From a virus (Duplodnaviria; Heunggongvirae; Uroviricota; Caudoviricetes): DNA of 64,000 nucleotides. Where the stretch lies: positions 134,607 through 198,606 of the IMG/VR virus record IMGVR_UViG_3300029288_000054. One strand, written 5' to 3'. The position numbers were made by a program, and so were the translations under genes. The notes below the pieces were generated by a model. The model saw nothing but the letters and a program-made list of their open reading frames with translations. It searched no databases and was not told the origin of the DNA. How positions within the stretch are numbered: position 1 is the stretch's first letter; every line of letters starts with the position of its first letter. Shown piece after piece: positions 1-64,000 of the stretch.

Positions 1-402
1 GATAAGATGATCGACATACAGAAACTCGATAATGTTTGGGTTGCAATCAGCAGCCAGCTTCAAGAATTTGCGTAATTCTTGTAATTCTGAATCTTCACCC
101 GGTTTATGGACTGTTTCAACAGATAACGACAGATCGCCACGGTCAGTAGCCAGAGCAGCTTCAATCGAGTTTCTGACTGCATGTGGGTCGGCGGCATCAA
201 TAGCATCTAATGCACTATGTAACGCTTGTTTGATGGTGCCAGAGCCGACGAAACTCGTCTGGAAAATGTCGAAGGCGGAAGAGAGCGGTGCAATGAAAAC
301 ACCGCGTCTATCAATATCGCTGTCGGGTCGATTCGTTCCATATTGGTGGGAACCGGATACGAATTGGAAGATGCAATGCTTAATAGCTTCGTCGTAGTGC
401 AT
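1..402 (-). CDS. RlaP/YcgL-like nucleotidyltransferase, partial (runs off window start)
   Basis: Not in the ORF track. Manual translation from ATG at 402: MHYDEAIKHCIFQFVSGSHQYGTNRPDSDIDRRGVF...CNPNIIEFL, matching the GS-x-YG...SDxDxRGV and NPNxxE motifs of this Pol-beta-fold family. Confidence 0.8.
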   Translation of the reverse strand, partial: MHYDEAIKHCIFQFVSGSHQYGTNRPDSDIDRRGVFIAPLSSAFDIFQTSFVGSGTIKQALHSALDAIDAADPHAVRNSIEAALATDRGDLSLSVETVHKPGEDSELQELRKFLKLAADCNPNIIEFLYVDHLI

Positions 403-512
403 TATTTCTTTCTTCGGCGCTTTAGAAATGCTAAGAATCGGGCGAAAAAGAACCCGACAATGAATCCGATGGCAGAGTTGATGATGACGTTGTAGTCTAT
501 ACTATCTGTCAT
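402..512 (-). CDS. 36-aa membrane microprotein
   Basis: MTDSIDYNVIINSAIGFIVGFFFARFLAFLKRRRKK: one hydrophobic helix plus a basic tail, with ATGA and TAATG overlaps to both neighbours. Confidence 0.6.
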   Translation of the reverse strand: MTDSIDYNVIINSAIGFIVGFFFARFLAFLKRRRKK

Positions 513-835
513 TTATCGTTATTATCCTCTACACAAGCAGACAGCATACCCCTGGAAATATTTAGCTGATTGCGAAAAACTTCGATCTGACCAGCTAACG
601 TATGCAGTAAATCTTGTGCGGCTTCGAGCGACTTGAATTGCAAGTACTCTTTTGACATAGTTATCGCGCCATTCTCACATGGCAAATGTCCCACCATAGC
701 CGTCGTTGCTGAGCCGTCACCAGCCGCTCGTAAGAGTATGTCCTCGACACGGCCTAAAAGAGTTTCGCCGTTATCGTCCTCTTTGAATAGCTCTTCAAGG
801 CATGTGAGAGTACGCAGTGTTTCGTTGCTAGCCAT
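509..835 (-). CDS. hypothetical protein
   Basis: 108-aa ORF packed between neighbours on the same strand. Confidence 0.6.
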   Translation of the reverse strand: MASNETLRTLTCLEELFKEDDNGETLLGRVEDILLRAAGDGSATTAMVGHLPCENGAITMSKEYLQFKSLEAAQDLLHTLAGQIEVFRNQLNISRGMLSACVEDNNDK

Positions 836-1338
836 TAGCGTTGCTTTTGTTGTAATATGAAATCATCAAGATAGTTCGTTAACGGTAGCCCCATGACCGA
901 TATCAGCCCTTCGATATCCTCTTCTACGCGGTCTTTCAATCGTTTCAATCGACGCTTACGCTCATGATACGGTTGTTCGTGTAAGTGTCTTTTATCTCTT
1001 TTAGCGTGATTTGAAAGTGGCAGACCTGCTCTGGTCGAAGCGAGATGCTTATCAGCCTTTGTAAGTTTACATTCTATCCTACCGCGAGCTTGGTTGCAAG
1101 CATAGCATGCAATCACTTTGCGGATCACTTGAAGCTCACCACGTTTATTTCTTCTGATGATGCCTAGATCACGCTCTTGTCTTCGTTCATCAAGCTTACT
1201 ATACAGATGGTCCACCGTCGCAGTATCGTCTGGTGTAGTTTCATGGTTAGCGGGAATTACTAACCTGGTCGGACGCCGACACCAATAACAATGCGAATCC
1301 TTTAGCCATAGACGTTCACGTAGACTGTACCTACCCAT
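835..1338 (-). CDS. HNH endonuclease
   Basis: CYWC...TVDHL...ACYACNQARG zinc/HNH motif; leaderless behind the promoter at 1344-1372. Confidence 0.75.
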   Translation of the reverse strand: MGRYSLRERLWLKDSHCYWCRRPTRLVIPANHETTPDDTATVDHLYSKLDERRQERDLGIIRRNKRGELQVIRKVIACYACNQARGRIECKLTKADKHLASTRAGLPLSNHAKRDKRHLHEQPYHERKRRLKRLKDRVEEDIEGLISVMGLPLTNYLDDFILQQKQR

Positions 1339-1343
1339 AAAAG

Positions 1344-1372
1344 TTTATAGCACCAAGGAACTAATTACTTAA
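1344..1372 (-). promoter_or_regulatory. phage promoter
   Basis: TTAAGT-17-TATAAA with GTGC before the -10; ATG follows 5 nt later. Confidence 0.7.
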
Positions 1373-1376
1373 TAAA

Positions 1377-1617
1377 ATGGTAGGTTGGAGTCGACACCAA
1401 CTAGGCTCGGTAAAGCGACGATCTAACCTGCACACGCCGCCTTTAGTAGATCCCCTTGAATGGCTTGCCGCTAGTATCGTTTCAACTAGGGTCCGGCTCG
1501 GTCGCATTGTAACCGCCATATCACCCCGAATACATCTCTGTGTCACCACAGACGGGCAACTTGAAATCTTGAGCCAACACTACTAAATGTTGCACAGTCA
1601 ATCTGTGCCACTACCAT
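1377..1617 (-). ncRNA. candidate 241-nt structured RNA with tRNA-like ends and a pseudoknot
   Basis: Terminal stem ATGGTAG/CTACCAT, T-arm-like GTTGG-TGTCGACT-CCAAC, GNRA hairpin TCTGTG-GTGA-CACAGA, crossing helices GATCTA/TAGATC and TAAAG.GCGGC/GTCGCTTTA. It fills the intergenic gap. Confidence 0.55.
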
Positions 1618-1631
1618 TCAGCAATAAAATA

Positions 1632-2246
1632 CTACCGCCCAGTGAAACTACCTATTTCTTCGTGAGCACGGTCAGATAGACTAGATAAGGCCGTGTGTCT
1701 CAAATTAGCCTTAGAAACCGGAACATCGGGCCTTGTAGCCAATAGTTTTAAGGTAGGTCTATCTACCTCGTAGCCATTGGTGGTTCTTTTATATGCTTTG
1801 CTAGCACTTAGAGCCCGAGCTTCTTCAGGAGTCAATCCAAACCGTTTCATCACAACATCAATGCCGGTCCAGATCGAGTTATATGGCATATTTTGTGGCA
1901 TGGCATCTAGCTTTTGAAGCACTGATACCATTAACCGTGATTCGTTTGATTCGGTCAGCCCATAAAGCTTGGCTGATTGCGGATGGTATTTTCTAATGAT
2001 CTTCTCGCCCTGTTCAACACCTTTCTGTTCCCAGTCGTTGAGTGGCCTATATTTAGAGATCTTGCGTAAGATATTCATGCGTGTTATTGCGGCATGAAAA
2101 TATCTCTCACCCATACCGCTCTGAGTGCAGCACCTAGCATCAGCTTGTTTTAATGCCTGTTCAAGCCGCCATAATTCAGTCCGTGGAGACTTTGATGTTT
2201 TCACACTTGATAGTGCAGACTCTAGTAATTTATCGAAGTTACGCAT
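1632..2246 (-). CDS. hypothetical protein
   Basis: 204-aa ORF. Confidence 0.65.
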   Translation of the reverse strand: MRNFDKLLESALSSVKTSKSPRTELWRLEQALKQADARCCTQSGMGERYFHAAITRMNILRKISKYRPLNDWEQKGVEQGEKIIRKYHPQSAKLYGLTESNESRLMVSVLQKLDAMPQNMPYNSIWTGIDVVMKRFGLTPEEARALSASKAYKRTTNGYEVDRPTLKLLATRPDVPVSKANLRHTALSSLSDRAHEEIGSFTGR

Positions 2247-2321
2247 TTATTTTCTCCTCGGCATAGTCGCCACCCGAATATATTTTTGGACGATAGGTGC
2301 AAAACTATTATGGAGGATATC

Positions 2322-2747
2322 ATGATTCAAGAAGCTAAAAAAGATCTGACAGAAGTTCCTGGCACTGCGCCATATGCTCTGAAGCAGATATCAGGCGAAT
2401 TAAAAGCAGCCACAGACCTTAATCAATTGCTCTCTCTAGTTGATGGTGCTATTGGGCAATATGTTGGTCGTGGTTTGTCGCCAGCAAACTATGAAAAATT
2501 CGTCAACGACATTCGAAGCAGCGACAGCATAGAGAAGGCACAATTCGTCATCTGGCAGTGGCTCGTCGCGTCATCAGGCAATCGCGTCATGTATACTGGC
2601 GGAGAACGGAGAAGATGGGGGACGCGAGAGGGAATTGAGGCAGTCGCTTCAATGATAACAGAAAATGTCAACTCCGTGTTGTCGCCAACCGACATACTAC
2701 TAGCCGAGCTTCTTGAACCATACGGCTGCACTATTATACCACTCTGA
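2322..2747 (+). CDS. hypothetical protein
   Basis: GGAGG RBS before ATG 2322 (MIQEAKK). Confidence 0.7.
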   Translation: MIQEAKKDLTEVPGTAPYALKQISGELKAATDLNQLLSLVDGAIGQYVGRGLSPANYEKFVNDIRSSDSIEKAQFVIWQWLVASSGNRVMYTGGERRRWGTREGIEAVASMITENVNSVLSPTDILLAELLEPYGCTIIPL

Positions 2748-3246
2748 TGATTTCCACTTCCAGGCCGAGCTTCTCAATCTGTTTGCGTAGATTTGTGGTA
2801 AATGTGCTTAGATCTTTCGCTTTTGGTATTCTATAGCCAAATTCCAGTAATGCTCGTTGGAAGAAAGCATCAAAGCAGTAATTGTCGCTATTTGACCATT
2901 CCTTAAAACCGCTATATCTGGTGCTATTTAGTTTGCGACCAACTTTTCTTGATACTACTGTGTGGCGCAAGATCCACGCAAACCTGTCACATCTGACAAT
3001 ATGGATGCTGCCTTTTCTAACCAAAAAATTATAGATGTCACGATCTGACGGAGCGGTGACATCTTTTGTCGGATGGGTATGAAAAGATATCGGCTCATCG
3101 AGATTAGGCCAACAATAAGAGCAACCGCCATGCTCATAGACGACACTCGTATTGGTTATGTGTCCGAATAGCTCATGGCCGCATTCTACCGGCAACAGCC
3201 GACAGATTTGCGACAATTCCAGACCTTTTCTGATCTTGAGCCTCAT
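2734..3246 (-). CDS. JAB/MPN-like metalloenzyme
   Basis: Upstream E plus HTHP-x7-SDRD, matching HxH-x7-SxxD; leaderless behind the promoter at 3252-3280. Confidence 0.55.
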   Translation of the reverse strand: MRLKIRKGLELSQICRLLPVECGHELFGHITNTSVVYEHGGCSYCWPNLDEPISFHTHPTKDVTAPSDRDIYNFLVRKGSIHIVRCDRFAWILRHTVVSRKVGRKLNSTRYSGFKEWSNSDNYCFDAFFQRALLEFGYRIPKAKDLSTFTTNLRKQIEKLGLEVEIIRVV

Positions 3247-3251
3247 ATATT

Positions 3252-3280
3252 ATTATAGCATAAACAATTACATGAATTAA
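3252..3280 (-). promoter_or_regulatory. phage promoter
   Basis: TTAATT-17-TATAAT; ATG follows 5 nt later. Confidence 0.7.
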
Positions 3281-3310
3281 TATTGATAGGGACGACGCAC
3301 AAGCAGATAT

Positions 3311-3511
3311 TCACTTCTCTGCCGAATCATCGATGAACTCTCCAAAATATTCCTGTCTGAATTCGTGGTCGGTTGTAGCTATATGATTTGTTATATCGAA
3401 GAACGGGTTTGGTATCTCACTGGGGGTCGAGACAAGCTTACGTAAGTATTCGTCAGTCTTAAGGCGTTCCGAGAAAAATGCTGCTAATTCTTTATTTATC
3501 TCGTCGGGCAT
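3311..3511 (-). CDS. hypothetical protein
   Basis: 66-aa ORF. Confidence 0.55.
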   Translation of the reverse strand: MPDEINKELAAFFSERLKTDEYLRKLVSTPSEIPNPFFDITNHIATTDHEFRQEYFGEFIDDSAEK

Positions 3512-3571
3512 CGAAGGCTTCCTTGGTATTTCTTGTTGTTTCCTTAGTATTTTCTTTGCACTCTGGCAACT

Positions 3572-4174
3572 TCAATGTAGTTCGAGAGGGTTTGCGTCTC
3601 CTAGCGTAAGAAGGCCCTTTTCTGTGCGTCGTTCGGGTTCGCATTGATTAGATAACATAACGCCGCACAAATCAAGAAATCCTATCAAAGCAGATTCAAC
3701 CAGTCTAGCACCTTCGGCGGTTAAATTATCCTTGATTATTTTGATACTAAAGGCACTAGCTTGCTCTCTGAGACGTTGGCAATAAGCCGGTCTCGCTGTT
3801 TCACCACAGCCTATTTTATGTCTTTCCCAAGCCCTTCCACCCACTCCTTTGCCAATATAAAAAGGCAATACTTCATTGTCCTTAAACCACACATAGACAT
3901 ACCGACCACGTGGTCCCGGCTTCAGTGGCTTTTGAGATTTTGGCTTTTTTGACTTCGGACTCACACCATCCCAAAACTGCTTTCGGCAATCAGAGCTGCA
4001 GTATTTCTGGTTAGCTGTTTTTCGAATGAATCGTTTACCACACGGGCATTCAATATCTGGTTTCTTATCCTTCTTGCGTTTTCGGCACTCATAACCACAA
4101 TAGACACTCTGATTATGGTTGGCTACGAACGGTTTTCCGCAACGCCGACAATATCTAAGTTCTTTGAACGACAT
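3572..4174 (-). CDS. GIY-YIG-like endonuclease with N-terminal zinc ribbons
   Basis: YVYVWF...FYIGKG...RAWERH and a later ES motif; CRRC/CGYEC and CPC/CSSDC clusters. Confidence 0.65.
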   Translation of the reverse strand: MSFKELRYCRRCGKPFVANHNQSVYCGYECRKRKKDKKPDIECPCGKRFIRKTANQKYCSSDCRKQFWDGVSPKSKKPKSQKPLKPGPRGRYVYVWFKDNEVLPFYIGKGVGGRAWERHKIGCGETARPAYCQRLREQASAFSIKIIKDNLTAEGARLVESALIGFLDLCGVMLSNQCEPERRTEKGLLTLGDANPLELH

Positions 4175-4205
4175 ATTCTTCCAATACGCTCCGTAGATAT
4201 AAGTA

Positions 4206-4481
4206 ATGGTATTTCACATATCGGAGAAGTTCATGCATTGCTATTGGACGAGTATATGTGAAGAATTGACAGATCTGCGTAGAAGGATTTGGAATAAGCG
4301 GTTACTACTGTGGTGGTATCGACTCTTCATCAGACGCAACGAATTCCATAGATCTCTTAACTCCGATTTCAATGCAATGCTGGTTATGGACAGCTCTGAG
4401 CTGAAGAAATACTTTAAAGACCTACGTCGCAGACGAAGAATCGCCCACAAAAGAGACTTACGTCGCTCTAAAACATTATGA
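4206..4481 (+). CDS. hypothetical basic protein
   Basis: First gene of a plus-strand run with overlapping start/stop codons. Confidence 0.55.
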   Translation: MVFHISEKFMHCYWTSICEELTDLRRRIWNKRLLLWWYRLFIRRNEFHRSLNSDFNAMLVMDSSELKKYFKDLRRRRRIAHKRDLRRSKTL

Positions 4482-4741
4482 ATATCATACAGGTTTCAAA
4501 AGATCAGTTCGAGCGAATGGGTTCTGGTTCTCTAGTCGGCAAAGTTGCCGAAAAGTTCCCTCCGTCAGAAGTCACTATCAAATTCGAGCAGACAACGCTG
4601 AATTGGCGGAAAGCTAATGGCGGACCTGAAGAGATCATCGTTCCAGAGTATCTTCCGATGTGTTTGTGTGGAGATGTAGTGGATTTGATAAGACTCGGGT
4701 ACAAGCTAACAATCGATGAATACCACCCAAAACAGAATTAG
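4478..4741 (+). CDS. hypothetical protein
   Basis: ATGA overlap with the previous ORF. Confidence 0.6.
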   Translation: MNIIQVSKDQFERMGSGSLVGKVAEKFPPSEVTIKFEQTTLNWRKANGGPEEIIVPEYLPMCLCGDVVDLIRLGYKLTIDEYHPKQN

Positions 4742-4913
4742 AAGCTGCAAATGGTCTGAGACTTTTACACAGGACGATCTTGCCCATAACTATCGATGTC
4801 GCCACCAGAGTGCAAAGAAAGAGATCGACGACAGCAATGGCAAGCTGGTTGATTGCTGGTGTTTGGGGTTCATCGAGATGTGTCCATACTACGAGCAAGT
4901 AGAGAAATCATAG
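4716..4913 (+). CDS. hypothetical Cys-containing protein
   Basis: 65-aa ORF within the run. Confidence 0.5.
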   Translation: MNTTQNRIRSCKWSETFTQDDLAHNYRCRHQSAKKEIDDSNGKLVDCWCLGFIEMCPYYEQVEKS

Positions 4914-4923
4914 GTATTTGAAG

Positions 4924-5175
4924 ATGTCACCAAGAGAATACACGCTACACCGAATTATCCTACTTGGCTTAGACATCAAGGCACGAGAAGGTCGAAACGA
5001 CTACAGGGTTGAGGCACTCAGGAGCCTCTATACCGAGCTGAAGCAAGATATCGGCAACCCGGCTCCTCACTTCTTGAAGGTCCGGCAAAATTTTCTCGGC
5101 CTCGATCTGATTCATTTCGATAGGATTCTCGTTGATGAGACGAGAGTCAATCAGCTCCTAAAGCGACAGGGATAG
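4924..5175 (+). CDS. hypothetical protein
   Basis: ORF within the run. Confidence 0.55.
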   Translation: MSPREYTLHRIILLGLDIKAREGRNDYRVEALRSLYTELKQDIGNPAPHFLKVRQNFLGLDLIHFDRILVDETRVNQLLKRQG

Positions 5176-5178
5176 ATC

Positions 5179-5358
5179 ATGGAATGGTATTGGTGGGTTG
5201 TCATTGGAATCGGTACATATCTGTTCGCTTCTTTCACGATTGCCACATGGTATATCATGTCGCCAGTCATGAAACCACGACGATGGATTGACTATTTCTG
5301 CTATCCTGCTGGACTTGTAATACTATTGCTCGCGTATCTGACCGGTAGAATAAAATGA
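5179..5358 (+). CDS. 59-aa membrane protein
   Basis: Manual translation MEWYWWVVIGIGTYLFASFTIATWYIM...CYPAGLVILLLAYLTGRIK: two hydrophobic segments, ATGA overlap with the next ORF. Confidence 0.65.
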   Translation: MEWYWWVVIGIGTYLFASFTIATWYIMSPVMKPRRWIDYFCYPAGLVILLLAYLTGRIK

Positions 5359-5564
5359 AGATCATCTCCAGTCTTGTGTTTGTCACTGGGTTGGCCGGTA
5401 TCTTCACCTCGTTCGCTTTAGAACTATGGTGGAGATGTCACAGCGATACCTTCAATTTATTCACATGGCAAGCGGGCGTCCTTTTGTGGACTTGCATGCC
5501 GGGTATGGTTCTCACGATCATTGGCGGTTATCTCATCAGCATCACGAAGTGGAGCGATAAGTGA
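5355..5564 (+). CDS. small membrane protein
   Basis: Two hydrophobic segments. Confidence 0.65.
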   Translation: MKIISSLVFVTGLAGIFTSFALELWWRCHSDTFNLFTWQAGVLLWTCMPGMVLTIIGGYLISITKWSDK

Positions 5565-5830
5565 TGGACGAAGAGAAGAGGTACTATGTAACTGACAACG
5601 GCTGTAGTATAATAGAATATCCGGCCAAGATCATCCACGAGAAAGATCGCACTCTGTTCGACGGTCAGGCTAATGGACAAGGCCCCAACTGGGTTTCGGT
5701 CCATGTGATGCCAGAGCACGAAATAGCTCACGACAGAAATATGTTCAGACTACACGAGTCGATAGCTAAGGCGGCTATCGAGTCTTGGGAAGTGTTCCGG
5801 GATGAAGAACCCCATCTACTAAGCGAGTAA
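5561..5830 (+). CDS. hypothetical protein
   Basis: Overlapping start/stop with the previous ORF. Confidence 0.6.
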   Translation: MMDEEKRYYVTDNGCSIIEYPAKIIHEKDRTLFDGQANGQGPNWVSVHVMPEHEIAHDRNMFRLHESIAKAAIESWEVFRDEEPHLLSE

Positions 5831-5833
5831 TCC

Positions 5834-6304
5834 ATGAGATATGCGGACAGTAATTGCGACTATACCGAAGGTTTCGAGGGCGGCGTGCACACCTATACCT
5901 TCACCGGCCCATGCGTTGTGACCGGGAAGTCTTACAGCGTAACTGTCCTAGGAAGTGAGCTATACGCTTACCGAAAAGGTGCCAAGCTTCAAGATGCTTT
6001 CAGGAGCTTGTCGGCTGGCGACCGTGAATTCCTCTTCTCTGGCTTCTCACCTGAAGGATGGGTGAAGACGTTCCCGGACGATGAAGATGACGGTCGATTC
6101 CCGGACGAGGAGCCTCTAGACGGGCCAGTAAGCCAAGAAATCGTTGGGACTATGACAGCCGAAATCATCAGAGATGGCCGAGTCGTCGAAACTATGACCT
6201 GTCAGAACAAAATAGTCTCTGATGGGATCGATAGTATCATTGACGTCGATATGAGCAAAGTTGCTCCCTCTATAACCATTGACCCTACAGACCCGGATGC
6301 GTAA
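5834..6304 (+). CDS. hypothetical phage protein
   Basis: Contains an LQDAFRSLSAGDREFLFSG segment of a type I recall from phage hypothetical proteins. Confidence 0.65.
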   Translation: MRYADSNCDYTEGFEGGVHTYTFTGPCVVTGKSYSVTVLGSELYAYRKGAKLQDAFRSLSAGDREFLFSGFSPEGWVKTFPDDEDDGRFPDEEPLDGPVSQEIVGTMTAEIIRDGRVVETMTCQNKIVSDGIDSIIDVDMSKVAPSITIDPTDPDA

Positions 6305-6305
6305 A

Positions 6306-6728
6306 ATGTACCAGCTAGAACTAGACAGATATCAGGCCCACGCCGTTGTTGCCGCACTAGATGCTTTTGCCCGGATTCATATGGGCCAAGTTAACATAGT
6401 TGCTGAGCTTTTATCCGAGGGAGTGTATAGCTCCGAGCAGATCGAGAAGGTCAGAGGATTGTGTGGTGAGATCAAGCAGGCATTAGGTTTCACTCGCGAT
6501 TCATCATTCGGCATTTACAACGAGAAAGTGCCGCAGATTGGTAAGACAGCGTGGGATATTACATGTGTCTTACGACAGATTATCGCCAAAGCCGAGAATC
6601 ATGGACAGCACAGTGTTTGGCACCAAGACCCACTACAGTGCGACAGCAAGACTCCTTTAGCGAAGTGTAAATTCGTCGGGGACCAGCCCGATTTAGACAT
6701 TGGTACCCAGAGCATCGATATGGGTTGA
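6306..6728 (+). CDS. hypothetical protein
   Basis: ATG 2 nt after the previous stop. Confidence 0.65.
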   Translation: MYQLELDRYQAHAVVAALDAFARIHMGQVNIVAELLSEGVYSSEQIEKVRGLCGEIKQALGFTRDSSFGIYNEKVPQIGKTAWDITCVLRQIIAKAENHGQHSVWHQDPLQCDSKTPLAKCKFVGDQPDLDIGTQSIDMG

Positions 6729-6731
6729 TTT

Positions 6732-7049
6732 ATGAAGGTCCACATGATTAAATTGATGGGTAGGGACCTTTACTTCCAGCTTACTGATACCGGGGCTTAT
6801 AAATTCACGAATTTCGGAGATGCTAGCGTTACCAACAGCATAGAGGTAGCCCAACAAGTCCTCCTCCATATGCAGGACCAACAGCAGTTTAGCGATGACC
6901 TGTCGAAGGATATGGTCATGGAAATAGTCACCTTCGAAGATTACGACATCATCAGACAAGCCACTAGGTTAAAGACAAGCTATAGCAACCCGAAATCGTG
7001 GAATCCCGTTCGAAACATTTCTAACCTATTTGATGCAGGACTAGGATAA
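6732..7049 (+). CDS. hypothetical protein (paralog of 7779..8027)
   Basis: VHMIKLMGRDLYF...FTNFGDASVT resembles IHVIKQVGKDLYF...WVSFGEASIT. Confidence 0.65.
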   Translation: MKVHMIKLMGRDLYFQLTDTGAYKFTNFGDASVTNSIEVAQQVLLHMQDQQQFSDDLSKDMVMEIVTFEDYDIIRQATRLKTSYSNPKSWNPVRNISNLFDAGLG

Positions 7050-7345
7050 TGCTAACCATTGAACCGAGAGAGCCGACGTTCCAAGAAGAACTTAGCCAGC
7101 TTATCAACAAGCATTCGCTGGAGAACGGCAGCAATACCCCTGACTTCCTCCTCGCTCTCTATCTCCAACAGTGCCTCTCCACCTTCAACGACATTATGAG
7201 GAAGCGAGAGGACTGGTATGGACGTCGATGTGCGATTGGTGGAGGGTGCATTGATCTTCACAAGCAGATGCAAGAACGAGTAACACAGGCTCTCGAAGAA
7301 GCGGAAGCTAAAGCCGCCGTTTCTGATGATCCGAAACAAATCTGA
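7049..7345 (+). CDS. hypothetical phage protein
   Basis: FQEELSQLINKHSLENGSNTPDFLLALYL motif. Confidence 0.7.
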   Translation: MLTIEPREPTFQEELSQLINKHSLENGSNTPDFLLALYLQQCLSTFNDIMRKREDWYGRRCAIGGGCIDLHKQMQERVTQALEEAEAKAAVSDDPKQI

Positions 7346-7350
7346 TAACA

Positions 7351-7785
7351 ATGGATGCGGTTAAAGTCATCTGCGACGAGACGAATAATCCACTTGAAGA
7401 GATTGCGCAGAATAAACTGCACGCAACCGTCCAATTCGATATTAGAGCTTTCTTCCATGGTCCATATCAGGAATACCTGAAGCGACGACACGCCCAAGCC
7501 CTTCTAGAAGCCGAAGAAAGGCGAAAAGCCATGACCGAGATAAAGTGTCTCATTTGTGGTAAGGTTTTAGTGCCGTTGGATGAGGAATACCCGGTCAAGG
7601 ACTATTGGCGGCAGAACTTTGATGACGCAAATACTGGTGAGTTCTCCTGTGGCTATGGTAGCTGTCATGATACCGACAAGTTCGTCTTCGGCATTTGCGA
7701 TGAATGTCTAACTGTAAAGAAGGCGGCAGGATGGCTCATTCCTAACGGCAATATACGAGACGATATCGAGAGTACTCTTTGGTAA
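7351..7785 (+). CDS. hypothetical zinc-finger protein
   Basis: CLIC...CGYGSCHD...CDEC. Confidence 0.65.
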   Translation: MDAVKVICDETNNPLEEIAQNKLHATVQFDIRAFFHGPYQEYLKRRHAQALLEAEERRKAMTEIKCLICGKVLVPLDEEYPVKDYWRQNFDDANTGEFSCGYGSCHDTDKFVFGICDECLTVKKAAGWLIPNGNIRDDIESTLW

Positions 7786-8027
7786 GGGCTATTATGATTC
7801 ATGTCATTAAGCAGGTCGGTAAAGATCTCTATTTCCGATGCGCTCCAGGTGGCTGTGAATGGGTTTCGTTCGGAGAAGCCAGCATCACTCGCCGCGACGT
7901 CACCGTCAATGCGACGATGGAGCGACTACGCACGGCTGAGAATCCCGAGAAGATCGAGTTTGAAATCGTATCCTTTTCAGACAAGGACCTCTCGAAATTC
8001 ATAGTCTCAACTCAAGCCCGACGCTAA
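7779..8027 (+). CDS. hypothetical protein (paralog of 6732..7049)
   Basis: See the 6732..7049 entry. Confidence 0.6.
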   Translation: MVRAIMIHVIKQVGKDLYFRCAPGGCEWVSFGEASITRRDVTVNATMERLRTAENPEKIEFEIVSFSDKDLSKFIVSTQARR

Positions 8028-8056
8028 AGCTCTATTTCTCCTGCCCTAAGTTCACC

Positions 8057-8296
8057 GTGATGCTTACGGTTCAGGGAGACACCATAACTGAGGCTGCTCC
8101 CTTCGTTCGTCGATTCGAAGGACAAAAGTTAGCCAATTTGGTGTCTTGGGCTAAAACTACTTTTGGAGGCCCGCTCATCATCCAGATCTTGGAAGAAGAG
8201 CAAAAGCCTTCCTTAGCCCAGCTACTTGAACGAGTCATCCAAGAATACAAGGGGTTTGAACATGAGAGAGCTTACAAGCCACCGCGTCACTTGTGA
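8057..8296 (+). CDS. hypothetical protein
   Basis: 79-aa ORF within the run. Confidence 0.5.
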   Translation: MMLTVQGDTITEAAPFVRRFEGQKLANLVSWAKTTFGGPLIIQILEEEQKPSLAQLLERVIQEYKGFEHERAYKPPRHL

Positions 8297-8585
8297 AGAG
8301 AAGCTTTTTGCTGAGCTTAACGACGAACTATCCGTCTGTGTTGAGGATCACGACGACTGTTCAACCTATATGATTTCTTCCGATTCCGAGATCTTCGGAA
8401 ACGTTCTCATCCAGGATGAAGACTCCATCGATCTTAACGGAGCCACCGTTGAATCTCTTCTTGCTATTGCTCTAGATTGTATTGGAGAATCCAGTCCTAG
8501 AGCATCTCATCATGTCCAATGTGCTTTGGACGCTCTTCAACAACACATCTTCACCCGCATTGTTGATGAAGGGAAGAAGAAATGA
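8262..8585 (+). CDS. hypothetical protein
   Basis: Acidic ORF starting MRELTSHRV. Confidence 0.6.
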   Translation: MRELTSHRVTCEEKLFAELNDELSVCVEDHDDCSTYMISSDSEIFGNVLIQDEDSIDLNGATVESLLAIALDCIGESSPRASHHVQCALDALQQHIFTRIVDEGKKK

Positions 8586-9070
8586 TATTACCAGAAGCTC
8601 CTGATGGATCTGTCGGACTAGACTCCGAGAAACCTATCTATGACGGCACAGCAGACCCTATAGTAATACAGGGTACTAAAGAGGATTGGTCCAGGCTTTT
8701 CAAGAAAGCCGTTGAGGATTATCCGGATTCAAACAGCGGCTCTATACAGTTAGCCGACAAGATAGAGGATCTCCAGAGCGGACATCTCTACGACATCCTA
8801 TGTCGCGGAAGCCACGAGACGGGGTTCTTCTGTCGCTTTGAGGGCGACAAGGCCCTCTTCTTCTGCTTCAACTATGATTGCCAGGGCGACTATCTCTTCT
8901 TCCCTTCCGAGGAGATCGTCGTCGTCGAGTATCCCGAGCAGAATCTAGCCACTTTGGCCAGGACAATTTATCTAGAGTGCGATAAGATCAAGTGGCTTAT
9001 AGAGTTCATGAAGTGGGATAACGACGCCAATTTCGTTATCGCCAAAGCCCGTAAGATCATGCAGAAGTGA
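8582..9070 (+). CDS. hypothetical protein
   Basis: ATGA overlap; 162 aa. Confidence 0.65.
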   Translation: MILPEAPDGSVGLDSEKPIYDGTADPIVIQGTKEDWSRLFKKAVEDYPDSNSGSIQLADKIEDLQSGHLYDILCRGSHETGFFCRFEGDKALFFCFNYDCQGDYLFFPSEEIVVVEYPEQNLATLARTIYLECDKIKWLIEFMKWDNDANFVIAKARKIMQK

Positions 9071-9076
9071 AAGCTT

Positions 9077-9499
9077 TCACTGTGAAGAAACTTCACTTCG
9101 GACCTTCATAAGTATCTTGCCCAGCCAATTCTCGCCCTCTCCGTCGCAGACGCCCCAGAACTTATCTCCCCAGTCGTTCCCTTCGATAAGCTCTTCATCC
9201 CCTGTTGCCAGCAGCTTTTCCCTTAACACCCTATCTATGAACTTCTGACGGACGAGATCCTCCATTACCCCTAGCTTAATCGATTCCCAATCGTCTCTCA
9301 GAAGTACTCTATACCCTCTCCTCTTCGCCTGTCCTGCTGTCAGTAGCGCTATCTCTTCCCTTTCGGCCACGTTCAACGTCTTCGCCGCTTGGTAGGCGTG
9401 CTCTACAGATGGATATTCTATTCCCTCTATCTTGACCACACAAGGCCAGAAGTTCGACAAGAACCGATTCTCCTCAGAAAAGCTCGTTATGGCCATCAT
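9077..9499 (-). CDS. NADAR family (YbiA-like) ADP-ribosylhydrolase
   Basis: FLSNFW...YPSVEHAYQAAK...KF...LLATGDEELIEGNDWGDKFWG...NWLGKILMKVR. Confidence 0.93.
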   Translation of the reverse strand: MMAITSFSEENRFLSNFWPCVVKIEGIEYPSVEHAYQAAKTLNVAEREEIALLTAGQAKRRGYRVLLRDDWESIKLGVMEDLVRQKFIDRVLREKLLATGDEELIEGNDWGDKFWGVCDGEGENWLGKILMKVRSEVSSQ

Positions 9500-9504
9500 T
9501 CTTC

Positions 9505-9533
9505 CTTATAGCACGAGATGAGGTTGGAATGAA
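9505..9533 (-). promoter_or_regulatory. phage promoter
   Basis: CGTGC-TATAAG; NADAR ATG follows 5 nt later. Confidence 0.7.
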
Positions 9534-9583
9534 CTTTAGTATTCCAGAAGTGTCTAGATCAAGCTTCATTAAAGGACAACCTT

Positions 9584-9847
9584 ATGTCCATTAAACCAGG
9601 ACGCTACCGGCACTACAAGGGTAAAGAATACATCGTAATAGGTGAGGCTACCCATACTGAAACCAAGGAGCAGATGGTCATTTACCAGCAAGACTACGAC
9701 GATTTCAAGCTCTGGGTTCGTCCCAAGGAATTATTTGAGGGTACGGTCGAGATAGGAGGAGAGGTCGTTAAGAGGTTCACATATGTCGGACCATTGTGCT
9801 GCTGCCATTGCGATAATCCCTGCAATATTAACGGTTTGGGAGGATAG
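9584..9847 (+). CDS. DUF1653 family protein
   Basis: PGRYRHYKGKEYIVIGEATHTET...VIY...LWVRPKELF. Confidence 0.9.
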   Translation: MSIKPGRYRHYKGKEYIVIGEATHTETKEQMVIYQQDYDDFKLWVRPKELFEGTVEIGGEVVKRFTYVGPLCCCHCDNPCNINGLGG

Positions 9848-9851
9848 ATCC

Positions 9852-10178
9852 ATGACGACATACCAAGAGATTCGAGATAGAGGAGAGCAGGCACTCGAAG
9901 AGGCCAAGAAAGACCAAAAGGTCGTCGTTACAGCTATCCAGAAGTCTAAGGAATTCAAGCACGGAGACAAGGTAGAGTATATCTCAGCTTCCGGCAAGAT
10001 CTACGAAGCCGTTGTCGTCGAAATCCCGGAGAATCCTTGGCACCTCTCAACACCTCTTCCTACCCTCTCTCTCGCTTTTCGAGATGAGACAGGTCGGCTT
10101 ATTCGAAAAAATCGAGTATTACCTATTTCCGCATCCCTTCATAACCGTAAAGTCTATCGAGAAGCAGCGAAACCATGA
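9852..10178 (+). CDS. hypothetical protein
   Basis: ORF within the run; start chosen after the previous stop. Confidence 0.6.
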
Positions 10179-10651
10179 AGGGTAAGGAGAAAGCCCGAAG
10201 ACAAAAGGCCGATTCACCCTATATCGGCAACTTTATCCACAAATACTTTGAAACTAGGACATGCCGAAGAATGAAAGAGATGGGGGTCGACCTTAAGATA
10301 ATCAAGCCCGTTAGACTCCTGGTAACGGGCGGACGAACCTATTGGGACGAAGAGGAACTCTATAGGATTTTGGATGAGATCGCTGAAGATTATCCTATCT
10401 CTGTCGTTATCCACGGAGACGCAGCCGGAGCAGATACCTTAGCCGGATCATGGGCTAAAGATCGAGGAATACCTATCATTGCCGTCCCCGCCGACTGGCA
10501 ACGTCTCGGCAGGAGAGCAGGACCTATACGAAACCGCATTATGCTTGAACAATGCAGCCCCGATCTCGTCGTAGCGTTCCCAGGAGGACGAGGAACGTAT
10601 GATATGGTGAAGATAGCAAAGAAGGTAGGGATAGAGGTAATCGAGATATGA
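10175..10651 (+). CDS. DUF2493 / YspA-like SLOG protein
   Basis: LLVTGGR...[13 protein letters not shown]...PADW...[10 protein letters not shown]...[10 protein letters not shown]. Confidence 0.88.
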
Positions 10652-10833
10652 AATGTCAAACTACCCATATGTTCGAGTATTGCAAGAACGAGGCTACCAC
10701 CGAGATCGTTATGCTCCACGGTAATAAGATTATGCTCTGTGATAGATGTGCCGCCTATGTCCGTATGTGCGAAGAAATTCTAGAGCCTATAGACCGAGAA
10801 ATCATCAAAAACCTACAGGAATTATCTAAATGA
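10648..10833 (+). CDS. small Cys-containing hypothetical protein
   Basis: ATGA overlap; C...C...CDRC. Confidence 0.55.
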
Positions 10834-11066
10834 CCATAAAGATTCTCGTCCTATTCCTCATTATCCCTATTATTCTTAGCGTTCTCTTCGGCATCTTTGG
10901 CTCGCTTTTCGATAGCTATTTCGGCACCGAGCTTACCGGCCCTTTATTCGGGAGAATCCTTCGCACGGTTGCCACCCAATTCTGTGGCGTCCTTTGGGCT
11001 GGATATCTCTATCTCGCTGTTTGGCTCTTAGTGAGAAGACAGAAGAGTGATGCAAAAGGACTCTAG
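10830..11066 (+). CDS. small membrane protein
   Basis: Two hydrophobic segments. Confidence 0.65.
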   Translation: MTIKILVLFLIIPIILSVLFGIFGSLFDSYFGTELTGPLFGRILRTVATQFCGVLWAGYLYLAVWLLVRRQKSDAKGL

Positions 11067-11265
11067 CTTTTTCGAAAGAGGTTTAGTCTTCCAATGACAC
11101 AACAGACTACAACAGAAAACCAAGATAAAAATAAGACATATGGACCTTCACCCTTAAATAGTGTTTTGTCTGTTTATAACATGATAACGATGTGGCAACA
11201 TGCTTTATATAAGTCGTTCTCATCACATTATAAGCGTAGAGTGTCCGTAGGAGAGGAGAATCGAA

Positions 11266-11592
11266 ATGGCAGTTTATGTAGATGAGTTGTTTGTAACGGA
11301 GAAGACGCCAAATTGGAGATACGTTAAAGCCTGCCATTTAACGGCGGATACGTTAGAAGAGTTACATGAGCTTGCTAAGAGGGTAGGGATGAAGAGGGAG
11401 TGGTTTCAGAATCATCCTAGACACCCACACTATGATCTGACAGCTACCAAGAGAAGGTTGGCAGTGAGGCTAGGGGCTGTGGAGATACGAGCGAGAGACC
11501 AGGCGGAGAGGACACGTAGGCTGATAGAAGCATTAGATAAGGATGATTTAGTCCCAAGCTCTGCTCCGAATGATAGCCGTCGATATAATTGA
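11266..11592 (+). CDS. DUF4031 family protein
   Basis: MAVYVDE...CHLTADTLEELHELAKRVGMKREWFQ...HYDLT. Confidence 0.9.
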   Translation: MAVYVDELFVTEKTPNWRYVKACHLTADTLEELHELAKRVGMKREWFQNHPRHPHYDLTATKRRLAVRLGAVEIRARDQAERTRRLIEALDKDDLVPSSAPNDSRRYN

Positions 11593-12018
11593 ACAAGCTC
11601 TACAAATTATCTGCTAAGCCCAAAGTAGGACGGGCTGAAGGTAGTCTAAAGGGCCTGAAAGAGTTAGGATAGCGGACAGGTAAATAATTTTTCACGGTCC
11701 AGAACTACCCATAATTAGAAGTCTTCTCCTGAAAATATTGATAAGAGAAAAAGATGTAAAGGCAGCTCGAACGCCCTCAAGAAGGGCCTTCCCGTGCCCG
11801 TGTGAAGCATCTTTGCTGATATCTCTTCGATCGCTCTAGACTATTCAGAATGCAACGGAAGCTAAAGGAAATGCCTTCCGTGTCAAGCGGAGACCATATG
11901 GGCCTCACCACCCGAATTTTGAATGCCCGTTAATATTTACCTCTCAAGTTCGGGATACCCCGCCTTAAGTATAAGACCCCTCTTTCAGGCTATTTAAATA
12001 TTTTGAGTATGTTTTCAA

Positions 12019-12047
12019 TTTAGGAATTATTCCTGTCGTGCTATAAC
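12019..12047 (+). promoter_or_regulatory. phage promoter driving a noncoding transcript
   Basis: CGTGC-TATAAC at 12037-12047, weak -35; predicted +1 at 12053. Confidence 0.6.
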
Positions 12048-12052
12048 TAAGT

Positions 12053-12222
12053 GTTCACGGCAGACGCCTTTAGGCGGTCGTAAAGGGTGCATAGCCTAGT
12101 GCGTTCACCTGCCATACGTTTTGCCGCATTGAACAGAGGCTCGATTTGGCGGAGGGAATAGTGATAATGTTCGGACGTTAGCGTCCTTTCAGCAACACGT
12201 CTCCCAAGACCCACTTCGAGCC
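12053..12222 (+). ncRNA. candidate 170-nt two-domain structured RNA
   Basis: Begins at the predicted +1. Helices GTTCA/TGAAC, CGGCA/TGCCG, CGCC/GGCG, CGTA/TACG, then GGCTCGA/TCGAGCC enclosing GGAGG/TCTCC and GGACG-TTAG-CGTCC. Confidence 0.5.
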
Positions 12223-12367
12223 TTATTGACCACAGTACGAGGAATTGATTCATAAACGTGAGGCACTTTCAGCAAATTCTTAAGAATAAGAACTGGTTCA
12301 AAATTCTTAAGAACCTCGTTACGACCCTTTTGCTGGGTCTCTCTCCACTGTTGTAGACGGGCGACAC

Positions 12368-12820
12368 ATGCTTTACATGGCAGCCAAGACTGACGACGGC
12401 CTACGTGTCTTCTTAGGTCTTGGCAACGAGAACATTGAGCGGATAAAGGCGGATGACCCGTTGGTTGCTCGTCTTTCCAATGTTGGCTACCCAGGCTTGT
12501 TCTTCCTCTACATGACCGCTAACGGCTTGCCGTCACCCAGGATGACGGAGATAGAAGCGATGGTCAAGGAGCGAGCAGCGGAAGAGGGCTTTACTATCCC
12601 GGTGTTCGCACTTGGCGTTGCCGATTCACAGTTAGATGCCCTTCAATCAGGACAAGGCTGCTTCCTCGTTGTACCACGGTCGGACTTGCCAGGGATCGAG
12701 AAGATCGTTATAGTCTTCTCGGATGACCATGCTGATTTAGTGAGGAAGCTAAAGCTTGAAGGAGTTGTGGCGAAAGATGCCACGATGACTTATGTTCCTC
12801 GGAATATTCTCGAAAATTAG
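12368..12820 (+). CDS. hypothetical protein with internal duplication
   Basis: FLGLGNENIERIKADDP and ALGVADSQLDALQSGQG halves. Confidence 0.65.
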   Translation: MLYMAAKTDDGLRVFLGLGNENIERIKADDPLVARLSNVGYPGLFFLYMTANGLPSPRMTEIEAMVKERAAEEGFTIPVFALGVADSQLDALQSGQGCFLVVPRSDLPGIEKIVIVFSDDHADLVRKLKLEGVVAKDATMTYVPRNILEN

Positions 12821-13026
12821 AGGACCCGGCTGGTTTGGGAGTTGTGGTGAGTGTGGGACTGATTAGTCCCCTTACTTTCAAATTCCCGCACAGTCGAGTC
12901 CTACTTTAATTATACGCAGTGAATAGCTGCGAGACAATCAGGAGAATCCTGATTTTGGTATCAGTGAGTGACCTATCGCCTGTAGCGGTAGTTATTTGTT
13001 TTCTCTAACCTCTAGGATATGCTCGA

Positions 13027-13536
13027 ATGTATCACTTCATGTTGCGTGGTTTGACGTGCCACTGCGATTCGGCGGTGGAATTACGGACTGTTTCGGAGAT
13101 GCTGGCCAAGGAGCGGGCAATGGAGCAGTCGGCGGCTCCGAAGGACGGCGTGAAACGGGCTCCCATTCGGATCATCGCGGAGATCGCCGGACAACTTGGC
13201 AAGCCGATGGAATGGTGGACGTCGGAGGCGGAAGGGCCGTTGAAGAAGGTGAAGTCGGCCCTGGAATCGATCGCCAACGAGAAGGCGGCTGAATTGGTCA
13301 AGAAGAAGGGACAGAAGGCGGCGAAGAAGGCCGTGGCGACCAAGAAGGCGAAGAAGAAGCGCGAAGCCCGCTACTCGGTGAATCTCTCCAAGACGCCCCA
13401 AGAACTCAAGGACATTCCTTACGTCAAGGGCGGCATCACGTGGGCCGTCGCCAACCGGATCGCCAAGAAGCTCGGTCGGGACGACATCGCCCAGATGCGG
13501 AGCGACTTGGCCCAGCGGAAGAAGCTGCCCAAGTAG
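13027..13536 (+). CDS. Lys/Ala-rich putative nucleic-acid-binding protein
   Basis: KKKGQKAAKKAVATKKAKKKR tract; start uncertain. Confidence 0.7.
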   Translation: MYHFMLRGLTCHCDSAVELRTVSEMLAKERAMEQSAAPKDGVKRAPIRIIAEIAGQLGKPMEWWTSEAEGPLKKVKSALESIANEKAAELVKKKGQKAAKKAVATKKAKKKREARYSVNLSKTPQELKDIPYVKGGITWAVANRIAKKLGRDDIAQMRSDLAQRKKLPK

Positions 13537-13570
13537 TCGAACTTTCCATCTTGGAAATTCAAGACGGTCA

Positions 13571-13747
13571 TCAGGACTTCAAACTGATGGCCGTCATTGT
13601 TTCTTGGGCATGCTTAGCACAGAGTGGAATCCCCCTGATTACCATAATAGCTTTAGATGGGCAATACACGGGCTTACCAGCCGGGTCCAGCCTAACTTCA
13701 CGACGACAAGTTGTTCCTGGTGCTGGCTTAGTAATTCGCTCGTGCAT
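13571..13747 (-). CDS. 58-aa hypothetical protein
   Basis: Manual translation MHERITKPAPGTTC...YCPSKA...LCAKHAQ. Confidence 0.5.
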   Translation of the reverse strand: MHERITKPAPGTTCRREVRLDPAGKPVYCPSKAIMVIRGIPLCAKHAQETMTAISLKS

Positions 13748-13814
13748 GATGCTGTGCCTGTAGTAGAAAGGTTTCCAGGATGGAAATTCAACCTATCTAC
13801 TTGCCCAGCGTCGT

Positions 13815-13991
13815 CTACACCTTCAACGCACTGCGGAATCTTTCTTTCTGAGCGGGCGTGAGAGTCTTCCAAATCTCGCGATTTCGAGGACTTAGCTCAA
13901 ACAGGATCATATCGTCTTCCTTGACGGGAGTCGTGAAGAATTCCCATGTAGTCTGAAGAATGAAGAACGGAAGAAAGATCCATCGCCACAT
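13815..13991 (-). CDS. 58-aa hypothetical protein
   Basis: Manual translation MWRWIFLPFFILQTTWEFF...; downstream of the promoter with -10 at 14065-14070. Confidence 0.55.
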   Translation of the reverse strand: MWRWIFLPFFILQTTWEFFTTPVKEDDMILFELSPRNREIWKTLTPAQKERFRSALKV

Positions 13992-14154
13992 AGTCCGCCC
14001 TTTCCAAACAGGAAATTAGTTATTTGAACGATTGGCTTGATGACACGACGCCAGCAGGAACGTAGTTATAGCACCAACGGCCATGAGCCCTAAGCAGAGG
14101 AACTTAAAGCTCCAGAGTAAGAACCACTTGCCGGTATAAAAGGCGAGCGAAAGT

Positions 14155-14469
14155 TTATCGAGTTCTGCTATTCTCATGATTTCTACTAGCGTCGTCTAAC
14201 GGCAGTATCACTTGCCCATCCGGCATGACGACGGTGCCGTTCGGATGGAATGGATGCGATGCGAAGAAAGCCAAGATCATTATAGCCCAGAAGACGACAG
14301 CGATGAATAGCCCGAGCCACCGCCCAATCCGTTCTTCTTCTCGTGTCCAACCGTAGCCAGCAGCAATAGCTTGTCGCAACCCAACCTGTTCATCGGCAAC
14401 TTCAGCGTCATCGAAGTTGTCTTTAGGCTGTGTCAGATCGACCCACCATTTCCACTTTAGCTGACTCAT
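14155..14469 (-). CDS. membrane protein
   Basis: WLGLFIAVVFWAIMILAFF helix. Confidence 0.7.
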   Translation of the reverse strand: MSQLKWKWWVDLTQPKDNFDDAEVADEQVGLRQAIAAGYGWTREEERIGRWLGLFIAVVFWAIMILAFFASHPFHPNGTVVMPDGQVILPLDDASRNHENSRTR

Positions 14470-14471
14470 AG

Positions 14472-15653
14472 CTAGTTGTCGAATTCCTCATCTTCTTCAT
14501 CATCGTCGTAATCGTCGTCATCCTCATCCCAGTCCTCGTCATCCTCGTCATCCTCGTCTTCGTCTTCTTCGCGTGGACTTTCGGCTATCGGACGCGGCTG
14601 AGTAATAGGAATGGTGCGACGGGGTTCTTCCTCCTCGTCATCATCGTCATCGTCCGCAAGACGACCAACCAAGGCGGCACCGATCCCAACGGGGACGGCC
14701 TCTTCGAGATGCGGCGGAACAACGAATTCTTGCTCCTTCATCGGTTCCAGCAATGGCATCTCAGTCGACGGCAATTGCGCCGGTCGAGGTGTCGGTTTGG
14801 GCGTCCCAATGGGACGGATTGCACGTAATCGAATGGGAATGCTGAACCAACGGCGGAACATGGCGATGAGAAATTCTTCCGACAGGTCGAACCCGGTCTT
14901 GTCGCCGATGACGGCATCAATACCACAATTCGGGCAGATAGCCGTGTCGCCTTCAGAGTAGATGATGATGGCCTTCGGATCGAAAACGGCTCGGCAGAAG
15001 AAGCAAGCACATTTCGTACTGACCTCAACCTCAGCCTTGTTGTGCTGGGAATGTTTGCGAGCCGGTTTGTACAAGGCTTGGTAGGGATCGTGCAACGGCC
15101 CGTCATATTTGACCCCTCGGAGCTTGGCAAGTTGCTCACGAATGCTGTCCTCGGCGATACCAAGCTCAACCGTAAACTGGTTGAGGGCATCTCGATCCAG
15201 CCGGATTTCGTCCAAAGTGTGGACGAGGGTCGCTTCGGCTTGCTTCTCCTCGTCGCTCAACGCTTTTGGTTCCCTCGATACTTGCTGTGCCCTCGGTGCG
15301 TTGGCTTTCTTACCAACCTTGACGCCATACGGCTGATGGCCGATCTCAACCAGCTTGTTGTTGACCAAAACTTGATTCGCCGCCGACAACTTCTTGAAGT
15401 TCTGGACGAACCAAGTATTAGGATAGCCAGCGGCGTTCAGATGGATCGAGACCAATTCCTCAAGTGGCATCTTGATTTCCCACTTGAGTTCAGGCTTGGG
15501 AGCGGGTGCGGGTGCTCCATTCGCAACCAAGTATTGATCTACTGCCGCCCGTACTTCAGGTGAATGCCCCATCATCCGCTTCATGAAGCGGCTATTGCCG
15601 TGGCGTGATCCCTCGTAAAGGGATGCAATTTCTTGAATGAGTTGTTGGTCCAT
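14472..15653 (-). CDS. hypothetical protein with zinc-ribbon domain and acidic tail
   Basis: KHS...CACFFC...AICPNCGIDAVIGD domain; C-terminal D/E tracts. Confidence 0.8.
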   Translation of the reverse strand: MDQQLIQEIASLYEGSRHGNSRFMKRMMGHSPEVRAAVDQYLVANGAPAPAPKPELKWEIKMPLEELVSIHLNAAGYPNTWFVQNFKKLSAANQVLVNNKLVEIGHQPYGVKVGKKANAPRAQQVSREPKALSDEEKQAEATLVHTLDEIRLDRDALNQFTVELGIAEDSIREQLAKLRGVKYDGPLHDPYQALYKPARKHSQHNKAEVEVSTKCACFFCRAVFDPKAIIIYSEGDTAICPNCGIDAVIGDKTGFDLSEEFLIAMFRRWFSIPIRLRAIRPIGTPKPTPRPAQLPSTEMPLLEPMKEQEFVVPPHLEEAVPVGIGAALVGRLADDDDDDEEEEPRRTIPITQPRPIAESPREEDEDEDDEDDEDWDEDDDDYDDDEEDEEFDN

Positions 15654-15679
15654 ATCGCGAACAGCCTTATAAATAGTGG

Positions 15680-16348
15680 TTAGTTGAGACTCTCATCCAC
15701 ACCCACATCCCATTCCTGGTCGGCCCATTCTTCATCCGGATCAGGAGTTTGGCCGCGTCCGGTGTAGTGATTTAGTAGGTCCTTGAGACCAGCAGGGGCG
15801 TTGGGATCGGCGTCCACTTTGTCAGCGTAGCCGAAAATCAGGTCAAGCAAGGTAGGGCCGGGGACGATGGCAGCCGTCTCTTCTTTAGTGAGCAACTGCC
15901 AGGAATCGGTGTTGCCCTCTTCGCCGCTCATCAAGCGACGCGCACGGACAACCAGGGGTAGCAGATAGAATGGGCCGCTATTGCTCAACTCATCGACCAA
16001 AGAGGCTTCCGCCACCTTGTCTTCTGCGGAGTTCTGCCAGCCGCTGAAATCGCCACCGAAAAATTGTATCTCTTTCTTGGTAGCGACGACCGGAATGTCT
16101 TCGATAGATGCGGGTACTCGCAACTCCTTCGCACAAGCGAGCATGTCGGTCGGAAGGCCATTACCGCGTACAACCGTGAATCTCACCATGACCTCGATGA
16201 TGCCAAGCGGCGTATCGGCCACCATGGGATAGGCGTGGTTGAGTGGGTTGTACTTGAGTGGAGGAGATTCCAGGGGATTCTCGTCGCCGCCAGGTGCGAG
16301 GTCCTGGAGAGCATCTTCCATCTTGTCGAATTCGTCGTCATGGGGCAT
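15680..16348 (-). CDS. acidic hypothetical protein (paralog of 16409..16912)
   Basis: YNPLNHAYPM...GIIEV and NSGPFYLLPLVVRARRL are shared with the neighbour. Confidence 0.75.
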   Translation of the reverse strand: MPHDDEFDKMEDALQDLAPGGDENPLESPPLKYNPLNHAYPMVADTPLGIIEVMVRFTVVRGNGLPTDMLACAKELRVPASIEDIPVVATKKEIQFFGGDFSGWQNSAEDKVAEASLVDELSNSGPFYLLPLVVRARRLMSGEEGNTDSWQLLTKEETAAIVPGPTLLDLIFGYADKVDADPNAPAGLKDLLNHYTGRGQTPDPDEEWADQEWDVGVDESLN

Positions 16349-16408
16349 GATATGGTTCCTGTGTGGATGTACTTCGCCACTTTGTTATAGCACGACAGAC
16401 GCAAATAA

Positions 16409-16912
16409 TTAGTTCTGATACTTCTCGATGAAGCGATCGATAATTCCGATCAGCCTCTTGGGTACAAACTTGGATTCGATGATGCATTCTCGGAACTCTG
16501 TGAAGATCTCCAAGAAATCGACATTCACCATAATCTCCCCAAGTTCTCTGGGTGAGATTGGTTCGCCGCCCTCGCCACCCGGCATGTTCTCTTCCGGTGG
16601 GCCTATCAGCTTGCGGGCGGAAATAATAGCGGGCAGAATCCAGAAACCGCTGTTGGTTGTCGTTTTAGCTTGCCCAGAGAAGAAATCGTCTGGAATCTCG
16701 AAGCGTTTCTTGGTCTCGACCGGTAAATCAACGTGATCGTCTGGTTCGAGTTGAATCGCTGTTCCCATCCGGTCGAAATCGCCTTCGCCCTTGACGATGA
16801 CGAAGGCGATGACAATTTCGACGAATCCCTTCTCTGTGCCCAACAACATCGGGTACAAATGGATGAAAGGATCGTAGTCTTCGGTGTCTTCTGTGCCGGT
16901 ATAATCGTTCAT
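16409..16912 (-). CDS. acidic hypothetical protein (paralog of 15680..16348)
   Basis: GGAGG RBS right after the tRNA 3' end, ATG 16912 (MNDYTG). Confidence 0.75.
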   Translation of the reverse strand: MNDYTGTEDTEDYDPFIHLYPMLLGTEKGFVEIVIAFVIVKGEGDFDRMGTAIQLEPDDHVDLPVETKKRFEIPDDFFSGQAKTTTNSGFWILPAIISARKLIGPPEENMPGGEGGEPISPRELGEIMVNVDFLEIFTEFRECIIESKFVPKRLIGIIDRFIEKYQN

Positions 16913-16926
16913 GACGGTCCTCCAAG

Positions 16927-17009
16927 TAGCCAAGGCGGGAATCGAACCCGCACGGGCCGAAGCCCAAGGGATTTTAAATCCCTAGCGTCTGCCATTCCGC
17001 CACTCGGCC
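16927..17009 (-). tRNA. tRNA-Leu(UAA), CCA not encoded
   Basis: GGCCGAGTGGCGGAATGGCAGACGCTAGGGATTTAAAATCCCTTGGGCTTCGGCCCGTGCGGGTTCGATTCCCGCCTTGGCTA: full cloverleaf with long variable arm. Confidence 0.95.
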
Positions 17010-17012
17010 AGG

Positions 17013-17062
17013 AAAAGGAGAACGACGCAGGGACGGCCAAAACCGTCCGCTGCGCCGTCTCC
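17013..17062 (-). terminator. intrinsic terminator-like hairpin
   Basis: GGAGA CGGCGCAG C GGACGG/CCGTCC CTGCGTCG T TCTCC followed by TTTT, just after the DUF932 stop. Confidence 0.65.
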
Positions 17063-17071
17063 ATGGCTAAC

Positions 17072-18295
17072 CTAGCTTTCGCTCGTGGGTGGAATGTCCG
17101 ACACGTCGGTGAACCAGTCGGCGAATTGCTCCTTCGATTCCTTGCTCCCCTCCAAGTCGTACTCGCTGCTCACGAAGTTGCCGACCTCTGCTTGGAGCAG
17201 ACGGCCATTCTTCACTTCGCAGTGATGCGTGGCGACCTCGGTCGTGAAGTTCAGCAAGTCGTACATCGAGCAGTGAGCCGGGAGTTGCTGCATCTTCTTG
17301 CGGCTGAGCGCGTCCAAATGCGTCAAGCCGTAGATCGAGCAGAGGTCGCCAGTCATGCCAGCATAAGCCCGCATGATGCGAACCGTTTGTGCCGACGTCT
17401 TGGAACCCTCCGGGGTTCCGGTGTCGCCGATCACAGCCTCACGACGAGTGGCGAAGCGATTGACGAGCTTCGCACCCTCGGTCGGCTCCTGCAGGAACAT
17501 TCCCTTCTCGGCCATCTTGGCGAGAACTTTGTAGACGCGGTTGCACTCGGCAATCGACGCCCACGATTGGGTGGCCTTCTCGAATCGCTGCCGCAGATCA
17601 GAGTAGCCCTCTTCGTTGCTGAACGAGTCGAGTGCACGTTCGAGCGAGAAGATGACGTTGGCGTTCTGATTGTCGCCGCGACCCATCGAGATTTCGCTTC
17701 GGAAGCCACGGCTGTAGCCGATCATTCCGTTGCTGCAGACCTGCCGCAAGAGCGACAAGTAAATCAGTGGAGAGCCGAAACCGTCGATGGGAGTCTCCAG
17801 GACGTACTGGTGAGCGAAACCGTCACCAGCAATCTTGAAATCCGCCATGTGGTTCGGCGTGTGCGTCGAACGCACGATACCACCGCTGTAATCGATGGTG
17901 AGAGCATTGAAGCGGCTCAACGTCTCGTTGATTCGCTCGTAGGGAATCACCGGTTTCGAGGGGAGCGTGACTGCCAGGATGTTGCCGGGAGTCGTGCCCT
18001 TGTCCTCGAAGGTGAAACGGATACGAGCCTTGTCGTCGCCGCCCAGGACGTCCGTCAAGCGTTGCAGCACTTCTTGGTGGCTGAACAGTTTGAAGACCTT
18101 CGTGGAGAGTCCATGGGTGCTGTAGGTGGAGCAGAGCGACGTCCAGAATCGACTGGTCGGATAGAACTTCCGATCTTCGATGCTAAGGCATTGGACGACA
18201 CCCTTCTCGCCGACCTCCTCGATCTTGATGGCTCGGAGAGGAGCCGTGGAGTACTCGATCTTCGGGGCCGGTTTCGCAATCGCAGTCGCAGTCAT
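17072..18295 (-). CDS. DUF932 family protein
   Basis: LLRQVCSNGMIG motif; 407 aa; own promoter (-10 at 18339-18344). Confidence 0.65.
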   Translation of the reverse strand: MTATAIAKPAPKIEYSTAPLRAIKIEEVGEKGVVQCLSIEDRKFYPTSRFWTSLCSTYSTHGLSTKVFKLFSHQEVLQRLTDVLGGDDKARIRFTFEDKGTTPGNILAVTLPSKPVIPYERINETLSRFNALTIDYSGGIVRSTHTPNHMADFKIAGDGFAHQYVLETPIDGFGSPLIYLSLLRQVCSNGMIGYSRGFRSEISMGRGDNQNANVIFSLERALDSFSNEEGYSDLRQRFEKATQSWASIAECNRVYKVLAKMAEKGMFLQEPTEGAKLVNRFATRREAVIGDTGTPEGSKTSAQTVRIMRAYAGMTGDLCSIYGLTHLDALSRKKMQQLPAHCSMYDLLNFTTEVATHHCEVKNGRLLQAEVGNFVSSEYDLEGSKESKEQFADWFTDVSDIPPTSES

Positions 18296-18447
18296 GTGTG
18301 TTCCTCGTAGAAAAAGGTACAGGTTTCGAGTCTACCCAGTTATAGCACGGCGGGCAGCAATGGTTAATCGAAATCCAGTGGATTTCCCTCCACCGGTATT
18401 TTCAAATACGTTCATATGGCTTCCTATGAGTCGGGAAATAGTGAGGT

Positions 18448-19659
18448 CTAGTGAATGATGGCTCCGCCACCGAAGTTACCCACCCATCCGTGGGGCGGAT
18501 TGTCGAGTCCACTATCGTCTCGACGCGGGAGTCCACTTTCCGTGGTATGATCAACGCGGCCATCGTCCCGCTGCGGGCGACGTCGCCGACCTTTCGCCAT
18601 TCTCTTGACGAGTCCAGCAGGCATTTCGGTCTTTGTATGGGCCAGGGTGATGCAGACTCGCATCGACACCTTCTCGATGGCTTCACTCTGTGCATAGCTC
18701 CGCCATTCGTTCTCCTCCGGTAGCCAGACGGATGCATGGGCCGGTGCGGCAGTCCGCTGGATTGGCCAATGAGTCAGTTTACTCTGAACGATTTGCTTGA
18801 ACTGGATACCCGGATGGATACGGAACACGCGACCGCACATCTGGATGGTTGGACCTCGCTGCGAGTCACGTACAAAAACGGTCTTGAGCGACGGCGAATC
18901 GAATCCCTCAGTGAGAATCTGCATGTTCACAAGGCACTTCACTTCGCCAGACTCGAATCGGGCGAGTTGGTCGTCGCGATCAGTACTGGCAGTGACCAAC
19001 TCTGTCCGGACACCAGCGGCATTGAGTCGCAGTGTGCATTCGAGAGCGTGTTCGTAGGTGAACCAGTAGAACACGCTCTTGCCCCAACGCTCCGGCTCAC
19101 GGAGGTAGCAATCGACGACGCTATCGACGTCCCAACTCGGAATCGTGTATTGGTGGTAGGGCGACAGATAGCCAAGCTGAATGAGTTGGTGGATGCCGAT
19201 GTCTCGGATGATCTTGTCGAAGCTAAGCCGCATCCGATCAGTGCGGAAGGGTGTAGCCGTCATTCCAAGAATCCATTTCGGTCGCACGACGTTATAAATG
19301 TTCGTCATGCTCCCAGCCGGGTCGTGTTGGCTCTCATCCAGCACGATGATTCGGATAGGACGACCGAACTGGTCGTGCGTTGGTGGATTACGGTTGAACA
19401 TCGAGAATGGAACGATTTGCGCTCCGACGCCCAGCTTCTCATTCTCGACGATGATTTGCTTGAGCAGATTACGACGCATCGCAACCCAAGCGGCACCGAC
19501 ATTATGCTGCTCTTGGAGACGCTTCACAATGTCGAGTCCCATGAAGGACTTGCCCGATCCTGTGGGCGAGTTGAGCAGAACAGACTTGAAACCGTGATTG
19601 AAAAGATGAACGGTCTTGTCTATGAGCCGAACTTGATAATCCCGAACTTCTGCTACCAT
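18448..19659 (-). CDS. superfamily 2 DExD/H helicase
   Basis: SPTGSGKS, IIVLDESQH, MTATP, TEGFD and QMCGRVFR motifs. Confidence 0.92.
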   Translation of the reverse strand: MVAEVRDYQVRLIDKTVHLFNHGFKSVLLNSPTGSGKSFMGLDIVKRLQEQHNVGAAWVAMRRNLLKQIIVENEKLGVGAQIVPFSMFNRNPPTHDQFGRPIRIIVLDESQHDPAGSMTNIYNVVRPKWILGMTATPFRTDRMRLSFDKIIRDIGIHQLIQLGYLSPYHQYTIPSWDVDSVVDCYLREPERWGKSVFYWFTYEHALECTLRLNAAGVRTELVTASTDRDDQLARFESGEVKCLVNMQILTEGFDSPSLKTVFVRDSQRGPTIQMCGRVFRIHPGIQFKQIVQSKLTHWPIQRTAAPAHASVWLPEENEWRSYAQSEAIEKVSMRVCITLAHTKTEMPAGLVKRMAKGRRRRPQRDDGRVDHTTESGLPRRDDSGLDNPPHGWVGNFGGGAIIH

Positions 19660-19807
19660 GATAATCCTGTGTGTCAGCGAGGTGGTTGGTGGTTCCTTAC
19701 CGGGTTATAGCACGAATCTAGGTCCGGCTTAACCATGCCACGCTGCAAAGATAGCGAAGACCGCTATTTCTATCTACGGTTAAATACACCACTACTAGGG
19801 TGATTCA

Positions 19808-20011
19808 ATGAAGTGCTTCGACAAACTCCTCCAGGATTTTGTTAGTGCGGCACGATCCGGTCAAGTCCTAGAGCCTACCACAGAGACGCAGCGACGAGTC
19901 ATGCACGTTCTAGCCAAAAAGGCTGCCGACCAAGGGATCGAGCTAGATGGATTCGAGATTAGGGAGCTATCGCCGACAAACGGCCATAGCCGACAACTCG
20001 TTTTCACCTAG
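19808..20011 (+). CDS. hypothetical protein
   Basis: 67-aa ORF. Confidence 0.5.
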   Translation: MKCFDKLLQDFVSAARSGQVLEPTTETQRRVMHVLAKKAADQGIELDGFEIRELSPTNGHSRQLVFT

Positions 20012-20156
20012 CCTTGCTCGTCTCCAATACACGGACACTGCTGCCGTTGTACATCTCACGGGCTAGCCGCGCAGCGGCACCGGCGTCATTGGCGTCGATG
20101 CGAACTTGAGTGTTGCGTCCTTCAACGATCAGCTTTACGACATACGTGGTCATCAT
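20004..20156 (-). CDS. 50-aa hypothetical protein
   Basis: Manual translation MMTTYVVKLIVEGRNTQVRIDANDAGAAARLAREMY...; GGAGA RBS; downstream of the tRNA-like RNA. Confidence 0.65.
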   Translation of the reverse strand: MMTTYVVKLIVEGRNTQVRIDANDAGAAARLAREMYNGSSVRVLETSKAR

Positions 20157-20186
20157 AGTCTCCAAAAGGTTTCCAAGGTGGAAATG

Positions 20187-20276
20187 AGAGCGGGTCGGGA
20201 CTCACTAGGTGCTCACCCGAATTACCGGACCTTAGTAGTACCAGTCCGGCGTTCTTGGCCGTTGAACTACCCGCCC
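20187..20276 (-). ncRNA. tRNA-like RNA with enlarged anticodon and T loops
   Basis: GGGCGGG-TA-GTTC AACGGCCAA GAAC-G-CCGGAC TGGTACTACTAAG GTCCGG-TAAT-TCGGG TGAGCACCTAGTGAGT CCCGA-CCCGCTC-T; starts at the promoter +1. Confidence 0.7.
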
Positions 20277-20281
20277 ACCTT

Positions 20282-20310
20282 ATTATAGCACCGGTGGGCC
20301 GAGTTGTTAA
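20282..20310 (-). promoter_or_regulatory. phage promoter for the tRNA-like RNA
   Basis: TTAACA-17-TATAAT; RNA G1 follows 5 nt later. Confidence 0.75.
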
Positions 20311-20594
20311 GTTAAGCCAGCGACAACCATGTCATAGATCTCGTCACGCATGTTTTCCCAGTGGGGGTCGCCGGGTTCGAACACGGCATCTTCGATCTGC
20401 GTGATGATCCAGTCAGAAGCATCGAGAGATTGGCCTCTGTTGTAGTCGGGGAATAGTTCGTAAGCTTGCTCGAATAGGCCAGAGGGGACGACCACTTCTT
20501 GGTAGAATTCCTCTGGATCGGTGATACGCTGAGCGGCCAGTAACCTGCGGGCACTGTGGCTCCAATGCCTCTGATCGTCTTCGTGAGTATTCAT
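20307..20594 (-). CDS. hypothetical protein
   Basis: GGAGG RBS and promoter (-10 at 20610-20615) before MNTHEDDQ. Confidence 0.7.
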   Translation of the reverse strand: MNTHEDDQRHWSHSARRLLAAQRITDPEEFYQEVVVPSGLFEQAYELFPDYNRGQSLDASDWIITQIEDAVFEPGDPHWENMRDEIYDMVVAGLT

Positions 20595-20704
20595 CGTGTC
20601 CTCCAGGTCGTTATAGCACGAGCTACGGTAGTGTTTGATAAAAACAACCAGCGGCACGACCGAGGATGTCGTGCCGCTGGTACCCCAAGGAGGAACCACC
20701 CACC

Positions 20705-21451
20705 CTAGACCTGAATCGACCGCACGCAAGCCGTCCCTGCGGCGTCATAGAATTGCGCGATCTTCGCCGCGTCCGAACCGCACAACACCGCGATGCGATC
20801 GAGCGTATTCGGCTCCAAGTACGTCTTGACGACGCTCTTGATGAGCGAATCTTTCTGATCTTGGCTCAACCGGGCTTCGGTGGCCATGATCTTGTTGATG
20901 AGTTCGCAGACGATCTCGAACACGGTGTGCTCTTTGTCGTTCGCGGCCTGCTGCTCCATCGTCGTCGTATCGAAGAAGAACATCTGTTTCTCATGGACGA
21001 CCTTCGCCGCTCCGTCCTCGCCGAGAAGTTCCTTGAATAAGGCGACTTGCTCTTCGCTGATCGGATTCTGCTGGGATTTGTCGGCCATCACGTACGTGAC
21101 CGATTCGCCGTTGTGGTTGACGACGCTGACGGGGGTCGTCGGCGGTACGCCCAGCTTGGCATAGAGCTTGACGACTTCCGATTGGGCGAAGGTCTTCAGC
21201 TTGGTTTTCGCAAGCGTTCCCTTCGTCGCTGCGGTCTTTTCCTCCGCCTTGGCTTCGATGGCGGCAGTGACGGACTCGTTCAGGATCTTCGATTCCCCGA
21301 TGAGCTTGCCTTCGGCGTCCAACTCCTTCGGGAGTGCGATGATCGTCCCCTTCTCTTTCTTCGGGGCGGATGCAGCTTTCTTTGCTGCGGCGGCGAAGAG
21401 GTTGGTGGGGGCTGCGGCTTTCGCAACGGATTCGGATTTCTTCTTAGCCAT
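20705..21451 (-). CDS. hypothetical protein with Lys/Ala-rich N-terminus
   Basis: 248 aa; AGGAG RBS; long repeated leader. Confidence 0.8.
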   Translation of the reverse strand: MAKKKSESVAKAAAPTNLFAAAAKKAASAPKKEKGTIIALPKELDAEGKLIGESKILNESVTAAIEAKAEEKTAATKGTLAKTKLKTFAQSEVVKLYAKLGVPPTTPVSVVNHNGESVTYVMADKSQQNPISEEQVALFKELLGEDGAAKVVHEKQMFFFDTTTMEQQAANDKEHTVFEIVCELINKIMATEARLSQDQKDSLIKSVVKTYLEPNTLDRIAVLCGSDAAKIAQFYDAAGTACVRSIQV

Positions 21452-21488
21452 GACTAGAACTCTCCTCGTCGTGGTTCAGTACGACGTG

Positions 21489-21626
21489 CCTGTGTCCCCT
21501 TCTGAGGGACCGCCCTTGGTTCAGGTCGGCGTAACCTGTGCTCTTTTTAGGAGCCGCCCTTGGTTCAGGTCGGCGTAACCTGTGTCCCTTTCGGGGACCG
21601 CCATTGAAAAAGGTCGGCGTAACCTT
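21489..21626 (-). repeat. three ~44-nt tandem units (pseudoknot plus hairpin) in a 5' leader
   Basis: AGGTTACGCCGACCT-N8-GGCG-hairpin-AC occurs three times, with periods of 46 and 44 nt. Confidence 0.85.
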
Positions 21627-21634
21627 GGTATTTT

Positions 21635-21663
21635 GTTATAGCACGAGAGGCGTAGGTCATTAA
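21635..21663 (-). promoter_or_regulatory. phage promoter
   Basis: TTAATG-17-TATAAC, CGTGC. Confidence 0.75.
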
Positions 21664-21926
21664 CTCTCGCTGCATTTGTTGCATCGTGGAGCGGATGCGG
21701 TATAGATGCCGCAAAACTCACAGGAGTACTCCTTGTCTCCAGGGTGCTCACGAACCCACTTACAAACACAGTCGAAACCCATCTGCGGATTACCGCACGT
21801 GCAAACACCAATAAAATCGTCGTTATTCATAAGAGCATCCGGGCTGAATCGAACAGCCATTTCCCTTTTGGGGTGTCCTGAAAGAATTTCGAATCCTCCC
21901 AAGGCTGCATGCAACGCCCATGCCAT
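21660..21926 (-). CDS. Cys-rich hypothetical protein
   Basis: CTC, CVC, CEFC and CNKC; start uncertain. Confidence 0.5.
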   Translation of the reverse strand: MAWALHAALGGFEILSGHPKREMAVRFSPDALMNNDDFIGVCTCGNPQMGFDCVCKWVREHPGDKEYSCEFCGIYTASAPRCNKCSES

Positions 21927-21944
21927 TTGGACGACGGATGCGTT

Positions 21945-22214
21945 TTACTCCTCTTCATGCAACTTCTTGATGGCGAACTGTATGTCTTTCTCCGTGACTC
22001 GCTTTACCCCTTCGAGCTTGCGATAGATCACGTAAAAAGTGAACATGAAGCCCTCGACCTCGATATCTAGAACGCTGCAATGCGAATCCGGATTCTTCTT
22101 GGTCGTGTCGCGGACTTCTTCGAGATAGTCGATGAGATCACACACCTTGACACGTCCGCCGTCAAAGCTGATCTCAAGCAGTATCTCAACCTTCGGTTTT
22201 CTTTGCTTGGCCAT
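21945..22214 (-). CDS. hypothetical protein
   Basis: 89-aa ORF overlapping the previous stop. Confidence 0.65.
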   Translation of the reverse strand: MAKQRKPKVEILLEISFDGGRVKVCDLIDYLEEVRDTTKKNPDSHCSVLDIEVEGFMFTFYVIYRKLEGVKRVTEKDIQFAIKKLHEEE

Positions 22215-22588
22215 CAGTACCGCCTTTCGATCTGCTCTTCGTTGTCGCTGCGGATCGATCCGTCGTAATTGGTCTTCAAGTAGAAGCTGTCTGTAATGAG
22301 CGTAATCGTCTTGCTCATCGAGTGGTCGACACCTTCCAGCATCTTGGTGATGTCTCGCTGCTTATCGCCACGCCTGCGGAAATACTCTGCGGCTGCTTCC
22401 TTGGTCATTGCTCGTCGCACGTTGACACGACACCGTGCCGTATCGTAGCGATGGACGTCGACGGCATGGAGATCGACCGGCCTGCCTAATCTGGCGAGGA
22501 CTTGTTCCTCCGTCAGTTTCGTTGGCAGCTTGACCGGCTTCTCTTCCGGTGCATCTTTAGACGTCCTTCGTGGCTTCGTTGCTGTCAT
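22214..22588 (-). CDS. hypothetical protein
   Basis: AGGAG RBS; promoter -10 at 22619-22624. Confidence 0.7.
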   Translation of the reverse strand: MTATKPRRTSKDAPEEKPVKLPTKLTEEQVLARLGRPVDLHAVDVHRYDTARCRVNVRRAMTKEAAAEYFRRRGDKQRDITKMLEGVDHSMSKTITLITDSFYLKTNYDGSIRSDNEEQIERRY

Positions 22589-22747
22589 ATCAGCTCCTGC
22601 TGTGGTTGGTGATGCTTGGTTATAGCACCATATATATCAGCGGTTAATCCCGATTGGCTGCGTTGATATGCACCTGCCTTTTAAATACGTCGCCAGGAAT
22701 TAATTCCACATGGCTCTCGTGCTATAACAAAGCAGGAGGAACCACAA

Positions 22748-22891
22748 ATGGTCCAGCTTGACGAAAACCAACTCGCCGAAATCATCATCCCTCTTTGCCC
22801 TTGGTGCGAAGAGCCTCTAACCGGTCGCTCTGACGGTGGATTGCACGAATCTTGTGCGGCGGAACTTGCGGAGGCTTTTCAAGATGCCTAA
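22748..22891 (+). CDS. 47-aa zinc-binding microprotein
   Basis: GGAGG RBS and promoter -10 at 22723-22728; CPWC...HESC. Confidence 0.65.
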   Translation: MVQLDENQLAEIIIPLCPWCEEPLTGRSDGGLHESCAAELAEAFQDA

Positions 22892-23057
22892 TTTTAGCAA
22901 ATGCTGCGATCACGACGAGTATATCTGTCAGGTCTGTGGCAAGTCGAAGTGCAGTAAATGCCACCCACCTGTCTGGGTGGATGGCAGAGGCAACGTCTGC
23001 TCTGAATGCCAGAGAAAGTCTGCAGAAGGCAGAAACACCAATCCTGAGAGTATCTGA
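22884..23057 (+). CDS. 57-aa Cys-rich zinc-finger protein
   Basis: CC...CQVC...CSKC...CSEC; overlaps the previous stop. Confidence 0.6.
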   Translation: MPNFSKCCDHDEYICQVCGKSKCSKCHPPVWVDGRGNVCSECQRKSAEGRNTNPESI

Positions 23058-23118
23058 ACTCCAGGTAGCTATTAACGCCACGACAGTGCCGTGCTATAAT
23101 ACGGTACAGGAGAAACAC

Positions 23119-25176
23119 ATGGACAAGAACAAGTTAGCACAACTTCGCTCGGCGATCGATCGGGCGGCACAACTTTACTACACGCCCGGTTGCGAATCGC
23201 CAGTCACCGACGACGAATTCGAAGCGATGATGGGCGAACTGCGGGAAGTAGCTCCGGATGATTTCCGGCTGACCCGCGTCGGTACACCGTTCTCACCAGA
23301 GGATATGAGAGAGAAGCGGACGCACTCGATTCCCATGGGGTCGCTCGACAACACCGATGGCGGCATCAGCGGGTTTGCGTCGTGGTACGACAAAACGTGT
23401 GCTCTACTCGGCGTCGATAGTTTCGCCGTCAACGCTTCCTTGAAGATGGACGGCAACAGCGTTGCGTTGAGTTATTTCGAAGGCGAGTTTGTTGAAGCGA
23501 TCAGCCGTGGCAATGGTGAGATTGGTGAATCGCTCACAGCCAACGCTGTAAAGTGGATGGGCGTCCCGACTTGCTTGCCCGTCACATTTACTGGCACGAT
23601 TCGCGGTGAAGCGATCCTATATAAGTGCTGGTTTGATGCGATGAAGGAGAACGACCCGACACTCACCAATCCCAGGAACGTCGGCAGCGGCATCCTCGGT
23701 CGCACAGATGGTACACAGAGTGAGTCAATCAACTTCGTCGCTTTCAACCTCGTCGACCCCAAAGCGAGTTTCTCGTCACTGAGCACGAAGTTCAAGGTTC
23801 TGAGCAAGCTTGGCTTCAACCCTGTGCAGCACATCGTCATCAGCGGCACTCGCGATGAAGTCATCAAATCGTTCGAGGACTACTTCGCTGAAATCGAATC
23901 CAGACGCCCCACATTGCCGTTTGAGATTGATGGCGTCGTGGTGATGGTCGATGGCATTCCGGCCCAGAGGTCGATCACGAAGGACCGTAAGGACGAGCTA
24001 CGACCGAAGTACGGTCGGGCTGTGAAGTTCGTCACTGCCAAAGCGCAAACCACAGTGACCGGCGTCACGATCACCATGGGCCACACCGGCTCCATCATCC
24101 CAACAGCGATCTTGGAACCAGTATTCGTCGGTGGTGTCACCGTCACCAACGTCCTACTCAACAACTGGAATGTAGACAGCGAAGCTCCGTCAGCCGCTCA
24201 TGTCGCCATTGGTGACACCGTTGAGATTGCCAGACAAGGCGACGTCATCCCGAAGATCGTCCGAGTCGTCGATCGTCCAGCCGATCGTCAGCCGATTGAA
24301 GAGCCGAAGGTATGCCCCGTTTGCGGCTCACCGACGACCAGAATGCTCCGAGACAAAGAAGGCGTCGTCACTTATTGCACGAATTCCGACTGCGGTGGCG
24401 CATCGGTTCGCAAAATCAAGCATTACATCGGCGACTCCGACAAGGGTGCGGGCATCATGGGCGTCGGCGATAGCATCCTCGAAGCTCTTACGAGCAGCGG
24501 ACTCGTCAGCACACCCGGCGATCTGTATCGGCTCAAGGCCGAACAGTTGGTCGATTTGCAGATCGGTACAAGCAAGAGCGGCACACCGATTCGGCTCGGC
24601 GACAGTAGAACCGCCAACCTACTCGCAGAGATCGAGAAGTCCAAACAGCTTCCGCTCACCAGATTCCTCGGTGGTCTCGGCATCTCGCTGCTTGGTCGGC
24701 GTCGTGTTGAGATCGTCGCCAAAGAGCAAGGGCTGACGACTCTTGAGGATTGGCTGAATGAAGAGAAGCTTGCTGCAATCCCCGGTGATGTGACGCGAAA
24801 GACGATCATCGAAGGGCTGCAGAAGGTGCGTCCCGTCATCGACGACCTGCTCTCTGTTGGCATCGTCGTCTCGCCGGTCGTCCCCATCGAAATCCTGGAG
24901 ACTACAACCATTGCGACAGCCGATGACGGCGTGATTGGCCCCAAGCAGATTGCTGGATCAACATTCTGCTTCACTGGCACGCGTGACTACCTTGATGAGG
25001 TTGTTGCTAAGGGTGGTATCATCAAGAGTGGCGTGAGCAAAGGACTCAACTACTTGGTCCAGAAAGATGCGACGTCATCGTCCGGCAAGACCATGAAGGC
25101 TGAAGCACTCGGCACGAAGATCATCAGCCTTGATTGTCTGCGTGAAGTCCTTGATGGCCTTCGAGAACTGCCTTAA
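23119..25176 (+). CDS. ligA: NAD-dependent DNA ligase
   Basis: SLKMDG adenylation lysine, RGE, NPRN, EIDGVV, OB fold (RQGDVIPKI), CPVC..CTNSDC zinc finger, HhH and BRCT; promoter and AGGAG RBS before ATG 23119. Confidence 0.97.
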   Translation: MDKNKLAQLRSAIDRAAQLYYTPGCESPVTDDEFEAMMGELREVAPDDFRLTRVGTPFSPEDMREKRTHSIPMGSLDNTDGGISGFASWYDKTCALLGVDSFAVNASLKMDGNSVALSYFEGEFVEAISRGNGEIGESLTANAVKWMGVPTCLPVTFTGTIRGEAILYKCWFDAMKENDPTLTNPRNVGSGILGRTDGTQSESINFVAFNLVDPKASFSSLSTKFKVLSKLGFNPVQHIVISGTRDEVIKSFEDYFAEIESRRPTLPFEIDGVVVMVDGIPAQRSITKDRKDELRPKYGRAVKFVTAKAQTTVTGVTITMGHTGSIIPTAILEPVFVGGVTVTNVLLNNWNVDSEAPSAAHVAIGDTVEIARQGDVIPKIVRVVDRPADRQPIEEPKVCPVCGSPTTRMLRDKEGVVTYCTNSDCGGASVRKIKHYIGDSDKGAGIMGVGDSILEALTSSGLVSTPGDLYRLKAEQLVDLQIGTSKSGTPIRLGDSRTANLLAEIEKSKQLPLTRFLGGLGISLLGRRRVEIVAKEQGLTTLEDWLNEEKLAAIPGDVTRKTIIEGLQKVRPVIDDLLSVGIVVSPVVPIEILETTTIATADDGVIGPKQIAGSTFCFTGTRDYLDEVVAKGGIIKSGVSKGLNYLVQKDATSSSGKTMKAEALGTKIISLDCLREVLDGLRELP

Positions 25177-25182
25177 GCTCGG

Positions 25183-25211
25183 TTAATACTAAGGTGCCTT
25201 CCTGCTATAAC
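25183..25211 (+). promoter_or_regulatory. phage promoter
   Basis: TTAATA-17-TATAAC. Confidence 0.75.
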
Positions 25212-25230
25212 TAGGTAGGAGGACACACAG

Positions 25231-25728
25231 ATGTCGAAATACCGAGTTTGCAAATGCTGCGGTCAGAAGGTGCATCCCAGAATCCACTGCTACTACAGCG
25301 GTGATGGCTGCTTGTCACTGAACTGGGTCTATGGTAAGGACGAGATGACGACAGCCGACCGCAAGGTAACAAAAGCCCAGGCCCAACGTTATCTGATGCG
25401 GAAGGAGAACAAACACCTATTCGACCGCAACTGGCTGCCTATTCTCATCAATAGTCGATGGAAGCTTGCCCGCTATGTGAAGCGGACCGGACCGGACCGG
25501 CTCAACATCAGCGGCCACGTTTTCTACTACAGCGGCGTCAAGATGAAGGATGGCCGTATTTGGGATTGCGATCTCAAAGTCACGTTCAAGATGCGGGTCA
25601 AGGGCAAGCTCGTTGAACACGAAATGCAGAACATCAGCATTCGTGGCGAGATTCGCTTCTTCCTTGAGAACGAGGCGATTCTCAAACCGCAATTCAAGGG
25701 CTTCAAACCGGTCAAGGGAGAAATTTGA
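25231..25728 (+). CDS. hypothetical basic protein
   Basis: Promoter and AGGAGG RBS. Confidence 0.75.
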   Translation: MSKYRVCKCCGQKVHPRIHCYYSGDGCLSLNWVYGKDEMTTADRKVTKAQAQRYLMRKENKHLFDRNWLPILINSRWKLARYVKRTGPDRLNISGHVFYYSGVKMKDGRIWDCDLKVTFKMRVKGKLVEHEMQNISIRGEIRFFLENEAILKPQFKGFKPVKGEI

Positions 25729-26036
25729 TGAGTTTGCATCACTACAAACAGTACTCGCTGGTTAAGAAGGACGATTACAGCCCCGTCTATTACAACGCGG
25801 GCGGCGAAGACGAGACGGTGCCCATTACTTGTTCGTCTATCGAGGGCTTGATCGGCATGATAGCCGATTGGATGGACGTTGCCGAATCGACCGTCCTGGA
25901 CACCATGGATGAAGGCGAATTGGCCGATTACAAGATCGTCCGAGAGGAGATCGAAACGTGGGATCTCAACCCCGACGACGAGACCGAAATCCAGAAGATG
26001 AAGGATGGGGCCGACGAGCGGGAAGCACTAGGTTAA
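25725..26036 (+). CDS. acidic hypothetical protein
   Basis: Overlaps the previous stop. Confidence 0.7.
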   Translation: MMSLHHYKQYSLVKKDDYSPVYYNAGGEDETVPITCSSIEGLIGMIADWMDVAESTVLDTMDEGELADYKIVREEIETWDLNPDDETEIQKMKDGADEREALG

Positions 26037-26082
26037 GGCATGGCACCAGTCGTGCTATAACTAGTTACAGGAGAACCACACA

Positions 26083-26301
26083 ATGTTTCAAGATCGAGTC
26101 GACCACACCATCAAGTCCAGCGATCTGGACGACCGTAGTAAGGACATCTGCCGCGTCGTGGTAGAGAATGACAAGGGAGAGCGCGGGATTGCGTTCCTTG
26201 CCGTCCAAATCGTCCGTGGGCGTCCCAAGTTTACGCTCACCACAAAGAAGCACCGAGGAAAAGAAACCATCACAGGAGCAGTCGCAGACTGGGTTATTTG
26301 A
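26083..26301 (+). CDS. hypothetical protein
   Basis: Promoter -10 at 26056-26061 and AGGAG RBS. Confidence 0.7.
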   Translation: MFQDRVDHTIKSSDLDDRSKDICRVVVENDKGERGIAFLAVQIVRGRPKFTLTTKKHRGKETITGAVADWVI

Positions 26302-26768
26302 TGCGAGTACACACCACCACTGGAACGATGTTTACCCGGCTCCGAGACGTCAATTCGGAGAAGGCTGGGGAAGTCGGCGTCGACATTCAGAATGACAATG
26401 ACTGCGGCGTCGGTATCTATGTCGATCAGCATTCGACCAAGACAGCCGCCGACGACCACCCCGATGCCGTTGTCTACTTGGAGATCGAGAACGGTCGACC
26501 AATTCTTCGAGTGTGGGCCGATATCAACAGCGAAGAACCGACACACACCATCGACCTTTCGGGTGCACATGTCAATCATCGCCTGTCGACCTTCAAGGGG
26601 AATCTTTACTACCTGGATGAGGAGAAGGTCAAGCACCATCTTGGTGCCTTCGAGGAGCAGGCCGAGACCGCTGTGGCACTTGAGAAGAAGGTCCTCAACC
26701 AACTTTGGGATGACCGGCTCGATGCGGCCAGTTGCTCGCCTCACTTTGAGTACGAGATAGTCGGCTAG
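26298..26768 (+). CDS. hypothetical phage protein
   Basis: LRVWADINSEEPTHTIDLSGA motif. Confidence 0.7.
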   Translation: MMRVHTTTGTMFTRLRDVNSEKAGEVGVDIQNDNDCGVGIYVDQHSTKTAADDHPDAVVYLEIENGRPILRVWADINSEEPTHTIDLSGAHVNHRLSTFKGNLYYLDEEKVKHHLGAFEEQAETAVALEKKVLNQLWDDRLDAASCSPHFEYEIVG

Positions 26769-26821
26769 TTTCCATTTTGGAAACCGAACATGGTAGATAA
26801 GGGTCAGGAGGACCATCTACC

Positions 26822-27130
26822 ATGGCCGTAAGATTGTTTAAGCTTTCGAGTGGTGAGCTTATCATCACCGAAACAGACAGTGAGCAGATCGAAGTAGACG
26901 GGCGGCAGTGTCTTGTTATCAACAAGCCGCTCCAAGTGCTCATAATGGAGCAAGGCATCGCACTAAGAATGTGGATGCCTTGTGATCTATCTCGCCCCCT
27001 CAACCTTCATGTCGATTCGATTGCCGCTGATGCTGTGGCACCTGAACCGTTTGCGAGGGAATACCAATCGAAATTCAACGCGGCCAACATCGTCACACCG
27101 CCAGAGCCTAAGTTAGTCGTTCCCGGCTAG
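26822..27130 (+). CDS. Sm-like / SH3-barrel phage protein (tentative)
   Basis: RLFKLSSGELII...INKPLQV...WMP resembles small beta-barrel proteins of T4-like phages. Confidence 0.5.
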   Translation: MAVRLFKLSSGELIITETDSEQIEVDGRQCLVINKPLQVLIMEQGIALRMWMPCDLSRPLNLHVDSIAADAVAPEPFAREYQSKFNAANIVTPPEPKLVVPG

Positions 27131-27277
27131 TGGCTTGACGGTGATCACGAATTGTTCGTTGGTCTGAACGTGTATCGTGCAATAGTCCTCGTCGCACGAA
27201 ACGTCGGCGATGCCGTGTTTCTTGTATTCCTGTGCGAGGAAATCGTAGATCAGCTTCCCTAGCTCACTTTGTGGCAT
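27113..27277 (-). CDS. 54-aa hypothetical protein
   Basis: Manual translation MPQSELGKLIYDFLAQEY...; follows the SWIM gene. Confidence 0.45.
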   Translation of the reverse strand: MPQSELGKLIYDFLAQEYKKHGIADVSCDEDYCTIHVQTNEQFVITVKPLAGND

Positions 27278-27279
27278 AG

Positions 27280-27705
27280 TTAGTCGAGGTAAATAGTCCG
27301 GATGACGCCCACTTCTGGTAGGGCAGTCGTATCCAAGGCTGGTCCGGTGCCGCCAAAGTAAGGCGTGAAAGCTTGGGCGAGACGCAACAGCTTGTGTTGG
27401 AAGGCTTGGGACGATTCACACGACGCCTTGATGGGGTCGTAGCAGCCAGCCGTCCGTAAGCACTTCTCGACGATCTGCACATCGGTCAATTCGGCAACTT
27501 TCTGGGTCTTGCCGTTCTCGACAAAGTAGGCTTTGATGTGCTTGCAGGACTTCGGAACCTCTTTAGAGAAGATGAAGCCCTTGCAGTTGCAATGGTGAAT
27601 GCCTTCTTTGAGCCGGATCAAGTATTCCTCACCGCTTGAACGACTCGCAAAGCGGAAGACAACTGGCCCGTATTTCTGGATTTTGTCGTTTTCGGTCATC
27701 GCCAT
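27280..27705 (-). CDS. SWIM zinc-finger protein
   Basis: Y.I...HCNCKGF...SCKHIKA (CxC...CxH). Confidence 0.75.
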   Translation of the reverse strand: MAMTENDKIQKYGPVVFRFASRSSGEEYLIRLKEGIHHCNCKGFIFSKEVPKSCKHIKAYFVENGKTQKVAELTDVQIVEKCLRTAGCYDPIKASCESSQAFQHKLLRLAQAFTPYFGGTGPALDTTALPEVGVIRTIYLD

Positions 27706-27747
27706 AGTGGTTCTCCTACTTCGTTATAGCACGACTCGCTACACCCT

Positions 27748-28116
27748 TCAACCTTTGCTGTATCCCGGCATCGTCCGGATAGCAGCGGCGAGAATCTTGG
27801 CCTTCGACATGTCGCCAGCTTCCACGGCGTCGAGAAGGTGGAAAAATACCGCCCTTGCTTCTTGGTTGACTGGCTCGACTAGTGGCGTCGTCATGCCCTT
27901 TCGCTGCCGCATAGCAATCAGAGCCGGATGGTCAGGATTGGCGTGGCCGACGACGGTTGGGCGGTGCTTCGGACCGAATTTGTATTGGGCACCTTGTCCC
28001 TTGACCAGGACGCCGACGAACGGGTTGGCTGGTCGATTCGGTTTGATATCGACAACGACCATCTGCTGTCGATCACCGTAAAGCTGCACGATATCGAAAA
28101 GCTTGATCTCTGGCAT
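27748..28116 (-). CDS. hypothetical protein
   Basis: AGGAGA RBS before MPEIKLFDIV. Confidence 0.7.
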   Translation of the reverse strand: MPEIKLFDIVQLYGDRQQMVVVDIKPNRPANPFVGVLVKGQGAQYKFGPKHRPTVVGHANPDHPALIAMRQRKGMTTPLVEPVNQEARAVFFHLLDAVEAGDMSKAKILAAAIRTMPGYSKG

Positions 28117-28136
28117 CGAGGTCGTTATGGTTCTCC

Positions 28137-28202
28137 TCATGGCTTCCAATCCCGCTTGGATTTGGGGTTCGGATGGATAGGAGCAAAATCGGTGGCTTGC
28201 AT
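28137..28202 (-). CDS. 21-aa micropeptide
   Basis: MQATDFAPIHPNPKSKRDWKP; first ORF after the promoter at 28238, GGGAGA RBS. Confidence 0.45.
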   Translation of the reverse strand: MQATDFAPIHPNPKSKRDWKP

Positions 28203-28237
28203 GTCGTTCTCCCTGTGTGATGGTTCCCTTGTACTTG

Positions 28238-28266
28238 GTTATAGCACGAACAGAGGGAACTATTAA
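28238..28266 (-). promoter_or_regulatory. phage promoter
   Basis: TTAATA-17-TATAAC. Confidence 0.8.
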
Positions 28267-28276
28267 CCAGAAACCA

Positions 28277-28519
28277 TCAGAACCCATTCTGCTTGAGCCA
28301 TTCGACTTCGGCAGCAAGCGCGTCTGACCGTAATCGTCGAGGTTCCAGCTTCGGACCACCGACCGGCGACATGTCGGCTTGCCACATAATGTCACCGGTT
28401 ATGCTCTTGACCGGCTCCACGTGACTTGCACGGCTGATTGTGGTTTCGCCTTCCTCGTAGAGGGCAGCTAGAGCGTCGTTGTGAATCGCTCCGATGCTGC
28501 CGTCTTCATGGATCGTCAT
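28277..28519 (-). CDS. conserved hypothetical protein (RASHVEP motif)
   Basis: IHEDGSI...ISRASHVEP...WQADMSPVGGP...RSDALAAEVEWL; a family I recall next to DUF2997/DUF1257. Confidence 0.75.
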   Translation of the reverse strand: MTIHEDGSIGAIHNDALAALYEEGETTISRASHVEPVKSITGDIMWQADMSPVGGPKLEPRRLRSDALAAEVEWLKQNGF

Positions 28520-28520
28520 T

Positions 28521-28703
28521 TCAATGGTGCACATGGTTTGCCGTGGTCTGCTGGTACATTTCGGGGGTGGGTTTGTCGGCGGTGACAGTGCCGAGGGCAC
28601 GTTCGACGGTTTTCGTGACGTCTTTGCAGGCTGTTCCAGCCACGCCATTCACCTTGATGGTTGGCGTCCCGTCAGGAGCGATTGTGATTTCAACGACTTG
28701 CAT
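28521..28703 (-). CDS. DUF2997 family protein
   Basis: VEITIAPDG...VNGVAGTACKDVTKTVERALG....KPTPEMY. Confidence 0.85.
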   Translation of the reverse strand: MQVVEITIAPDGTPTIKVNGVAGTACKDVTKTVERALGTVTADKPTPEMYQQTTANHVHH

Positions 28704-28713
28704 GGTTGGTTCC

Positions 28714-29157
28714 TTATCGTTTTGTGCAGACGAGCCGCACATTGCCATTCTGGTCTTGCTTCTCGCTGGTTGCCCATCCCTGGTTTCGCATGGTCTTGGT
28801 GGCGACGGCCACGCCATAGCGTTGTTTCAGATGTGCCATCCCTTGACCAAATACCTTGGTCAGACCACCAGCTTGCCACTCGTCGGCGACGACCCGGAAA
28901 GAGCCGTTTTCTTGCTTGACCAAGCCGATGTCGTAGCTGCACTGTGGGTGGCTGATGACGTGATCACACTTACCGTAGTTCTCAGGCTTGATGCCTTGAC
29001 GATACGCGGCGTTGTCCGCGCTGTAGTCGTTCATCCAGCGGCCATACCACCGGAATGTCTTCTGGTCCCTGACAAGTTCGGCTCCGAGAGCTTTCGCAGC
29101 CGTTTCGAGGGCTTGCAGGTCCTTCACTTCGAGTTGAATTGCTACTACGTGCGACAT
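28714..29157 (-). CDS. DUF1257 (Ycf35-like) family protein
   Basis: MSH...DLQALETA...YDIGL...ADEW...LKQRYGV...QGW...GNVRLV. Confidence 0.8.
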   Translation of the reverse strand: MSHVVAIQLEVKDLQALETAAKALGAELVRDQKTFRWYGRWMNDYSADNAAYRQGIKPENYGKCDHVISHPQCSYDIGLVKQENGSFRVVADEWQAGGLTKVFGQGMAHLKQRYGVAVATKTMRNQGWATSEKQDQNGNVRLVCTKR

Positions 29158-29202
29158 AGTTGGTTCTCCTGTACCTCGTTATAGCACGAGGTGACTATTT
29201 CT

Positions 29203-29571
29203 TTAATCGAGGTTGATGACCCTAGGGGCGTCAAGGTCGGGTATTTCTAGGGGCTTCGGCTTGTTTTGTATATCAGGTGGCGGGGGTGTCGTTGCCATCG
29301 GCATAGCTGTCGTTGGTGGCCAATATCCGGTCGAACCGCCATAGTACCCAGTTGCCCCAGAACCCCAAGAAGCCGTCATCGAGTCCGTGAAAGGCGTCGT
29401 TGTATCGGTGCCCTGTTCGAAGTAAATCGGCTCGTTGTCGGTTGTGTGGTCGAACAGCCCGCTATTGCTGAGGTTCGAGCCATCTGACCCGTAAAAGATA
29501 GCTCGAACCGTTCGATATGGCCAAGAGAAAACACGCCAGAAACTATTCGTCGTCATCTTCATCGTCGTCAA
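29203..29571 (-). CDS. hypothetical Thr/Gly/Pro-rich protein
   Basis: 122-aa ORF overlapping the upstream gene end. Confidence 0.5.
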   Translation of the reverse strand: MTTMKMTTNSFWRVFSWPYRTVRAIFYGSDGSNLSNSGLFDHTTDNEPIYFEQGTDTTTPFTDSMTASWGSGATGYYGGSTGYWPPTTAMPMATTPPPPDIQNKPKPLEIPDLDAPRVINLD

Positions 29572-30511
29572 GGTGAAGAACTCGATTCGGTAACTCCTGC
29601 AGGAGTTTGTCCAAGTTCTCTTTCACCACTGACATACGTGAAGCAACGAAGGATGAAGCCTCTTCGTCTTCCCGGATTGATTCCGGAGTGCGACCGGCGA
29701 GAACCTCTTTGGCTTCGTCGGCAAGCAGAGCCAACTCCTTATCGCCGCAGACGTTGCGGGCAGAGAATAGCTCCAGGAAATCGACGATCTTGGTGATGGT
29801 CGTGGCAGCGAACTTCTTGCGGCTCCCATCGGGTCCGGGGGTCAGACGCTCAACAAGGTGCTCGATGAGCTTGTGGAATCCGACACGGAGAGCAGCCTTG
29901 ACCTGCAGAGCCATGTCCTTGATCTCGTCCGTATGCCGCTTGTTTTCCTGGTAGGCAATCGCCTTGCTTACCTTCTTGTCGCTGGACGGCGACCAATCGA
30001 ACCAACGCCGCTCGACCCAGAACTTGGAACGAAGAGCCAGCCGACCTATCTCGGTGCTTACGTCGAAATAGTTGGTGGCATCGAACTGGTCTTTCAACTC
30101 AATCTTGGCTTCCTCTACCAAGTCGGCGTATTCGGCGACGAAGTGGTCAGCCCACGTGTTGTATGCCTGCTCTGCATTGTCGATCTTGTCGTTGAGATCG
30201 TCAACCAGCGGCAGTGGCATCAGGTGGGTGCCTTCCGAGAACGGAGAACCAGGTACCTCCCGCTTCTTGCAATAGCGGCGGAGATCACGAGCGATCAACA
30301 GCATGTCGTCGTAGTTCTCGCTTGTCATGATCTTCTTGTTGAGACCCAGACGATCCTTGTTGGCGGCTGTCTGAATCTTGGCGATGTTCCCCTTGCGAAT
30401 CAGGCCGGTCTTGTGAAACCGGAGTAATAGGCAAGTCGTAAGGTCGAGGATGTTCACTTCGGCCTTGTCTTCGGCTCTGGCTTCTTCGATGGCTGTCATT
30501 TTGTTCTCCAA
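29543..30511 (-). CDS. DUF3150-like helical protein (tentative)
   Basis: 322-aa helical protein with its own promoter; sits in the AAA/DUF1257/DUF2997 module. Confidence 0.55.
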   Translation of the reverse strand: MENKMTAIEEARAEDKAEVNILDLTTCLLLRFHKTGLIRKGNIAKIQTAANKDRLGLNKKIMTSENYDDMLLIARDLRRYCKKREVPGSPFSEGTHLMPLPLVDDLNDKIDNAEQAYNTWADHFVAEYADLVEEAKIELKDQFDATNYFDVSTEIGRLALRSKFWVERRWFDWSPSSDKKVSKAIAYQENKRHTDEIKDMALQVKAALRVGFHKLIEHLVERLTPGPDGSRKKFAATTITKIVDFLELFSARNVCGDKELALLADEAKEVLAGRTPESIREDEEASSFVASRMSVVKENLDKLLQELPNRVLHLDDDEDDDE

Positions 30512-30534
30512 TGTGGATTTCGTTCCGGTATTTA

Positions 30535-30563
30535 GTTATAGCACGAATACCGGGAATTATTAA
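30535..30563 (-). promoter_or_regulatory. phage promoter
   Basis: TTAATA-17-TATAAC. Confidence 0.8.
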
Positions 30564-30606
30564 CCCCGACAATCGCCCCCGCCGACCGGGGGCGACCGCC
30601 GACACC

Positions 30607-30891
30607 CTACCGCTTCGAGGGGTCCGCCAACTTCGGTTTCTTGGGGGTCTTGAACCGGACCACCTTGACGATCTGGTACCGGCGAGCCTCCCCAATCATG
30701 TAATCGCCATGCGGCCCCGTGAACAAACGATAATCCCCGACGAGCCGGTCGAACACAATCCAGACGTCCACGCGATGCTGGAACACCAGCGCACGAGCCT
30801 CACTGAGCAAGCCACGAGAACGGACAGCCGACAGCATATCAGCGTACAGCATGACACCACCAGGGCAAGAGGAAGAAATAGTAACCGCCAT
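30607..30891 (-). CDS. hypothetical protein
   Basis: Directly behind the promoter (-10 at 30898-30903). Confidence 0.55.
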   Translation of the reverse strand: MAVTISSSCPGGVMLYADMLSAVRSRGLLSEARALVFQHRVDVWIVFDRLVGDYRLFTGPHGDYMIGEARRYQIVKVVRFKTPKKPKLADPSKR

Positions 30892-31004
30892 CCCCTGGTT
30901 ATAGCACGGCGAGCGGGAATTATTAACCGCTGCAGAGAGCAGCGAAAGAGGACGCCCCTGGTTGGACGACGACGAGCCATCCAACCAGGGGCAAACACAC
31001 AGGA

Positions 31005-32591
31005 TTAGCCTAGGTTCAAAGCCCGTTCCGGCTCGACCTTCTTCGGAATCTTGTAGACGCCCTCATGGCTGGCAGACAGGTAACGGTTGTCTGCTGACGC
31101 CCGAAGGCTTTGAATTTCCTCTCGATCGGTCAGACCGACCGGCGTGATGTAGGTGGCAGCATCGGCAATCGAAATGTCCATTCGGAAAGCCTTGTCGCAG
31201 CACTTCTTGATATTACGAGCCACCCAGCCATCATCATCCGTGAAAGGTTCGTCGCCGATACCGTACTTCTTGAGCCACACATCCCAAATCGGACGACGTT
31301 CGACCTGTGGCGGAAGATCAAAGAAGAATGTGTCGGTGAATCGGGACTTCATGGCCGATGACAAGCCGCTGATGCTGTTGCTCGTCGCCAGCCACAGCGT
31401 ATCGGTGCCGCCGATGGCTTGCACTACCTTCAACGCCGCTCTGATGTTGGTTTGGCTCGAACCGACTAGCGAGTTCTGCATGGCTCCAAGGTCGATCCGG
31501 ATGACGACGCGATCAAACTCGGCTCCAACCGCCTTGCAGATGGCCGACTTGCCGCAACCAGGGACACCCAACAGCATGACGCCGAAGACGTCGAAATCTT
31601 CCATCCAGGAAAGCAGAACACCCTCTTGGTCCTGATTGACGCCGCTCGTGTCGCCACGAGCAGCCAAGCCGGTCTTCTCGATTTCGTCCAACCAGACGAT
31701 CACTTTCGGCTGCCGCTTGCCGGTCATGATGCGGCTCAAGTAGGTCTTGATTTGGTCAAGACCACCAAGGTCCGCGAATTTCTCACCACCCCGATGGATC
31801 GAAAGCCCCTTCGTCTGCTCGACCTGCTTCCGCTTCGCTATCCAGCAGTGTTCGAGATCGATGCCGAATTTCGGTTTCTGACCGGCGACCGGCTCACTAC
31901 GCAAGGCCATTGAAATAACCTGCTCTGCTCCGAAGTGAGGCAATCCCTTGACGGACTCGACAACACGACCAATCGCGTCGTCATCCGCCATCGGTCGCTT
32001 CGTCTTGACACCGGTGCCTTCGCATTTCTTGCAGGACGAACGTGGGGCATTCTTCCCCTGGTTCGTGCAGTCGCACTGACTTGCCAACTTGTCAAGCCCC
32101 TTTGCCAGCTTCGTCAGTTGTTCCTCATTGGGCATCGGCTCGTCGATGATGACGACATCGTTCTTGAGGTTGAGCGGCAAGACGATCACTTCGGACAGCA
32201 GGACGAGGGTCTTGCAGGACGCCTTGAACTTGTCGCGAAGATTCCAGACGGCTTGCTTGACGACCGGGTTTTCGAGCCAATCACAAGCACCCAGCATGAA
32301 AACGATCGTGTTTGCCGGTAGAGTATCCGGGTTGGCGAGTTGGCACAAGAACTCAATCGGCTGTGTGATCTGCGGGTTTTCGTTCAGAGCGGACGCCGAT
32401 TTCAACGCCGCTTGATTATGGCCCACAATCCCACTTGCCGCATTCCATGCCATCACGGGGGACGGGACGGGGATTTCGCTACATTCCTTCAACAACACGC
32501 TGATGGTAGCAGCAGCATCGTTCGATTCGATCCCGATAAGAGGGACACCTACGCGACGGGCAGCGATAAACTGTTCAGTGAAAGAGAGCAT
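31005..32591 (-). CDS. Ycf46-like AAA+ ATPase with permuted Walker motifs
   Basis: GGLDQIK, WLDEIEK, GVPGCGKS, LATSN, SRF and FFFDLP, with Walker B occurring before Walker A. Confidence 0.88.
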   Translation of the reverse strand: MLSFTEQFIAARRVGVPLIGIESNDAAATISVLLKECSEIPVPSPVMAWNAASGIVGHNQAALKSASALNENPQITQPIEFLCQLANPDTLPANTIVFMLGACDWLENPVVKQAVWNLRDKFKASCKTLVLLSEVIVLPLNLKNDVVIIDEPMPNEEQLTKLAKGLDKLASQCDCTNQGKNAPRSSCKKCEGTGVKTKRPMADDDAIGRVVESVKGLPHFGAEQVISMALRSEPVAGQKPKFGIDLEHCWIAKRKQVEQTKGLSIHRGGEKFADLGGLDQIKTYLSRIMTGKRQPKVIVWLDEIEKTGLAARGDTSGVNQDQEGVLLSWMEDFDVFGVMLLGVPGCGKSAICKAVGAEFDRVVIRIDLGAMQNSLVGSSQTNIRAALKVVQAIGGTDTLWLATSNSISGLSSAMKSRFTDTFFFDLPPQVERRPIWDVWLKKYGIGDEPFTDDDGWVARNIKKCCDKAFRMDISIADAATYITPVGLTDREEIQSLRASADNRYLSASHEGVYKIPKKVEPERALNLG

Positions 32592-32639
32592 GACTTTGTA
32601 TCCTGTGTGTTCGGGGCGGACCTCCCGCCCTCATACTTG

Positions 32640-32668
32640 GTTATAGCACGAACAAAGGGAATTATTAA
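32640..32668 (-). promoter_or_regulatory. phage promoter
   Basis: TTAATA-17-TATAAC. Confidence 0.8.
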
Positions 32669-32674
32669 CCGAGG

Positions 32675-32971
32675 CTATCGGCGTAACTCCCCGATGGCTT
32701 CCTCGACCATTTGGGTAAAATACCCGCTGTTGTTGAGGAAATCGTCGGCATTCTTATAGGAGCAATTGCTCAAGAAGGCGGTTCCTTCGTGTGCTCCTAG
32801 CGTTGCCTTGATGCGGACACAGCACCAGCCCCATCGCCCCTCTGCCGTCTTCATCATCTCACGTACGGCTTTCGCGTAGCCCTTCATCGACCCCGTACGC
32901 TTCTCGGATTGTTCCGGTGTCTCGTCATCCGGAAGAGCTTCCATAACGATCGTCAGTTTCGTCGCCATCAT
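32675..32971 (-). CDS. hypothetical protein
   Basis: Starts MMATKL after the cassette RBS AGGAGA. Confidence 0.7.
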   Translation of the reverse strand: MMATKLTIVMEALPDDETPEQSEKRTGSMKGYAKAVREMMKTAEGRWGWCCVRIKATLGAHEGTAFLSNCSYKNADDFLNNSGYFTQMVEEAIGELRR

Positions 32972-33047
32972 CGATTCTCCTGTGTGTCGGAGCGGTACTC
33001 CCGCCTCGTACTTAATTATAGCACGAGCGAAAGTAATTATTAACCGG
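32966..33047 (-). repeat. promoter-stem-loop-RBS cassette, copy 1
   Basis: 82 nt, near-identical to 33370..33451. Confidence 0.85.
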
Positions 33048-33375
33048 CTCGACAGGGCTTCGGCGTCACCTTCCATCGGTTGCTGAGAAGAGCTTCCAGA
33101 TGCGTTTTGTCCAGTATGCTGTGTGTCATCAGGGTGGGATTGACGTTATCGGGCAGGTTGTCAAGCGCGTTCTGGAAGACGAAGGCAACCTCGACGGTCC
33201 CCGAATGCGGCTCTTCCCAAAGATGCACTTTGCAATGCTTCATCAGCATTTCGCGATTGCTGCCCTTTTCGATCTTGAACTCTGGACCAAGCTTTCGCAA
33301 AAGCCGATCTCGCCAAGTTGTGGGAGCGACACCAACATCACCCTCTAAAGAGCAAGCTCTGTAATCTAGCATCAT
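33040..33375 (-). CDS. hypothetical protein
   Basis: Starts MMLDYRAC after the same cassette RBS. Confidence 0.7.
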   Translation of the reverse strand: MMLDYRACSLEGDVGVAPTTWRDRLLRKLGPEFKIEKGSNREMLMKHCKVHLWEEPHSGTVEVAFVFQNALDNLPDNVNPTLMTHSILDKTHLEALLSNRWKVTPKPCRAG

Positions 33376-33451
33376 CGATTCTCCTGTGTGTCGGAGCGGT
33401 ACCCCGCCCTCGTACTTGGTTATAGCACGACGAGCGGGAACTATTAACCGG
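33370..33451 (-). repeat. promoter-stem-loop-RBS cassette, copy 2
   Basis: Shares CATCATCGATTCTCCTGTGTGTCGGAGCGGTAC...TTATAGCACGA...TATTAACCGG with copy 1. Confidence 0.85.
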
Positions 33452-33695
33452 ACCGTCTGAATACTCAAACAGCCATGGCGACGACAAGCCACCATGGCTG
33501 TTGCACAGGAACACTATTTCGGTTTCTCGTAGTTGACTGGCGGACCGTCCCACATTCGAACAGGTCGAGCAGGATAAAGCACTATCTCGCCTTGCTCGTT
33601 CAGCTTCACCATCCCTAGGGTGTTGCCAACGCCGTCCTTCAACTTCGTCAACTTAGAAGTCAACTTAATCTGTTTTGTTTCCATTTAGGAAAGGG

Positions 33696-33944
33696 CTAAA
33701 CCACTCCTATTGGCAAGTCGGTCTTTTCGGTTGTCACCTTACCGCCGTTTCGGACAGCCCAATCGGCACGATTAGCGAAATCCCTTTGGGCGTCTCGGTC
33801 GTCCCAGTCGATGACCCGCTTGTGACACTCGCCTGTGTCGGCATAAAAGACAGTGCAGAGGACTTTCAACACGATTCGTTCCTTTCCAGTCAGGAAACTA
33901 CCACTCGCCGATGATCTTGCGTAGCTCCTTTTCAAAGTCGTCAC
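33696..33944 (-). CDS. hypothetical protein
   Basis: 82-aa ORF in a minus-strand run. Confidence 0.55.
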   Translation of the reverse strand: MTTLKRSYARSSASGSFLTGKERIVLKVLCTVFYADTGECHKRVIDWDDRDAQRDFANRADWAVRNGGKVTTEKTDLPIGVV

Positions 33945-34239
33945 TACGCCACGAGTTCAGGCCGAACTCGATGACACCAGCACCCAGCTTATCGCGGTCA
34001 AATACGGCCACATTCCCCTTGTCCTTGAAGACTGTCGCCACCATCCTGTAGCGTTCTCCGTCAAGGATGGTATCGAAGGTAACGACACAAAAGCCGTTAC
34101 CGGTTATGCCGTTTCTGTGGTAGGCTTTTTCAGCCGTTCCAGGAACGACAGCAACATCCCGGCTCTTCCCGGACCATTTCGGCACCGCAACCGGACCGAG
34201 TTTCACTTTGCCAATGGCTTCACGTTGATGGCTTCTCAT
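33898..34239 (-). CDS. hypothetical protein
   Basis: 113-aa ORF with GGGAGA RBS. Confidence 0.7.
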   Translation of the reverse strand: MRSHQREAIGKVKLGPVAVPKWSGKSRDVAVVPGTAEKAYHRNGITGNGFCVVTFDTILDGERYRMVATVFKDKGNVAVFDRDKLGAGVIEFGLNSWRSDDFEKELRKIIGEW

Positions 34240-34262
34240 GCTCTCCCTTTCCAGCTAGGAAA

Positions 34263-34511
34263 CTAGCCCACATCCTCGACGACCACATAACTGAGGGTGT
34301 AAAGCGGGTCTTCGTTCTCGAATTCGGCTCTGGTCAGATAGACTTCACCGGTTTCATCGTCGGCGTCGATTTCAAGCGGCTCTGTATCTTGAGCCTCCTT
34401 GACCATCTGTTCGGCGATTTCAGCGATACGGACCAGGGTCAACTGCTTTGTCGACCTGATGGCCAGTATCTCGTTCTGGTAGTCCATCTGGTTGCGGACG
34501 ATCACGAACAT
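34263..34511 (-). CDS. acidic hypothetical protein
   Basis: AGGAGA RBS. Confidence 0.7.
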   Translation of the reverse strand: MFVIVRNQMDYQNEILAIRSTKQLTLVRIAEIAEQMVKEAQDTEPLEIDADDETGEVYLTRAEFENEDPLYTLSYVVVEDVG

Positions 34512-34636
34512 AGTCGTTCTCCTGTGTTAGTTCTGGCTGGCGGTGACGGCAGGGAGGGTGCAAGCACCGGTGCTGACGTGGAGGACAGCCAGAACCGACA
34601 CCCTCCCCCATTGCTGGGGGAGGACGGATGGCGGAA

Positions 34637-34819
34637 CTAGATCGAGCAGACGACGGGAATTGCCGCCATCAGCTTGTCTTCGCTGGCACAGAGGGCCATG
34701 TCGACCAACGTGCGGGCACGGTCTTCGTCGGCGGCTGTCGGTTCCCGATCAACGGCGATCTTGGCTACGACGTTGTTGACGAGGCGGCTGACGGTCTTGT
34801 TCAGGTCTTTCTTGGTCAT
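34637..34819 (-). CDS. hypothetical protein
   Basis: First gene after the promoter at 34900-34928. Confidence 0.65.
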   Translation of the reverse strand: MTKKDLNKTVSRLVNNVVAKIAVDREPTAADEDRARTLVDMALCASEDKLMAAIPVVCSI

Positions 34820-34899
34820 TTCGCGGAATCCTGTGTGAGTACCAGGGTCATGAGGGCCGGACCGAATTCGGTCGTCTCGTCACCCTCTCCCGGTACTTG

Positions 34900-34980
34900 G
34901 TTATAGCACGGCACGAGCCGGTCATTAATTCCCGCTTCGCCGACGAGCCGGTTAATAGTTCCCCTCTGTCGTGCTATAAC
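34900..34980. promoter_or_regulatory. divergent phage promoter pair
   Basis: Minus strand TTAATG-17-TATAAC (34900-34928) and plus strand TTAATA-17-TATAAC (34952-34980). Confidence 0.8.
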
Positions 34981-34998
34981 CAAGTAGGAGAAAAGAAC

Positions 34999-35283
34999 AT
35001 GACACCAGACGAGAAAAAAGAACTACGACGGTTGAAAAAAGCCGCTGCTGAAATCATCGAGCGGCACGGGATGGAAGACGTCATCGAACGTCTTGTCGAC
35101 AACGAGGTTAGTGCTTTCATCGACAGTAGCTCCACGGACAGAGCAGACATCTACGGCGACCTACTGCGTGATGGCTGCGTTGGCTACGATCACATGACCA
35201 AGACCCAACTCATCAACGAGATGGCGACTAGCTTCGGCTACCTCGTTGAAGAATGGGAAAACGAGGAGGACGAGGACGAATGA
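34999..35283 (+). CDS. acidic hypothetical protein
   Basis: AGGAG RBS before MTPDEKK. Confidence 0.75.
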   Translation: MTPDEKKELRRLKKAAAEIIERHGMEDVIERLVDNEVSAFIDSSSTDRADIYGDLLRDGCVGYDHMTKTQLINEMATSFGYLVEEWENEEDEDE

Positions 35284-35525
35284 TAGCAGCCGAGTTCAAG
35301 ACAGCCTGCAAACTGGCATTCGACAGAGCGGTTGATCTGTCGGGTGAAAACGACGACAGCTTTTGGGGTTTCGGTCTTCCAGGATTCAAGCCAATCATGG
35401 CGACGATCCGCCAAGCAGCCAAGGCAATCCGCTATCAATGCTGGCAGCTTGATGGGGGTATCGACAACGACAACCTACAGGAATGTCGGGTTGCCTTTCG
35501 TAGGAACGTCACCGTCGTCGGTTAA
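35280..35525 (+). CDS. hypothetical protein
   Basis: ATGA overlap, MIAAEFK. Confidence 0.7.
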   Translation: MIAAEFKTACKLAFDRAVDLSGENDDSFWGFGLPGFKPIMATIRQAAKAIRYQCWQLDGGIDNDNLQECRVAFRRNVTVVG

Positions 35526-35632
35526 TAGTTCCCTCTTCTCGTGCTATAACGTACCGGCGTGGAGAAGGTGACGCGCCACAAAACAGTGGGGCGGGTCTGG
35601 CCGTTAATAGTCACCGCCTGTCGTGCTATAAC
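35522..35632 (+). promoter_or_regulatory. two tandem phage promoters
   Basis: TTAATA-17-TATAAC at 35522-35550 and 35604-35632. Confidence 0.8.
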
Positions 35633-35651
35633 CAAGTAGGAGGAAACCACG

Positions 35652-35894
35652 ATGGGTTATCAGAAAGAGATCGAACTCGCTCGAAGTCTTGGCTACACTG
35701 TCGAACCGCAACGCATGGTCGGTGATCCGCCGATCTTCAGCCGTTCGCGTCTACCACATCCTCGAATCAGGATTTGGGAATGCGTCCATGACTGCAAGAT
35801 TCGTTGGGCGTGTGCCGAGTTGGACAACGGTGGCTGGAAGAATCACCGCTACTATGCGGACTTGACCGAAGCCATCACGAAGGAGGCGAAATGA
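35652..35894 (+). CDS. hypothetical protein
   Basis: AGGAGG RBS. Confidence 0.75.
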   Translation: MGYQKEIELARSLGYTVEPQRMVGDPPIFSRSRLPHPRIRIWECVHDCKIRWACAELDNGGWKNHRYYADLTEAITKEAK

Positions 35895-36274
35895 CGCCGA
35901 TAGCGCATCCAAAGCGTGTCGTTGAGAATGGCAAAGCCTGCATGCGTTGGACCATCAAGGGGCATAAAGGTCTGTTCGCCTTTCGTGTCATAGCCGGAAT
36001 GCGACAACATGGGATGAATGACGAAGTATTGGCAAGGTTCCCAGCGATTACCGGCGACCGGTATATCGAAGCCTATTTTCGACCGGTCGACCAGCCTGCT
36101 CAAGTTTTCGTGGAGAAGATCCGTCTGCGCGGCAAGTCTTACATTCGCATTAGTTGGGCAGGCAACATCCACTACATCCAGGGCAACAAGTGGACTGCGA
36201 AAGTGGAGCAAGAAGCCCGCGACATCTGCAAACAGAGGCATATGCATAGCGTTGCCTTCTATGCGGAAGTTTAA
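35891..36274 (+). CDS. hypothetical protein
   Basis: AGGAGG RBS and ATGA overlap, MTPIAH. Confidence 0.7.
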   Translation: MTPIAHPKRVVENGKACMRWTIKGHKGLFAFRVIAGMRQHGMNDEVLARFPAITGDRYIEAYFRPVDQPAQVFVEKIRLRGKSYIRISWAGNIHYIQGNKWTAKVEQEARDICKQRHMHSVAFYAEV

Positions 36275-36316
36275 TCGGCTGGTCTGTCGTGCTATAACTA
36301 GGTAGGAGGGACGAAG

Positions 36317-36442
36317 ATGAACCGTGACTACTGGTTGGACCAAGCCGAACTACAACTCCAGCAAACAGGAGACGACTACAATGAAGCGGACGTATCGAGT
36401 CTAGCTGACGCTATGATGATCGAGAATCAAGGAGGGTTCTGA
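36317..36442 (+). CDS. 41-aa acidic microprotein
   Basis: Promoter -10 at 36293-36298, AGGAGG RBS; MNRDYWLDQAELQLQQTGDDYNEADVSSLADAMMIENQGGF. Confidence 0.65.
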   Translation: MNRDYWLDQAELQLQQTGDDYNEADVSSLADAMMIENQGGF

Positions 36443-37107
36443 GATCACCGGTGAATAGTTCTTTCTGGCGTCTCTAAACGCCAAGGTTCGTTTCGTGTCA
36501 ATCGTCAATCTCGACGACCACGGAAATAATCCCGCGATGCCTGAACAGGGCACATCTTGGGTATTTCTGTATATCGAACCCCCACCCCTCTATGGGGAGA
36601 GTATAGGTAACTATGCCCCAAAAGTACTACTGTTAAGCCCATGGGGGTCGGGTTTCTCCCTGTATCGAATATATTTTCCGCATGCGTGAGAGGCTGATAT
36701 ATTCCTCTTTCAGTCCAAGCATCTATTAACTACTCTCTTTCCTTCAAGATGATGGTTTTTAGCCTGTGTTTCTTTCAGACTTCACTTTTCGCTTTTAGGT
36801 CGTTCAGATCCGCCAAGACCGGGAAGATTGGGAAGCTGGGGAAGCTCGGCATTTACTTCACGCCCGGACAAAATATTCAATGCACAGGAGGACCCGATAT
36901 CGAATTTCCGCGAGAATAGACTTCCAAATGTGCGAAGGTCGACCTATTCCCAAAGTGACTCTACGATGGGAAAGGGCGGGTGATGTAAACCTTTCAGACC
37001 CAAAATAACGAAAAACTCCGTTTTGGAGCAATTGGCCTGGGGGTCGTAGCTTATATTGGACTCTAGTGCGGAGAAGACGAATCAGGCACCTTTAGACACT
37101 AACAGAG

Positions 37108-37956
37108 TCATTTATCAGGTGCGAAAGGGTTGTTGTTGATCGGTTTGACAATGATTTTCTTATATATCATGATTCCTACTCCGATATGACTATCACCCTT
37201 AGTCTCGTCAGCGTTGAGTGGGCGGTAAAGAGTTTCCCATGCTTTCGCGTTCCATACTACTCTGACAACCTTGTCTTCTAACGTCCAGGCTCCTCTAGCT
37301 GCCCCGTTCATAGTGTTAGTAATATCGACTGCTCCATCTTGGGTGAATGTCCAGTCTCCACGATATCCATTCGATCCCGATACTCTCCATGTTCCAAGCA
37401 GGATTTTCTTTTCGTTTTCTTCATTTTGCTTAATCAACGAATCTGCCTCTATTTCCAGTCGTTTCTCGATGATTTTCTTTTTCAGGCCCTTAACTGAAGA
37501 TCTGGCATAATTATACCATTCGGCGGCTTCTGCTTGTTTCTGTAATCGTGCCTCTCCTCTGATCTTTTCGGCTTCTCGCCATAAATCTTGTCCTGCCTCG
37601 AATTGGTCGTCGGCGTCGGTAATGTCGTCTTCCGGCTCGAAACGGTCAGCGATGGCTGCAGATGCCGCGAAAGCGACGATCTTGTCGTTGCCACTTACGG
37701 CCAATTGACGTGCTAGCTGACAAAGGCGAAGCCGCTCATAGCCGGGCGTCTTGAGGGCTACTGCCAGCATTTCTTTGGCTAGCTTAGCTTTTTGAGTTGA
37801 TGTCTTGGCTGCCTTGATGTCGGAGCCATATGCCGATTGGATTTCGTCTTCACCTTTAGTTATCTCGTCGTCGGTGGGGCGAGGGAGAAGCTTGTCGGCG
37901 GCGTAAATGGGCGAAAGCAGGGATAACGAAAAAAGCGCAATTAGCAAGATTCTCAT
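37108..37956 (-). CDS. secreted helical protein with signal peptide
   Basis: MRILLIALFSLSLLSPIYA signal; LPRP...I..AY...KLAKEML...A..LA..GN...A helical module I associate with planctomycete proteins. Confidence 0.75.
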   Translation of the reverse strand: MRILLIALFSLSLLSPIYAADKLLPRPTDDEITKGEDEIQSAYGSDIKAAKTSTQKAKLAKEMLAVALKTPGYERLRLCQLARQLAVSGNDKIVAFAASAAIADRFEPEDDITDADDQFEAGQDLWREAEKIRGEARLQKQAEAAEWYNYARSSVKGLKKKIIEKRLEIEADSLIKQNEENEKKILLGTWRVSGSNGYRGDWTFTQDGAVDITNTMNGAARGAWTLEDKVVRVVWNAKAWETLYRPLNADETKGDSHIGVGIMIYKKIIVKPINNNPFAPDK

Positions 37957-37968
37957 GATGTCCTCCGG

Positions 37969-38532
37969 TTATTCTGGTCCTTGTGGTTTAGATGGCAAAT
38001 CAGTATCGGCAAAAAGAGTCATGACTGCTCTTATGATATCAGTGCGAGGAACACCATATTTCGATGCAACCTCGTCAAGTTCTTCGATATTCGATATGCT
38101 GACGGGCCAGATTCTTATATTATCAGCACGTCGCTGACTAAATCCGGCAGACTGTAAGTTTTTATCGACAACCGGTAGAAATGTGTCAATGGCTTCGTCC
38201 AATGCATCACGAAAATTACCGGTCTTTACCTTAGCCCTTGCTCGCTCAACAATTTCCGGTGCGAAGCCTATCTTCACCATTTCACGCTTGCCGATTTTAC
38301 GCCGCATGCCTTTCGGAATATCTCCGATATCCGGAAATTGGTGTCCGCAGCCACACTTTTGGTCACGCCATTTAACCCATCCTCTGCATACCGGACACAT
38401 CCGACGACCGGTACCCGGCGTATAATGGACCAAAACGCCGTTGACGTCGCGAAAGAAAACAAAGCCACATTGGCATGTTGATACGGCACCTGGAACGTGT
38501 TTGAAGCAGTTAGGACAATGCTTATTTGCCAT
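37969..38532 (-). CDS. double zinc-ribbon protein with ribbon-helix-helix-like C-terminus
   Basis: CPNC..CQCG and CPVC..CGCG; ELDEVASKYGVPRTDIIRAVM. Confidence 0.7.
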   Translation of the reverse strand: MANKHCPNCFKHVPGAVSTCQCGFVFFRDVNGVLVHYTPGTGRRMCPVCRGWVKWRDQKCGCGHQFPDIGDIPKGMRRKIGKREMVKIGFAPEIVERARAKVKTGNFRDALDEAIDTFLPVVDKNLQSAGFSQRRADNIRIWPVSISNIEELDEVASKYGVPRTDIIRAVMTLFADTDLPSKPQGPE

Positions 38533-38610
38533 TTGAAGATCCTTTAGTCCTGGTCTATCTTATCTGGAAGTTAGCAGACGCCGTTTCGCATTACACGTTT
38601 AGTTTCCACA

Positions 38611-39936
38611 TTATTGATGAGCCCTCAACAATTTCTGACGTGCATACCATTGCTCGTTCGTCATTTCTTTCATTTTTCTAGTCATGCATTTGTCGACCAA
38701 ACGATTCACAGGATGGTTGATACCAGCATTGACACGTATCCGTCTGCCATCGGGATAGATGACGATCGACCATTCGTTCTCGGCATAGATCCGCGTTTTA
38801 TCGGGCAGAACAATTGTCAGATGAACGCCGTCTTTCGTGCCACTTGGCTGTGCGAATATTTTAGTTTGCGGCTTTGTCGGAATTAAGACGCCACGATTAG
38901 GCTCTGGTGGCTTTGGTCGTTCTCGATGCGGCTTAACCCCAGGTTTTATAAGCGTGTCGCGTGAATGGGTCATGCCAAGCGGTAATCCGAGACGCAGACG
39001 TCGTTGGATGGTCGATCTCGTGCATTTGAGGATCATGCACAACTCGTCAAAGGTGCGTTGTTCTCCGTTGTATTCGACTAGCCTATTACTATGCGGTTTG
39101 ACGGCAATCGCGGCTTCTGGTGTGAGATCTTTGAAGCGTTTTCTCATGCGATTTGTGCTAATGCCAAGCTTATCGGCCCATTGCTGGATAGTTAGCGTAT
39201 CGTCGCCAACCGTAATCGTATATTCCGATGGCCGCTCGACATAAGCCCTCCGAATTCGCCCATGTCCTTCTCCGTGTTTGATGCCCTTGTTTGTTTTTAT
39301 CTCGCGATTAGCCCACTTCTCCGGGTCGAGGGCAACATCTGGTGGGTGTCGTTGGAGTCGTTGACAGACTCCCTCTCTTGTAATGCCTAATTTCTTAGCC
39401 CAATCCGATATACGTAGTGTCTCGCCATTGATCGTATAGAAATAGCCGTAAAACAGTTCCTTCCTTGGTTGTGGCGGCTTAACGTAATCGGGTGATAACG
39501 CCTCTTCAATCGAGACATACTTGAGCCGCCCGCGAAGAGTAGATGGGGAGATACCGGCAATCTCGGCTAATTCCCTAGTGAGCCGAATCTCGCCGTTATA
39601 TTCAATCCCCTCTCCCTCGGCTGCTAAAGTGTCCTGGCACAGCAATGCTTCTGGGTTCGTAACACCATAAGATAATCTGCGATAAATGGTGGCTGTTGGG
39701 ACATCGAGTTCGACGGACCATTCACGAACAGTTTGCGTTCTGCCGTCGTAAGTGATCGTCTTAGGGTGTGTCCATCTGCTCTGCCCGGTGGCAGGTGCTA
39801 ATATCTCACACGGTTGCAGACCACGGTTTAGACGCCCTCGGATGGTTGGCTCTGGCAGATTAAGCTCAACAGCCCATTTCCTGATGGTGTGTGTAATACC
39901 ATTTAAAGTAATCGTAACCGGGTTTAGAATGCTCAT
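38611..39936 (-). CDS. tandem HTH-like repeat protein (6 repeats)
   Basis: Six copies of the (I/Y)xxxGxTxTIxxWAxxLGIxxxTxxxRL unit typical of homing-endonuclease DNA-binding tails; leaderless. Confidence 0.8.
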   Translation of the reverse strand: MSILNPVTITLNGITHTIRKWAVELNLPEPTIRGRLNRGLQPCEILAPATGQSRWTHPKTITYDGRTQTVREWSVELDVPTATIYRRLSYGVTNPEALLCQDTLAAEGEGIEYNGEIRLTRELAEIAGISPSTLRGRLKYVSIEEALSPDYVKPPQPRKELFYGYFYTINGETLRISDWAKKLGITREGVCQRLQRHPPDVALDPEKWANREIKTNKGIKHGEGHGRIRRAYVERPSEYTITVGDDTLTIQQWADKLGISTNRMRKRFKDLTPEAAIAVKPHSNRLVEYNGEQRTFDELCMILKCTRSTIQRRLRLGLPLGMTHSRDTLIKPGVKPHRERPKPPEPNRGVLIPTKPQTKIFAQPSGTKDGVHLTIVLPDKTRIYAENEWSIVIYPDGRRIRVNAGINHPVNRLVDKCMTRKMKEMTNEQWYARQKLLRAHQ

Positions 39937-39941
39937 ACAAG

Positions 39942-39970
39942 GTTATAGCACGAAGAGCGGGAACTATTAA
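39942..39970 (-). promoter_or_regulatory. phage promoter
   Basis: TTAATA-17-TATAAC; ATG follows 5 nt later. Confidence 0.8.
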
Positions 39971-39998
39971 CTTCACCACTATTACCTCTGTGATGGGG

Positions 39999-40250
39999 CT
40001 AGCAGACGCCGTGGCATTTAGGGCCGGGCATACTTGCCAAAACTACGCCGTCATCGTAAGCGTGGCCGCTGTGTAGTTCGCTATTGAAAGCACCCGTGCG
40101 ATCTACAACGCTTAATTGGTCCCCTTCGGTCATGAATTCAAGCCGTTCAGGGCATGCTTCCAGGCATCGCTTCATTCGATAAACCCACTTACGCTCTTCT
40201 GGCGTAAGGGATGGGACTTTCAGCTTAGAGTTTTCGATGATTTTAAACAT
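39999..40250 (-). CDS. hypothetical protein
   Basis: 83-aa ORF overlapping the upstream stop. Confidence 0.6.
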   Translation of the reverse strand: MFKIIENSKLKVPSLTPEERKWVYRMKRCLEACPERLEFMTEGDQLSVVDRTGAFNSELHSGHAYDDGVVLASMPGPKCHGVC

Positions 40251-41397
40251 TGTTGCGATTCTCCCAATTCTTTGGAGATAACGCTATTTCTGGCGGGTGT
40301 AATTGCAGTCGGCCAAACAGACTTGAAGGTGTGATCCCAAGTTTCTTGGCCCACTGAGTGAGCGTCATCGTTTCGCCATCACAAGTGAGTGCCTTACGCG
40401 TGTACAGCTTTACGGCTTGCTCGATGGTATGGTCTCGTAGATATTGGTAAAGAGTGTTTTCTTTACACCGTAGCTTGGCTGCCCATTTCCTTATCGACAG
40501 TGTTTCACCATCATGTGTATATTCCTTATCCAGCCAATCAGGGAGACCATCCCAGAATCTTTTCATGTCTCTACTTTTACCAACCCAGGTTGGATTCGCC
40601 GCTGTTATTTGGCGATGAAACTCTTTGTCTTTGTCTATCAGCCGGAGCAATCGTCTGGCAAGCTTGGGCTGTTCCTTGATTGATGGTCGTTTAGTTCCGC
40701 TCGCAGCCATCTCGATGAACATCTTCTTGTCTTCTTCGTCTCGCTGCTGCATGAGTTCAAGCTTGGTATCGCGGAACCAGTCGGGACGAATTAACTTGAG
40801 TTTGGCGGTAAATTCGGCGTCGTAGGCGTGTTGCGAAGGAGAAGTGAATCGCTCGATGGCTTCGGCAAGTCTCTCCAACTCGATGCTGCCAGCGTGTTTC
40901 CTGACTGGTCGTTTGGCCCCAGACAACGCCAACGCCAATATCTCCTCCTTGATCTTGGCGACCCGCTCATCCATGTCGGGGTCGAACCAGTCAGGACGAA
41001 TCTCGGAGAAGATCTCTTGATGCCAATGGACTTGGCTGCACATAGCTGTTTCGTGCGGATCACCCGTCTTTGGCCTAGGGCGTGGGCCTCCGCTCCTGGC
41101 ACGCTGAAGGGCATCTTGCATCGCTTGCTTACCTCGGATATATCTATCAGGGTCGAACCAATTCGAGGGGACGGCGCGCATAGATATATCAAAACAGAGG
41201 TCGTATGAGGCACTACCTTTCAAACAAGCTGACTCCAATGTCCTGGATAGGCTTCTCTCGTCCGAGTCATCACAATATCGGCTAGGACGAGGTTGACCGG
41301 ACCGGATCATCTGCAACAAACGAGCTTTCCGGGCCTCGATTTCTGCCTCGATCGCCTCACGACTCATACCAGCGAACCAATTGGGTTGTCTTGCCAT
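40243..41397 (-). CDS. repeat protein (4 SG..RP...PDWF repeats plus 2 HTH-like repeats)
   Basis: RSGQPRP/RSGGPRP/LSGAKRP/ASGTKRP units ending PSNWF/RPDWF/RPDWF/NPTW; leaderless. Confidence 0.8.
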   Translation of the reverse strand: MARQPNWFAGMSREAIEAEIEARKARLLQMIRSGQPRPSRYCDDSDERSLSRTLESACLKGSASYDLCFDISMRAVPSNWFDPDRYIRGKQAMQDALQRARSGGPRPRPKTGDPHETAMCSQVHWHQEIFSEIRPDWFDPDMDERVAKIKEEILALALSGAKRPVRKHAGSIELERLAEAIERFTSPSQHAYDAEFTAKLKLIRPDWFRDTKLELMQQRDEEDKKMFIEMAASGTKRPSIKEQPKLARRLLRLIDKDKEFHRQITAANPTWVGKSRDMKRFWDGLPDWLDKEYTHDGETLSIRKWAAKLRCKENTLYQYLRDHTIEQAVKLYTRKALTCDGETMTLTQWAKKLGITPSSLFGRLQLHPPEIALSPKNWENRNNV

Positions 41398-41402
41398 AGT
41401 AC

Positions 41403-41472
41403 TTTATAGCACGACGGTAGAAGACCATTAATTCCTGGTCAAGTTAATAATTACCGCTATTCGTGCTATAAC
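41403..41472. promoter_or_regulatory. divergent phage promoter pair
   Basis: Minus strand TTAATG-17-TATAAA and plus strand TTAATA-17-TATAAC. Confidence 0.8.
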
Positions 41473-41489
41473 GTAATAAGGAGAACAAC

Positions 41490-42377
41490 ATGGCTAAATG
41501 GTATGAACCTACTACAGAATGGTTAGGGTTTACGACGAATATGGGCAGGAGTCGTTTTAGAAGTTACACCGACTTCTACCAAGAGATTCTAAAAATTGCA
41601 CACGGTGTTGAACAGAACGGAGTTTTTTCTGAGTATCGGTGGTATGAGGAACACAAACCCTACTATCGGCTGTATCCGGGCGTTATCAAGCCGTTCTTAA
41701 GGGTCGATATCGACAAGGTCGACTGTGGCTGCTTCAAGATGCCAACAGAAACGCTCGCGATTCAGATCCCAAGTGGTTGCGTGGTCGATGGAGAATACGA
41801 GCTACGCAGCGTTCTCATTGCGATGGCTAATGTAGATGATGATAAAGGGATCTATGCCGATATAGAGTATGGTAGAATCGGTGCTACTGTACCAATGCAA
41901 ATGCAACCTGGGAACATCATGTCTGCCGCCCTAACCAAGCCAATAAAGGCGGGTGTAATGTTCGGTGAAATGGTTGGCGACACCTATGACAAGATGCTAA
42001 AGGTGCAGATGCCGACCAAATCGAACACAGTATTGATACCAAAAATGCTGTTTGACGCAGCGATAAAGATCGTATGCGTTTGTTTGTTGTTGGAAAATGA
42101 CCCAGAGATCATTCAACCAGATGTATTGAATGATGATCTGGCGAAGTTTAAACAAACTCTCGATCCGAAGTACATCGAAAAGGCGAAACGACACGGGAAA
42201 TTCGGGTGGGTCATCGGACGAGATATTGAAGTCTCACCGCATATTCGGGCAGCATCACCATTCGCTCTGTATTGGACAGGGAAAGGACGAACGATACCGA
42301 TCATCAGATATCGCAAGGGATGTATTGTTCATCGTGAGTTGGTAGAGAAAGTCCCAACCGGGTTTGAAAATTCTTAA
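41490..42377 (+). CDS. hypothetical phage protein
   Basis: AAGGAG RBS; C-terminal VSPHIR...YWTGKGR motif. Confidence 0.75.
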   Translation: MAKWYEPTTEWLGFTTNMGRSRFRSYTDFYQEILKIAHGVEQNGVFSEYRWYEEHKPYYRLYPGVIKPFLRVDIDKVDCGCFKMPTETLAIQIPSGCVVDGEYELRSVLIAMANVDDDKGIYADIEYGRIGATVPMQMQPGNIMSAALTKPIKAGVMFGEMVGDTYDKMLKVQMPTKSNTVLIPKMLFDAAIKIVCVCLLLENDPEIIQPDVLNDDLAKFKQTLDPKYIEKAKRHGKFGWVIGRDIEVSPHIRAASPFALYWTGKGRTIPIIRYRKGCIVHRELVEKVPTGFENS

Positions 42378-42499
42378 CCGAGGAAGACATCATCAATACG
42401 TACGTCATACCGAATATACCGTTAAGTGAACTGCTGCCAATTTTAGAGGACGACGATGCAATCACAATCGTCGACGATTACAAAGAATATAGCCTGCAA

Positions 42500-43126
42500 A
42501 TGCCTCTCGATCCTACTGTTCCATTCCAGGAGCGTTTGCAGATAGCACAACTATTGGGCGAACCGGTGGACGATGTAGACCAAGGTTGTGCTGCGGCGGG
42601 AATTAGGCTGTTGAAGGTTGAAGACGATCACACTTGGTTCAAAGGTAGAGACTTCTTCGTATCATATTCAGAACATATCCTAGACCGAATAGCTGGGCTG
42701 TTAAATGTGAGAGGAATTAACACAGATTGGTATTCGGAGTGGGATGAAGAATTTGCAACATTTGAAACGAAATTGATGCAAATAGAGACGCCATATAAAT
42801 GTGTATCGCATCTGGGACGGGTGTCAAAAGAGATGCGTGAAATAGCGAAAACGACGGAGCCTTACAAAGCCGATAAAACGTTGCGTACTAAGACGTCAAT
42901 CGGATTTGTTCGTCGTATTGGTGTCGACGGATATCATTTTGATGTATCACTAGTACGCTTGATGGTAAAAGCGGAAGAGTTTTATTATCTAATAATAAGC
43001 AACGGAGATATCAAACCAGAAAAATTTTCAAAGAGAGCAGTGGAGAAGATACGACGTTCTATGATTCGAAACTCAAAAGAGATACCGTTCAAAGAAGGGT
43101 TAGCTTTGCACTTCTTGGGAGACTAA
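42500..43126 (+). CDS. hypothetical protein
   Basis: 208-aa ORF. Confidence 0.6.
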   Translation: MPLDPTVPFQERLQIAQLLGEPVDDVDQGCAAAGIRLLKVEDDHTWFKGRDFFVSYSEHILDRIAGLLNVRGINTDWYSEWDEEFATFETKLMQIETPYKCVSHLGRVSKEMREIAKTTEPYKADKTLRTKTSIGFVRRIGVDGYHFDVSLVRLMVKAEEFYYLIISNGDIKPEKFSKRAVEKIRRSMIRNSKEIPFKEGLALHFLGD

Positions 43127-43597
43127 CCGTTCAAGAATGATAGAAGCGTAGATGGATGCTTCCCTGTTCGGAATGTATCGAACGTCGTCTGGTATTTCGT
43201 TTACATGACACCAGAAATAGGGAGGTGGGTCGGCTGCCGTCCATTTGACACCGTGTATCGCCGCAGCCGTTTTCAAGTGCCTGATGCTGAAATCGACTAT
43301 CTCCTGCTCTTCCAACAGGCCGACCCAGCAGTGCATTTCGGGTAGGTTTCCGAGGGCGACTGAGAAAGCACTGGTAAAGTCGCCGGGACTCCACATATAG
43401 GCGAAATGGGTTGAGATAACGCCATCGTCGTCTTCTGGGCATAAGCAGGGCCACTGCAAGGAGCCAGCCTGTATAACCGCCTTATAACCATGGCGGGCGA
43501 AAACGGCTATCGTCTCTTTAGCGTAGTAGAGGCACAAGCCGGGCCTATCACCAAGACCAGAAATCGCCTGTTCAATCTCTAATGCTAACTCTCTCAT
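43100..43597 (-). CDS. possible transglutaminase/papain-like fold protein
   Basis: GLCLYYA...MHCWV...VDFS (Cys-His-Asp order); leaderless. Confidence 0.5.
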   Translation of the reverse strand: MRELALEIEQAISGLGDRPGLCLYYAKETIAVFARHGYKAVIQAGSLQWPCLCPEDDDGVISTHFAYMWSPGDFTSAFSVALGNLPEMHCWVGLLEEQEIVDFSIRHLKTAAAIHGVKWTAADPPPYFWCHVNEIPDDVRYIPNREASIYASIILERLVSQEVQS

Positions 43598-43602
43598 ACT
43601 AG

Positions 43603-43631
43603 ATTATAGCATGAGAACGAGTAATTATTAA
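43603..43631 (-). promoter_or_regulatory. phage promoter
   Basis: TTAATA-17-TATAAT; ATG follows 5 nt later. Confidence 0.75.
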
Positions 43632-43649
43632 TGTCAGCAAAGTTACAAT

Positions 43650-44297
43650 ATGAAATTAAACCTATTAGCTGAAGCGTGGAGACGGCCAAGGGTAGCAAAA
43701 CCGACACAATATGTCAATCTGTTGAGATTATATGAAAAATACTGTGCTGGTGATAAAGACGCACTAAGGAAATTCGTCGATACTGCAGATGGTATATTAT
43801 TGTTCTATCTCGACAACAAATTTCCATATTATTTGACTATTGAGGACTTGGAGGATGCTGCTAATCGTGCTATAGCATATGTAGCAACACACCAAATGCC
43901 TGGAAAGTTCAAATCGGCTCGTCATCTGTTGAACTATCTCGAAGCTGCGGCTAGAACCGGTGCTATAAACGCCATACAAAAATCGCAGCGATTTGATAAG
44001 GGAAACGTCGGGTATGCATCTTCAAAACCAGAAGAAATACCGAAAACACCAGAACCTCTTGTGCCTCTAGACAAATTGCTTGATGCATATAGAAAATATT
44101 ACGCCGAACAATCGAAGATAAGGCAAATGCCTCCGATGGCGAGATCAGTAAAGATATTGCAGAGACGTGCAAACGGTCAGAGTCTTGAGGAGATTGGCAA
44201 CGATCTTGGGATTACAAGAGAGCGGGTTAGACAGATTGAAGCAAGAGGCATAAGAAACTTGCAAGTCTTTGCTCAACATTATACTTCTGATAACTAG
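43650..44297 (+). CDS. sigma-70-like factor
   Basis: Region 4.2 SLEEIGNDLGITRERVRQIEARGIRNL; degenerate region 2 (EDLEDA...YLEAAAR). Confidence 0.78.
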   Translation: MKLNLLAEAWRRPRVAKPTQYVNLLRLYEKYCAGDKDALRKFVDTADGILLFYLDNKFPYYLTIEDLEDAANRAIAYVATHQMPGKFKSARHLLNYLEAAARTGAINAIQKSQRFDKGNVGYASSKPEEIPKTPEPLVPLDKLLDAYRKYYAEQSKIRQMPPMARSVKILQRRANGQSLEEIGNDLGITRERVRQIEARGIRNLQVFAQHYTSDN

Positions 44298-45772
44298 ACG
44301 AAGCAGCGATTGAACCGCTGCCGTTCCTTCAAAACGACGCCAGTGAGTTCTGTAAGATGACTGCTGTAAAGCTCGTCGTGGCCGTGAAGCCCGATAGCAC
44401 CATGCACGAATTCGTGTAAAGCGTCCGCCAGAATTGCCCACCGCCCAGCGGGTGTAAATTTCCACCGTTTCGCCATCGACCGGCTATTATTGTTGTCTTG
44501 CTTGACGATTTGGATAGGGTTGATATAATAGACGTCGCCGTAGCCACCGTGTTCGAATTCAGCCGCACGATCTTCGTCGAAAATAAAACCAACCGAGAAA
44601 GTGGCCTCTTTGTTGAAAAGATCATGCAGGGCGAGCATAACCGAAATCCAAATCCGTGTAAGCCTTCTGCTGTAATCGCTGAACTCGCTGGGGAGATAAT
44701 GTGTTGGAATCTCCATTCCGGTCGTGTTCTTGATGATGAACTCGTGATTGATCTGCGATTGACGCCCTTGCTGTGTGGTCGATTTCGGCGGTGGTGCGAA
44801 ACTCGTCTTCTGATCCTCGGCGATGATTTCACCCTCTTCTTCAACCTTTCTGTCGGGTAGAGTGGCATAAGCAGCCGCTACGATTTCATGCATCGTTTCG
44901 TGAGCTTTTATGTGTTGATTGGAAAGCTTTTCACCCTTATAATGAATGTAAGAAGGCTCTGTATCGCGAAGAGCGGAAAGCTTGTTGATGGTGAGTTCAT
45001 CAATGAAGGCATCAAGCTGGCTCTGATATTCGTGCTTGAGAGCATCGCGATTCGATTGAAGGACAGATGCATCGCCAGCCTTCAACTCAACCACGACACA
45101 TCGCTTGTTGCTATCGACGTAGCGATAGAACATAGGGATGCCGTGAATGCGGACGATCATGCGATTTGGGAACGTCTTATTAGTATAAACGACGCCCCAA
45201 TCGAATTCGCGGCGGCGCGACCCTTTACGTAATCCTGGTTCGAAGATTTGGCCGTTGACCTTGACGGTTCCGTTCCACTGGGCCATGTAGAGGAACTGGA
45301 CGAGATGATTGGTTAATACTTCTCCGACGTCACCTTCGATTGTCACCTTTGTCAGAGTGCCAGGATAGTAATGGTCGCGCTCTTCAAGGGTGTAATTGCC
45401 GCCACTACCGACCACATAAAAATTGCCAGTGTAGATCTCGTAGTGTAGATGGCACATTACCAACAATTCTTTGGCTTTTCCAAATCCACCAACGGCACCA
45501 TTTTGGAAATCCTTGCCTGATTCTCCGAGAGTCATGAACTTATTAACGAGAATATCCTTGCTCATCGGGTCGCCATCGTTACCCCACGAAAAAACCGTGT
45601 TGCCATCCTTGATCTCTATCCAGGCTTCGATGTTCTTGGAATGTGGTGCATCCATGCTATTCTGTAATGCTTCTCTCACTATTGCCCATCGCCAATCGCG
45701 ATAATCATTGAACGATTTCTTAAAGAAGTTCGGGCCGATTCCAACTTGCATCTGCATTACGGCTTTCTCCAA
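44294..45772 (-). CDS. GHKL (HATPase) protein with C-terminal HExxH
   Basis: REALQNSMDA, NDGDPM, GESGK, GGFGKAK, GTL; LHEFVHG...HGHD. Confidence 0.8.
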   Translation of the reverse strand: MEKAVMQMQVGIGPNFFKKSFNDYRDWRWAIVREALQNSMDAPHSKNIEAWIEIKDGNTVFSWGNDGDPMSKDILVNKFMTLGESGKDFQNGAVGGFGKAKELLVMCHLHYEIYTGNFYVVGSGGNYTLEERDHYYPGTLTKVTIEGDVGEVLTNHLVQFLYMAQWNGTVKVNGQIFEPGLRKGSRRREFDWGVVYTNKTFPNRMIVRIHGIPMFYRYVDSNKRCVVVELKAGDASVLQSNRDALKHEYQSQLDAFIDELTINKLSALRDTEPSYIHYKGEKLSNQHIKAHETMHEIVAAAYATLPDRKVEEEGEIIAEDQKTSFAPPPKSTTQQGRQSQINHEFIIKNTTGMEIPTHYLPSEFSDYSRRLTRIWISVMLALHDLFNKEATFSVGFIFDEDRAAEFEHGGYGDVYYINPIQIVKQDNNNSRSMAKRWKFTPAGRWAILADALHEFVHGAIGLHGHDELYSSHLTELTGVVLKERQRFNRCFV

Positions 45773-45829
45773 GCAAAGATAACTCGTTTTGCACTTCCGA
45801 AACCATGAATCTGGTTATAGCACGACAAA

Positions 45830-46390
45830 ATGGCAGATTTAATTGTTTCAGCCGGTTTTAAATCTGGTAAATTGACGGCTATTGAGCCGATTCTTGGCGG
45901 TAAGTTTTGGCTATGCCGTTGTGAATGCGGAAAAACAACAAAAGCCTCAAAATGGCACCTGTTGAGGGGGTTGCGACAAAGCTGTGGTTGTCGTACCAAA
46001 CAAAAACAACAAATAATAACCTGTACAATTTGTGGCTTCGAAGGGACAATTGATGATTTCTACTCACGTAAAGATGGTAATATAAATTCATACAAATGTA
46101 AAAAATGCCTGATCAAGCTCTCACATGAGAGGCAGCGTAAAACGCGCCTAAAAGTGTTGCAACACTACGGAGGAGAAGTACCGAAATGTGCATGCTGCGG
46201 AGAATCACATACAGAATTCCTGTCTATCGACCATATTAATGGTGGCGGGAATAAGCATAGGAAAAATAATAAGATAGTATCAATATACGCTTGGCTTTAC
46301 AAACACAAGTTTCCTGATGGTTTCCGCGTCCTCTGCCATAACTGCAACTTTTCTTACGGCTTGTACGGCTATTGCCCACACACTAAGTGA
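45830..46390 (+). CDS. HNH homing endonuclease
   Basis: WLCRCECG...SCGC N-terminus; CACC...LSIDHING...VLCHNCN. Confidence 0.85.
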   Translation: MADLIVSAGFKSGKLTAIEPILGGKFWLCRCECGKTTKASKWHLLRGLRQSCGCRTKQKQQIITCTICGFEGTIDDFYSRKDGNINSYKCKKCLIKLSHERQRKTRLKVLQHYGGEVPKCACCGESHTEFLSIDHINGGGNKHRKNNKIVSIYAWLYKHKFPDGFRVLCHNCNFSYGLYGYCPHTK

Positions 46391-46442
46391 ACCTTCGACT
46401 TTTGAAATATGTCCTTGACATAGAGAACATTGACGTATTTAA

Positions 46443-46471
46443 TTAATTATTGGTCAGTTTTGTGCTATAAG
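46443..46471 (+). promoter_or_regulatory. phage promoter for the Y RNA/Ro60 cluster
   Basis: TTAATT-17-TATAAG; the first Y RNA starts 5 nt later. Confidence 0.8.
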
Positions 46472-46476
46472 CAAAT

Positions 46477-46610
46477 GTGCTGTGTGGCGCAGAAGTGGGC
46501 TACTTCGCCTACGGAGCGGGTGGTCGCGGGTTCGAATCCCGTCACCGGTTCGCCGGTGTAGCTCAGTTGGCAGAGCACCTACGTACCTACTTCGCTTATT
46601 CCCACAGCAC
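46477..46610 (+). ncRNA. YrlA-like Y RNA 1 (tRNA module, ACG loop)
   Basis: Terminal stem GTGCTGTG/CACAGCAC, GAAGTGGG/CCTACTTC helix, T arm GCGGG-TTCGAAT-CCCGT, acceptor closed by TTCG, D arm GCTC-AGTTGGCA-GAGC, followed by a T run; upstream of Ro60. Confidence 0.9.
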
Positions 46611-46677
46611 TTTTTGACAATAAAGGAGCACATGAACTCGCGGCAATGCGACTGCGGCGGATTGTGCTCTTACGACT

Positions 46678-46760
46678 TGCCGCATGGCGTAGAAACGGGT
46701 TACTTCGACTTGAAATCGACCGCCCTTCGGGGCTTTCTCGTTTCGCTTGTTCCTGCGGCA
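46678..46760 (+). ncRNA. short Y RNA 2 (no T/D module, TGA loop)
   Basis: TGCCGCA/TGCGGCA stem; shares TGGCGTAGA...GGG.TACTTCG and TTCGCT..TTCC with RNAs 1 and 3; GCCC-TTCG-GGGC hairpin. Confidence 0.75.
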
Positions 46761-46769
46761 TTTTGAAAC

Positions 46770-47180
46770 ATGCACTCTACCGGAGCAAAAGGAGATATTG
46801 GAGTCGCCGCTGTCACGGCTGATTTGTTGGAACGTGGATTCGATGTCTTACTTCCACTTTCATCAACTTCACCATACGATCTTGTCGCCACTGATGGCAA
46901 CAAGTTTTGGAAAATCCAAGTCAAGTATGTCTCCGAGAAGAATGGTAAAGTCTGGTGTGAGGTAAGACGGACAGTTATCACCAATAGCAAAATCTCCAGG
47001 CGTAGGTTTCATCAGATTGAGATAGATGTAGTTGCTGTGTACTGTCCGCAATGGAAGCAAGTCTGCTACGTAGCGATGCAAGATGTGGTATCGGTGACAA
47101 TCCGACAAACCTATCCGGCGAATGGGATTAAAAACAGCATTCGTCTCGCTTCGGAGCATATGCGTTTTCCGCCGACTTGA
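46770..47180 (+). CDS. PD-(D/E)XK homing endonuclease (I-Ssp6803I-like)
   Basis: KGDIG...LLERGF.V..P....PYDLV...KIQVK. Confidence 0.82.
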   Translation: MHSTGAKGDIGVAAVTADLLERGFDVLLPLSSTSPYDLVATDGNKFWKIQVKYVSEKNGKVWCEVRRTVITNSKISRRRFHQIEIDVVAVYCPQWKQVCYVAMQDVVSVTIRQTYPANGIKNSIRLASEHMRFPPT

Positions 47181-47195
47181 ACAATATTTAAGAGA

Positions 47196-47331
47196 TTGCT
47201 GCGTGGCGTAGAGGTGGGATACTTCGAATGCTAATCGAGAGGTCGCCGGTTTGAGTCCGGCCATCCGAGCAATCGGATGTAGCTCAGTTGAATAGAGCGC
47301 TACGTACCTACTTCGCTCATTCCCGCAGCAA
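47196..47331 (+). ncRNA. YrlA-like Y RNA 3 (tRNA module, GCT loop)
   Basis: TTGCTGCG/CGCAGCAA stem; T arm GCCGG-TTTGAGT-CCGGC; acceptor CATCCGA-GCAA-TCGGATG; D arm GCTC/GAGC; compensatory changes relative to RNA 1. Confidence 0.9.
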
Positions 47332-47349
47332 CTTTCATTTGGATGCGTT

Positions 47350-47526
47350 ATGATTGCGACTGACACTGAATTTCAGAGTGTGGAGCAGCTTATTGCCGAA
47401 CTTGAGACCGAGATAATTGATCTCGAAAAGTTAAATCGCTCGCCAGACGTAGGATTAGCGATCGAGCAACGGCAGCAACACATTAACAACCTGAAAACAG
47501 AAATTGCCGAGTACGTAACGCAATAG
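47350..47526 (+). CDS. 58-aa coiled-coil protein
   Basis: Manual translation MIATDTEFQSVEQLIAELETEIIDLEKL...; lies between Y RNA 3 and Ro60. Confidence 0.65.
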   Translation: MIATDTEFQSVEQLIAELETEIIDLEKLNRSPDVGLAIEQRQQHINNLKTEIAEYVTQ

Positions 47527-47537
47527 GAGAATATCAC

Positions 47538-48935
47538 ATGGCAGCCATCAACAAGAAGACGAAGAAGTCACACGTTTACGCCGATGAAAAGTTGGCGGGT
47601 GGATATGGTCCAAGGGCTGCCAAGCAGAACGCAGAGGCAACTTTACGCCGTCTTGTCATGACGTGTCTCTTGTGGGAGGATAACGCCTATTGCGACGGAA
47701 AAGCTGTCGTAGATCAGATCAAGGCGTTGGTTCCGCAGGTGCCGAACGTTGGTAAGATTGCTGTTGAGGCTCGTTATGAGCAGAAGCTTCGACACGTACC
47801 GCTGATGCTTGTCCGCGAAATGGCTCGTCATCATATGCCGGATGTGGCCGAGACATTGGCGAAAGTGTGCAACCGTCCGGATGAGATGACAGAATTCATC
47901 GCCATGTATTGGGCTGATAACGCCAAAAAGAAGTCGCTTGCGGCTGCCGTGAAGAAGGGCTTGGCGAAGGCGTTTGGTAAGTTCGACGAATACCAACTGG
48001 CCAAGTACAACCAGACGGATCAAGCTGTGAAGCTGCGAGACGTCTTGTTCTTATGTCATGCAAAGCCGACCGATGATCGTCAGGATCTCTATAAGCGGCT
48101 AATCATCAACGAGCTTAAGACTCCCGATACGTGGGAAGTTGGTATGTCGGCGGCTAAGAGCGTTGCCGAAAAGCGAGCAGTCTGGGAACGGTTGGTCGAG
48201 GACCGAAAGCTTCCGGCGTTCGCTTTCCTCAAAAACCTGCGAAACATGCAGGAGGTAAACGTCTCACGTGAGTCGATGGCGAAGGCATTTGCGAACTGTA
48301 AAGTGGACATGTTGTTGCCAATCGATTTCTTGAAGGCCCGTAAGTATGCCCCGGATTGGACCCGAGAGATCGAGGAGTTGATGTATCGATGTGCTCAGAC
48401 GTGGCCGAGACTTTCAGGCTGGACGACTTTAGCCGTCGACGTTTCTGGTTCGATGGGAAGTGCCGTGTCCGCCAAATCTGAATTTTCTCGGATGGACGCA
48501 GCCGCTTCGATGGCGGTTTTAGCAGCGGAGTGCTGCGACCACGTTTCCATCTACGCTACGGCTGGAAACGATGGTACGCGAAAGCATGCCACGAAGAAGA
48601 TAGAAGCCCTTCGTGGTTTCGCCCTGGCCGACAAAATCTTGGAAGCGAAGTACACCCTCGGCGGTGGAGGTATCTTCACCAGACAAGTCTGCGATTTCAT
48701 CCGCAGCAAAGAAGAAGCACCTGATCGGTTGCTTATTTTCAGCGATTCGCAAGACTGCGATGCACCTGGATCGGGCCTGCCGAAGCCGCATGGCAAGAGC
48801 AACTACATCATTGACGTCTCTTCACATTCGCACGGCGTCAATTATCAAGGCGTTTGGACTGCCGAAATTGCTGGCTGGTCTGAACGTTTCTTGAAGTTCG
48901 TTGCGATGATGGAACAAGCTGACAGCTTGCAATGA
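47538..48935 (+). CDS. rsr: Ro60 ortholog (TROVE plus vWA)
   Basis: KFDEYQLAKY, VKLRDVL, TPDTWEV, LKNLRNM; vWA MIDAS DVSGSM and IFSDSQD; flanking Y RNAs. Confidence 0.95.
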   Translation: MAAINKKTKKSHVYADEKLAGGYGPRAAKQNAEATLRRLVMTCLLWEDNAYCDGKAVVDQIKALVPQVPNVGKIAVEARYEQKLRHVPLMLVREMARHHMPDVAETLAKVCNRPDEMTEFIAMYWADNAKKKSLAAAVKKGLAKAFGKFDEYQLAKYNQTDQAVKLRDVLFLCHAKPTDDRQDLYKRLIINELKTPDTWEVGMSAAKSVAEKRAVWERLVEDRKLPAFAFLKNLRNMQEVNVSRESMAKAFANCKVDMLLPIDFLKARKYAPDWTREIEELMYRCAQTWPRLSGWTTLAVDVSGSMGSAVSAKSEFSRMDAAASMAVLAAECCDHVSIYATAGNDGTRKHATKKIEALRGFALADKILEAKYTLGGGGIFTRQVCDFIRSKEEAPDRLLIFSDSQDCDAPGSGLPKPHGKSNYIIDVSSHSHGVNYQGVWTAEIAGWSERFLKFVAMMEQADSLQ

Positions 48936-49126
48936 AGCCAGCAGACATTAAAGATATGGTGTTTTATCGCGGCGTATCAGGTCACGATCGCGCCATAATC
49001 CGTCGATATCGTGAGATGGTTCGTGGTGAACCGGTTGATTCAGTCGACTGGCAAGCTTGGCCTGATGGTGTCGGCTCTTGTTTACTTACAACCTTTGCGA
49101 GATGGGCCGTTGTAAGGGCCGATTAA
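48932..49126 (+). CDS. hypothetical protein
   Basis: ATGA overlap with the Ro60 stop. Confidence 0.5.
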   Translation: MKPADIKDMVFYRGVSGHDRAIIRRYREMVRGEPVDSVDWQAWPDGVGSCLLTTFARWAVVRAD

Positions 49127-49341
49127 ACTGTGTCGTAAGAAACGATTGCGGCAGTATCAGAATTCGGTAGCTGGTTCTTCGGTCGGAGTGTAATATCAAC
49201 TCGACCTACCGGCATCTTTCCAAGGCCGCAGATACGCAAGACGTTGGTGGTCTGGTAGGCTTCGAGGGCTTCCTCGTCAGCCGTGTGAAAATAGATGACG
49301 CCGCGTTCGTGGTCAATCTCTAAGATACCAGGTATTTCCAT
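49123..49341 (-). CDS. hypothetical protein
   Basis: GGAGG RBS and promoter -10 at 49357-49362. Confidence 0.7.
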   Translation of the reverse strand: MEIPGILEIDHERGVIYFHTADEEALEAYQTTNVLRICGLGKMPVGRVDITLRPKNQLPNSDTAAIVSYDTV

Positions 49342-49356
49342 TATTTCCTCCTGCTT

Positions 49357-49410
49357 ATTATAGCACAGTCATGTCGTGTAGTTAATAGTTCCATACTATC
49401 GTGCTATAAC
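49357..49410. promoter_or_regulatory. divergent promoters sharing one TTAA -35 core
   Basis: Minus strand TTAACT-17-TATAAT and plus strand TTAATA-17-TATAAC overlap at 49382-49385. Confidence 0.75.
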
Positions 49411-49415
49411 TAATC

Positions 49416-52400
49416 ATGGAACAAGGATATTATAGACTGATTGAGCGTATCGACGAATCCGAAGACCGAGATAGCAACCGGTGCGAGGTCGGAAGCCTAT
49501 GGTATTTGTCGGAGATTGAGGGAGACGAAGTAACGTTAATCCAAGGTGAAAGTACTTGGACGTTCTCACTCGACACTTTTCTGGACCATTTCGCCTATGC
49601 TCCAGAGGGGATTAGGGAGCGGCAGGACGAGCTTTCCGATCTCATGTCCAGTTTGCATGCAGTCGGCGACCGTCAAGATAATCTTATCGAATCGGCTTCG
49701 ACGCCGAAATTGTTAGCCGATAACACTCGACCAGCACAAAGACAACCGACCAGCACTGACCTCGTTGCGATGGCGAGTCGCACGAACCCGGCTGTCGCTG
49801 CCAAGAATCTGAAACGAGTGAAGACGGCGTTCGCTGTCACGAAGAATCAGATAGCGAAACGTCATTCAGCACTGCAAACGCTTATTCAGGAGCAAGCACT
49901 GATTCTGAAAGCGAAAACGGCCATTCTAACACGGCAGATCGAAATGGCACAGGAAGCCATTTACATGATCAACGCTTATCTTGGTCAGGATGAAGAGATC
50001 ATCCGAATCCAATCAGGTGAACCGGCATCGGAAGACGAAAAAATCGTCATTCGGCAGCAAGTTCTATTCATGGACGAAGAATCGGCGGTAGCTGCAGACT
50101 TCGCAAAACGCGGTGGTCTCGACTTCAAAGCGGTCGAAGAGTTCGATGCATGGATCAGCGACCCAGAGCATCTACAACAAGTTCTTCCTGAAATCAGAGG
50201 CGTCGTTGCGATTAAGCCACGTCGTAATCCGAAATTCTACGACGACAATCCGTTCGTCAATTCGGAGCTAAACCGGCAAAACAAATGCCTTTATATCCTG
50301 ATTCGAAACGGTGAGAATCTATATCGCATCCATACAACGCTGTGGGTTGATGAAGTGTTCTTACCGAGAAAAGACGAATTTGAGCATTTCTTCTACGAGT
50401 CGCATACCGATTGGGATACGCACGAGAAGGTGAGAAAACCGCTGACGCCGGGATCTGCGAAGTATATGCAGGCTATGGACAAGGCGGAAGCTAAGAAGCG
50501 TCGTTTCTACACCGTCTTAATCATGATCCAAGGTCTGCTTGATCGAACGAAGGTGTTCCACCCACTGCCGATCAACGAGCCGATTAACGTTTGCAACTTG
50601 GAAGGACAGAAGCATGTAACGCTTCGATACGATGTTGAGAATCTGCTTGGAACGGGACGACCCGACTTCGACAAATGGTTGGATGCTGTGAATGGTGAGT
50701 TGGAAGTCGGCTGCAGAATTATCGGAGAGTTTGAGGGCTATTACGCTGGCAGACGCGATCTGAATGAACGGCAAGGCACCAAACATGCATATAGGCCGTC
50801 AAGTGATGAAATTCACATCATCGACAGAAAGGTCGATGAAAGAAGTTTCAGGTTCCTCTACAAATCGGACCACAACAATTGGAAAGGTCGAGATCAATCT
50901 GCGCCGCGTGTGAGCTATCTGATCTACAAGGCCGACGATTTCATCATCAACATCGATAGCGTTACTGTTGCCGATATCGAGTTTTATATTCGGTCGCGGA
51001 CGAATCGGCATCATTATCTCAATATGATTCCGCTGCTCAAGGTCGCACTCGCGATCAAGAAAAAGGAAGCAGAAGAAGAAGCCCCATTTCGTCAATTGCT
51101 AATCGGCGTCATTGCAGGAAAACACAATGTCTCGTTTGCGAGAGCCGAGCGAAGCGTTGACGCATTGATCAAATGGTGGAAATTCAAGACACGAGAGCAT
51201 CGGGCTTTGCTGTCCGAAGACGCTAAAGCGTTGCGAATGATTGTGGCCGAGTTTGGTCGTCGGAAATTGCTCGACAATGATGCATTGGCCGAAGCACACG
51301 AGCAAGCGGTGGAAAAACTTCTAGACGACATGACTCTTGCGGTTTTCTATCGACCGGACAAAAGCTATGCAGTTCTACGGTGCGAGAACTCCGAGAACGT
51401 TTGGGTCCGAGAAGAGATCTGGAAATTGTGCGCTGATACGCAGCTTGGATCGGTTCTTGCATCCACAAACGGCGAGAACATCATCCGATTTGATTGTGGT
51501 GTGTTTGTGCGTCGCGCGTCCATGAAAGAATGGACTGTCGTTGATAAGCGGCATGAGAGTTGGCAATTAGTATGGAGCCATCCGCGATGGAGTGAATGGT
51601 TAGTCGGTGCACGATCACAAGAACACCTGACCGATGCAGAGCGGAAGCAAGCTGCCGATTACGTGTTGGCAGAGTTGGCTAATGTGGCTGCAAATCAACC
51701 TGAATGGTCTGAATTTCTTGACGGAAGACGCGAGAACGGTCGCAGGCCATGGTTAAAGCCGCTTGTGATAACTGCTGATCCAAAGGACGAGAGCGTTTGC
51801 CTCTATTACCTGCAATATCATGCTTCGATGACGAAGAAGCTGATGACAGGCCGCGTCGAAAGCCCGGAATGTGCTACAGTTCGCGTCAGATGGGAAAAGA
51901 AACAAGACGATTTGCATTTCAGGCTGTCAGGCTGTCGTGGTATTGCTATGAAATCAGACGATCTGACTTGGAGAAATCAAACCGTCGTTATCATCTTCGA
52001 AGACAACATCACTTCGTTCGTGACGGAGGAGCAGAAAGCGGAGAAGGCGAAGAAGAAGGAGCGGCTGATGAGAAGGCCGATCCACGCCATAGAACAGAAA
52101 GCGTATGAGTTGATCAGAGCAGCTTGGTACGAAGAGCAACGTGCCAAATTCCTCGAAGATTACGTTGATGATGACGGTGATCTGTGGGAGGATCACAAAG
52201 AAGACCTATCGGTGCCAAGTAATCTCTGGCCGCGATGGATCGAGAATATGGTTGGCTACGTCATTGAACGTGGTATCGACATCAACGGCTGGACGATTAG
52301 CAAACTACATCACCACGCCAACATGTATGGGTGCGGCGTGAAGACAGAAGAAGTCGATTATTATGGACAGGTGAAGGATATGGAGATCGAATACATACAT

Positions 52401-52430
52401 GCCACGGAAGATGATGACGATGAAGATTGA
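49416..52430 (+). CDS. large (1004 aa) hypothetical protein with coiled coil
   Basis: Long uninterrupted ORF, leaderless start; no motif recognised. Confidence 0.85.
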   Translation: MEQGYYRLIERIDESEDRDSNRCEVGSLWYLSEIEGDEVTLIQGESTWTFSLDTFLDHFAYAPEGIRERQDELSDLMSSLHAVGDRQDNLIESASTPKLLADNTRPAQRQPTSTDLVAMASRTNPAVAAKNLKRVKTAFAVTKNQIAKRHSALQTLIQEQALILKAKTAILTRQIEMAQEAIYMINAYLGQDEEIIRIQSGEPASEDEKIVIRQQVLFMDEESAVAADFAKRGGLDFKAVEEFDAWISDPEHLQQVLPEIRGVVAIKPRRNPKFYDDNPFVNSELNRQNKCLYILIRNGENLYRIHTTLWVDEVFLPRKDEFEHFFYESHTDWDTHEKVRKPLTPGSAKYMQAMDKAEAKKRRFYTVLIMIQGLLDRTKVFHPLPINEPINVCNLEGQKHVTLRYDVENLLGTGRPDFDKWLDAVNGELEVGCRIIGEFEGYYAGRRDLNERQGTKHAYRPSSDEIHIIDRKVDERSFRFLYKSDHNNWKGRDQSAPRVSYLIYKADDFIINIDSVTVADIEFYIRSRTNRHHYLNMIPLLKVALAIKKKEAEEEAPFRQLLIGVIAGKHNVSFARAERSVDALIKWWKFKTREHRALLSEDAKALRMIVAEFGRRKLLDNDALAEAHEQAVEKLLDDMTLAVFYRPDKSYAVLRCENSENVWVREEIWKLCADTQLGSVLASTNGENIIRFDCGVFVRRASMKEWTVVDKRHESWQLVWSHPRWSEWLVGARSQEHLTDAERKQAADYVLAELANVAANQPEWSEFLDGRRENGRRPWLKPLVITADPKDESVCLYYLQYHASMTKKLMTGRVESPECATVRVRWEKKQDDLHFRLSGCRGIAMKSDDLTWRNQTVVIIFEDNITSFVTEEQKAEKAKKKERLMRRPIHAIEQKAYELIRAAWYEEQRAKFLEDYVDDDGDLWEDHKEDLSVPSNLWPRWIENMVGYVIERGIDINGWTISKLHHHANMYGCGVKTEEVDYYGQVKDMEIEYIHATEDDDDED

Positions 52431-53151
52431 GCGTTACTCGCGACAAATACGCTTTGAGCCTGTCGGCGAAGTCGGACAGCTAAGATTATGTGATTCGATA
52501 GCACTAATAGTTGGATGTGGTGCTCTTGGTACTGCGTCTGCTGAAATGCTGGTAAGGGCTGGTGTGAATGTTCGCATCATAGATAATGATATCGTAGAAG
52601 AAAGTAATCTTCAACGGCAGTCGTTATTTGATGAGAAAGACATTGACGTACCAAAGCATCTTGCTGCTAGCCGCAAACTGTCGTGCATCAACTCAGATGT
52701 TGTTATAGATGCCATCGATGTAAAGATGGATATTAACAACGCCGATAATTTGGTCGATGGCGTTCGTGTCATTATCGATTGTACCGACAACTTCGAAACG
52801 CGATTTATTATTAATGATACAGCCATAAGACATGGAGTACCGTGGATATATGGTGCTTGTGGTGGTGCTACCGGGATGATGATGCCGATCATCAAAGACA
52901 AATCTCCTTGCTTGAGATGCCTATTCCCTGATGGTGCAGAACAAATGCCGTCACCGGATCAACATGGTATCATTAGCCCAGCCGTCAAAATCGTGGCATC
53001 GCTGCAGGTCTCAGAAGCATTGAAAATATTAACTGGCAATCTCAATGCTGTATCATATGGTCTTACGACATTCGATCTCTGGGATTATTCGTTCAAACGA
53101 ATAAATCTTGGTATGCCGCGACCCGATTGCCCGCTTAAGCGGCAGCTTTGA
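52420..53151 (+). CDS. ThiF/MoeB (E1-like) adenylyltransferase
   Basis: RYSRQ, GCGALG, D.D.VEESNLQRQ, DCTDNFETR, CLRC; start MKIERY. Confidence 0.93.
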   Translation: MKIERYSRQIRFEPVGEVGQLRLCDSIALIVGCGALGTASAEMLVRAGVNVRIIDNDIVEESNLQRQSLFDEKDIDVPKHLAASRKLSCINSDVVIDAIDVKMDINNADNLVDGVRVIIDCTDNFETRFIINDTAIRHGVPWIYGACGGATGMMMPIIKDKSPCLRCLFPDGAEQMPSPDQHGIISPAVKIVASLQVSEALKILTGNLNAVSYGLTTFDLWDYSFKRINLGMPRPDCPLKRQL

Positions 53152-53932
53152 GTGATTGGAAGATTTGAGTCAACGGTCTTGCATCAAGTTGTCTCAAGGT
53201 AGCTATTCTCTTTGCTGGTGCAGCGAACACATTAGCTAACGCCCGGAAGCTTTCTTCGCTGTGTAAAATCATCACATAGCGAGTGATGAGACTGTCGGTT
53301 GGCGTGAAATCGCCGTTCAAGACGACACATAGTTTCTCAATAGGCGTCCCACGATCATACACGATAGTCATGCCGTGCCCTGGATAGATCTGATAGACCT
53401 TACCAGATTTCGCATGAACAGACACGAAGCCGTTACGCAAGAAACGCTGAAATCCGTCGTCGCCAAGTATTTTTCGCAGAGTTTGACGGGCACGTATTTC
53501 TCGATCTTCGGCAATGGTCTTAATCGGGGTGCGAGAAGCGATGAAAAGAGGAGCCTGACGAGATTGGATGATTTGACGAAAGCGGTCGCTCAATGGCACT
53601 GGTGGGGCCATCGGCTCTGCTGGCCATGTATTATATCCACCCCAACCATTCTTCCATATGATGTAATCGTTCGATTTGATGAAATAATGGTTGTAGCAGG
53701 AAGTGTCATCGATGTTGTCTGCCCAAGATGTTGTGGCGGAACACGACGCACAGTATGTTTTCATATGTGAAGCGGCAGTCGTGCAATCGGCAAGCTTCTT
53801 AATGTAAAACTTGTTGCCGGTCGAATTGTCGTTGTAGATGATGCCCTTGGTCGGATATGTGAGCGAAGCAGAGACATATGGGTCATATGTGATCGTTCCG
53901 CCACCGGATGTTGGATTATAATACATTTTCAT
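53135..53932 (-). CDS. hypothetical phage protein with conserved-looking Cys
   Basis: RARQTLRKIL...GKVYQI...KLCVV...DSL...EESFRALAN C-terminal domain. Confidence 0.7.
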   Translation of the reverse strand: MKMYYNPTSGGGTITYDPYVSASLTYPTKGIIYNDNSTGNKFYIKKLADCTTAASHMKTYCASCSATTSWADNIDDTSCYNHYFIKSNDYIIWKNGWGGYNTWPAEPMAPPVPLSDRFRQIIQSRQAPLFIASRTPIKTIAEDREIRARQTLRKILGDDGFQRFLRNGFVSVHAKSGKVYQIYPGHGMTIVYDRGTPIEKLCVVLNGDFTPTDSLITRYVMILHSEESFRALANVFAAPAKRIATLRQLDARPLTQIFQSLKAAA

Positions 53933-54276
53933 CCCGCTCTGGCTAGTTTGACTGGTATAAAGATGACTTGCTCGGCCATCGGATCAAACTCTTGCATTTT
54001 ATCCGATGAGGCTTTGCCGTTCGTTCCAACACGAAATGGCGATAAGCCTTTTTCAACCAAGTCATCGAACATTTCTTTTGCTGCTCGAATCTCGGCCAGG
54101 CTACCCGAATCCCAAACGATCCGCTTATCGCCGTCCTTCGGATTCATGATGTGGAGGACGCCATGGTTCGGCGGTGGAATAGCTCCATCTAATACGTGAA
54201 GCGGTTTTGGTATGGCGACTTTGACTGTCGAAGTGCTGCCATCAATAACCGGAACATCTACAAAGTCGGTAGTCAT
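53929..54276 (-). CDS. small protein ending in Gly (possible ubiquitin-like modifier)
   Basis: GDKRIVWD...AKEMFDDL...EFDPMAEQVIF...LARAG stop. Confidence 0.65.
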   Translation of the reverse strand: MTTDFVDVPVIDGSTSTVKVAIPKPLHVLDGAIPPPNHGVLHIMNPKDGDKRIVWDSGSLAEIRAAKEMFDDLVEKGLSPFRVGTNGKASSDKMQEFDPMAEQVIFIPVKLARAG

Positions 54277-54692
54277 TTCGTCCTCCCAAGGAATCTGTCC
54301 GTCCAGGACTCACGTATAATCGTTTCTGCTGTATCGAAAGGTACGGCGATGAGGTCCCGCTCGTCCTTGATAACAGCACCTTCTCTTTCTTTTTTATGGT
54401 CCTTATCCTTGATTATCTTCTGCATACATCGCGTTCGCGGTGTTTCGGACCAAGCAGCAATCGTTGGGCATAGCTCTTCCTGAGACTTGCCGTTATATCT
54501 GCCTGATTCGGTAACTTGACCATCAATGATTGCGCGTTGATGCTCGTGTTTGCACTTTGGGCAAATTATTGTTACGATCCGGCTGATAGAAACGTCGAGT
54601 TTAACGAGGATGAATCCGCCGCAGCCACCGCCACTAACGGGGCAATGGATTTCTTGCCAGATTTTCGGTTTTGGCTGCTCCCGCTCCATCAC
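54273..54692 (-). CDS. zinc-finger hypothetical protein
   Basis: CPVSGGGC...CPKCKHEH. Confidence 0.7.
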   Translation of the reverse strand: MMEREQPKPKIWQEIHCPVSGGGCGGFILVKLDVSISRIVTIICPKCKHEHQRAIIDGQVTESGRYNGKSQEELCPTIAAWSETPRTRCMQKIIKDKDHKKEREGAVIKDERDLIAVPFDTAETIIRESWTDRFLGRTK

Positions 54693-55036
54693 TTCTTCCC
54701 CGTAGTGAACTCATGTAGTGCCTTGAACGTATCGCTCATTGCGATCTTGGTGATCGATAAGCTTGCATCGATTTCACTGAAATCGTCGCCACGCAAAGCC
54801 ACTTCGACCGTTAAGCGTGTGCTACGCTCGTTATCGATAAAGGTGCAGGAGCCGCCCTGATCGGTAAGGCGTGTCCAATCTCGATACCAAACGCCACTTG
54901 GTACCGCCACCTTCAATTTCGCAGTATCGGCGTGAAAATGGACCTCTCCATTCGCCTCATGAATACGAATGTCGCCAATAGTCGTCTTGTTCTTGGCCTT
55001 GGTTGGAGATACCGTTGTTTCGCGTTCGCCGCCCAT
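54689..55036 (-). CDS. hypothetical protein
   Basis: AAGGAG RBS; first gene after the promoter at 55151-55179. Confidence 0.7.
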   Translation of the reverse strand: MGGERETTVSPTKAKNKTTIGDIRIHEANGEVHFHADTAKLKVAVPSGVWYRDWTRLTDQGGSCTFIDNERSTRLTVEVALRGDDFSEIDASLSITKIAMSDTFKALHEFTTGKK

Positions 55037-55230
55037 AGTGGCTCCTTTACAGAGAAATAGTGTTCGCCATAGTCGTGCTTCGCCAGAGGCGAGTTATCTT
55101 ATTAAATACATTCCTATTAAATCATACAGAAATGCACCAGTCAAGATTAGGTTATAGCACAGAGCGACCCGGTTGTTAATATGAACTACTGTATTTCATC
55201 GTGCTATAAGGACGTAACGAAAGGCATACA

Positions 55231-55974
55231 ATGGACTCAACACGCGAAGAACACGAAAGTTTCGGTCTTGTCGGCTTCTCCAGAATTTCCCATGGCGGTG
55301 CCGTGGGAGGTACAAATCTGTTCGGATCGGCGATTTGCCACCACCACACTATCGCCCTGCGAATCAAGAAGGCAACAAAAGAGCGGCGTCTGCATGATGA
55401 CCGTTATTATGGCGGTGAGACGATCATCGAGGTCGAGATGAGTCCGAATCAATTCTCGGAAGCCATCACGACCATGAACGTTGGTGATGGTGTCCCGTGC
55501 ACGATCCGCCGTATCGGCAAGAAGGGCATGGCAGATTGTCCGGAAGAGACGATGCGACAAGTATTTGAGGAAGAATTCAAACAGGCATGCGTCAAGACGT
55601 CTGATATGGCCTGTGAGTTGGTCAAACAGGCGCAAGCTATCCTCAACCAGAAAACTATTAAGGTCTCAGAACGGAAGGAGCTTCTCGAAGTTCTCCGCCG
55701 TATCCAGCAGAACTTGCAATCGAATCTGCCGTTCATCGGGACACAATTTAATGAGGCAATGGACGATGTTGTGGCCGACGCCAAGGGTGCTGTTGAGGCA
55801 TTCTTCACCCACCGCATCAACGACCTTGGAATCCAGGCTATCCAGCAGGGAGCACCGGATATGAGGATGTTGGGACAAACCAGCGACGATAAAGATATAC
55901 TAGACGGGAAAGCGACCGACTGTTCCAATAGTCCGACAGGTGACGATTATGAGGAAGGACGACAGCAACGTTAA
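55231..55974 (+). CDS. conserved hypothetical phage protein
   Basis: HESFGLVGFSR...LFGS...IEVEMS..QF...MNVGDGVPCTI. Confidence 0.8.
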   Translation: MDSTREEHESFGLVGFSRISHGGAVGGTNLFGSAICHHHTIALRIKKATKERRLHDDRYYGGETIIEVEMSPNQFSEAITTMNVGDGVPCTIRRIGKKGMADCPEETMRQVFEEEFKQACVKTSDMACELVKQAQAILNQKTIKVSERKELLEVLRRIQQNLQSNLPFIGTQFNEAMDDVVADAKGAVEAFFTHRINDLGIQAIQQGAPDMRMLGQTSDDKDILDGKATDCSNSPTGDDYEEGRQQR

Positions 55975-56277
55975 GGAATGGGTGAAGCACACTCGCAATG
56001 CTGGCGGGTATGGCAAGCGTGGAGTCAACAAGCGAGTCAGAAAAAATGCTAAGCGACAACTCCAACGCGGTAACGATAAATGATCAAGATTGTGTTGATC
56101 ACGTTTGGTGTGCTTTTTCTGACCAACATTCTTGTCGTCGGTTGTTTGTGGCGCAGTAAACTACCCATACCATAGATTGCACATATAGACGGCTGATCTG
56201 TTTTGTAGTCGTCTGTATGGCGGATTAGATGTGAGTAGTGAAATGGCCTTTTACTGGATACTCTAGATGATTCAGGA

Positions 56278-56487
56278 TTGGAACCAACGAGAATCAAGCC
56301 AATCTTAGATGGCGGCATAAGTATCACGTTTAGCAACGAGCTAAGGAGATGCTGCGTCGAGTTTGATAAAGATGGTGACATATCTGTTCTTTTCCTCGGT
56401 GAATCTACGCCAATCACACGGTATCTCAGCAGCAACGCAGCTTTGATAAGATCGATCAGAGAATTCCTTGAGGGCGTTGCAGTCTAG
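56278..56487 (+). CDS. hypothetical protein
   Basis: 69-aa ORF. Confidence 0.45.
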   Translation: MEPTRIKPILDGGISITFSNELRRCCVEFDKDGDISVLFLGESTPITRYLSSNAALIRSIREFLEGVAV

Positions 56488-56820
56488 ATAATCAAACGGG
56501 GAGCCTTGAAAAAGACTCCCCGTTGAACGCATGTTTCACGCTTGCATCAACTAAAATCATTTTTATTTAATATTATCGCACCAGCCAGATGATAGGGCTC
56601 AGATTCGAGAGGTTGGTATGCCGATAATTCTAGACTTATCAGCATGGCCTTACGCATCTAAGTAGCCTATGTGGGCAGACCCCACAGACCTTTTCTGGTC
56701 GGTCACGACTACCATCATTTTCCAGATGGCAACCGAGTTGTGTTATCTCCTTTCTTTGACAACCATTCAGCAGAATGGGCTTTAAAGAGACGGGTACTAA
56801 TCGGCAACTATGACCGACGC

Positions 56821-57510
56821 CTACTCCCAACAAGGCTTCGGAGGCACCCACAGACCCTTATCGTCTGCCCATTCGGGAATCAATAATTCACGCTTTCGCG
56901 TGAAACCCAAAAGCAACTTCGTAATCCGATCAACATTTGTTTTGCTGACGCGGCCACATCGCATCGTGAATTCTTTCAGCCGTCGAGCGAGTTGATCGCG
57001 ACCGACGCGATTAAGCATCAACTCAAAATGCAACACATATTTCGTTGGCTCATCGGTCTTCTGTAACGAGGTCGTTAGGAATCGACGGAAAGTGGTCATG
57101 TTTCCGATAGAAACCGCCTGTGCGTACTGCTGGGCTGCATCCATCGCCTGTTCACGTGCTCGTTGTCGAGCCGCCATTCGTTCTTGGCCGTACTGGTCCG
57201 CATAGGTTTCGAGTGCGTTGTGGCCAGTTCTCTTGAAAGTTCCTCTGAAAGGACCGTCCAAAAGCAGTCTACGCCGCCACCACTCTACCTCATAATAGGT
57301 TGGGCTTGGCAAGTACAACTCAGCTTCAAGGCTCGTTGTCTTGATAGCCTCGCTATGGCCTTTGCCCATCTTGGACAAGTGCAGCCATTGGCCGATTTTA
57401 CGGAGCCACTCGCCCCAGCCGGAAATACGTACCGCTGTAGGTGTCCCAGACGATTGATCGTCGCCATCGTCATCTGGATATTGGATGATGCTGTGTTTAG
57501 GCTCGCACAT
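56821..57510 (-). CDS. hypothetical protein
   Basis: Promoter -10 at 57529-57534 and GAGGAG RBS before MCEPKHS. Confidence 0.7.
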   Translation of the reverse strand: MCEPKHSIIQYPDDDGDDQSSGTPTAVRISGWGEWLRKIGQWLHLSKMGKGHSEAIKTTSLEAELYLPSPTYYEVEWWRRRLLLDGPFRGTFKRTGHNALETYADQYGQERMAARQRAREQAMDAAQQYAQAVSIGNMTTFRRFLTTSLQKTDEPTKYVLHFELMLNRVGRDQLARRLKEFTMRCGRVSKTNVDRITKLLLGFTRKRELLIPEWADDKGLWVPPKPCWE

Positions 57511-57640
57511 TTGGTATCTCCTCACTCCATTATAGCACAAAAACAGATGACGCTTAACTAAAATACTTAGCACTATAATTCCTACCTAGCAAACCGCCCT
57601 CCCCAGCATCTTGCGACACCAGAGAGGGCGGAAGCGGTGG

Positions 57641-57669
57641 TTGACTTATCTTTGTCCATGTGGTATAAT
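57641..57669 (+). promoter_or_regulatory. canonical sigma-70 promoter
   Basis: TTGACT-17-TATAAT with extended TG. Confidence 0.65.
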
Positions 57670-57736
57670 GGTGTCATAGTCCTCTCGTTGTGCTATACCA
57701 GATATACTAAGCGGTAGTTCCAAATAGGAGTCTATT

Positions 57737-58300
57737 ATGAAAACTGTATGGCGTAATGCTGGAGCCGAAGATTCACTTAGAGTAGAAGGCGGATTTGCTC
57801 TTCTCGTCAGACATGTCGAGTCAGAAAACGGTAAAGGCTTCATTCCTGTTACGTATTTCTTCAACCAACTACTTGAAACTGGAAAAGTGTTTCCAGGCGA
57901 AGATGCAATACCTTACATGCAAGCTGTGTCGAGAGGACGCAGAATGTTCGAACGGGCAATGAAGCGAGAAGGTATCGAGGGAGAAGAACAAAAACCGGCA
58001 AAGACTAAACCGGCTAAACCAGAACCAACAGTAATTAAATCAGTTGGAGAACCGGCTACTCAAGCTCAGAGAGATACAATTTTACGTCTTCGACGAACTA
58101 GAGGCTTTTGGCAGAAAGGCATGTCTAAGAAGAAGTTGAACGACGACGATATTGTCAAACTTATTCGCCAGGAGTATCTCTGCAATTGGAGCAATTTGAC
58201 GAAAGATGATGCTGGCAAGATTATCGATCATCTAAACAAAACACAAAAGGGCTTCGATAAATCTATTACTAGAAGCCACAAAAAGTGTTTTACGGTCTAA
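57737..58300 (+). CDS. hypothetical protein
   Basis: AGGAG RBS; ATQAQ...LTKDDAGKII motif. Confidence 0.7.
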   Translation: MKTVWRNAGAEDSLRVEGGFALLVRHVESENGKGFIPVTYFFNQLLETGKVFPGEDAIPYMQAVSRGRRMFERAMKREGIEGEEQKPAKTKPAKPEPTVIKSVGEPATQAQRDTILRLRRTRGFWQKGMSKKKLNDDDIVKLIRQEYLCNWSNLTKDDAGKIIDHLNKTQKGFDKSITRSHKKCFTV

Positions 58301-58576
58301 TTACGCTGTTTGGAAGATGCCATTTTTCAAATAGCCATGCCATCGGCAACCAGAAAGAAACATTACACTTGGTGAGATTGTGGGCGTATCTTCATTGCCA
58401 TCCCATGACCATGCATGCGGATCGGTCTGGCTGATGTTTATGCCGCCGAGAGAGCCACATCCACACGGACACAGAAATTGAATTCTGTGATAATTGTCCT
58501 CTTTAATTATGAAGAAGTCGCCGGGCTCTTTGGCGTGCTCGTAGTCGGCAACTCGGTTGGCTTTGACGTCTTGCAC
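58301..58576 (-). CDS. DUF6527-like protein
   Basis: FLCPCGCG...WSWDG...PTISPSV...CRWHGYL.NG.F. Confidence 0.7.
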   Translation of the reverse strand: MQDVKANRVADYEHAKEPGDFFIIKEDNYHRIQFLCPCGCGSLGGINISQTDPHAWSWDGNEDTPTISPSVMFLSGCRWHGYLKNGIFQTA

Positions 58577-58764
58577 GATTTCATCCTATCTTTAATAATG
58601 TTTTCAATAACTACCAACAATTCTGGCATTGTGTTGCAGAACAGTGTGTGCCGCATGCCGTCGGCGGCCATATACATAACTCGAAAAAGATCGCCAGCCT
58701 TATCAAGTTTGCCCGTCTGCCGGTTGATACCTTGAATGGTGATTCTATCGCCAAGCTCGCTCAT
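58507..58764 (-). CDS. hypothetical protein
   Basis: Overlaps the upstream stop; the 3' end overlaps the DUF6527 gene. Confidence 0.45.
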   Translation of the reverse strand: MSELGDRITIQGINRQTGKLDKAGDLFRVMYMAADGMRHTLFCNTMPELLVVIENIIKDRMKSCKTSKPTELPTTSTPKSPATSS

Positions 58765-59630
58765 TATTTAACCTTGTTGTATCTGAAAGACCCATCGAAA
58801 TCCATATGCCATGCGAACAAGCATGGATCGGTAAGTTCGAAGAATGGGTTAATCTCTAATAGCTTTACTTCAATATCACGTGAATTTGGGCCTGCCTTTC
58901 TCACCTTCACAAATACATCAAATACGAGATCGTGAAGGGCCGTAGCTTCGCGAAACATTTTGAAAAACTCGCGGATAGCCCATTCACACATTCCGGGGTC
59001 CAATTCCGGGAATACTTCACCTTTTAAATAATTGTATTGCGAAATACCGACTAATTGCCTGTCTTTCATGAAGCATCTGAATTCAGACCATCTCGGTATC
59101 TCAACCCATTGTCGCACCCAGATATGCGGCAGGTAATCCTTTTTGATAGCTAGCATCAAATCTTCATAAATCCGTTCTGAGCAATCCAGCAGGTATTGAA
59201 GCGGATCTTGTCCTGAAATTATCTTGCCTCCGCTTCTTTGTAACGCCCAAGAGTCTTTTGGCGATCTGCTACCAAGTCGTATGAAAGCACCGTTTGGCAT
59301 TTTTTCTACGGCTTCCGAAACTTTAGCTCTGATATCGCCAATATCGCAGCGTGCATCGCCAGTTGGTTTAATAAAATCAACTCTGTCTGGCGGTTCCGGC
59401 TGATGCAGCATTCTCGCAGTAGCGGCCTGTGCATTCCATGATGCTGCACGTTCGTTGTGCTTCATGGTAGCATCATCACAAAAAGCTTCGCCATATTCCA
59501 TAATATTGGAACCCAGGCGGCGAGCAGCACCGTCTTCTAGCAAGATATCAATAGACGGAATGCTCAGAGTGTGTAATGACTGTTCCCAATTCTCGATGTA
59601 AGTCGGCTTAACTAAATCCCAGTAGTCCAT
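58764..59630 (-). CDS. Cdc123/R2K-clade ATP-grasp protein
   Basis: FIRLGSRSPKDS, EFRCF, VGISQY, VFDVFV, LLEINPF. Confidence 0.8.
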   Translation of the reverse strand: MDYWDLVKPTYIENWEQSLHTLSIPSIDILLEDGAARRLGSNIMEYGEAFCDDATMKHNERAASWNAQAATARMLHQPEPPDRVDFIKPTGDARCDIGDIRAKVSEAVEKMPNGAFIRLGSRSPKDSWALQRSGGKIISGQDPLQYLLDCSERIYEDLMLAIKKDYLPHIWVRQWVEIPRWSEFRCFMKDRQLVGISQYNYLKGEVFPELDPGMCEWAIREFFKMFREATALHDLVFDVFVKVRKAGPNSRDIEVKLLEINPFFELTDPCLFAWHMDFDGSFRYNKVK

Positions 59631-59638
59631 ATTCCACC

Positions 59639-59815
59639 TTATTGCGGAAGCTCCACAGTGAATTGCAAGCCACAATGCGGGCACTTGTACGATTGGGTGT
59701 CACCGCTTGGCCATCCACTCTGCTGCTCACCGACTGCAACAGCATCAGGGTGAATAGCTCGACCCATATCAGGCTTCCAAGGATTATCAACAGTACAAAT
59801 ATGGCGTTCGCTCAT
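59639..59815 (-). CDS. 58-aa hypothetical protein
   Basis: Manual translation MSERHIC...YKCPHCGLQF; ATGA overlap with the S4 gene. Confidence 0.6.
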   Translation of the reverse strand: MSERHICTVDNPWKPDMGRAIHPDAVAVGEQQSGWPSGDTQSYKCPHCGLQFTVELPQ

Positions 59816-60042
59816 TGGATACCGGTGCTTAATGGTAATTTGCTGCCCACAAAGATGGGTATTTGATGGCCGACTTGTACGGTGTCCGACGATTTGAAAT
59901 CGAACACCTGAGTCAAGTCCTCAACGATCTTACCGTTGATTTTAACAGCACCTTGGACTACAACACGGCGACCTTCAGATACGCTTGTGGTTTGCCCTAA
60001 ATGAGTGAGAAGTTGAGCGACTGTTCCTTGAAAGACTTTCAT
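59812..60042 (-). CDS. stand-alone S4 RNA-binding domain (TyrRS C-terminal type)
   Basis: LL..LG..TSVSEGRRVVVQGAVKING...VQVG. Confidence 0.75.
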   Translation of the reverse strand: MKVFQGTVAQLLTHLGQTTSVSEGRRVVVQGAVKINGKIVEDLTQVFDFKSSDTVQVGHQIPIFVGSKLPLSTGIQ

Positions 60043-60051
60043 AATACTATC

Positions 60052-60759
60052 CTATGTTGGTTTCCAGTTCCAAACGTCCTCACCATAAGTTTCAGCGAAG
60101 TATTTGCCGTCAACTTTATCGCCTCGGACGAATTTTGCGAGGAAATCAACTCGGCCAAGTCTCTCAACTCGATATACGACGCCTTCAATAGGATCAATAG
60201 CACCATGATGATTTCGTTCTTGAGCAAATTTGAGAGCGACCGATGGGAGCATTGGTGGCCCCATTGATATTACGAAAGGTGTAATCAGTCGCGTGGCAGC
60301 GATGCGCTCGCAAAATTCGCTGAATACAGCTCGTCTGTCGAGCTTTTTACGGCTCTTCATAATATCGAAAGGCACAAAAGGTTCGTGCCACAACTTATAG
60401 CGGGTGCTATGTGCTAATGCGAGCCACTCTCCGACGACCCTTTCACCCTCTTCGAGCCAGGTAAAACGATCAACGTTCTCCATCACCCAGTTATGAAACA
60501 TCCGATGATGATGCCAGGGGGCTGAGACGGCTGGCCATCCGGCCCTATTCAACGGCATAATCAAACCATTGAGCCGGGCAACGGCACAACATGAACCATC
60601 AAGTTTCTCCTGAATAATAACCCGGTCGAATTCGTCGCGTACCTTCTTGGTGCAGATGACGGCCATCCCCTCATCGACATTATGGTCACCAGGGCCAAGC
60701 CGACTATTCGGCAGGTGCCCGATGCTACCATACGCTTTACGCCCAAGTGGTTTGCTCAT
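60052..60759 (-). CDS. RNA ligase (Rnl2-like nucleotidyltransferase)
   Basis: QEKLDGS, GEW, FVPFD, EGVVYR, LAKFVR; start at the second Met because the promoter -10 overlaps ATG 60798. Confidence 0.8.
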   Translation of the reverse strand: MSKPLGRKAYGSIGHLPNSRLGPGDHNVDEGMAVICTKKVRDEFDRVIIQEKLDGSCCAVARLNGLIMPLNRAGWPAVSAPWHHHRMFHNWVMENVDRFTWLEEGERVVGEWLALAHSTRYKLWHEPFVPFDIMKSRKKLDRRAVFSEFCERIAATRLITPFVISMGPPMLPSVALKFAQERNHHGAIDPIEGVVYRVERLGRVDFLAKFVRGDKVDGKYFAETYGEDVWNWKPT

Positions 60760-60885
60760 ATCGATGAAATACTCTGTATTTAAACGATGCTTTTCCATTA
60801 TAGCACGAAGACCTATGCTGAATAATTACGTACTGGCGCATTTCGTGCTATAATAGAATATTGGACACCACACTACGAGGTACAC

Positions 60886-61401
60886 ATGGCCAATTTACCG
60901 TCAAGAGAAAGCAATCCTGATGGATTGCACCAACGCTATATTGTCAACAAAGCCGATGGTACGTCGAATCCTGACGCGAAATATTTTGTGCTGCGTCTGG
61001 ATTTGGAGGGTAGCGACAAAGAACACACAGCGGCCTGTCGTAAGGCTGCACAGACCTATATCCGCAACGCTCCGAAGCATATGCGTAGAGTTGCCGAAGA
61101 ACTGGTCGAGTGGGCTGATCTTCAGGAGCCGGAAGATCCGAAGATCAACGCTCAAATCCACGAGATGATCGACAGGCTTACGGCATGGGTCAGACTGGAA
61201 ACGCTTGGTTTTAGCCTGAATTGGATCGAAGGTGACGCGACTCACGAAGCAGGTTGGGTTGTTGGACACGCCAAAGAGCATAAGCCTGTTGAAATGGCTG
61301 ACGATGGCTGGCAAAAACGGTATCCGACTCAATTCGAAGCTATTAATGCAGCCGCACGGGTTGTTGCCCGAGGCCCTCAAGTTTCGAGTTCGCCAAGCTA
61401 A
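60886..61401 (+). CDS. hypothetical protein
   Basis: GAGG RBS and promoter -10 at 60849-60854. Confidence 0.7.
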   Translation: MANLPSRESNPDGLHQRYIVNKADGTSNPDAKYFVLRLDLEGSDKEHTAACRKAAQTYIRNAPKHMRRVAEELVEWADLQEPEDPKINAQIHEMIDRLTAWVRLETLGFSLNWIEGDATHEAGWVVGHAKEHKPVEMADDGWQKRYPTQFEAINAAARVVARGPQVSSSPS

Positions 61402-61560
61402 GAGCCTCACGCAGACTGAGAATTTCCAGTTTTGCGGTGTTCGACACCAGAGAGGCCATTAGCAGCCCTTTGGCATTTAGCATTTTTGTCATTTCGTCCA
61501 TACAGAGTATCAGGTCAAATCCTTCGTCCATCTTTCTCCTCCATTTTGGAAATACATACA

Positions 61561-62070
61561 ATGATTGTAGTAAAAGCAGAGCAATTAGCACGAACAGCAC
61601 ACCAAGGACAATTTCGGAAATATACTGGCGAGCCGTATATCGTCCATCCGGAGGCCGTTGCCAACATTGTGGCATCGGTAACTGACGACTCAGTGATGCT
61701 CGCTGCTGCTTGGTTGCATGATGTTGTCGAGGATACTAGTGTAACCATCGACATGATCGAGGCCGGATTTGGTCCCGAGATCGCCTCTGTCGTTGCTGAC
61801 GTCACGAACATCACTAAGAAATCCGATGGAAACCGCCAATATCGTAAGGGTATAGAGAAGCAGCACTTAGCCGGGGCATCACAGAAAGCCAAAACTGTTA
61901 AACTTGCCGACATACTACACAACGTGCCCGACATTATCAGGAACGACCCTGGATTTGCGCGTACCTATGTGGCAGAAAAGCAAGCTGTCCTGGAAGTTCT
62001 GATTGGCGGCGACGAAAACCTGTATGCTGCTGCAAAGCAGATTATAGATGGATTTCTTGCGTCCTGTTAA
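61561..62070 (+). CDS. HD-domain hydrolase, RelA/SpoT (Mesh1/SAH)-like
   Basis: AHQGQFRKYTGEPYIVHP..VA, AAWLHDVVEDT, VKLADILHN. Confidence 0.9.
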   Translation: MIVVKAEQLARTAHQGQFRKYTGEPYIVHPEAVANIVASVTDDSVMLAAAWLHDVVEDTSVTIDMIEAGFGPEIASVVADVTNITKKSDGNRQYRKGIEKQHLAGASQKAKTVKLADILHNVPDIIRNDPGFARTYVAEKQAVLEVLIGGDENLYAAAKQIIDGFLASC

Positions 62071-62095
62071 TAGTATTCATACTTGGTGCTATAAC
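62067..62095 (+). promoter_or_regulatory. phage promoter
   Basis: TTAATA-17-TATAAC; ATG follows 5 nt later. Confidence 0.8.
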
Positions 62096-62100
62096 GTACC

Positions 62101-63360
62101 ATGAAGCCTAAGCGCAAGAAGAATCCGTATGATAGACGTAAGCAGTACAGTACCACGTCTGTACTGATGAACTATTTCGACCATCTAGGGCTTTTGTCTG
62201 CGAAGGTTCGGAAATTCATCAACAAGAGTTCTAGCGTCCTCAATCGCCCACATGAGAGAGTTTTCAAGATATTTAAAGGCAGCGGCGAAATTGACGACGC
62301 TCTAATTCATAAGGCGCAGAAGCTACTCGACAGCGTAACAGTAGAGGTAAATGGATATGAAATGAATGCTCAGATTTTCTGGGCTATGCTGTATCCAGCA
62401 CTGCGATTTATAGGTAGATCTGCTAGCCGTATTGCTGATCGTACTGCTGACAAAAAACAGCATGCTAAAAGAGCCAGAGAGAAACTGATCGCTGAATGGG
62501 TAGAGCAATTTGAACTTACTGGTCGGATTTGTGACCAATATTGCCCAAGAGGCGACGATCTGGAATTGATACACTGCAATACGTTTAAACAACTTTCATA
62601 TATGCTGATCGACTCTAGTACACTGGGTGATATCTATTCATTCGATAGCAGCGAAGACGATGATTACTGGCGTATTATCATCTGCCGAGATCGTAAAACC
62701 AAAACGCTACAGCTACCTGATGGTGATAGAATAGGATATGCTATCGCATGGCCTGGTAGAGATCGATCGACATGGCTGAAACTGAATATCGAATCGATTG
62801 GCCCTAAGATGGAATTGCCCGTCTACGCACAACGGCATGTAATCGATAGGATGGCCGAGCGGCTAAGTGTAGCCAATCCTTCACACTGGGCGTTAATGTC
62901 CTTGTGTAATTCGATCAAGAACCCTGTGATCTTCAAGCAAGATGATAGTTGCGATTCGTTCTTGCTTGAATGCCGCACAAGAAAGTTAAGGATCGGATAT
63001 TTCGGTTGCCAGATCGTCGGCAACGCTGTCCTCGTCAATACTTTCTTATTTTTAACAATGGACGGAACGCCCGAAGGTGCAAAGTTTCGTCGTATATTAC
63101 GATTACGAAGACAAGACAGAGAATATCTCGGTCTAGATAAGATCAGCGCATTCTTACACACCGATTTGCGTTCTGATGCATATTTGGTTAGCTTGATGAA
63201 GGAATGTGGTTGTGACCACATATTCGCCTTGCGAGACGACTTGAAATCTTGTCCTGATATCAGCTTGGCTGACGAGATGCGGCGATATCTCAAGATTAAA
63301 CCTAGAATCACCAGGGATACAAATGAATTGGCGCGAGCACTGGAAACAAGCCAACCCTAA
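62101..63360 (+). CDS. hypothetical protein (419 aa)
   Basis: Long ORF with a leaderless start. Confidence 0.8.
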   Translation: MKPKRKKNPYDRRKQYSTTSVLMNYFDHLGLLSAKVRKFINKSSSVLNRPHERVFKIFKGSGEIDDALIHKAQKLLDSVTVEVNGYEMNAQIFWAMLYPALRFIGRSASRIADRTADKKQHAKRAREKLIAEWVEQFELTGRICDQYCPRGDDLELIHCNTFKQLSYMLIDSSTLGDIYSFDSSEDDDYWRIIICRDRKTKTLQLPDGDRIGYAIAWPGRDRSTWLKLNIESIGPKMELPVYAQRHVIDRMAERLSVANPSHWALMSLCNSIKNPVIFKQDDSCDSFLLECRTRKLRIGYFGCQIVGNAVLVNTFLFLTMDGTPEGAKFRRILRLRRQDREYLGLDKISAFLHTDLRSDAYLVSLMKECGCDHIFALRDDLKSCPDISLADEMRRYLKIKPRITRDTNELARALETSQP

Positions 63361-63766
63361 CGATCAATACTTGGCGATTTTGATGGCTGTTGATGGCAGC
63401 ACACAAAATATCAAGGCTGGCATAGGCGGCGATAGGCCGCTTACATCGTTGGAGCGACACGTCGAAGAAATGCGTGCCTTGGAACCCTATCTGCGTCGAG
63501 GGTCGTGGGAAGAACCTGTATTGTTCCAGTCGTGCGAAGCAGAAGTAGTGCACGTCTGTGGTGATCGAGTTGTGATCGTGATGAGCATTAATGATGATCT
63601 GGTTGAGCAGTCCTACAGCATATCGCAATTCGCGGAGGTCCCGCAGAAAGGCGATATGCTCGAAGTTCGAGTGCAATTCACTAAACTGCAACCGAGAGAA
63701 CATACTGGCCTAGACCTGACACGTGAACCTCGTAAGAATGTAGTGCAACTGCCTCGTACTTTTTAG
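63323..63766 (+). CDS. hypothetical protein
   Basis: 147-aa ORF. Confidence 0.65.
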   Translation: MNWREHWKQANPNDQYLAILMAVDGSTQNIKAGIGGDRPLTSLERHVEEMRALEPYLRRGSWEEPVLFQSCEAEVVHVCGDRVVIVMSINDDLVEQSYSISQFAEVPQKGDMLEVRVQFTKLQPREHTGLDLTREPRKNVVQLPRTF

Positions 63767-63773
63767 GTGAACT

Positions 63774-64000
63774 ATGAGAATCATGGTATATCACGGCAAG
63801 CACGAAAAAGTTTATTGGCTTGCTGATAGTAAAGAACGGCTAGAAGCTGCATTCAGAAAACTATTCGAAATCCTTGATGATTTCTGCTGTTATGACGATG
63901 ATGTTCCTGAAATCGCGGCGGCACGGAGCGGCGATATCAAGGCTATTGCAAAAATCTTACATGATCGAAAGGACTGCGAATATGAAGGTTGGGATTTTAT
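63774..64000 (+). CDS. hypothetical protein, partial
   Basis: MRIMVYHGKHEKVYWLAD... stays open to the window end. Confidence 0.55.
   Translation, partial: MRIMVYHGKHEKVYWLADSKERLEAAFRKLFEILDDFCCYDDDVPEIAAARSGDIKAIAKILHDRKDCEYEGWDF

What the first reader, a model, noticed from the sequence alone, without database searches (positions are those of the whole stretch)
1377..1617. 241-nt RNA capped by a tRNA-like domain and containing a pseudoknot
Seen on the minus strand, supported by G-U pairs and a GNRA loop: acceptor-like stem, 6-bp hairpin GCACAG/CTGTGC, hairpin AACAT/GTGTT, then a ~170-nt insert closed by GGCTC/GAGCC, then a T-arm-like hairpin. The insert has several hairpins and crossing helices at 1452-1447/1425-1420 and 1445-1436/1419-1411. 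The layout recalls tmRNA, but G3-U70, CCA and an AA-ending tag are absent. It lies just upstream of an HNH gene. Inference: an undescribed phage ncRNA class.
Basis: partly seen in the sequence, partly recalled or inferred. Interest (0 to 1): 0.8.

Follow-up and report, generated by a model that had tools for sequence, protein, structure and literature searches.

The report
New structured RNA in giant phages
A 388-kb uncultured phage and six relatives keep a roughly 245-base RNA whose intricate fold is preserved by matching mutations on both sides of its helices; it fits no described RNA family, and its job is unknown, though it sits among RNA-repair genes.

Summary
The fold is conserved in six other phage contigs at 64-95% identity. 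Of 80 predicted pairs, 18 show compensatory double changes (0 of 500 shuffles reach this; slid controls give 0-3). The RNA is 84-95% identical where third codon positions of the flanking genes are 47-74% identical. The 69-aa plus-strand ORF is broken in every relative.

It is not a tRNA, tmRNA, Y RNA, group I intron or HEARO/omega RNA. Rfam 15 gives no match even at E<=10, and ARAGORN finds nothing. The 'anticodon' hairpin is deleted in one homolog and the 'T-loop' varies. Only the junction geometry is tRNA-like. The pseudoknot is possible but shows no covariation and competes with a covarying helix.

The downstream HNH-like gene has its own conserved extended -10 promoter 5 nt before its ATG, so the RNA is not its leader. 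HNH-RlaP pairs also occur without the RNA.

Best reading, at low confidence: a stable trans-acting scaffold or tRNA-shaped RNA acting in the phage's RNA-damage/repair biology. It is new at the family level, but it is known from only seven closely related contigs and its function is untested.

The parts
1372..1622 (-). The structured RNA as matched by the covariance model.
   Evidence: cmsearch 288 bits. Single copy in the 388-kb genome. Homologs in six other contigs.
1375..1383 (-). 3' strand of closing stem P1 (acceptor-like), pairing with 1611-1619.
   Evidence: Three pairs with compensatory changes (A-U>G-C, G-C>A-U twice) and a G-U intermediate.
1611..1619 (-). 5' strand of closing stem P1.
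1592..1608 (-). Hairpin H2 (D-arm position), 5-6 bp with a variable 5-7 nt loop.
   Evidence: One compensatory pair. The loop sequence is not conserved and there is no G18G19 signature.
1576..1591 (-).
   Evidence: It covaries among six sequences but is deleted in L012. The loop is 4-6 nt, not 7.
1404..1575 (-). Helix P4 (GGCUC/GAGCC) and the 162-nt inner module it closes. The module holds P5; P6 with the GNRA hairpin H7 (loop 1543-1546); P9 with H10 (invariant loop ACAAUGC, 1504-1510) and P11/H12; and H13 (invariant 14-nt loop, 1421-1434).
   Evidence: Compensatory changes in P5, P6, H7 (3), P9 (3), H10, H12 and H13 (3). Loops L10 and L13 and the junction UCAAG (1455-1459) are invariant in all seven sequences.
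1384..1401 (-). Hairpin H14 (T-arm position). It has an invariant 5-bp stem that runs directly into P1, and a loop of 8-10 nt that varies.
   Evidence: The T-arm part of the tmRNA model hits three other places in the genome but not this one.
1420..1452 (-). Candidate pseudoknot: 1447-1452 (GAUCUA) with 1420-1425 (UAGAUC, inside loop L13).
   Evidence: Complementary in all seven sequences (5 bp in most), with no covariation. It clashes with outer P5.
1623..1631 (-). Conserved non-coding TATTTTATT between the stop codon of the 204-aa ORF and the RNA.
   Evidence: Conserved in all seven loci. Its role (-10-like element?) was not established, and no sigma-70 match was found.
1339..1374 (-). Promoter of the HNH-like gene: an AT-rich box (TTATTAAGTAATTAG) and the extended -10 TGCTATAAA (1344-1352), which ends 5 nt before the ATG at 1338.
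   Evidence: Invariant GGTGCTATAA in all relatives. It is kept in the RNA-less relative L011. The same motif and spacing stand before other genes of the genome.
835..1338 (-). HNH-like ORF (167 aa): N-terminal zinc-finger nuclease core and C-terminal long helices.
   Evidence: Full length in all relatives.
1632..2246 (-). Upstream 204-aa ORF of unknown function. Its stop codon lies 14 nt before the RNA's 7-bp stem.
   Evidence: No family assignment.
1..402 (-). N-terminal part of the 351-aa RlaP (PF10127) RNA 3'-end nucleotidyltransferase, two genes downstream of the RNA.
   Evidence: Enzymology from PMC12776372.

Best explanation
Window 1375-1619 (minus strand) encodes a genuine, selectively maintained non-coding RNA of about 245 nt.

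Architecture. A 7-9 bp closing stem opens into a five-way junction. That junction copies tRNA geometry: a 7-bp stem, a 2-nt linker, a hairpin in the D-arm position, a 5-bp helix in the anticodon-stem position, and a 5-bp hairpin that runs directly into the closing stem. In place of an anticodon loop the 5-bp helix carries a 162-nt module of eight helices, with a GNRA tetraloop and two invariant loops (7 nt and 14 nt).

Most likely reading. It is a stable, trans-acting RNA, either made behind the upstream 204-aa gene or from an unrecognised promoter in the conserved TATTTTATT spacer. It probably ends at the U-run after its closing stem. I think it works as a tRNA-shaped scaffold or decoy: the junction would give it tRNA-like handling or stability, and the invariant loops would bind a protein or RNA partner. 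The likely setting is the RNA-damage/repair conflict served by the neighbouring RlaP enzyme and by the phage's Ro60/YrlA and Rnl2-type ligase genes.

Shown: existence, strand, secondary structure, purifying selection, non-coding nature, lack of any known family, and independence from the HNH promoter.

Inferred: that it is a separate stable molecule, its ends, its partner and its role. I put about 0.95 on 'real conserved structured RNA of a new family'. The 0.4 given below is for the functional reading.
For: Structure and selection:
- 18 of 80 pairs carry compensatory changes, 97% of cells are paired, 0/500 shuffles reach this, and slid controls give 0-3. An independent MAFFT/RNAalifold run gives 16 such pairs.
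- The RNA is 84-95% identical in relatives whose flanking genes are 47-74% identical at third codon positions.
- Loops L10, L13 and the junction UCAAG are invariant across sequences only 64-66% identical overall.
- The GNRA loop is kept as GUGA or GCGA.

Not coding: the plus-strand 69-aa ORF carries stops and frameshifts in all six relatives, and the same-strand frames shift through 1-nt indels.

Not the HNH leader: an invariant extended -10 (TGCTATAAA) lies 5 nt before the HNH ATG. It is retained in RNA-less L011 and recurs with the same spacing elsewhere in the genome.

Context:
- The order 204-aa ORF, RNA, HNH-like, 108 aa, RlaP is conserved. RlaP adds 1-2 nt to damaged RNA 3' ends (PMC12776372).
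- The same window holds a TROVE/Ro60 ORF with two YrlA-like RNAs and an Rnl2-type ligase.

Junction geometry: 7-bp stem, 2-nt linker, and a 5-bp hairpin contiguous with the closing stem.
Against: No transcript data exist, so the ends and the stability of the RNA are unknown.

The tRNA likeness is topological only:
- The D- and T-position loops vary and lack tRNA signatures.
- H3 is dispensable.
- ARAGORN and Rfam see nothing.

The RNA is not obligatorily tied to the repair genes. HNH-RlaP occurs without it (L011, L016, L017), and the 204-aa gene also occurs without it (L024).

No promoter was recognised upstream, which also fits a cis-acting 3'-UTR element. The family is confined to seven closely related contigs, so the covariation rests on few independent events, most of them on the branch to L012.
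Confidence: 0.4

Rival explanations
1. Cis-acting 3'-UTR element of the upstream 204-aa gene. On this reading the fold ends and protects that mRNA, as a terminator, an exonuclease block or a processing site, and has no trans function.
For: The RNA starts 14 nt after the ORF's stop codon. No sigma-70-type promoter is found upstream. The closing stem is followed by a U-run. The next gene has its own promoter.
Against: Fourteen helices, 80 pairs and invariant 7- and 14-nt loops are far more than a terminator or stabiliser needs. The terminator scan finds none here. Homologs of the 204-aa gene in L024, L016 and L017 do without it.
Confidence: 0.2
2. A ribozyme, for example a self-processing RNA that cuts itself out of the operon transcript.
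For: The size and complexity, the GNRA loop, the invariant junction and loop nucleotides, and the possible pseudoknot are typical of catalytic RNAs. The RNA lies between two genes of one strand.
Against: There is no similarity to any ribozyme family in Rfam and none to group I introns. No interrupted gene is present. Nothing here tests catalysis.
Confidence: 0.1
3. 5' leader or riboswitch that controls the HNH-like/RlaP operon.
For: It lies 39 nt upstream of the HNH start on the same strand. A multi-helix junction closed by a P1 stem is the usual aptamer layout.
Against: A conserved extended -10 promoter sits between the RNA and the ATG, 5 nt from the ATG, so the mRNA is likely leaderless. No expression platform is present. 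The RNA-less relative L011 keeps the same promoter and gene. There is no riboswitch match.
Confidence: 0.07
4. RNA cofactor or guide of the HNH-like nuclease, laid out like the omega RNA upstream of IscB.
For: The RNA lies directly upstream of an HNH-domain gene, in the same orientation, in all seven RNA-bearing loci. The best fold matches of the protein's N-terminal 100 residues include Cas9 HNH domains, though weakly (Z 4.1-4.5).
Against: The 5' and 3' ends pair with each other, leaving no free guide. HNH relatives exist without the RNA (L011, L016, L017). The HNH gene has a separate promoter. The 167-aa protein has no RuvC domain, and no transposon ends were noted. HEARO and all other Rfam families give no match. 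No complement of the invariant loops beyond chance was found in the phage genome.
Confidence: 0.05
5. A degenerate or intron-bearing tRNA, or a divergent tmRNA.
For: The junction geometry is tRNA-like, and a large insert sits where an anticodon loop or tmRNA body would be.
Against: ARAGORN finds nothing at default settings, with or without introns. At lowered thresholds it gives different, inconsistent calls in different homologs. Rfam tRNA and tmRNA models do not hit the locus. H3 is deleted in L012, the T-position loop is 8-10 nt and variable, there is no G3-U70, and no frame is conserved.
Confidence: 0.03
6. A small protein gene (the 69-aa plus-strand ORF or a minus-strand ORF), or a chance fold.
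For: The 69-aa ORF is open in the window. The fold's z-score is only -1.34.
Against: The ORF is interrupted in all six relatives, including the 95%-identical L009. There are no family hits. Covariation and conservation far above synonymous sites exclude chance.
Confidence: 0.01

Closest known systems
tmRNA (Rfam RF00023 and clan CL00001)
   Same: The overall layout matches. The 5' and 3' ends form an acceptor-like stem, a hairpin in the T-arm position stacks directly on it, and a long helix in the anticodon-stem position leads to a large multi-helix body with a possible pseudoknot. Giant phages are known to carry tmRNA-like genes (my own knowledge).
   Different: There is no G3-U70, no encoded CCA, no conserved T-loop, no resume codon or tag frame (indels shift every frame), and no ARAGORN or Rfam match.
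YrlA / bacterial and phage Y RNAs (Rfam RF02553; Chen et al. 2014, PMC4201824)
   Same: Both are phage-encoded non-decoding RNAs with a tRNA-shaped module, in a genome that also encodes Ro60 and RlaP.
   Different: This RNA lacks the GNCGAAN0-1G Ro-binding motif and the near-invariant T and D arms. It lies 46 kb from the TROVE gene and on the opposite strand. In YrlA the termini leave through the anticodon-stem position, whereas here they form the acceptor-like stem. The phage's two real YrlA-like RNAs are at 46519-46579 and 47212-47325.
HEARO / IscB omega RNA (Rfam RF02033)
   Same: Both are structured RNAs of a few hundred nt lying directly upstream of, and co-oriented with, an HNH-domain gene.
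   Different: There is no sequence or structure match. The partner here is a 167-aa HNH-only protein with its own promoter. The RNA has no free guide end, and the partner gene occurs without the RNA.
Group I introns with HNH homing-endonuclease ORFs (Rfam RF00028)
   Same: Similar size, a GNRA loop and a neighbouring HNH ORF in a phage.
   Different: No match in the whole genome. No split host gene: the flanking ORFs are complete and unrelated. The HNH ORF lies outside the fold.

Membership tests
tRNA (RF00005) | Cloverleaf junction: 7-bp acceptor stem, 2-nt linker, and a T stem contiguous with the acceptor 3' strand | tested here: met
   P1 has 7 core pairs, then 2 nt, then H2. H14 abuts P1 with 0 nt between them.
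tRNA (RF00005) | Conserved T-loop (7 nt, UUCRANY) and D-loop (G18G19) that form the elbow | tested here: not met
   The H14 loop is 8-10 nt and differs between homologs, and the H2 loop is 5-7 nt and variable. The T-arm part of the tmRNA model does not hit this locus, though it hits three other sites in the genome.
tRNA (RF00005) | Anticodon arm with a 5-bp stem and a 7-nt loop with U33 | tested here: not met
   H3 has a 4-6 nt loop and is deleted in L012. P4 carries a 162-nt module instead of a loop.
tRNA (RF00005) | Recognised by tRNA finders, including the intron-tolerant mode | tested here: not met
   ARAGORN gives none at default settings, with or without introns. Calls below threshold are inconsistent between homologs. 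Rfam gives none at E<=10.
tmRNA (RF00023) | G3-U70 wobble in the acceptor stem (alanine identity) and a 3' CCA | tested here: not met
   The third pair is G-C, or A-U in L012. U-rich sequence follows the stem, not CCA.
tmRNA (RF00023) | Tag-peptide reading frame with a resume codon and a stop | tested here: not met
   No frame is conserved, because 1-nt indels shift all frames between homologs. ARAGORN -m finds none.
tmRNA (RF00023) | Pseudoknots in the body | tested here: inconclusive
   There is one candidate (1452-1447/1425-1420). It is invariant, shows no covariation and competes with P5.
YrlA / Y RNA (RF02553) | GNCGAAN0-1G motif near the 5' end plus near-invariant T and D stem-loops (PMC4201824) | tested here: not met
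   The motif is absent from all seven sequences. There is no RF02553 match at this locus, whereas two such matches lie upstream of the TROVE gene.
YrlA / Y RNA (RF02553) | Encoded within about 4 kb of, and on the same strand as, the Ro60 gene | tested here: not met
   The TROVE ORF is at 47538-48935(+), 46 kb away and on the other strand.
Group I intron (RF00028) | P3-P8 / P4-P6 core detectable by the family model, and insertion in a host gene | tested here: not met
   There is no match in the genome at E<=10. The flanking ORFs are separate, complete genes with coupled neighbours.
HEARO / IscB omega RNA (RF02033) | Family model match and an IscB-type partner (RuvC plus HNH, about 400-500 aa) | tested here: not met
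   No Rfam match. The partner is 167 aa and consists of an HNH-like core plus helices.
Riboswitch / 5' leader | Located in the transcribed leader of the regulated gene, with an expression platform | tested here: not met
   A conserved extended -10 lies between the RNA and the ATG, 5 nt from the ATG. The transcription start itself was not measured.
HNH nuclease (the neighbouring gene, PF01844 clan) | Beta-beta-alpha-metal core with CxxC...DH...N...CxxC | tested here: inconclusive
   The motifs are invariant in 13 relatives. Language-model neighbours are 85-100% PF01844 at score 0.91. Fold matches Z 4.1-4.6 to ZRANB3, Cas9 and T4 EndoVII HNH domains. But there is no Pfam or PHROG hit and no PDB profile hit.

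The most novel reading that the evidence does not exclude
The RNA founds a new class of large functional phage RNA. It would be either a catalytic RNA, or the RNA subunit of a ribonucleoprotein formed with the adjacent HNH-like protein and/or RlaP. In the second case it might aim a nuclease or an RNA-end-repair enzyme at tRNA-like substrates. The invariant 7-nt and 14-nt loops would be the active or recognition surface.
Probability: 0.15. Interest if true: 0.85.

Novelty: categorically new. Interest (0 to 1): 0.6.

Why it matters
Natural RNAs above 200 nt with many covarying helices and invariant loops are rare. The ones that have been understood turned out to be ribozymes, ribonucleoprotein cores or elaborate decoys.

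This one is new at the family level: it has no Rfam relative and fails every membership test I could run. It also sits in a giant phage that invests unusually in RNA-damage biology. One 64-kb stretch holds RlaP, Ro60 with two Y RNAs and an Rnl2-type ligase, and an earlier report notes another tRNA-shaped RNA there.

If the RNA proves to be a stable molecule, it offers a compact subject of about 245 nt for structure work. It is also a possible new player in the tRNA-centred arms race between phages and hosts.

Two caveats apply. 'New' here means a new RNA family; whether its mechanism is new is unknown. The family is so far confined to seven closely related contigs from landfill and groundwater metagenomes. 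I could not check whether it is among the 10,006 unnamed candidates that Fremin et al. 2023 (PMC10690425) predicted from IMG/VR.

Tried and rejected
Searches for relatives that found nothing new
- BLASTN of the locus and of 8 kb around it against 50,697 deposited phage genomes: no match.
- Pattern scans with the invariant loop sequences in IMG/VR, JGI metagenomes and 185,579 species genomes. Only the already known relatives plus L037 were confirmed by the covariance model. All other hits were chance, and one was an unrelated coding gene with the same 58-nt spacing.
- No second copy in the phage's own genome. None in the 214-kb record of the distant HNH relative L006.

Expression
- No RNA holder is listed for the stretch.
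- One run labelled RNA-Seq cDNA (wastewater) holds a single 165-nt contig identical to 1441-1603 and nothing else of 700-2400. The tool flags that run as probably DNA, and it is one contig from one study. I therefore treat it as a lead only, not as evidence of expression.

Targets and partners
- Complements of the invariant loops in the phage genome occur only at chance level.

Proteins
- The 204-aa neighbour has no Pfam, PHROG or Atlas assignment. Its model (pLDDT 76) gives only generic helical-bundle matches and weak winged-helix matches.
- A profile of the HNH-like family finds no solved structure by sequence. Foldseek finds nothing at E<=0.001.

Other ideas dropped
- The 8-nt direct repeat ATTTTATT flanking the RNA in the window looked like a target-site duplication. 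It is not kept in the relatives.
- RtcB and a CCA-adding enzyme are absent from the genome.

Full report
**Where we are.** The window is bases 134,607-198,606 of a 388,105-bp IMG/VR virus record that CheckV rates 99% complete. Near-identical DNA occurs in landfill and groundwater metagenomes. The finding lies in a 293-nt gap between two minus-strand ORFs. One is a 204-aa ORF (1632-2246) with no family assignment. The other is a 167-aa ORF (835-1338). Downstream on the same strand come a 108-aa ORF, a 36-aa ORF and a 351-aa RlaP (PF10127, phrog_388) nucleotidyltransferase that runs off the window start.

The layout is a 7-bp terminal stem, two hairpins, the closing helix GGCUC/GAGCC around a large insert, and a last hairpin. 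On energy alone the fold is unremarkable: z = -1.34, and 16 of 200 shuffles fold as well. The plus strand is no better or worse. Comparison decides the matter.

- I found relatives through the neighbouring proteins, then fetched their contigs and ran one metagenome pattern scan.
- This gave six further distinct copies: L009, L005, L008, L026, L037 and L012. They are 95% to 64% identical to the window.
- A MAFFT alignment of five, folded with RNAalifold, gives the same 80-pair structure, with 16 pairs showing compensatory double changes.
- On the seven-sequence alignment 97.1% of cells pair and 18 pairs have double changes. Shuffles give 5.9 +/- 1.7 (0 of 500 reach 18). Sliding the 3' partners by 1-3 columns gives 0-3.
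- Compensation is seen in the terminal stem (3 pairs), H2, H3, P5, P6, the GNRA hairpin (3), P9 (3), H10, H12 and H13 (3).
- Invariant G-U pairs, and G-C to G-U changes, work only on the minus strand.
- The tetraloop stays GNRA: GUGA in six sequences, GCGA in L037.

One caution is that the seven sequences are close kin. Much of the signal comes from the branch to L012, so the number of independent events is smaller than the number of cells.

**Selection and coding.** Against the same relatives, the flanking genes are only 47-74% identical at third codon positions, while the RNA is 84-95% identical (66% for L012, which has two deletions). So the RNA evolves like first and second codon positions, not like neutral sites. 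The plus-strand 69-aa ORF has a stop even in the 95%-identical L009, and it is shredded by stops and frameshifts in the others. Same-strand frames are shifted by 1-nt indels, and the substitutions I compared between the window and L005 change amino acids. Neither ORF has a family hit. The element is therefore RNA, not a small protein.

**What it is not.**
- Rfam 15 gives nothing at the locus, at E<=10 over 2 kb or over the 281 nt alone. The whole window yields only the tRNA-Leu at gathering score.
- The group I model finds nothing in the genome.
- The tmRNA model finds only three T-arm-like 17-mers elsewhere.
- ARAGORN finds no tRNA or tmRNA here. It also finds none in intron-tolerant mode at default stringency. 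At lowered thresholds its calls differ between homologs.
- The alignment explains these negatives. The 'anticodon-like' hairpin H3 is simply absent in L012. The 'T-loop' is 8-10 nt and differs between lineages. The H2 loop varies. The third pair of the terminal stem is G-C or A-U, never G-U. No CCA follows.
- What is tRNA-like is only the junction geometry: a 7-bp stem, a 2-nt linker, a 5-bp helix in the anticodon-stem position, and a 5-bp hairpin contiguous with the closing stem.
The Ro-binding GNCGAAN0-1G motif and the invariant T and D arms that define YrlA (PMC4201824) are absent. The phage's TROVE/Ro60 ORF (47538-48935, plus strand) has its own two YrlA-like RNAs just upstream (46519-46579, E 1e-7; 47212-47325, E 2e-5).

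**The pseudoknot.** The other is GAUCUA (1452-1447) with UAGAUC (1425-1420) inside the invariant H13 loop. It can form in all seven sequences, but it has five invariant pairs, one A-C mismatch in five sequences and no compensatory change. It also overlaps the 3' strand of P5. The evidence is mixed:
- The inner pairs of P5 do covary, and the G/A change at column 174 fits P5 rather than the pseudoknot.
- G56 of P5 is mismatched in two sequences, while its partner C177 is invariant.

The pseudoknot, or a switch between the two pairings, is therefore open.

**Relation to the HNH gene.** The 167-aa protein has invariant CxxC...DH...N...CxxCN motifs across 13 relatives. It has language-model neighbours that are 85-100% PF01844. 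Its weak fold matches are consistently to HNH domains: Z 4.1-4.6 to ZRANB3, Cas9 and T4 endonuclease VII. So 'HNH gene' is reasonable, though not proven by any curated model. Its full-length frame starts 39 nt after the RNA in every relative; the shorter public gene calls are start-codon choices.

In that spacer, GGTGCTATAA is invariant. It forms an extended -10 (TGCTATAAA) ending 5 nt before the ATG, preceded by an AT-rich box. The same motif, at the same distance from an ATG, heads other genes of this genome. The RNA-less relative L011 keeps it as well. The HNH-like gene therefore most likely has its own promoter and a leaderless mRNA, which argues against a riboswitch or leader role.

Distribution argues the same way:
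- L011 has HNH-RlaP behind a truncated 204-aa gene and no RNA.
- L016 and L017 have two protein genes in the RNA's place.
- L024 has the 204-aa gene but neither the RNA nor HNH-RlaP.

So the RNA always lies between these genes, but neither gene needs it.

**How it probably works.** Upstream I see no sigma-70-like promoter. There is only a conserved non-coding TATTTTATT directly after the stop codon of the 204-aa gene. Downstream, the closing stem runs into a U-rich stretch. The RNA is thus made either by read-through from the 204-aa gene or from a promoter I cannot recognise.

Its size, its 14 helices and its three invariant single-stranded elements are far more than a terminator needs. Those elements are ACAAUGC, the 14-nt H13 loop, and UCAAG at the three-way junction. 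They look like binding or tertiary-contact surfaces. The neighbourhood is RNA-repair biology:
- RlaP adds one or two nucleotides to damaged RNA 3' ends and is needed to restore heavily damaged tRNA (PMC12776372; PMC7824862).
- The same 64 kb carries Ro60 with Y RNAs and an Rnl2-type ligase.
- An earlier report of this scan describes another non-decoding tRNA-shaped RNA at 20187-20310. I did not test that claim.

My best reading is a stable, trans-acting, tRNA-shaped scaffold or decoy that engages a protein of this conflict. I hold it at about 0.4. The rivals are a cis 3'-UTR element (0.2), a ribozyme (0.1), an HNH leader (0.07), an HNH cofactor or guide (0.05) and a degenerate tRNA or tmRNA (0.03). 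All of these functional statements are inference. What is shown is existence, strand, fold, selection and the absence of any known family.

Noticed in passing
window 46519-46579 (+) and 47212-47325 (+); ORF 47538-48935 (+): Two YrlA-like Y RNAs lie just upstream of a 465-aa TROVE/Ro60-like ORF. They score below the Rfam gathering cut-off (43.7 and 35.8 bits, E 1e-7 and 2e-5) but have near-perfect T and D arms. This is the classic Ro60-Y RNA arrangement, here on a giant phage.
   Followed up: partly
window 1339-1374 (-); also genome 176017(-), 208123(-), 232632(-), 235002(-); L011:2960-3003: A recurring promoter-like motif: an AT-rich box (AATTAAT / TTAATTAG), about 13-16 nt, then TGCTATAA(A/T). 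In at least two cases the ATG follows exactly 5 nt later, which suggests leaderless mRNAs. TGCTATAAA occurs 3 times in the window against 0.33 expected.
   Followed up: partly
L011:2626-3003: In a relative whose HNH is 59% identical, the 204-aa gene is cut to its N-terminal 90 residues and the RNA is missing, while the HNH promoter and gene are intact. This looks like a natural deletion of the RNA.
   Followed up: partly
window 835-2246 compared with L005 and L009: Mosaic relatedness. The L005 HNH gene is 98/98/92% identical by codon position, but its RNA is only 86% identical. The L009 RNA is 95% identical, but its HNH gene is 86/90/65%. This suggests recombination breakpoints between the RNA and the HNH gene.
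   Followed up: no
window ~60130-60624 (-): An Rnl2-type RNA ligase domain (PF09414, E 5e-13), the only such ligase hit in the genome. No RtcB or CCA-adding enzyme was found. The repair genes (RlaP, Ro60, ligase) are scattered over this 64-kb stretch rather than forming one operon.
   Followed up: no
window 3572-4174 (-): A 200-aa ORF with repeated CxxC zinc-finger units at the N-terminus (phrog_1271 'HNH endonuclease', E 4.5e-10). By eye, the C-terminal half has a GIY-YIG-like YVYVW...FYIGKG segment. It is possibly a second, free-standing homing-type nuclease 2 kb from the RNA.
   Followed up: no
genome 96281-96297 (-), outside the window: A third T-arm-like 17-mer picked up by the tmRNA model (12.9 bits). 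It may mark another tRNA-like RNA.
   Followed up: no

What the first reader, a model, noticed from the sequence alone, without database searches (positions are those of the whole stretch)
20187..20310. Promoter-driven tRNA mimic with expanded anticodon and T loops
Seen: a 7-bp acceptor stem, U8-A9, 4-bp D stem with GG loop, 6-bp anticodon stem and 5-bp T stem are intact. The anticodon loop is 13 nt (starting CT-GGT-AC, Thr-like, counting the stem C) and the T loop is 16 nt (ending GAGT). G1 sits exactly at the +1 of a phage promoter. The two insertions are partly complementary (TACTA/TAGTG). Inference: intact stems with both loops remodelled fit a selected decoy or regulatory RNA better than a decaying tRNA. 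It may also be a precursor needing loop excision and ligation by the phage RNA ligase.
Basis: partly seen in the sequence, partly recalled or inferred. Interest (0 to 1): 0.82.

Follow-up and report, generated by a model that had tools for sequence, protein, structure and literature searches.

The report
Conserved non-decoding tRNA-shaped phage RNA
A giant phage and some of its relatives keep, right after an early promoter, a 90-base RNA that folds like a tRNA but has remodelled loops and cannot read codons; evolution preserves its shape, so it has a job of its own, most likely imitating a tRNA.

Summary
It lies on the minus strand (cloverleaf 20276-20187, promoter 20310-20282). The window comes from a 388-kb IMG/VR jumbo phage.

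ARAGORN and Rfam do not call the element a tRNA (14.6 bits against a cut-off of 29).

It is not decaying. I found seven distinct homologues in related phages and metagenome contigs. All four stems are kept through compensatory changes: 9 of 22 pairs change on both sides, 98% of cells are paired, and 0 of 500 shuffles reach this. Loop sequences are far more conserved than neighbouring synonymous sites (about 0.65-0.9 against about 0.5 identity). G-U pairs fix the strand.

The 13-nt anticodon loop is kept in all seven. The T arm varies (6, 15 or 16 nt). No relative has a normal tRNA at this site.

The element is accessory. A complete relative and several contigs lack it, and one keeps a deletion remnant.

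No excision can restore a canonical T loop, so the "spliced pre-tRNA" idea is not supported. The complementarity between the two loops is not conserved. In two lineages the -10 box is degenerate.

The function is inferred only. My best guess is an early-made tRNA mimic that binds a tRNA-recognising factor. The main rival is a cis-acting leader or processing module. No expression data could be obtained.

This scan has noted similar tRNA-shaped leader RNAs in other phages.

The parts
20305..20310 (-). -35 hexamer TTAACA; overlaps the stop codon of the upstream 95-aa gene
   Evidence: 11 of 12 match, 17-nt spacer. The same aTTAAc motif precedes many TGCTATAAT boxes in the genome.
20282..20290 (-). 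Extended -10 box TGcTATAAT
   Evidence: Kept as TATAAT or TATAAA in L002, L016/17 and L024. Degenerate in L019 (TAGGAA) and L022 (TACAAC).
20187..20276 (-). 90-nt tRNA-shaped RNA: acceptor stem 7 bp, D arm 4 bp with a 9-nt loop, anticodon-like arm 6 bp (+U-G) with a 13-nt loop, 4-nt variable region, T-like arm 5 bp with a 16-nt loop, and the discriminator
   Evidence: Sequence; minimum-energy fold; covariance model hits in 7 distinct sequences; covariation.
20231..20243 (-). 13-nt anticodon-like loop; consensus U-G-R-K-M-C-W-A-C-U-A-A-G; its length is invariant in all homologues
   Evidence: Alignment A3.
20200..20215 (-). Expanded T-like loop. It is probably an internal loop (UGAG/AGU) plus a 3-bp mini-stem (CAC/GUG) and a triloop. 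In the L019 lineage it is replaced by a 6-nt loop.
   Evidence: RNAalifold pairs 71-73/77-79, with one C-G to G-U change.
20170..20184 (-). Palindrome/hairpin TTTCC-N5-GGAAA between the cloverleaf and the ribosome-binding site
   Evidence: eight copies in window 13.5-34 kb. Also present in the leaders of L002, L007, L017 and L024.
20004..20156 (-). Conserved 50-aa gene that always follows the element (SD GGAG at 20163-20160)
   Evidence: Predicted beta-beta-alpha-beta fold, pLDDT 95.
20307..20594 (-). Upstream 95-aa gene of unknown function; it ends inside the -35 box
   Evidence: Its orthologues precede the element in L019, L022 and L024.

Best explanation
SHOWN
- This is a tRNA-derived RNA of about 90 nt that cannot decode. 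Its four-helix tRNA-like fold, its D loop and its enlarged 13-nt anticodon-like loop are all kept by purifying selection in a clade of jumbo phages.
- It lies on the minus strand, directly after a strong sigma-70-type early promoter, and it forms the first 90 nt of the transcript of a conserved 50-aa gene.
- It is an accessory element. It is old in the clade and has been lost repeatedly.

INFERRED
- It acts as a tRNA mimic. Made at once on infection, it would fold into a tRNA-like L-shape. This fits the kept U8, A14, A15/U48, G18G19, A21 and G53-C61, and the 12-bp acceptor/T stack.
- It would offer its anticodon-like arm and core to a protein that normally recognises tRNA, for example a host tRNA-directed defence nuclease or a tRNA-modifying or tRNA-charging enzyme. 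It would act as a bait or competitor, not as an adaptor.
- It may work while still attached to the mRNA, or after release by host tRNA-end nucleases (RNase Z or RNase E at the U-rich trailer; RNase P where it is read through from upstream).
For: Structure under selection:
- 7 distinct homologues; 9 of 22 pairs carry changes on both sides; 98.1% of cells are paired.
- 0 of 500 shuffles reach the observed values.
- Sliding the 3' partners drops pairing to 60% or less.
- RNAalifold finds the same cloverleaf on its own.

Sequence under selection:
- Element identity is 0.65-0.98 and unpaired positions 0.62-0.96, against 0.48-0.69 at synonymous third positions of the neighbouring helicase, the near-identical pair L016/L017 (0.93) excepted.

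Strand and coding:
- Many G-U pairs occur only on the minus strand.
- No reading frame is open in all homologues.

tRNA origin:
- The Rfam tRNA model aligns the acceptor, D and anticodon arms (14.6 bits).
- The junction lengths are 2/1/4-5/0, and the core nucleotides are invariant in A3.

Not a tRNA:
-.
- The 13-nt loop is present in all seven; the T loop is 6, 15 or 16 nt.

Points favouring a mimic over a pure processing signal:
- The anticodon-like arm has the most covariation (4 of 6 pairs) and a loop of fixed length with an invariant ACUAAG.
- The T loop is free to vary.
- The cloverleaf folds as a separate domain, with no conserved pairing to the ribosome-binding site.

Accessory, early-gene character, as is typical of counter-defence functions:
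- Strong early promoter.
- Patchy presence on the helicase tree, needing at least 4 changes.
- A complete 364-kb relative has none.
- A deletion remnant survives in L010-12.

Genome context: the same genome carries an Rnl2-type RNA ligase. According to an earlier follow-up note (e1-5432840, not re-tested here) it also carries a Ro60 gene with tRNA-like Y RNAs.
Against: - There are no expression, end-mapping or binding data.
- No partner protein is identified.
- The canonical T loop that forms the tRNA elbow with G18/G19 is missing, so a true L-shape is not assured.
- The element lacks the CT(T/A) that follows the discriminator of all five real tRNA genes of this phage. It may therefore not be matured like a tRNA.
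- It is always tied to the same downstream gene, which also fits a cis-acting role.
- Only 7 sequences from one clade are available. The alignment used for pair counts was fitted to the model.
Confidence: 0.4

Rival explanations
1. Cis-acting leader module, comparable to plant-mitochondrial t-elements, the mascRNA of MALAT1, or the 5' tRNA-like part of MHV68 TMER transcripts. The cloverleaf would serve the mRNA it heads. It could cap the 5' end with a stable structure against 5'-end-dependent decay. It could also be a cleavage signal for RNase Z or RNase P that sets the 5' end of the 50-aa gene's mRNA and uncouples it from the upstream gene.
For: - It always lies between the promoter or upstream gene and the same 50-aa gene.
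- The first transcribed bases are locked in a 7-bp stem.
- The 12-bp acceptor/T stack is intact, which is what RNase P and RNase Z measure (established knowledge; not tested here).
- The trailers are U-rich in all homologues.
- In L019 and L022 the -10 box is degenerate, so a 5' end would need processing.
- Lineages that lost the element still express the gene from the same promoter, so the element is a dispensable modifier.
Against: - A pure processing or stability signal does not explain the invariant 13-nt loop with ACUAAG, the conserved D loop, or the heavy covariation of the anticodon-like arm, while the T loop varies.
- Most other early promoters of this phage are followed by very short leaders.
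- There is no conserved pairing with the ribosome-binding site.
Confidence: 0.3
2. Operator for a protein that controls the downstream gene, working like the tRNA-Thr-like operator of E. coli thrS or like ribosomal-protein operators. A tRNA-binding protein, or the 50-aa product itself, would bind the cloverleaf and tune expression.
For: - Fixed linkage to one gene.
- Conserved loops suggest a sequence-specific ligand.
- The operator-like palindrome TTTCC-N5-GGAAA lies next to the element.
Against: - The distance from the cloverleaf to the start codon varies between homologues, and the ribosome-binding site is not sequestered.
- The gene is kept, with the promoter, in lineages without the element.
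- The product's fold gives only weak matches, to RNA-polymerase binders rather than RNA binders.
Confidence: 0.12
3. Base-pairing riboregulator: the 13-nt loop pairs with a host or phage RNA.
For: A long, single-stranded, conserved loop is presented on a stable stem.
Against: - Complementary 9-mers in the phage genome occur only at chance frequency and not at gene starts.
- The host is unknown, so host targets could not be searched.
Confidence: 0.08
4. Precursor of a real tRNA that needs excision of both loop insertions and ligation by the phage RNA ligase.
For: - The genome has an Rnl2-type RNA ligase.
- Phage tRNAs with unexplained introns are known from Lak megaphages (PMC6784885).
- In 5 of 7 sequences the first seven loop-region bases read like an anticodon loop (C-U-NNN-A-C).
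Against: - No contiguous excision of the T loop yields U54-U55-C56-R57-A58, and the short L019 T loop is also non-canonical.
- L019 and L022 have C at position 37.
- No bulge-helix-bulge is evident by eye in the arms.
- ARAGORN with introns allowed finds nothing at its default thresholds.
- No RtcB is present.
Confidence: 0.03
5. Decaying tRNA pseudogene, or a chance fold.
For: - The single-sequence folding z-score is only -2.3.
- The element has been lost repeatedly.
Against: Compensatory changes, conservation far above the neutral rate, and a fixed loop length in lineages whose synonymous sites are near saturation.
Confidence: 0.03

Closest known systems
Transfer RNA (Rfam RF00005); its D arm resembles that of tRNA-Gly
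   Same: - Four-arm cloverleaf with a 7-bp acceptor stem, a 4-bp D stem and a 5-bp T stem.
- Junctions of 2/1/4-5/0 nt.
- U8, A14, A15/U48, G18G19, A21 and G53-C61.
- The D arm is very similar to that of E. coli glyU (a hint only).
   Different: - 13-nt anticodon loop.
- 6- to 7-bp anticodon stem.
- T loop of 6, 15 or 16 nt without T-Psi-C.
- 14.6 bits against a cut-off of 29, and no ARAGORN call.
- No CCA, and no CT(T/A) trailer of the kind the phage's own tRNAs have.
tRNA-like processing modules in longer transcripts: plant-mitochondrial t-elements, mascRNA of MALAT1, and the 5' tRNA-like part of MHV68 TMER RNAs (comparison from my own knowledge; titles seen)
   Same: A non-decoding tRNA-shaped domain that is joined to another functional RNA and is placed where tRNA-end nucleases could cut.
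   Different: - Those are eukaryotic or organellar.
- Their anticodon arms are the least constrained part. Here the anticodon-like arm is the most constrained.
- Cleavage is not shown here.
YrlA-type Y RNAs with a tRNA-like domain (Rfam RF02553). The same phage has Ro60 and Y RNAs about 26 kb away
   Same: A phage- or bacterium-encoded tRNA look-alike that does not decode, in a genome rich in RNA-repair genes.
   Different: - No Rfam match even at E<=10.
- No Ro60-binding stem.
- Not next to the Ro60 gene.
- The covariance model of this element does not hit the Y RNA region.
Lak megaphage tRNAs with 'enigmatic introns' (Devoto et al. 2019, PMC6784885), and the 'long tRNA-like' or tRNA-shaped leader RNAs noted earlier by this scan (e1-1722036, e1-3413963)
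   Same: A huge-phage tRNA-shaped gene with extra sequence in the anticodon region. In the scan notes, it also sits just after an early promoter or before a ribosome-binding site.
   Different: - Lak genes are called as tRNAs once the insert is removed, and alleles without the insert exist. Neither is true here.
- There is no sequence similarity to earlier scan items.
E. coli thrS mRNA operator (tRNA-Thr anticodon-arm mimic in a 5' leader; from my own knowledge)
   Same: tRNA mimicry inside a 5' leader, upstream of a ribosome-binding site.
   Different: The thrS operator copies a 7-nt anticodon loop and abuts the ribosome-binding site. Here the loop is 13 nt, the distance to the ribosome-binding site varies, and no aminoacyl-tRNA synthetase gene is involved.

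Membership tests
tRNA (RF00005) | Cloverleaf with acceptor, D, anticodon and T stems and tRNA junction lengths | tested here: met
   Stems of 7/4/6/5 bp and junctions of 2/1/4-5/0 nt in all 7 homologues; 98% of cells paired.
tRNA (RF00005) | 7-nt anticodon loop with U33 and a purine at position 37 | tested here: not met
   The loop is 13 nt in all seven sequences (11 nt if the U-G pair is counted).
tRNA (RF00005) | 7-nt T loop of the T54-Psi55-C56-R57-A58 type | tested here: not met
   Loops of 16, 15 or 6 nt, beginning UGAG or UAAA.
tRNA (RF00005) | Passes the detection thresholds of the covariance model or ARAGORN | tested here: not met
   14.6 bits against a gathering score of 29. No ARAGORN call in the window or in any homologous locus.
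tRNA (RF00005) | Conserved core nucleotides (U8, A14, R15/Y48, G18G19, A21, G53-C61) | tested here: met
   All are invariant in alignment A3. Their tertiary pairing is inferred, not shown.
tRNA (RF00005) | CCA addition and aminoacylation | not testable with these tools
Intron-containing pre-tRNA (archaeal type, or Lak phage type) | Removing a contiguous insert restores canonical loops, and insert-free alleles exist | tested here: not met
   No excision of the T loop can give UUCRA. L019 and L022 fail the purine-37 rule. No insert-free allele exists among 7 homologues and 8 distinct element-free relatives.
Y RNA / YrlA (RF02553) | Match to the family model, and a Ro60-binding stem next to the tRNA-like domain | tested here: not met
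   The family is not among the Rfam matches up to E=10 for 20120-20330.
tRNA-like processing module (t-element / mascRNA type) | Endonucleolytic release by RNase P and/or RNase Z | not testable with these tools
   Only the preconditions are seen: a 12-bp acceptor/T stack and a U-rich trailer.
Early sigma-70-type promoter family of this phage (aTTAAc-N17-TGcTATAAT) | Both hexamers, the spacing and the extended -10 | tested here: met
   11 of 12 positions plus TG in the window. The family is seen genome-wide. It is kept in L002, L016/17 and L024, and is degenerate in L019 and L022.

The most novel reading that the evidence does not exclude
The RNA is an early-expressed phage counter-defence bait: a tRNA look-alike whose enlarged, non-decodable anticodon loop occupies or misleads a host tRNA-directed immunity nuclease, or another tRNA-reading enzyme. 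This would protect the real tRNA pool. Its patchy distribution would then track which hosts carry that defence. It would be an RNA-only anti-defence factor of a kind not yet described for tRNA-targeting systems.
Probability: 0.2. Interest if true: 0.85.

Novelty: new variant of a known kind. Interest (0 to 1): 0.62.

Why it matters
Phage tRNA genes are usually read as codon-usage helpers or as replacements for tRNAs cut by host defences. This is a different case: a tRNA-derived RNA that clearly cannot decode, yet is held in shape by selection in several lineages and is made from a strong early promoter.

It defines a new RNA family that no Rfam model matches. It adds to the tRNA look-alikes noted in this same giant phage. 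It also gives a compact, testable object for asking what reads the anticodon-arm end of a tRNA during infection.

If it proves to be a bait for a tRNA-directed defence or enzyme, it would be a new class of RNA-based counter-defence. If it is only a leader or processing module, it would extend tRNA punctuation of mRNAs to phages.

Tried and rejected
Searches for more copies or relatives:
- Megablast and blastn of the region against INPHARED phages: no match.
- blastn of the element against E. coli genomes: no match.
- Pattern scans of IMG/VR found only the one relative already known.
- The metagenome scan gave one true new homologue (L024) and seven chance matches that the covariance model rejected.
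- The genome-contig scan gave one chance match, in a Leptothoe genome.
- Searches of IMG/VR with the upstream 95-aa protein and with the 50-aa protein alignment gave nothing new.
- Covariance models R1 and R2 found no second copy in the own genome or in the two related IMG/VR records. They did not match the Y RNA region.

Ideas tested and rejected:
- Protein-coding reading: no frame is open in all homologues.
- Kissing interaction between the two enlarged loops: substitutions break it.
- Pairing of the loops with the ribosome-binding site, or with other phage sequences: nothing above chance.
- Remnants of the element in L007, L009, L008, L013 and L033: alignment scores fall within the shuffled range. 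Only L010-12 stands out, through an exact 13-nt match at the same place.
- CRISPR-repeat, boxB and k-turn resemblances were considered by eye and dropped, because the motifs do not fit.

Other:
- Pfam and PHROGs on neighbouring genes gave only a ResIII helicase.
- The structure search for the 50-aa protein gave only weak matches.

Full report
**1. What is there**

The window is part of a 388,105-bp IMG/VR virus record, 99% complete by CheckV. It is a jumbo phage.

The finding lies on the minus strand. Read 5' to 3', the parts are:
- a -35 hexamer TTAACA (20310-20305)
- a 17-nt spacer
- an extended -10 box TGcTATAAT (20290-20282)
- five bases
- a 90-nt cloverleaf (20276-20187)

The promoter matches the consensus at 11 of 12 positions and has the TG extension. 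It is one of many copies of an aTTAAc...TGCTATAAT promoter family spread over the genome. Most of those promoters are followed within about 10-20 nt by a ribosome-binding site. A 90-nt structured insert between promoter and ribosome-binding site is therefore unusual for this phage.

ARAGORN finds five ordinary tRNA genes in the genome and none here, even with introns allowed. At the gathering threshold Rfam finds only the tRNA-Leu of the window. At a relaxed threshold the tRNA model aligns the acceptor, D and anticodon arms but scores 14.6 bits against a cut-off of 29.

Alone, the sequence folds into the cloverleaf as its minimum-energy structure, with a modest z-score of -2.3.

**2. Relatives**

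Public phage records gave no match.

The neighbouring helicase led to two related IMG/VR genomes. One of them (L002) carries a homologue at the same place, with visible compensatory changes.

The conserved 50-aa gene just downstream has 14 relatives in the protein collection. Their contigs, plus one metagenome pattern scan, were searched with a covariance model built from the first two sequences.

Seven distinct copies resulted: the window, L002, L016, L017 (identical to L018), L019 (identical to L020), L022 and L024. All lie directly upstream of the 50-aa gene.

No second copy exists in the own genome or in the two related IMG/VR records.

**3. Selection on the structure**

- On the seven sequences, 98.1% of pair cells are standard pairs. 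Nine of 22 pairs carry changes on both sides: 2 in the acceptor stem, 1 in the D stem, 4 of 6 in the anticodon-like stem and 2 in the T stem.
- No shuffle out of 500 reaches the observed pairing or covariation. Sliding the 3' partners by one to three columns drops pairing to 26-60%.
- The alignment was fitted to the model, which favours the structure. However, RNAalifold predicts the same four helices on its own, plus the closing U-G pair and a 3-bp mini-stem inside the T loop.
- The many G-U pairs would be A-C mismatches on the other strand. So the transcribed strand is the minus strand, which agrees with the promoter.
- One homologue (L024) has stops in all six frames, so no frame is open in all homologues.

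**4. Selection on the sequence**

Between lineages whose helicase genes are at 0.48-0.57 identity at synonymous third positions (near saturation), the element is 0.65-0.83 identical. Its unpaired positions are 0.62-0.89 identical.

The following are invariant: U8; the D-loop pattern AAYGGCYAA; the loop-closing C-G and U-G pairs; ACUAAG at the 3' side of the 13-nt loop; the last two bases (AU) of the variable region; and the G-C pair that closes the T stem.

These include the positions that build the tRNA core (U8-A14, A15-U48, G18G19, A21, G53-C61). That reading rests on textbook tRNA structure and is an inference.

The anticodon-like loop is 13 nt in every copy. Only positions 3-5 and 7 vary: GGUAC-U, GAUAC-U or GAUAC-A, and GAGCC-U.

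The T arm is the free part. Its loop is 16 or 15 nt in most lineages, with UGAG...UGAG flanks and a small CAC/GUG stem that shows one C-G to G-U change. In the L019 lineage it is only 6 nt (UAAAGU).

**5. What it is not**

- Not a working tRNA: there is no 7-nt anticodon loop and no T-Psi-C loop.
- Not a decaying pseudogene (sections 3 and 4).
- Not a pre-tRNA to be trimmed and ligated:
  - No contiguous deletion of the T loop can produce U54-U55-C56-R57-A58.
  - The naturally short T loop of L019 is also non-canonical.
  - Two lineages have C at the would-be position 37.
  - The would-be anticodon differs between lineages (GGU, GAU, GAG).
  - No relative has an insert-free allele, which is what Devoto et al. 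used to define the introns of Lak phage tRNAs (PMC6784885).
  - The genome does have an Rnl2-type RNA ligase, but no RtcB and no CCA-adding enzyme.
- The complementarity between the two loops (TACTA/TAGTG) is real in the window. It is broken by single substitutions in L016, L017, L024 and L022, and it is absent in L019.
ARAGORN finds no tRNA at this site in any locus.

**6. An old but dispensable element**

Relatives without the element:
- L003. Its complete 364-kb genome has no copy anywhere.
- L007 and L009, L008, L013-15, and L021.
- L033.

L010-12 keep, at the same distance from the promoter, an exact 13-nt piece of the acceptor/D-arm 5' side (CGGGTAGTTTAAC), followed by an 8-nt piece of the T loop. 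This looks like a deletion remnant. For the other element-free leaders the similarity is not above shuffled controls.

On a helicase tree the element occurs on both sides of the deepest split. Its distribution needs at least four changes. This fits an ancestral element lost several times, although recombination cannot be excluded.

The -10 box is TATAAT or TATAAA, with the same 5-nt distance to the first G, in the window, L002, L016/17 and L024. In L019 and L022 it is TAGGAA and TACAAC, which lack the critical last T. There the RNA would have to be made by read-through from the upstream 95-aa gene. So a start exactly at G1 is not a universal feature.

**7. Context**

The downstream 50-aa protein is highly conserved. 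Its model is a confident beta-beta-alpha-beta fold (pLDDT 95). Structure searches give only weak matches. The best are the RNA-polymerase binders T7 Gp2 and YkzG (E about 0.2-0.3, TM 0.6-0.7). There is also a sub-threshold Pfam hit to DpnD/PcfM.

Between the cloverleaf and the ribosome-binding site lies the palindrome TTTCC-N5-GGAAA. It recurs eight times in intergenic leaders of window 13.5-34 kb, and also in relatives' leaders.

Folding each leader from the first stem base to the start codon keeps the cloverleaf as a separate domain in four of six. In the other two (L002, L019) the acceptor stem is re-paired with downstream leader sequence. None shows a conserved pairing to the ribosome-binding site.

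The trailers after the discriminator are U-rich in all homologues. They lack the CT(T/A) that follows the discriminator of all five real tRNA genes of the phage, none of which encodes CCA.

Other neighbours are a ResIII helicase and proteins without family matches.

Earlier notes of this scan report tRNA-like Y RNAs with a Ro60 gene, and further tRNA-like modules, in the same genome. I did not re-test them.

**8. Mechanism**

Shown: a selected, strand-specific, non-coding RNA of tRNA origin at the head of an early transcript.

Inferred: what it does.

I favour a tRNA mimic that binds a tRNA-recognising protein (confidence about 0.4), for these reasons:
- The constraint is concentrated where tRNA-reading enzymes and nucleases bind: the core, the D loop and the anticodon-like arm with its loop.
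- The T loop, which matters for the ribosome and the elbow, is free to vary.
- The element is expressed from a strong early promoter.
- It is accessory and often lost, as counter-defence functions are.
- It is independent of the ribosome-binding site.
- The genome is otherwise invested in tRNA-related RNA biology.

The main rival (about 0.3) is a cis-acting leader: a 5' structure that stabilises the mRNA, or a cleavage signal for RNase Z or RNase P in the manner of t-elements, mascRNA or MHV68 TMERs. It explains the fixed linkage to one gene and the intact 12-bp acceptor/T stack. It does not explain the conserved 13-nt loop.

An operator role, an antisense role, the splicing idea and the pseudogene idea rank lower, for the reasons given under the rival explanations.

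**9. Novelty**

No Rfam family matches, and I found no paper describing this element.

The general kind is known: non-decoding tRNA look-alikes, and tRNA-like domains joined to other RNAs. This scan has also noted tRNA-shaped leader RNAs and 'long tRNA-like' genes after early promoters in other phages (e1-3413963, e1-1722036). They share no sequence with this element.

I therefore class it as a new variant of a known kind: a new, small RNA family with good comparative support and an open function.

Noticed in passing
window 13543-13557, 13772-13786, 14001-14015, 20170-20184, 26769-26783, 33678-33692, 33883-33897, 34248-34262: The palindrome TTTCC-N5-GGAAA recurs eight times, mostly in intergenic leaders just before a ribosome-binding site. 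It also occurs in the leaders of relatives (L002, L003, L007, L017, L024). It looks like an operator for a dimeric DNA-binding protein, or an RNA hairpin for a translational regulator.
   Followed up: partly
window 20004-20156 (minus strand): Highly conserved 50-aa early protein with a confident beta-beta-alpha-beta model (pLDDT 95). It has only weak structural likeness to the RNA-polymerase binders T7 Gp2 and YkzG, and a sub-threshold DpnD/PcfM Pfam hit. It may be a host-polymerase-binding early protein.
   Followed up: partly
G000:C1 151532-151615, 216136-216223, 216277-216352, 218293-218366, 218378-218453: None of the five real tRNA genes of the phage encodes CCA. Each is followed, right after the discriminator, by CT(T/A), which may be a shared 3'-processing signal. 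The cloverleaf studied here lacks it.
   Followed up: partly
window 12000-36000: A block of higher G+C content (0.51-0.56) lies between flanks of 0.44-0.49. It coincides with the zone that holds the TTTCC-N5-GGAAA palindromes and the element.
   Followed up: no
L002:5130-5310; L007:19-204; L010:2227-2412; L017:2164-2346: Many relatives carry an extra gene of about 60 aa between the 95-aa gene and the promoter. It is missing in the window, L019, L022 and L024. The spot is a hotspot of small insertions and deletions.
   Followed up: no
window 58764-62070: An Rnl2-type RNA ligase (PF09414), a D123/Cdc123-like ATP-grasp protein (PF07065) and an HD_4 domain protein lie close together. No RtcB or CCA-adding enzyme is found in the genome.
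   Followed up: partly
L010:2420-2500 (also L011, L012): The leader keeps a 13-nt exact piece of the element's 5' side and an 8-nt piece of its T loop, after the same promoter. This is a natural deletion derivative of the cloverleaf.
   Followed up: yes

Follow-up and report, generated by a model that had tools for sequence, protein, structure and literature searches.

The gene at positions 31005–32591 (− strand, stop codon included) of the window, i.e., the whole 64,000-nucleotide stretch of DNA that was analyzed, encodes by ORF translation a 528-amino-acid Ycf46-like AAA ATPase, P0001, with a permuted catalytic core. It was confirmed that its motifs run in the order GGL..K, Walker B cassette, Walker A segment, sensor 1 and arginine finger. 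In all probability, P0001 is a member of the classic clade of AAA ATPases with a degenerate D1-like N-terminal domain and one catalytic domain, the core of which carries an old, non-cyclic permutation of single origin. The Ycf46-like label follows the source annotations of its normal-order cousins and an Atlas cluster name; the Ycf46-like features found were the architecture of approximately 500 amino acids and a neighborhood of DUF1257 and DUF2997 genes. Few protein folds have been studied as intensively as those of AAA+ and other P-loop ATPases, whose families, models and annotation are defined by the order of Walker A, Walker B and sensor 1. The gene originates from a jumbo phage.

The Pfam profile PF00004 matched P0001 (E 2.5e-14) in two stretches that were out of order, with profile positions 46–96 (residues 281–334) lying upstream of positions 1–54 (residues 338–391). 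As the pieces of the profile were matched in reversed order, the inversion is objective rather than a chance motif. From the N-terminal side, the motifs of the catalytic domain are G276-G277-L..K282, P295-K296, V297..L301-D302-E303 (Walker B), G312-D-T-S-G-V and L326..E331-D332, followed by G337..G342-x-P-G345-x-G-K348-S349 (Walker A), V376-G377 (pore loop 1) and R384, and finally by L399..T403-S-N405 (sensor 1), R417 and F422-F-F-D-L-P. Both a P-loop of the form GxxGxGK[ST] (G342-V-P-G-C-G-K348-S349) and a Walker B motif of the form hhhhDE (V297-I-V-W-L-D302-E303) are present, and the collinear AAA order of Walker A, strand 2, Walker B and sensor 1 is broken, with Walker B (297–303) preceding Walker A (342–349). 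The preliminary description had claimed that Walker B stands ahead of Walker A and that each swapped block retains its own motifs; the first claim is borne out by the inverted match order and the second by the two intact Walker motifs. Canonical models matched P0001 solely as out-of-order pieces, and AAA chains of the PDB covered, by sequence, just residues 337–389. Relocation of the Walker B cassette accounts for the weak or partial scores that family models give to permuted proteins.

The protein was divided as follows, with all coordinates on the − strand. Residues 1–250 (31842–32591) form a degenerate AAA-like domain without a P-loop, which is homologous to the N-terminal domain of the normal-order cousins and was assigned as D1-like because the whole model aligns with the D1–D2 tandems of p97, Cdc48, NVL and Rix7. 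It is within this domain that the zinc-finger-like CDC...CKKCEGTG insert pointed out previously is located (residues 172–196, 32004–32078). Read from the sequence, it is a four-cysteine CxC...CxxCxGxG element (C173, C175, C187 and C190, then G-T-G), which most relatives lack, only 33 of 246 having it. A linker and helix 0 with the GGL..K motif follow at residues 262–296 (31704–31808; alignment and a DSSP helix at 279–289), ending with P295-K296. The relocated cassette, segment A, spans residues 297–336 (31584–31703), as delimited by PF00004 positions 46–96, DSSP, a segment HMM and coevolution, and contains strand 3 with Walker B (D302 and E303), pore loop 2 and helix 3 (DSSP strand 297–301 and helix 318–332). 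Segment B, residues 337–397 (31401–31583; PF00004 positions 1–54), contains strand 1, Walker A (G342..K348-S349), helix 1, strand 2, pore loop 1 (L375-V-G377) and helix 2. Strand 4 with sensor 1 (N405), helix 4 with the arginine finger (R417), strand 5 and the first lid helix were assigned by DSSP to residues 398–445 (31257–31400). The helical lid and a conserved C-terminal tail (R..LSAS..G.Y .. R523), defined from alignments and homologous to the tail of the normal-order cousins, complete the protein at residues 446–528 (31008–31256).

The permuted order was found to be widely conserved. Segment HMMs gave the order pre-A-B-post in all 259 of 259 relatives and in 83/83 loci drawn from named genomes together with a single cultured phage, and pre-B-A-post in about 240 normal-order cousins. 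When relatives were clustered at 50% identity, the best 150 clusters were all collinear with the permuted profile; the 3,540 clusters found at E ≤ 1e-30 are unusable as a family size since normal-order cousins score equally high. That the order is an assembly or annotation artefact of the phage contig has a vanishingly small probability, being refuted by proteins of 97, 91 and 89% identity with the same order in independent assemblies, by the complete chromosomes of Lignipirellula cremea and Nitrospira moscoviensis and by the cultured Tunturiibacter phage Tunturi_3. The preliminary description had called for homologs of the same order and had named misassembly and a lack of independent homologs as findings that would overturn it; neither applies, since hundreds of independent phage and bacterial relatives were found to carry the order. 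The family, which is old, is spread over many phyla.

The catalytic residues were similarly conserved. Within 246 aligned sequences, with identity as low as about 35–40%, K348, E303, N405 and R417 were each invariant (246/246), as were G345 and S/T349 (both 246/246), while D302 was present in 243/246 and R or K at position 415 in 220/246. These residues bear on the proposal that P0001 is an inactive pseudo-ATPase, unable to catalyze and retained to bind nucleotide as a scaffold or adaptor for its module. The already degenerate AAA-like N-terminal domain would agree with this, as would pore loop 1, which reads L-V-G and is without the usual aromatic residue, in the normal-order cousins alike. 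However, the Walker B glutamate, sensor 1 and the arginine finger serve hydrolysis and not binding, and are invariant in the 246 sequences; furthermore, the family is old and occurs in many phyla, and the inteins found in relatives target such motifs, being inserted at the P-loop, pore loop 1 and sensor 1. Loss of catalysis is accordingly considered quite unlikely, and P0001 is probably active despite its permuted order. Given the pore loop 1 without an aromatic residue, threading may differ from that of Cdc48. An order common to hundreds of relatives, with the catalytic residues kept, suggests that an AAA core thought to be fixed in order tolerates rewiring.

An AlphaFold model of P0001 (pLDDT 92.2) showed the same secondary structure elements as that of a cousin, with their order changed. 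Overlaid on p97 D2 (chain 3cf0_A), it aligned 201/244 residues at 2.2 Å (Z 17.0), leaving about 40 residues outside the overlay, whereas the model of the normal-order cousin overlays p97 D2 fully. Against the same chains, 233–257 residues were aligned for the cousin and 196–212 for the permuted model. An alpha-beta-alpha core with a sheet of order 5-1-4-3-2 and a helical lid is predicted from the model, the p97 D2 overlay and the coevolving contacts described below. Both junction loops are short, with three residues joining helix 3 to strand 1 and three joining helix 2 to strand 4. Helix 2 leads directly to the sensor 1 strand (398–404), and neither a strand nor an acidic pair intervenes.

Coevolution was analyzed with 324 sequences (Neff 216) over columns with at most 3% gaps. 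The top pair was V297–G394 (z 15.7), and V299–W400, joining strand 3 to strand 4, was also detected (z 8.1). Helix 3 was coupled to helix 2, pore loop 1 and the loop between strand 4 and helix 4 (z 10–15), and no coupling above z 3.1 was seen between the moved cassette and strand 1 or helix 0. The contacts also included strand 1 with strand 5, and L275 and L278 of the linker and helix 0 region co-varied with G347 of the P-loop. A predicted position of the cassette next to strand 4 and to the point where helix 2 ends, the usual place in AAA proteins, is thus supported, on the basis of the alignment deficit of approximately 40 residues, the secondary structure and coevolution; as AlphaFold itself uses coevolution, the fold and coevolution evidence are not fully independent.

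Two further readings of the order can be weighed against these data. In the first, the upstream hhhhDE would be a look-alike, with the true Walker B lying downstream of Walker A in an unpermuted core. Short acidic motifs behind hydrophobic strands are indeed common, but the stretch from helix 2 to the sensor 1 strand offers no strand or acidic pair for such a motif, the cousins' Walker B cassette is homologous to the upstream cassette over all 40 residues, and the cassette strand co-varies with strand 4. This reading is therefore held to be very improbable. In the second, which the preliminary description had offered as an alternative, a subunit would lend its Walker B cassette to complete the fold of its neighbor in a segment-swapped ring, giving an active site built from two chains. 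Coevolution is blind to whether a contact lies within or between chains, so the coevolving pairs could in principle be between-chain contacts, and nowhere in the domain is model confidence lower than in the loop following Walker B (301–320; pLDDT about 78). Against this, the monomer model is compact, with its pLDDT of 92 and its close p97 D2 overlay, three-residue junction loops suit neighboring strands of the same sheet, and the strands that the cassette must reach all lie within two positions in the canonical sheet. An active site from swapped subunits is neither needed nor supported, and this assembly is considered quite unlikely. A predicted assembly of three copies of residues 255–528 with ATP scored 0.01, a value that counts neither for nor against it. 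The internally permuted, probably active P-loop fold, which was the other option of the preliminary description, is supported by the conserved order, the invariant catalytic residues, the fold overlay and coevolution.

Under this favored explanation, a cassette of approximately 40 residues (strand 3 with Walker B, pore loop 2 and helix 3) would have moved from between helix 2 and strand 4 to between helix 0 and strand 1, with breakpoints exactly at strand starts. In space the cassette would still lie between strands 4 and 2, retaining the 5-1-4-3-2 sheet and an ATP site composed of K348/S349, D302/E303 and sensor N405, together with R417 of the neighboring subunit. Only three loops would need to be re-routed, each bridging to a strand that lies one or two positions farther on in the sheet. 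P0001 may then act as an ATP-hydrolyzing, ring-shaped unfoldase or remodeler, with a client threaded or pulled through pore loops 1 (L-V-G) and 2.

When un-swapped, the profile matched 22/22 canonical AAA proteins as one collinear domain with a gain of 13 to 48 bits. The native profile matched canonical AAA proteins as fragments in the order 2–30, 75–132, 36–75 and 136–261. BLASTP of P0001 against a normal-order cousin (ORF of locus L022) aligned residues 95–513 (8e-47), with each protein gapped opposite the Walker B cassette of the other, and the same gap pattern was obtained with hhalign (A2 against A3; probability 100, E 7.7e-75). A tree built on the un-swapped alignment placed the permuted forms in one clade (SH-aLRT 97), with P0001 and Tunturi_3 gp103 both inside this clade of 35 rows; the tree holds just two normal-order clades and its root depends on long outgroup branches. 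The most economical origin would be one in which the paired segments were duplicated in tandem to give B-A-B-A and the outer copies were then lost. Such a route is conjecture, and no intermediates of the form A-B-A or B-A-B were found among about 500 proteins. The one apparent B-B case (P0071) proved to be a segment B split by an intein.

The normal-order Ycf46-like cousins include Rhizobium phage RHph_I4 gp084 (QIG76105.1, MN988552.1) and 'AAA family ATPase' proteins of about 500 amino acids from Planctomycetota, among them those of Gimesia maris and paralogs of Lignipirellula cremea. They share with P0001 its length, the degenerate N-terminal domain, the single catalytic AAA domain, the conserved C-terminal tail, the L-V-G pore loop 1 and full-length homology, but differ in their order of Walker A, Walker B and sensor 1, and after un-swapping their identity to P0001 is only 26–34%. 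The RHph_I4 gene resembles that of the window in its DUF1257 and DUF2997 neighbors. Within the permuted lineage, gp103 of Tunturi_3 (XOB77284.1, PP885686.1), annotated as 'ATPase', has the order pre-A-B-post and 34.8% identity to P0001 over 97% of the query. The zinc-finger-like insert is missing from gp103, and its neighbors are annotated as hypothetical only, one being a homolog of the RASHVEP-motif protein described below. Tunturi_3 is a cultured 98-kb phage of an acidobacterial host and provides an experimental handle on the permuted lineage.

The P0001 model was also compared with the type II classic AAA proteins Cdc48/p97, NVL, Rix7 and Drg1/Afg2 (PDB 7lmz, 8u8i, 9bji, 7swl and 3cf0). 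The two-tier D1–D2 shape is common to the model and 7lmz_C (Z 18.6, 396 residues), and P0001 shares Walker A and B, sensor 1, the arginine finger and the helical lid with this group. It differs in its low identity (13–19%), a D1 without a P-loop, the lack of an N-terminal double-psi barrel, a non-aromatic pore loop 1 and the relocated Walker B cassette, which loses approximately 40 residues in a sequential alignment. A precedent for a P-loop NTPase core that keeps its fold and activity despite re-ordered motifs is given by the circularly permuted GTPases YlqF/RbgA, YjeQ/RsgA and YqeH, with the motif order G4-G5-G1-G2-G3. These are true circular permutations of a whole domain in the TRAFAC class, while P0001 shows an internal swap of two adjacent segments in the ASCE/AAA+ class with the domain ends unmoved.

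No description of the permutation was found in the open literature, including a jumbo-phage survey (PMC7824862). There is perhaps an even chance that the permuted lineage is the first recognized natural non-cyclic permutation within the catalytic core of AAA+ (ASCE) proteins, and that the new wiring may be adaptive. If so, the precedence of Walker A over Walker B would be an accident of history that neither folding nor function requires. This large, old and apparently active lineage offers a natural experiment on chain connectivity in folding, allostery and ring mechanics, as well as a concrete case for non-sequential structure comparison. In the new wiring, the N-terminal domain and helix 0 connect directly to the strand of Walker B and to pore loop 2; were this adaptive, client or partner binding at the N-terminal domain could gate hydrolysis and pore movement directly, which might explain the wide spread of the permuted form in phages and mobile islands.

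The ATPase is part of a mobile module of large phages and bacterial islands with DUF3150-like, DUF1257 and DUF2997 genes. The counts out of 62 refer to loci with enough flank. In the window, the 322-amino-acid DUF3150-like partner (29543–30511, −; weak Pfam match, E 0.0028) has homologs downstream of the permuted ATPase in 59/62 loci. The Ycf35-like DUF1257 partner (28714–29157, −; PF06868 E 2.9e-9, phrog_20456) is present in 36/62 and the 60-amino-acid DUF2997-like partner (28521–28703, −; phrog_23133 E 2.5e-13) in 49/62, with annotated DUF2997 genes in loci L001, L002 and L028. An 85-amino-acid partner with a conserved R-A-S-H-V-E-P motif (28277–28534, −), assigned through homologs in related loci, was found in 14 loci, including Tunturi_3, Lignipirellula and Longimicrobium; compared by eye, these proteins show no convincing likeness to the ATPase tail (R..LSAS..G.Y). 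The partner proteins have no PDB relative by sequence, and in PHROGs they match families of unknown function only. It is possible that P0001 works with these co-inherited DUF3150-like, DUF1257, DUF2997 and RASHVEP-motif proteins. A small upstream AAA gene of Lignipirellula (L001, 9292–9930) is not conserved, being present in 0/73 loci with upstream flank, and two upstream genes of the window (133 and 151 amino acids) had no homologs in related loci. The analysis flags a widespread AAA/DUF3150-like/DUF1257/DUF2997 module, tied to the orphan Ycf35 and Ycf46 proteins of plastids and cyanobacteria. It should also be noted that a copy of a 46-nucleotide promoter-like repeat lies immediately 5′ of the ATPase gene (32628–32673, −), the element occurring in at least seven copies, each preceding genes in this region of the window.

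The ORF at 31005–32591 on the minus strand encodes a 528-aa Ycf46-like AAA ATPase (P0001). The window represents positions 134607–198606 of a 388,105-bp virus record, which was rated 99% complete by CheckV and is thus that of a jumbo phage. The AAA region of P0001 begins with G276-G-L..K282 and P295-K296, followed by a hydrophobic strand with D302-E303 at its end and by a Gly/Ser-rich loop and a helix closing in M-E-D. Walker A (G337..G342-V-P-G-C-G-K348-S349) lies downstream of this helix and precedes strand 2, L-V-G377 and a long helix, with L-W-L-A-T-S-N405, S-R417-F and F-F-F-D-L-P at the downstream end. A genome-wide Pfam scan placed PF00004 positions 46–96 on residues 281–334, upstream of positions 1–54 on residues 338–391, and residues 337 to ~391 were the sole collinear match of canonical AAA models and chains (Pfam, NCBIfam, PADLOC, PDB sequences). 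The observation in the preliminary description that Walker B precedes Walker A was therefore exact.

Independent homologues with the same order were sought and found. A word-indexed search returned 423 homologues, and in an exhaustive profile search the best 150 clusters (E below 1e-159) all fitted the permuted profile, each as a single full-length match, or as two matches where an intein splits the protein. Segment order was examined with four separate HMMs: pre (residues 262–296), A (297–336, strand 3 with Walker B to helix 3), B (337–397, strand 1 with Walker A to helix 2) and post (398–445). The order was pre-A-B-post in 259/259 relatives of P0001 and pre-B-A-post in ~240 cousins retrieved with normal-order queries. 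When prokaryotes were scanned at one genome per species, 417 related stretches were found, the best 80 of which all showed the permuted order; the majority of these 80 were from Acidobacteriota, with the remainder from Armatimonadota, Gemmatimonadota, Planctomycetota, Nitrospirota (including the Nitrospira moscoviensis chromosome), Myxococcota and Dormibacterota. The permuted ATPase was also present in the complete chromosome of Lignipirellula cremea, in a Longimicrobium terrae assembly and, as gp103, in the cultured Tunturiibacter phage Tunturi_3. The permuted order of P0001 is no artefact.

Residues 95–513 of P0001 aligned by BLASTP with a normal-order Lignipirellula cousin (L022 ORF, 548 aa), with a gap in each opposite the Walker B cassette of the other, these cassettes being visibly homologous. 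The same gap pattern was obtained when the permuted and normal-order family alignments were compared with hhalign (probability 100, E 7.7e-75, 444 columns). Two AAA-region profiles were built from the permuted-family alignment, the first keeping the native order and the second having A and B exchanged, and both were run against 22 ordinary AAA proteins of two bacterial genomes, FtsH-like, Cdc48-like and Ycf46-like proteins among them. The exchanged profile matched as one collinear domain in 22/22, gaining 13 to 48 bits over the native profile, whereas the latter matched in fragments ordered 2–30, 75–132, 36–75 and 136–261. The chain ran on without a break at all three un-swapped junctions, from P-K into G-V-M-L-L-G, from the end of helix 2 into V-I-V-W-L-D-E, and from D-V-F into T-L-W-L-A-T-S-N. 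Judged from these alignments, the permutation is an exact exchange of two adjacent segments, A and B.

The monomer was modelled, as had been proposed, with AlphaFold2 (109 sequences, pLDDT 92.2). The modelled catalytic domain runs helix 0, strand 3, helix 3, strand 1, helix 1, strand 2, helix 2, strand 4, helix 4, strand 5, and the model of the normal-order cousin P0261 has identical elements and lengths in a different order. In sequential structure alignment the permuted model matched the p97 D2 chain 3cf0_A over 201/244 residues (Z 17.0, 2.2 Å), and eight single-domain AAA chains over 196–212 residues (Z 16.3–17.2), compared with 233–257 residues (Z 23.6–24.4) for the cousin model against the same chains. 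This shortfall, 36–48 residues, corresponds to segment A in size; the AAA fold was otherwise matched. The whole model aligned with the D1-D2 tandem AAA proteins p97, Cdc48, NVL, Rix7 and Drg1, so residues 1–250 are a degenerate AAA-like tier with no P-loop.

Mean-field direct-coupling analysis was carried out on 324 permuted sequences (Neff 216; only columns with ≤3% gaps). The top of 26,806 pairs joined V297, at the start of strand 3, to G394, at the end of helix 2 (z 15.7), positions which are chain neighbours in ordinary AAA proteins. Couplings were also seen between strands 3 and 4 (V299-W400, I304-A402), and between strands 1 and 5 (L340-F424); helix 3 was coupled to pore loop 1, to helix 2 and to the loop joining strand 4 and helix 4 (z 10–15). 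Thirteen of the 45 top pairs had one partner in segment A and the other in helix 2, pore loop 1, strand 4, the loop between strand 4 and helix 4, or the lid, and no coupling of the cassette to its new chain neighbours, strand 1 and helix 0, exceeded z 3.1 in these 324 sequences. The predicted contacts are those of the canonical 5-1-4-3-2 sheet. The new linkers in the model are short (7, 3 and 3 residues), in agreement with this placement of segment A; each re-routed loop would need to reach a strand only one or two places further along.

K348, E303, N405 and R417 were invariant in 246 full-length permuted sequences, and D302 was kept in 243. Pore loop 1 is a non-aromatic L-V-G in permuted and normal-order forms alike. 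Inteins usually lodge in indispensable motifs. Seven permuted homologues (P0014, P0015, P0078, P0233, P0254, P0071 and P0239) carry inteins, made up of Hint with LAGLIDADG or Hom_end, in the P-loop, pore loop 1 or the sensor-1 strand. The P-loop sites lie before C346 or before S349 (G^C-G-K-S or G-K^S), and the normal-order P0463 and P0484 have inteins at the same P-loop site. The preliminary description of a permuted but probably active enzyme holds as to the order; the invariant residues and intein sites indicate that the ATPase is probably active. It should also be noted that C346 of P0001 falls exactly at the +1 residue of the insertion site used most often. The zinc-finger-like insert described earlier is present in the N-domain (residues 172–196, CxC...CxxCxGxG) and in 33/246 relatives, and is a lineage-specific insertion.

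A tree was constructed from 35 un-swapped permuted sequences, 34 normal-order cousins and five outgroup AAA domains. The permuted forms fell in one clade with deep internal branches, requiring one change (SH-aLRT 97; un-swapped alignment, only two normal-order clades sampled), which formed an unresolved three-way fork with the two normal-order groups, the outgroup branches being long. The B-A pair may have been duplicated and the outer copies then lost, a route still conjectural because no intermediate segment order was found by the segment-HMM scan of relatives and cousins. Among P-loop enzymes there is a precedent in the circularly permuted GTPases. Non-cyclic permutations in proteins are a known rare class (PMC2096629). 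The permutation was unmentioned in full-text literature searches and in the jumbo-phage survey of Iyer et al. (PMC7824862), no PDB entry belonged to the permuted lineage, and database names of these proteins were solely "AAA family ATPase" or "hypothetical protein".

The P0001 gene heads a minus-strand gene set comprising a DUF3150-like protein (29543–30511, sub-threshold Pfam match), then a 122-aa ORF, a DUF1257 protein (28714–29157), a DUF2997-like 60-mer (28521–28703) and an 85-aa protein with an R-A-S-H-V-E-P motif. Among 62 permuted-ATPase loci with enough flank, DUF3150-like genes were found in 59, making this the most faithful neighbour, DUF2997-like genes in 49 and DUF1257 in 36, in varying order. 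The DUF3150-like protein of the window ends in an acidic tail, D-D-D-E-D-D-D-E, and had no PHROG or PDB relative; searches of PDB sequences and PHROGs gave no solved relative or match of known function for the module partners. Rhizobium phage RHph_I4 carries a normal-order ATPase with DUF1257 and DUF2997, so the module is older than the permutation. From its family membership, P0001 is a putative ring unfoldase or remodeller serving the module.

Bacterial copies in Lignipirellula (L001 1–4240) and Longimicrobium (L002 4908–7304) adjoin type I or type II restriction-modification genes, GmrSD, DUF5677 and a DDE transposase, surroundings like those of a defence island or mobile element. Four separate permuted-ATPase loci were present in the single genome bin Bryobacter sp. 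Bin_54_2 (L047, L070, L086, L098) and four in Bryobacteraceae JAIEPW01 (L042, L069, L085, L108), suggesting that one genome carries several prophages or other mobile elements. The restriction and transposase neighbours and the four copies per Bryobacter bin fit a mobile element. Directly upstream of the permuted ATPase, Lignipirellula encodes a normal-order AAA-domain protein of 212 aa (L001 9292–9930), whose gene was found in 0/73 other loci.

A ~46-nt repeat (gene strand, GTTAATA..(spacer)..TCGTGCTATAAC) occurs immediately 5' of numerous short genes in either orientation, among them those of the ATPase and every module partner. Copies lie at 28226–28271, 29161–29189, 30523–30568, 30886–30931, 32628–32673, 33003–33048, 33407–33452 and 34888–34933, with inverted copies at 34951–34994, 35521–35564 and 35603–35646. 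The repeat resembles a consensus phage promoter that has an extended −10, and in three copies it is lengthened to a cassette of 82 nt that includes a hairpin and an RBS. An NAD-dependent DNA ligase of 774 aa (22852–25176, plus strand) has adenylation, OB and zinc-finger domains and ~150 additional N-terminal residues. A second AAA protein of the same phage, in a 383-aa open frame outside the window (G000:C1:225189-225482, locus L004), has the normal motif order (PF00004 positions 2–126).
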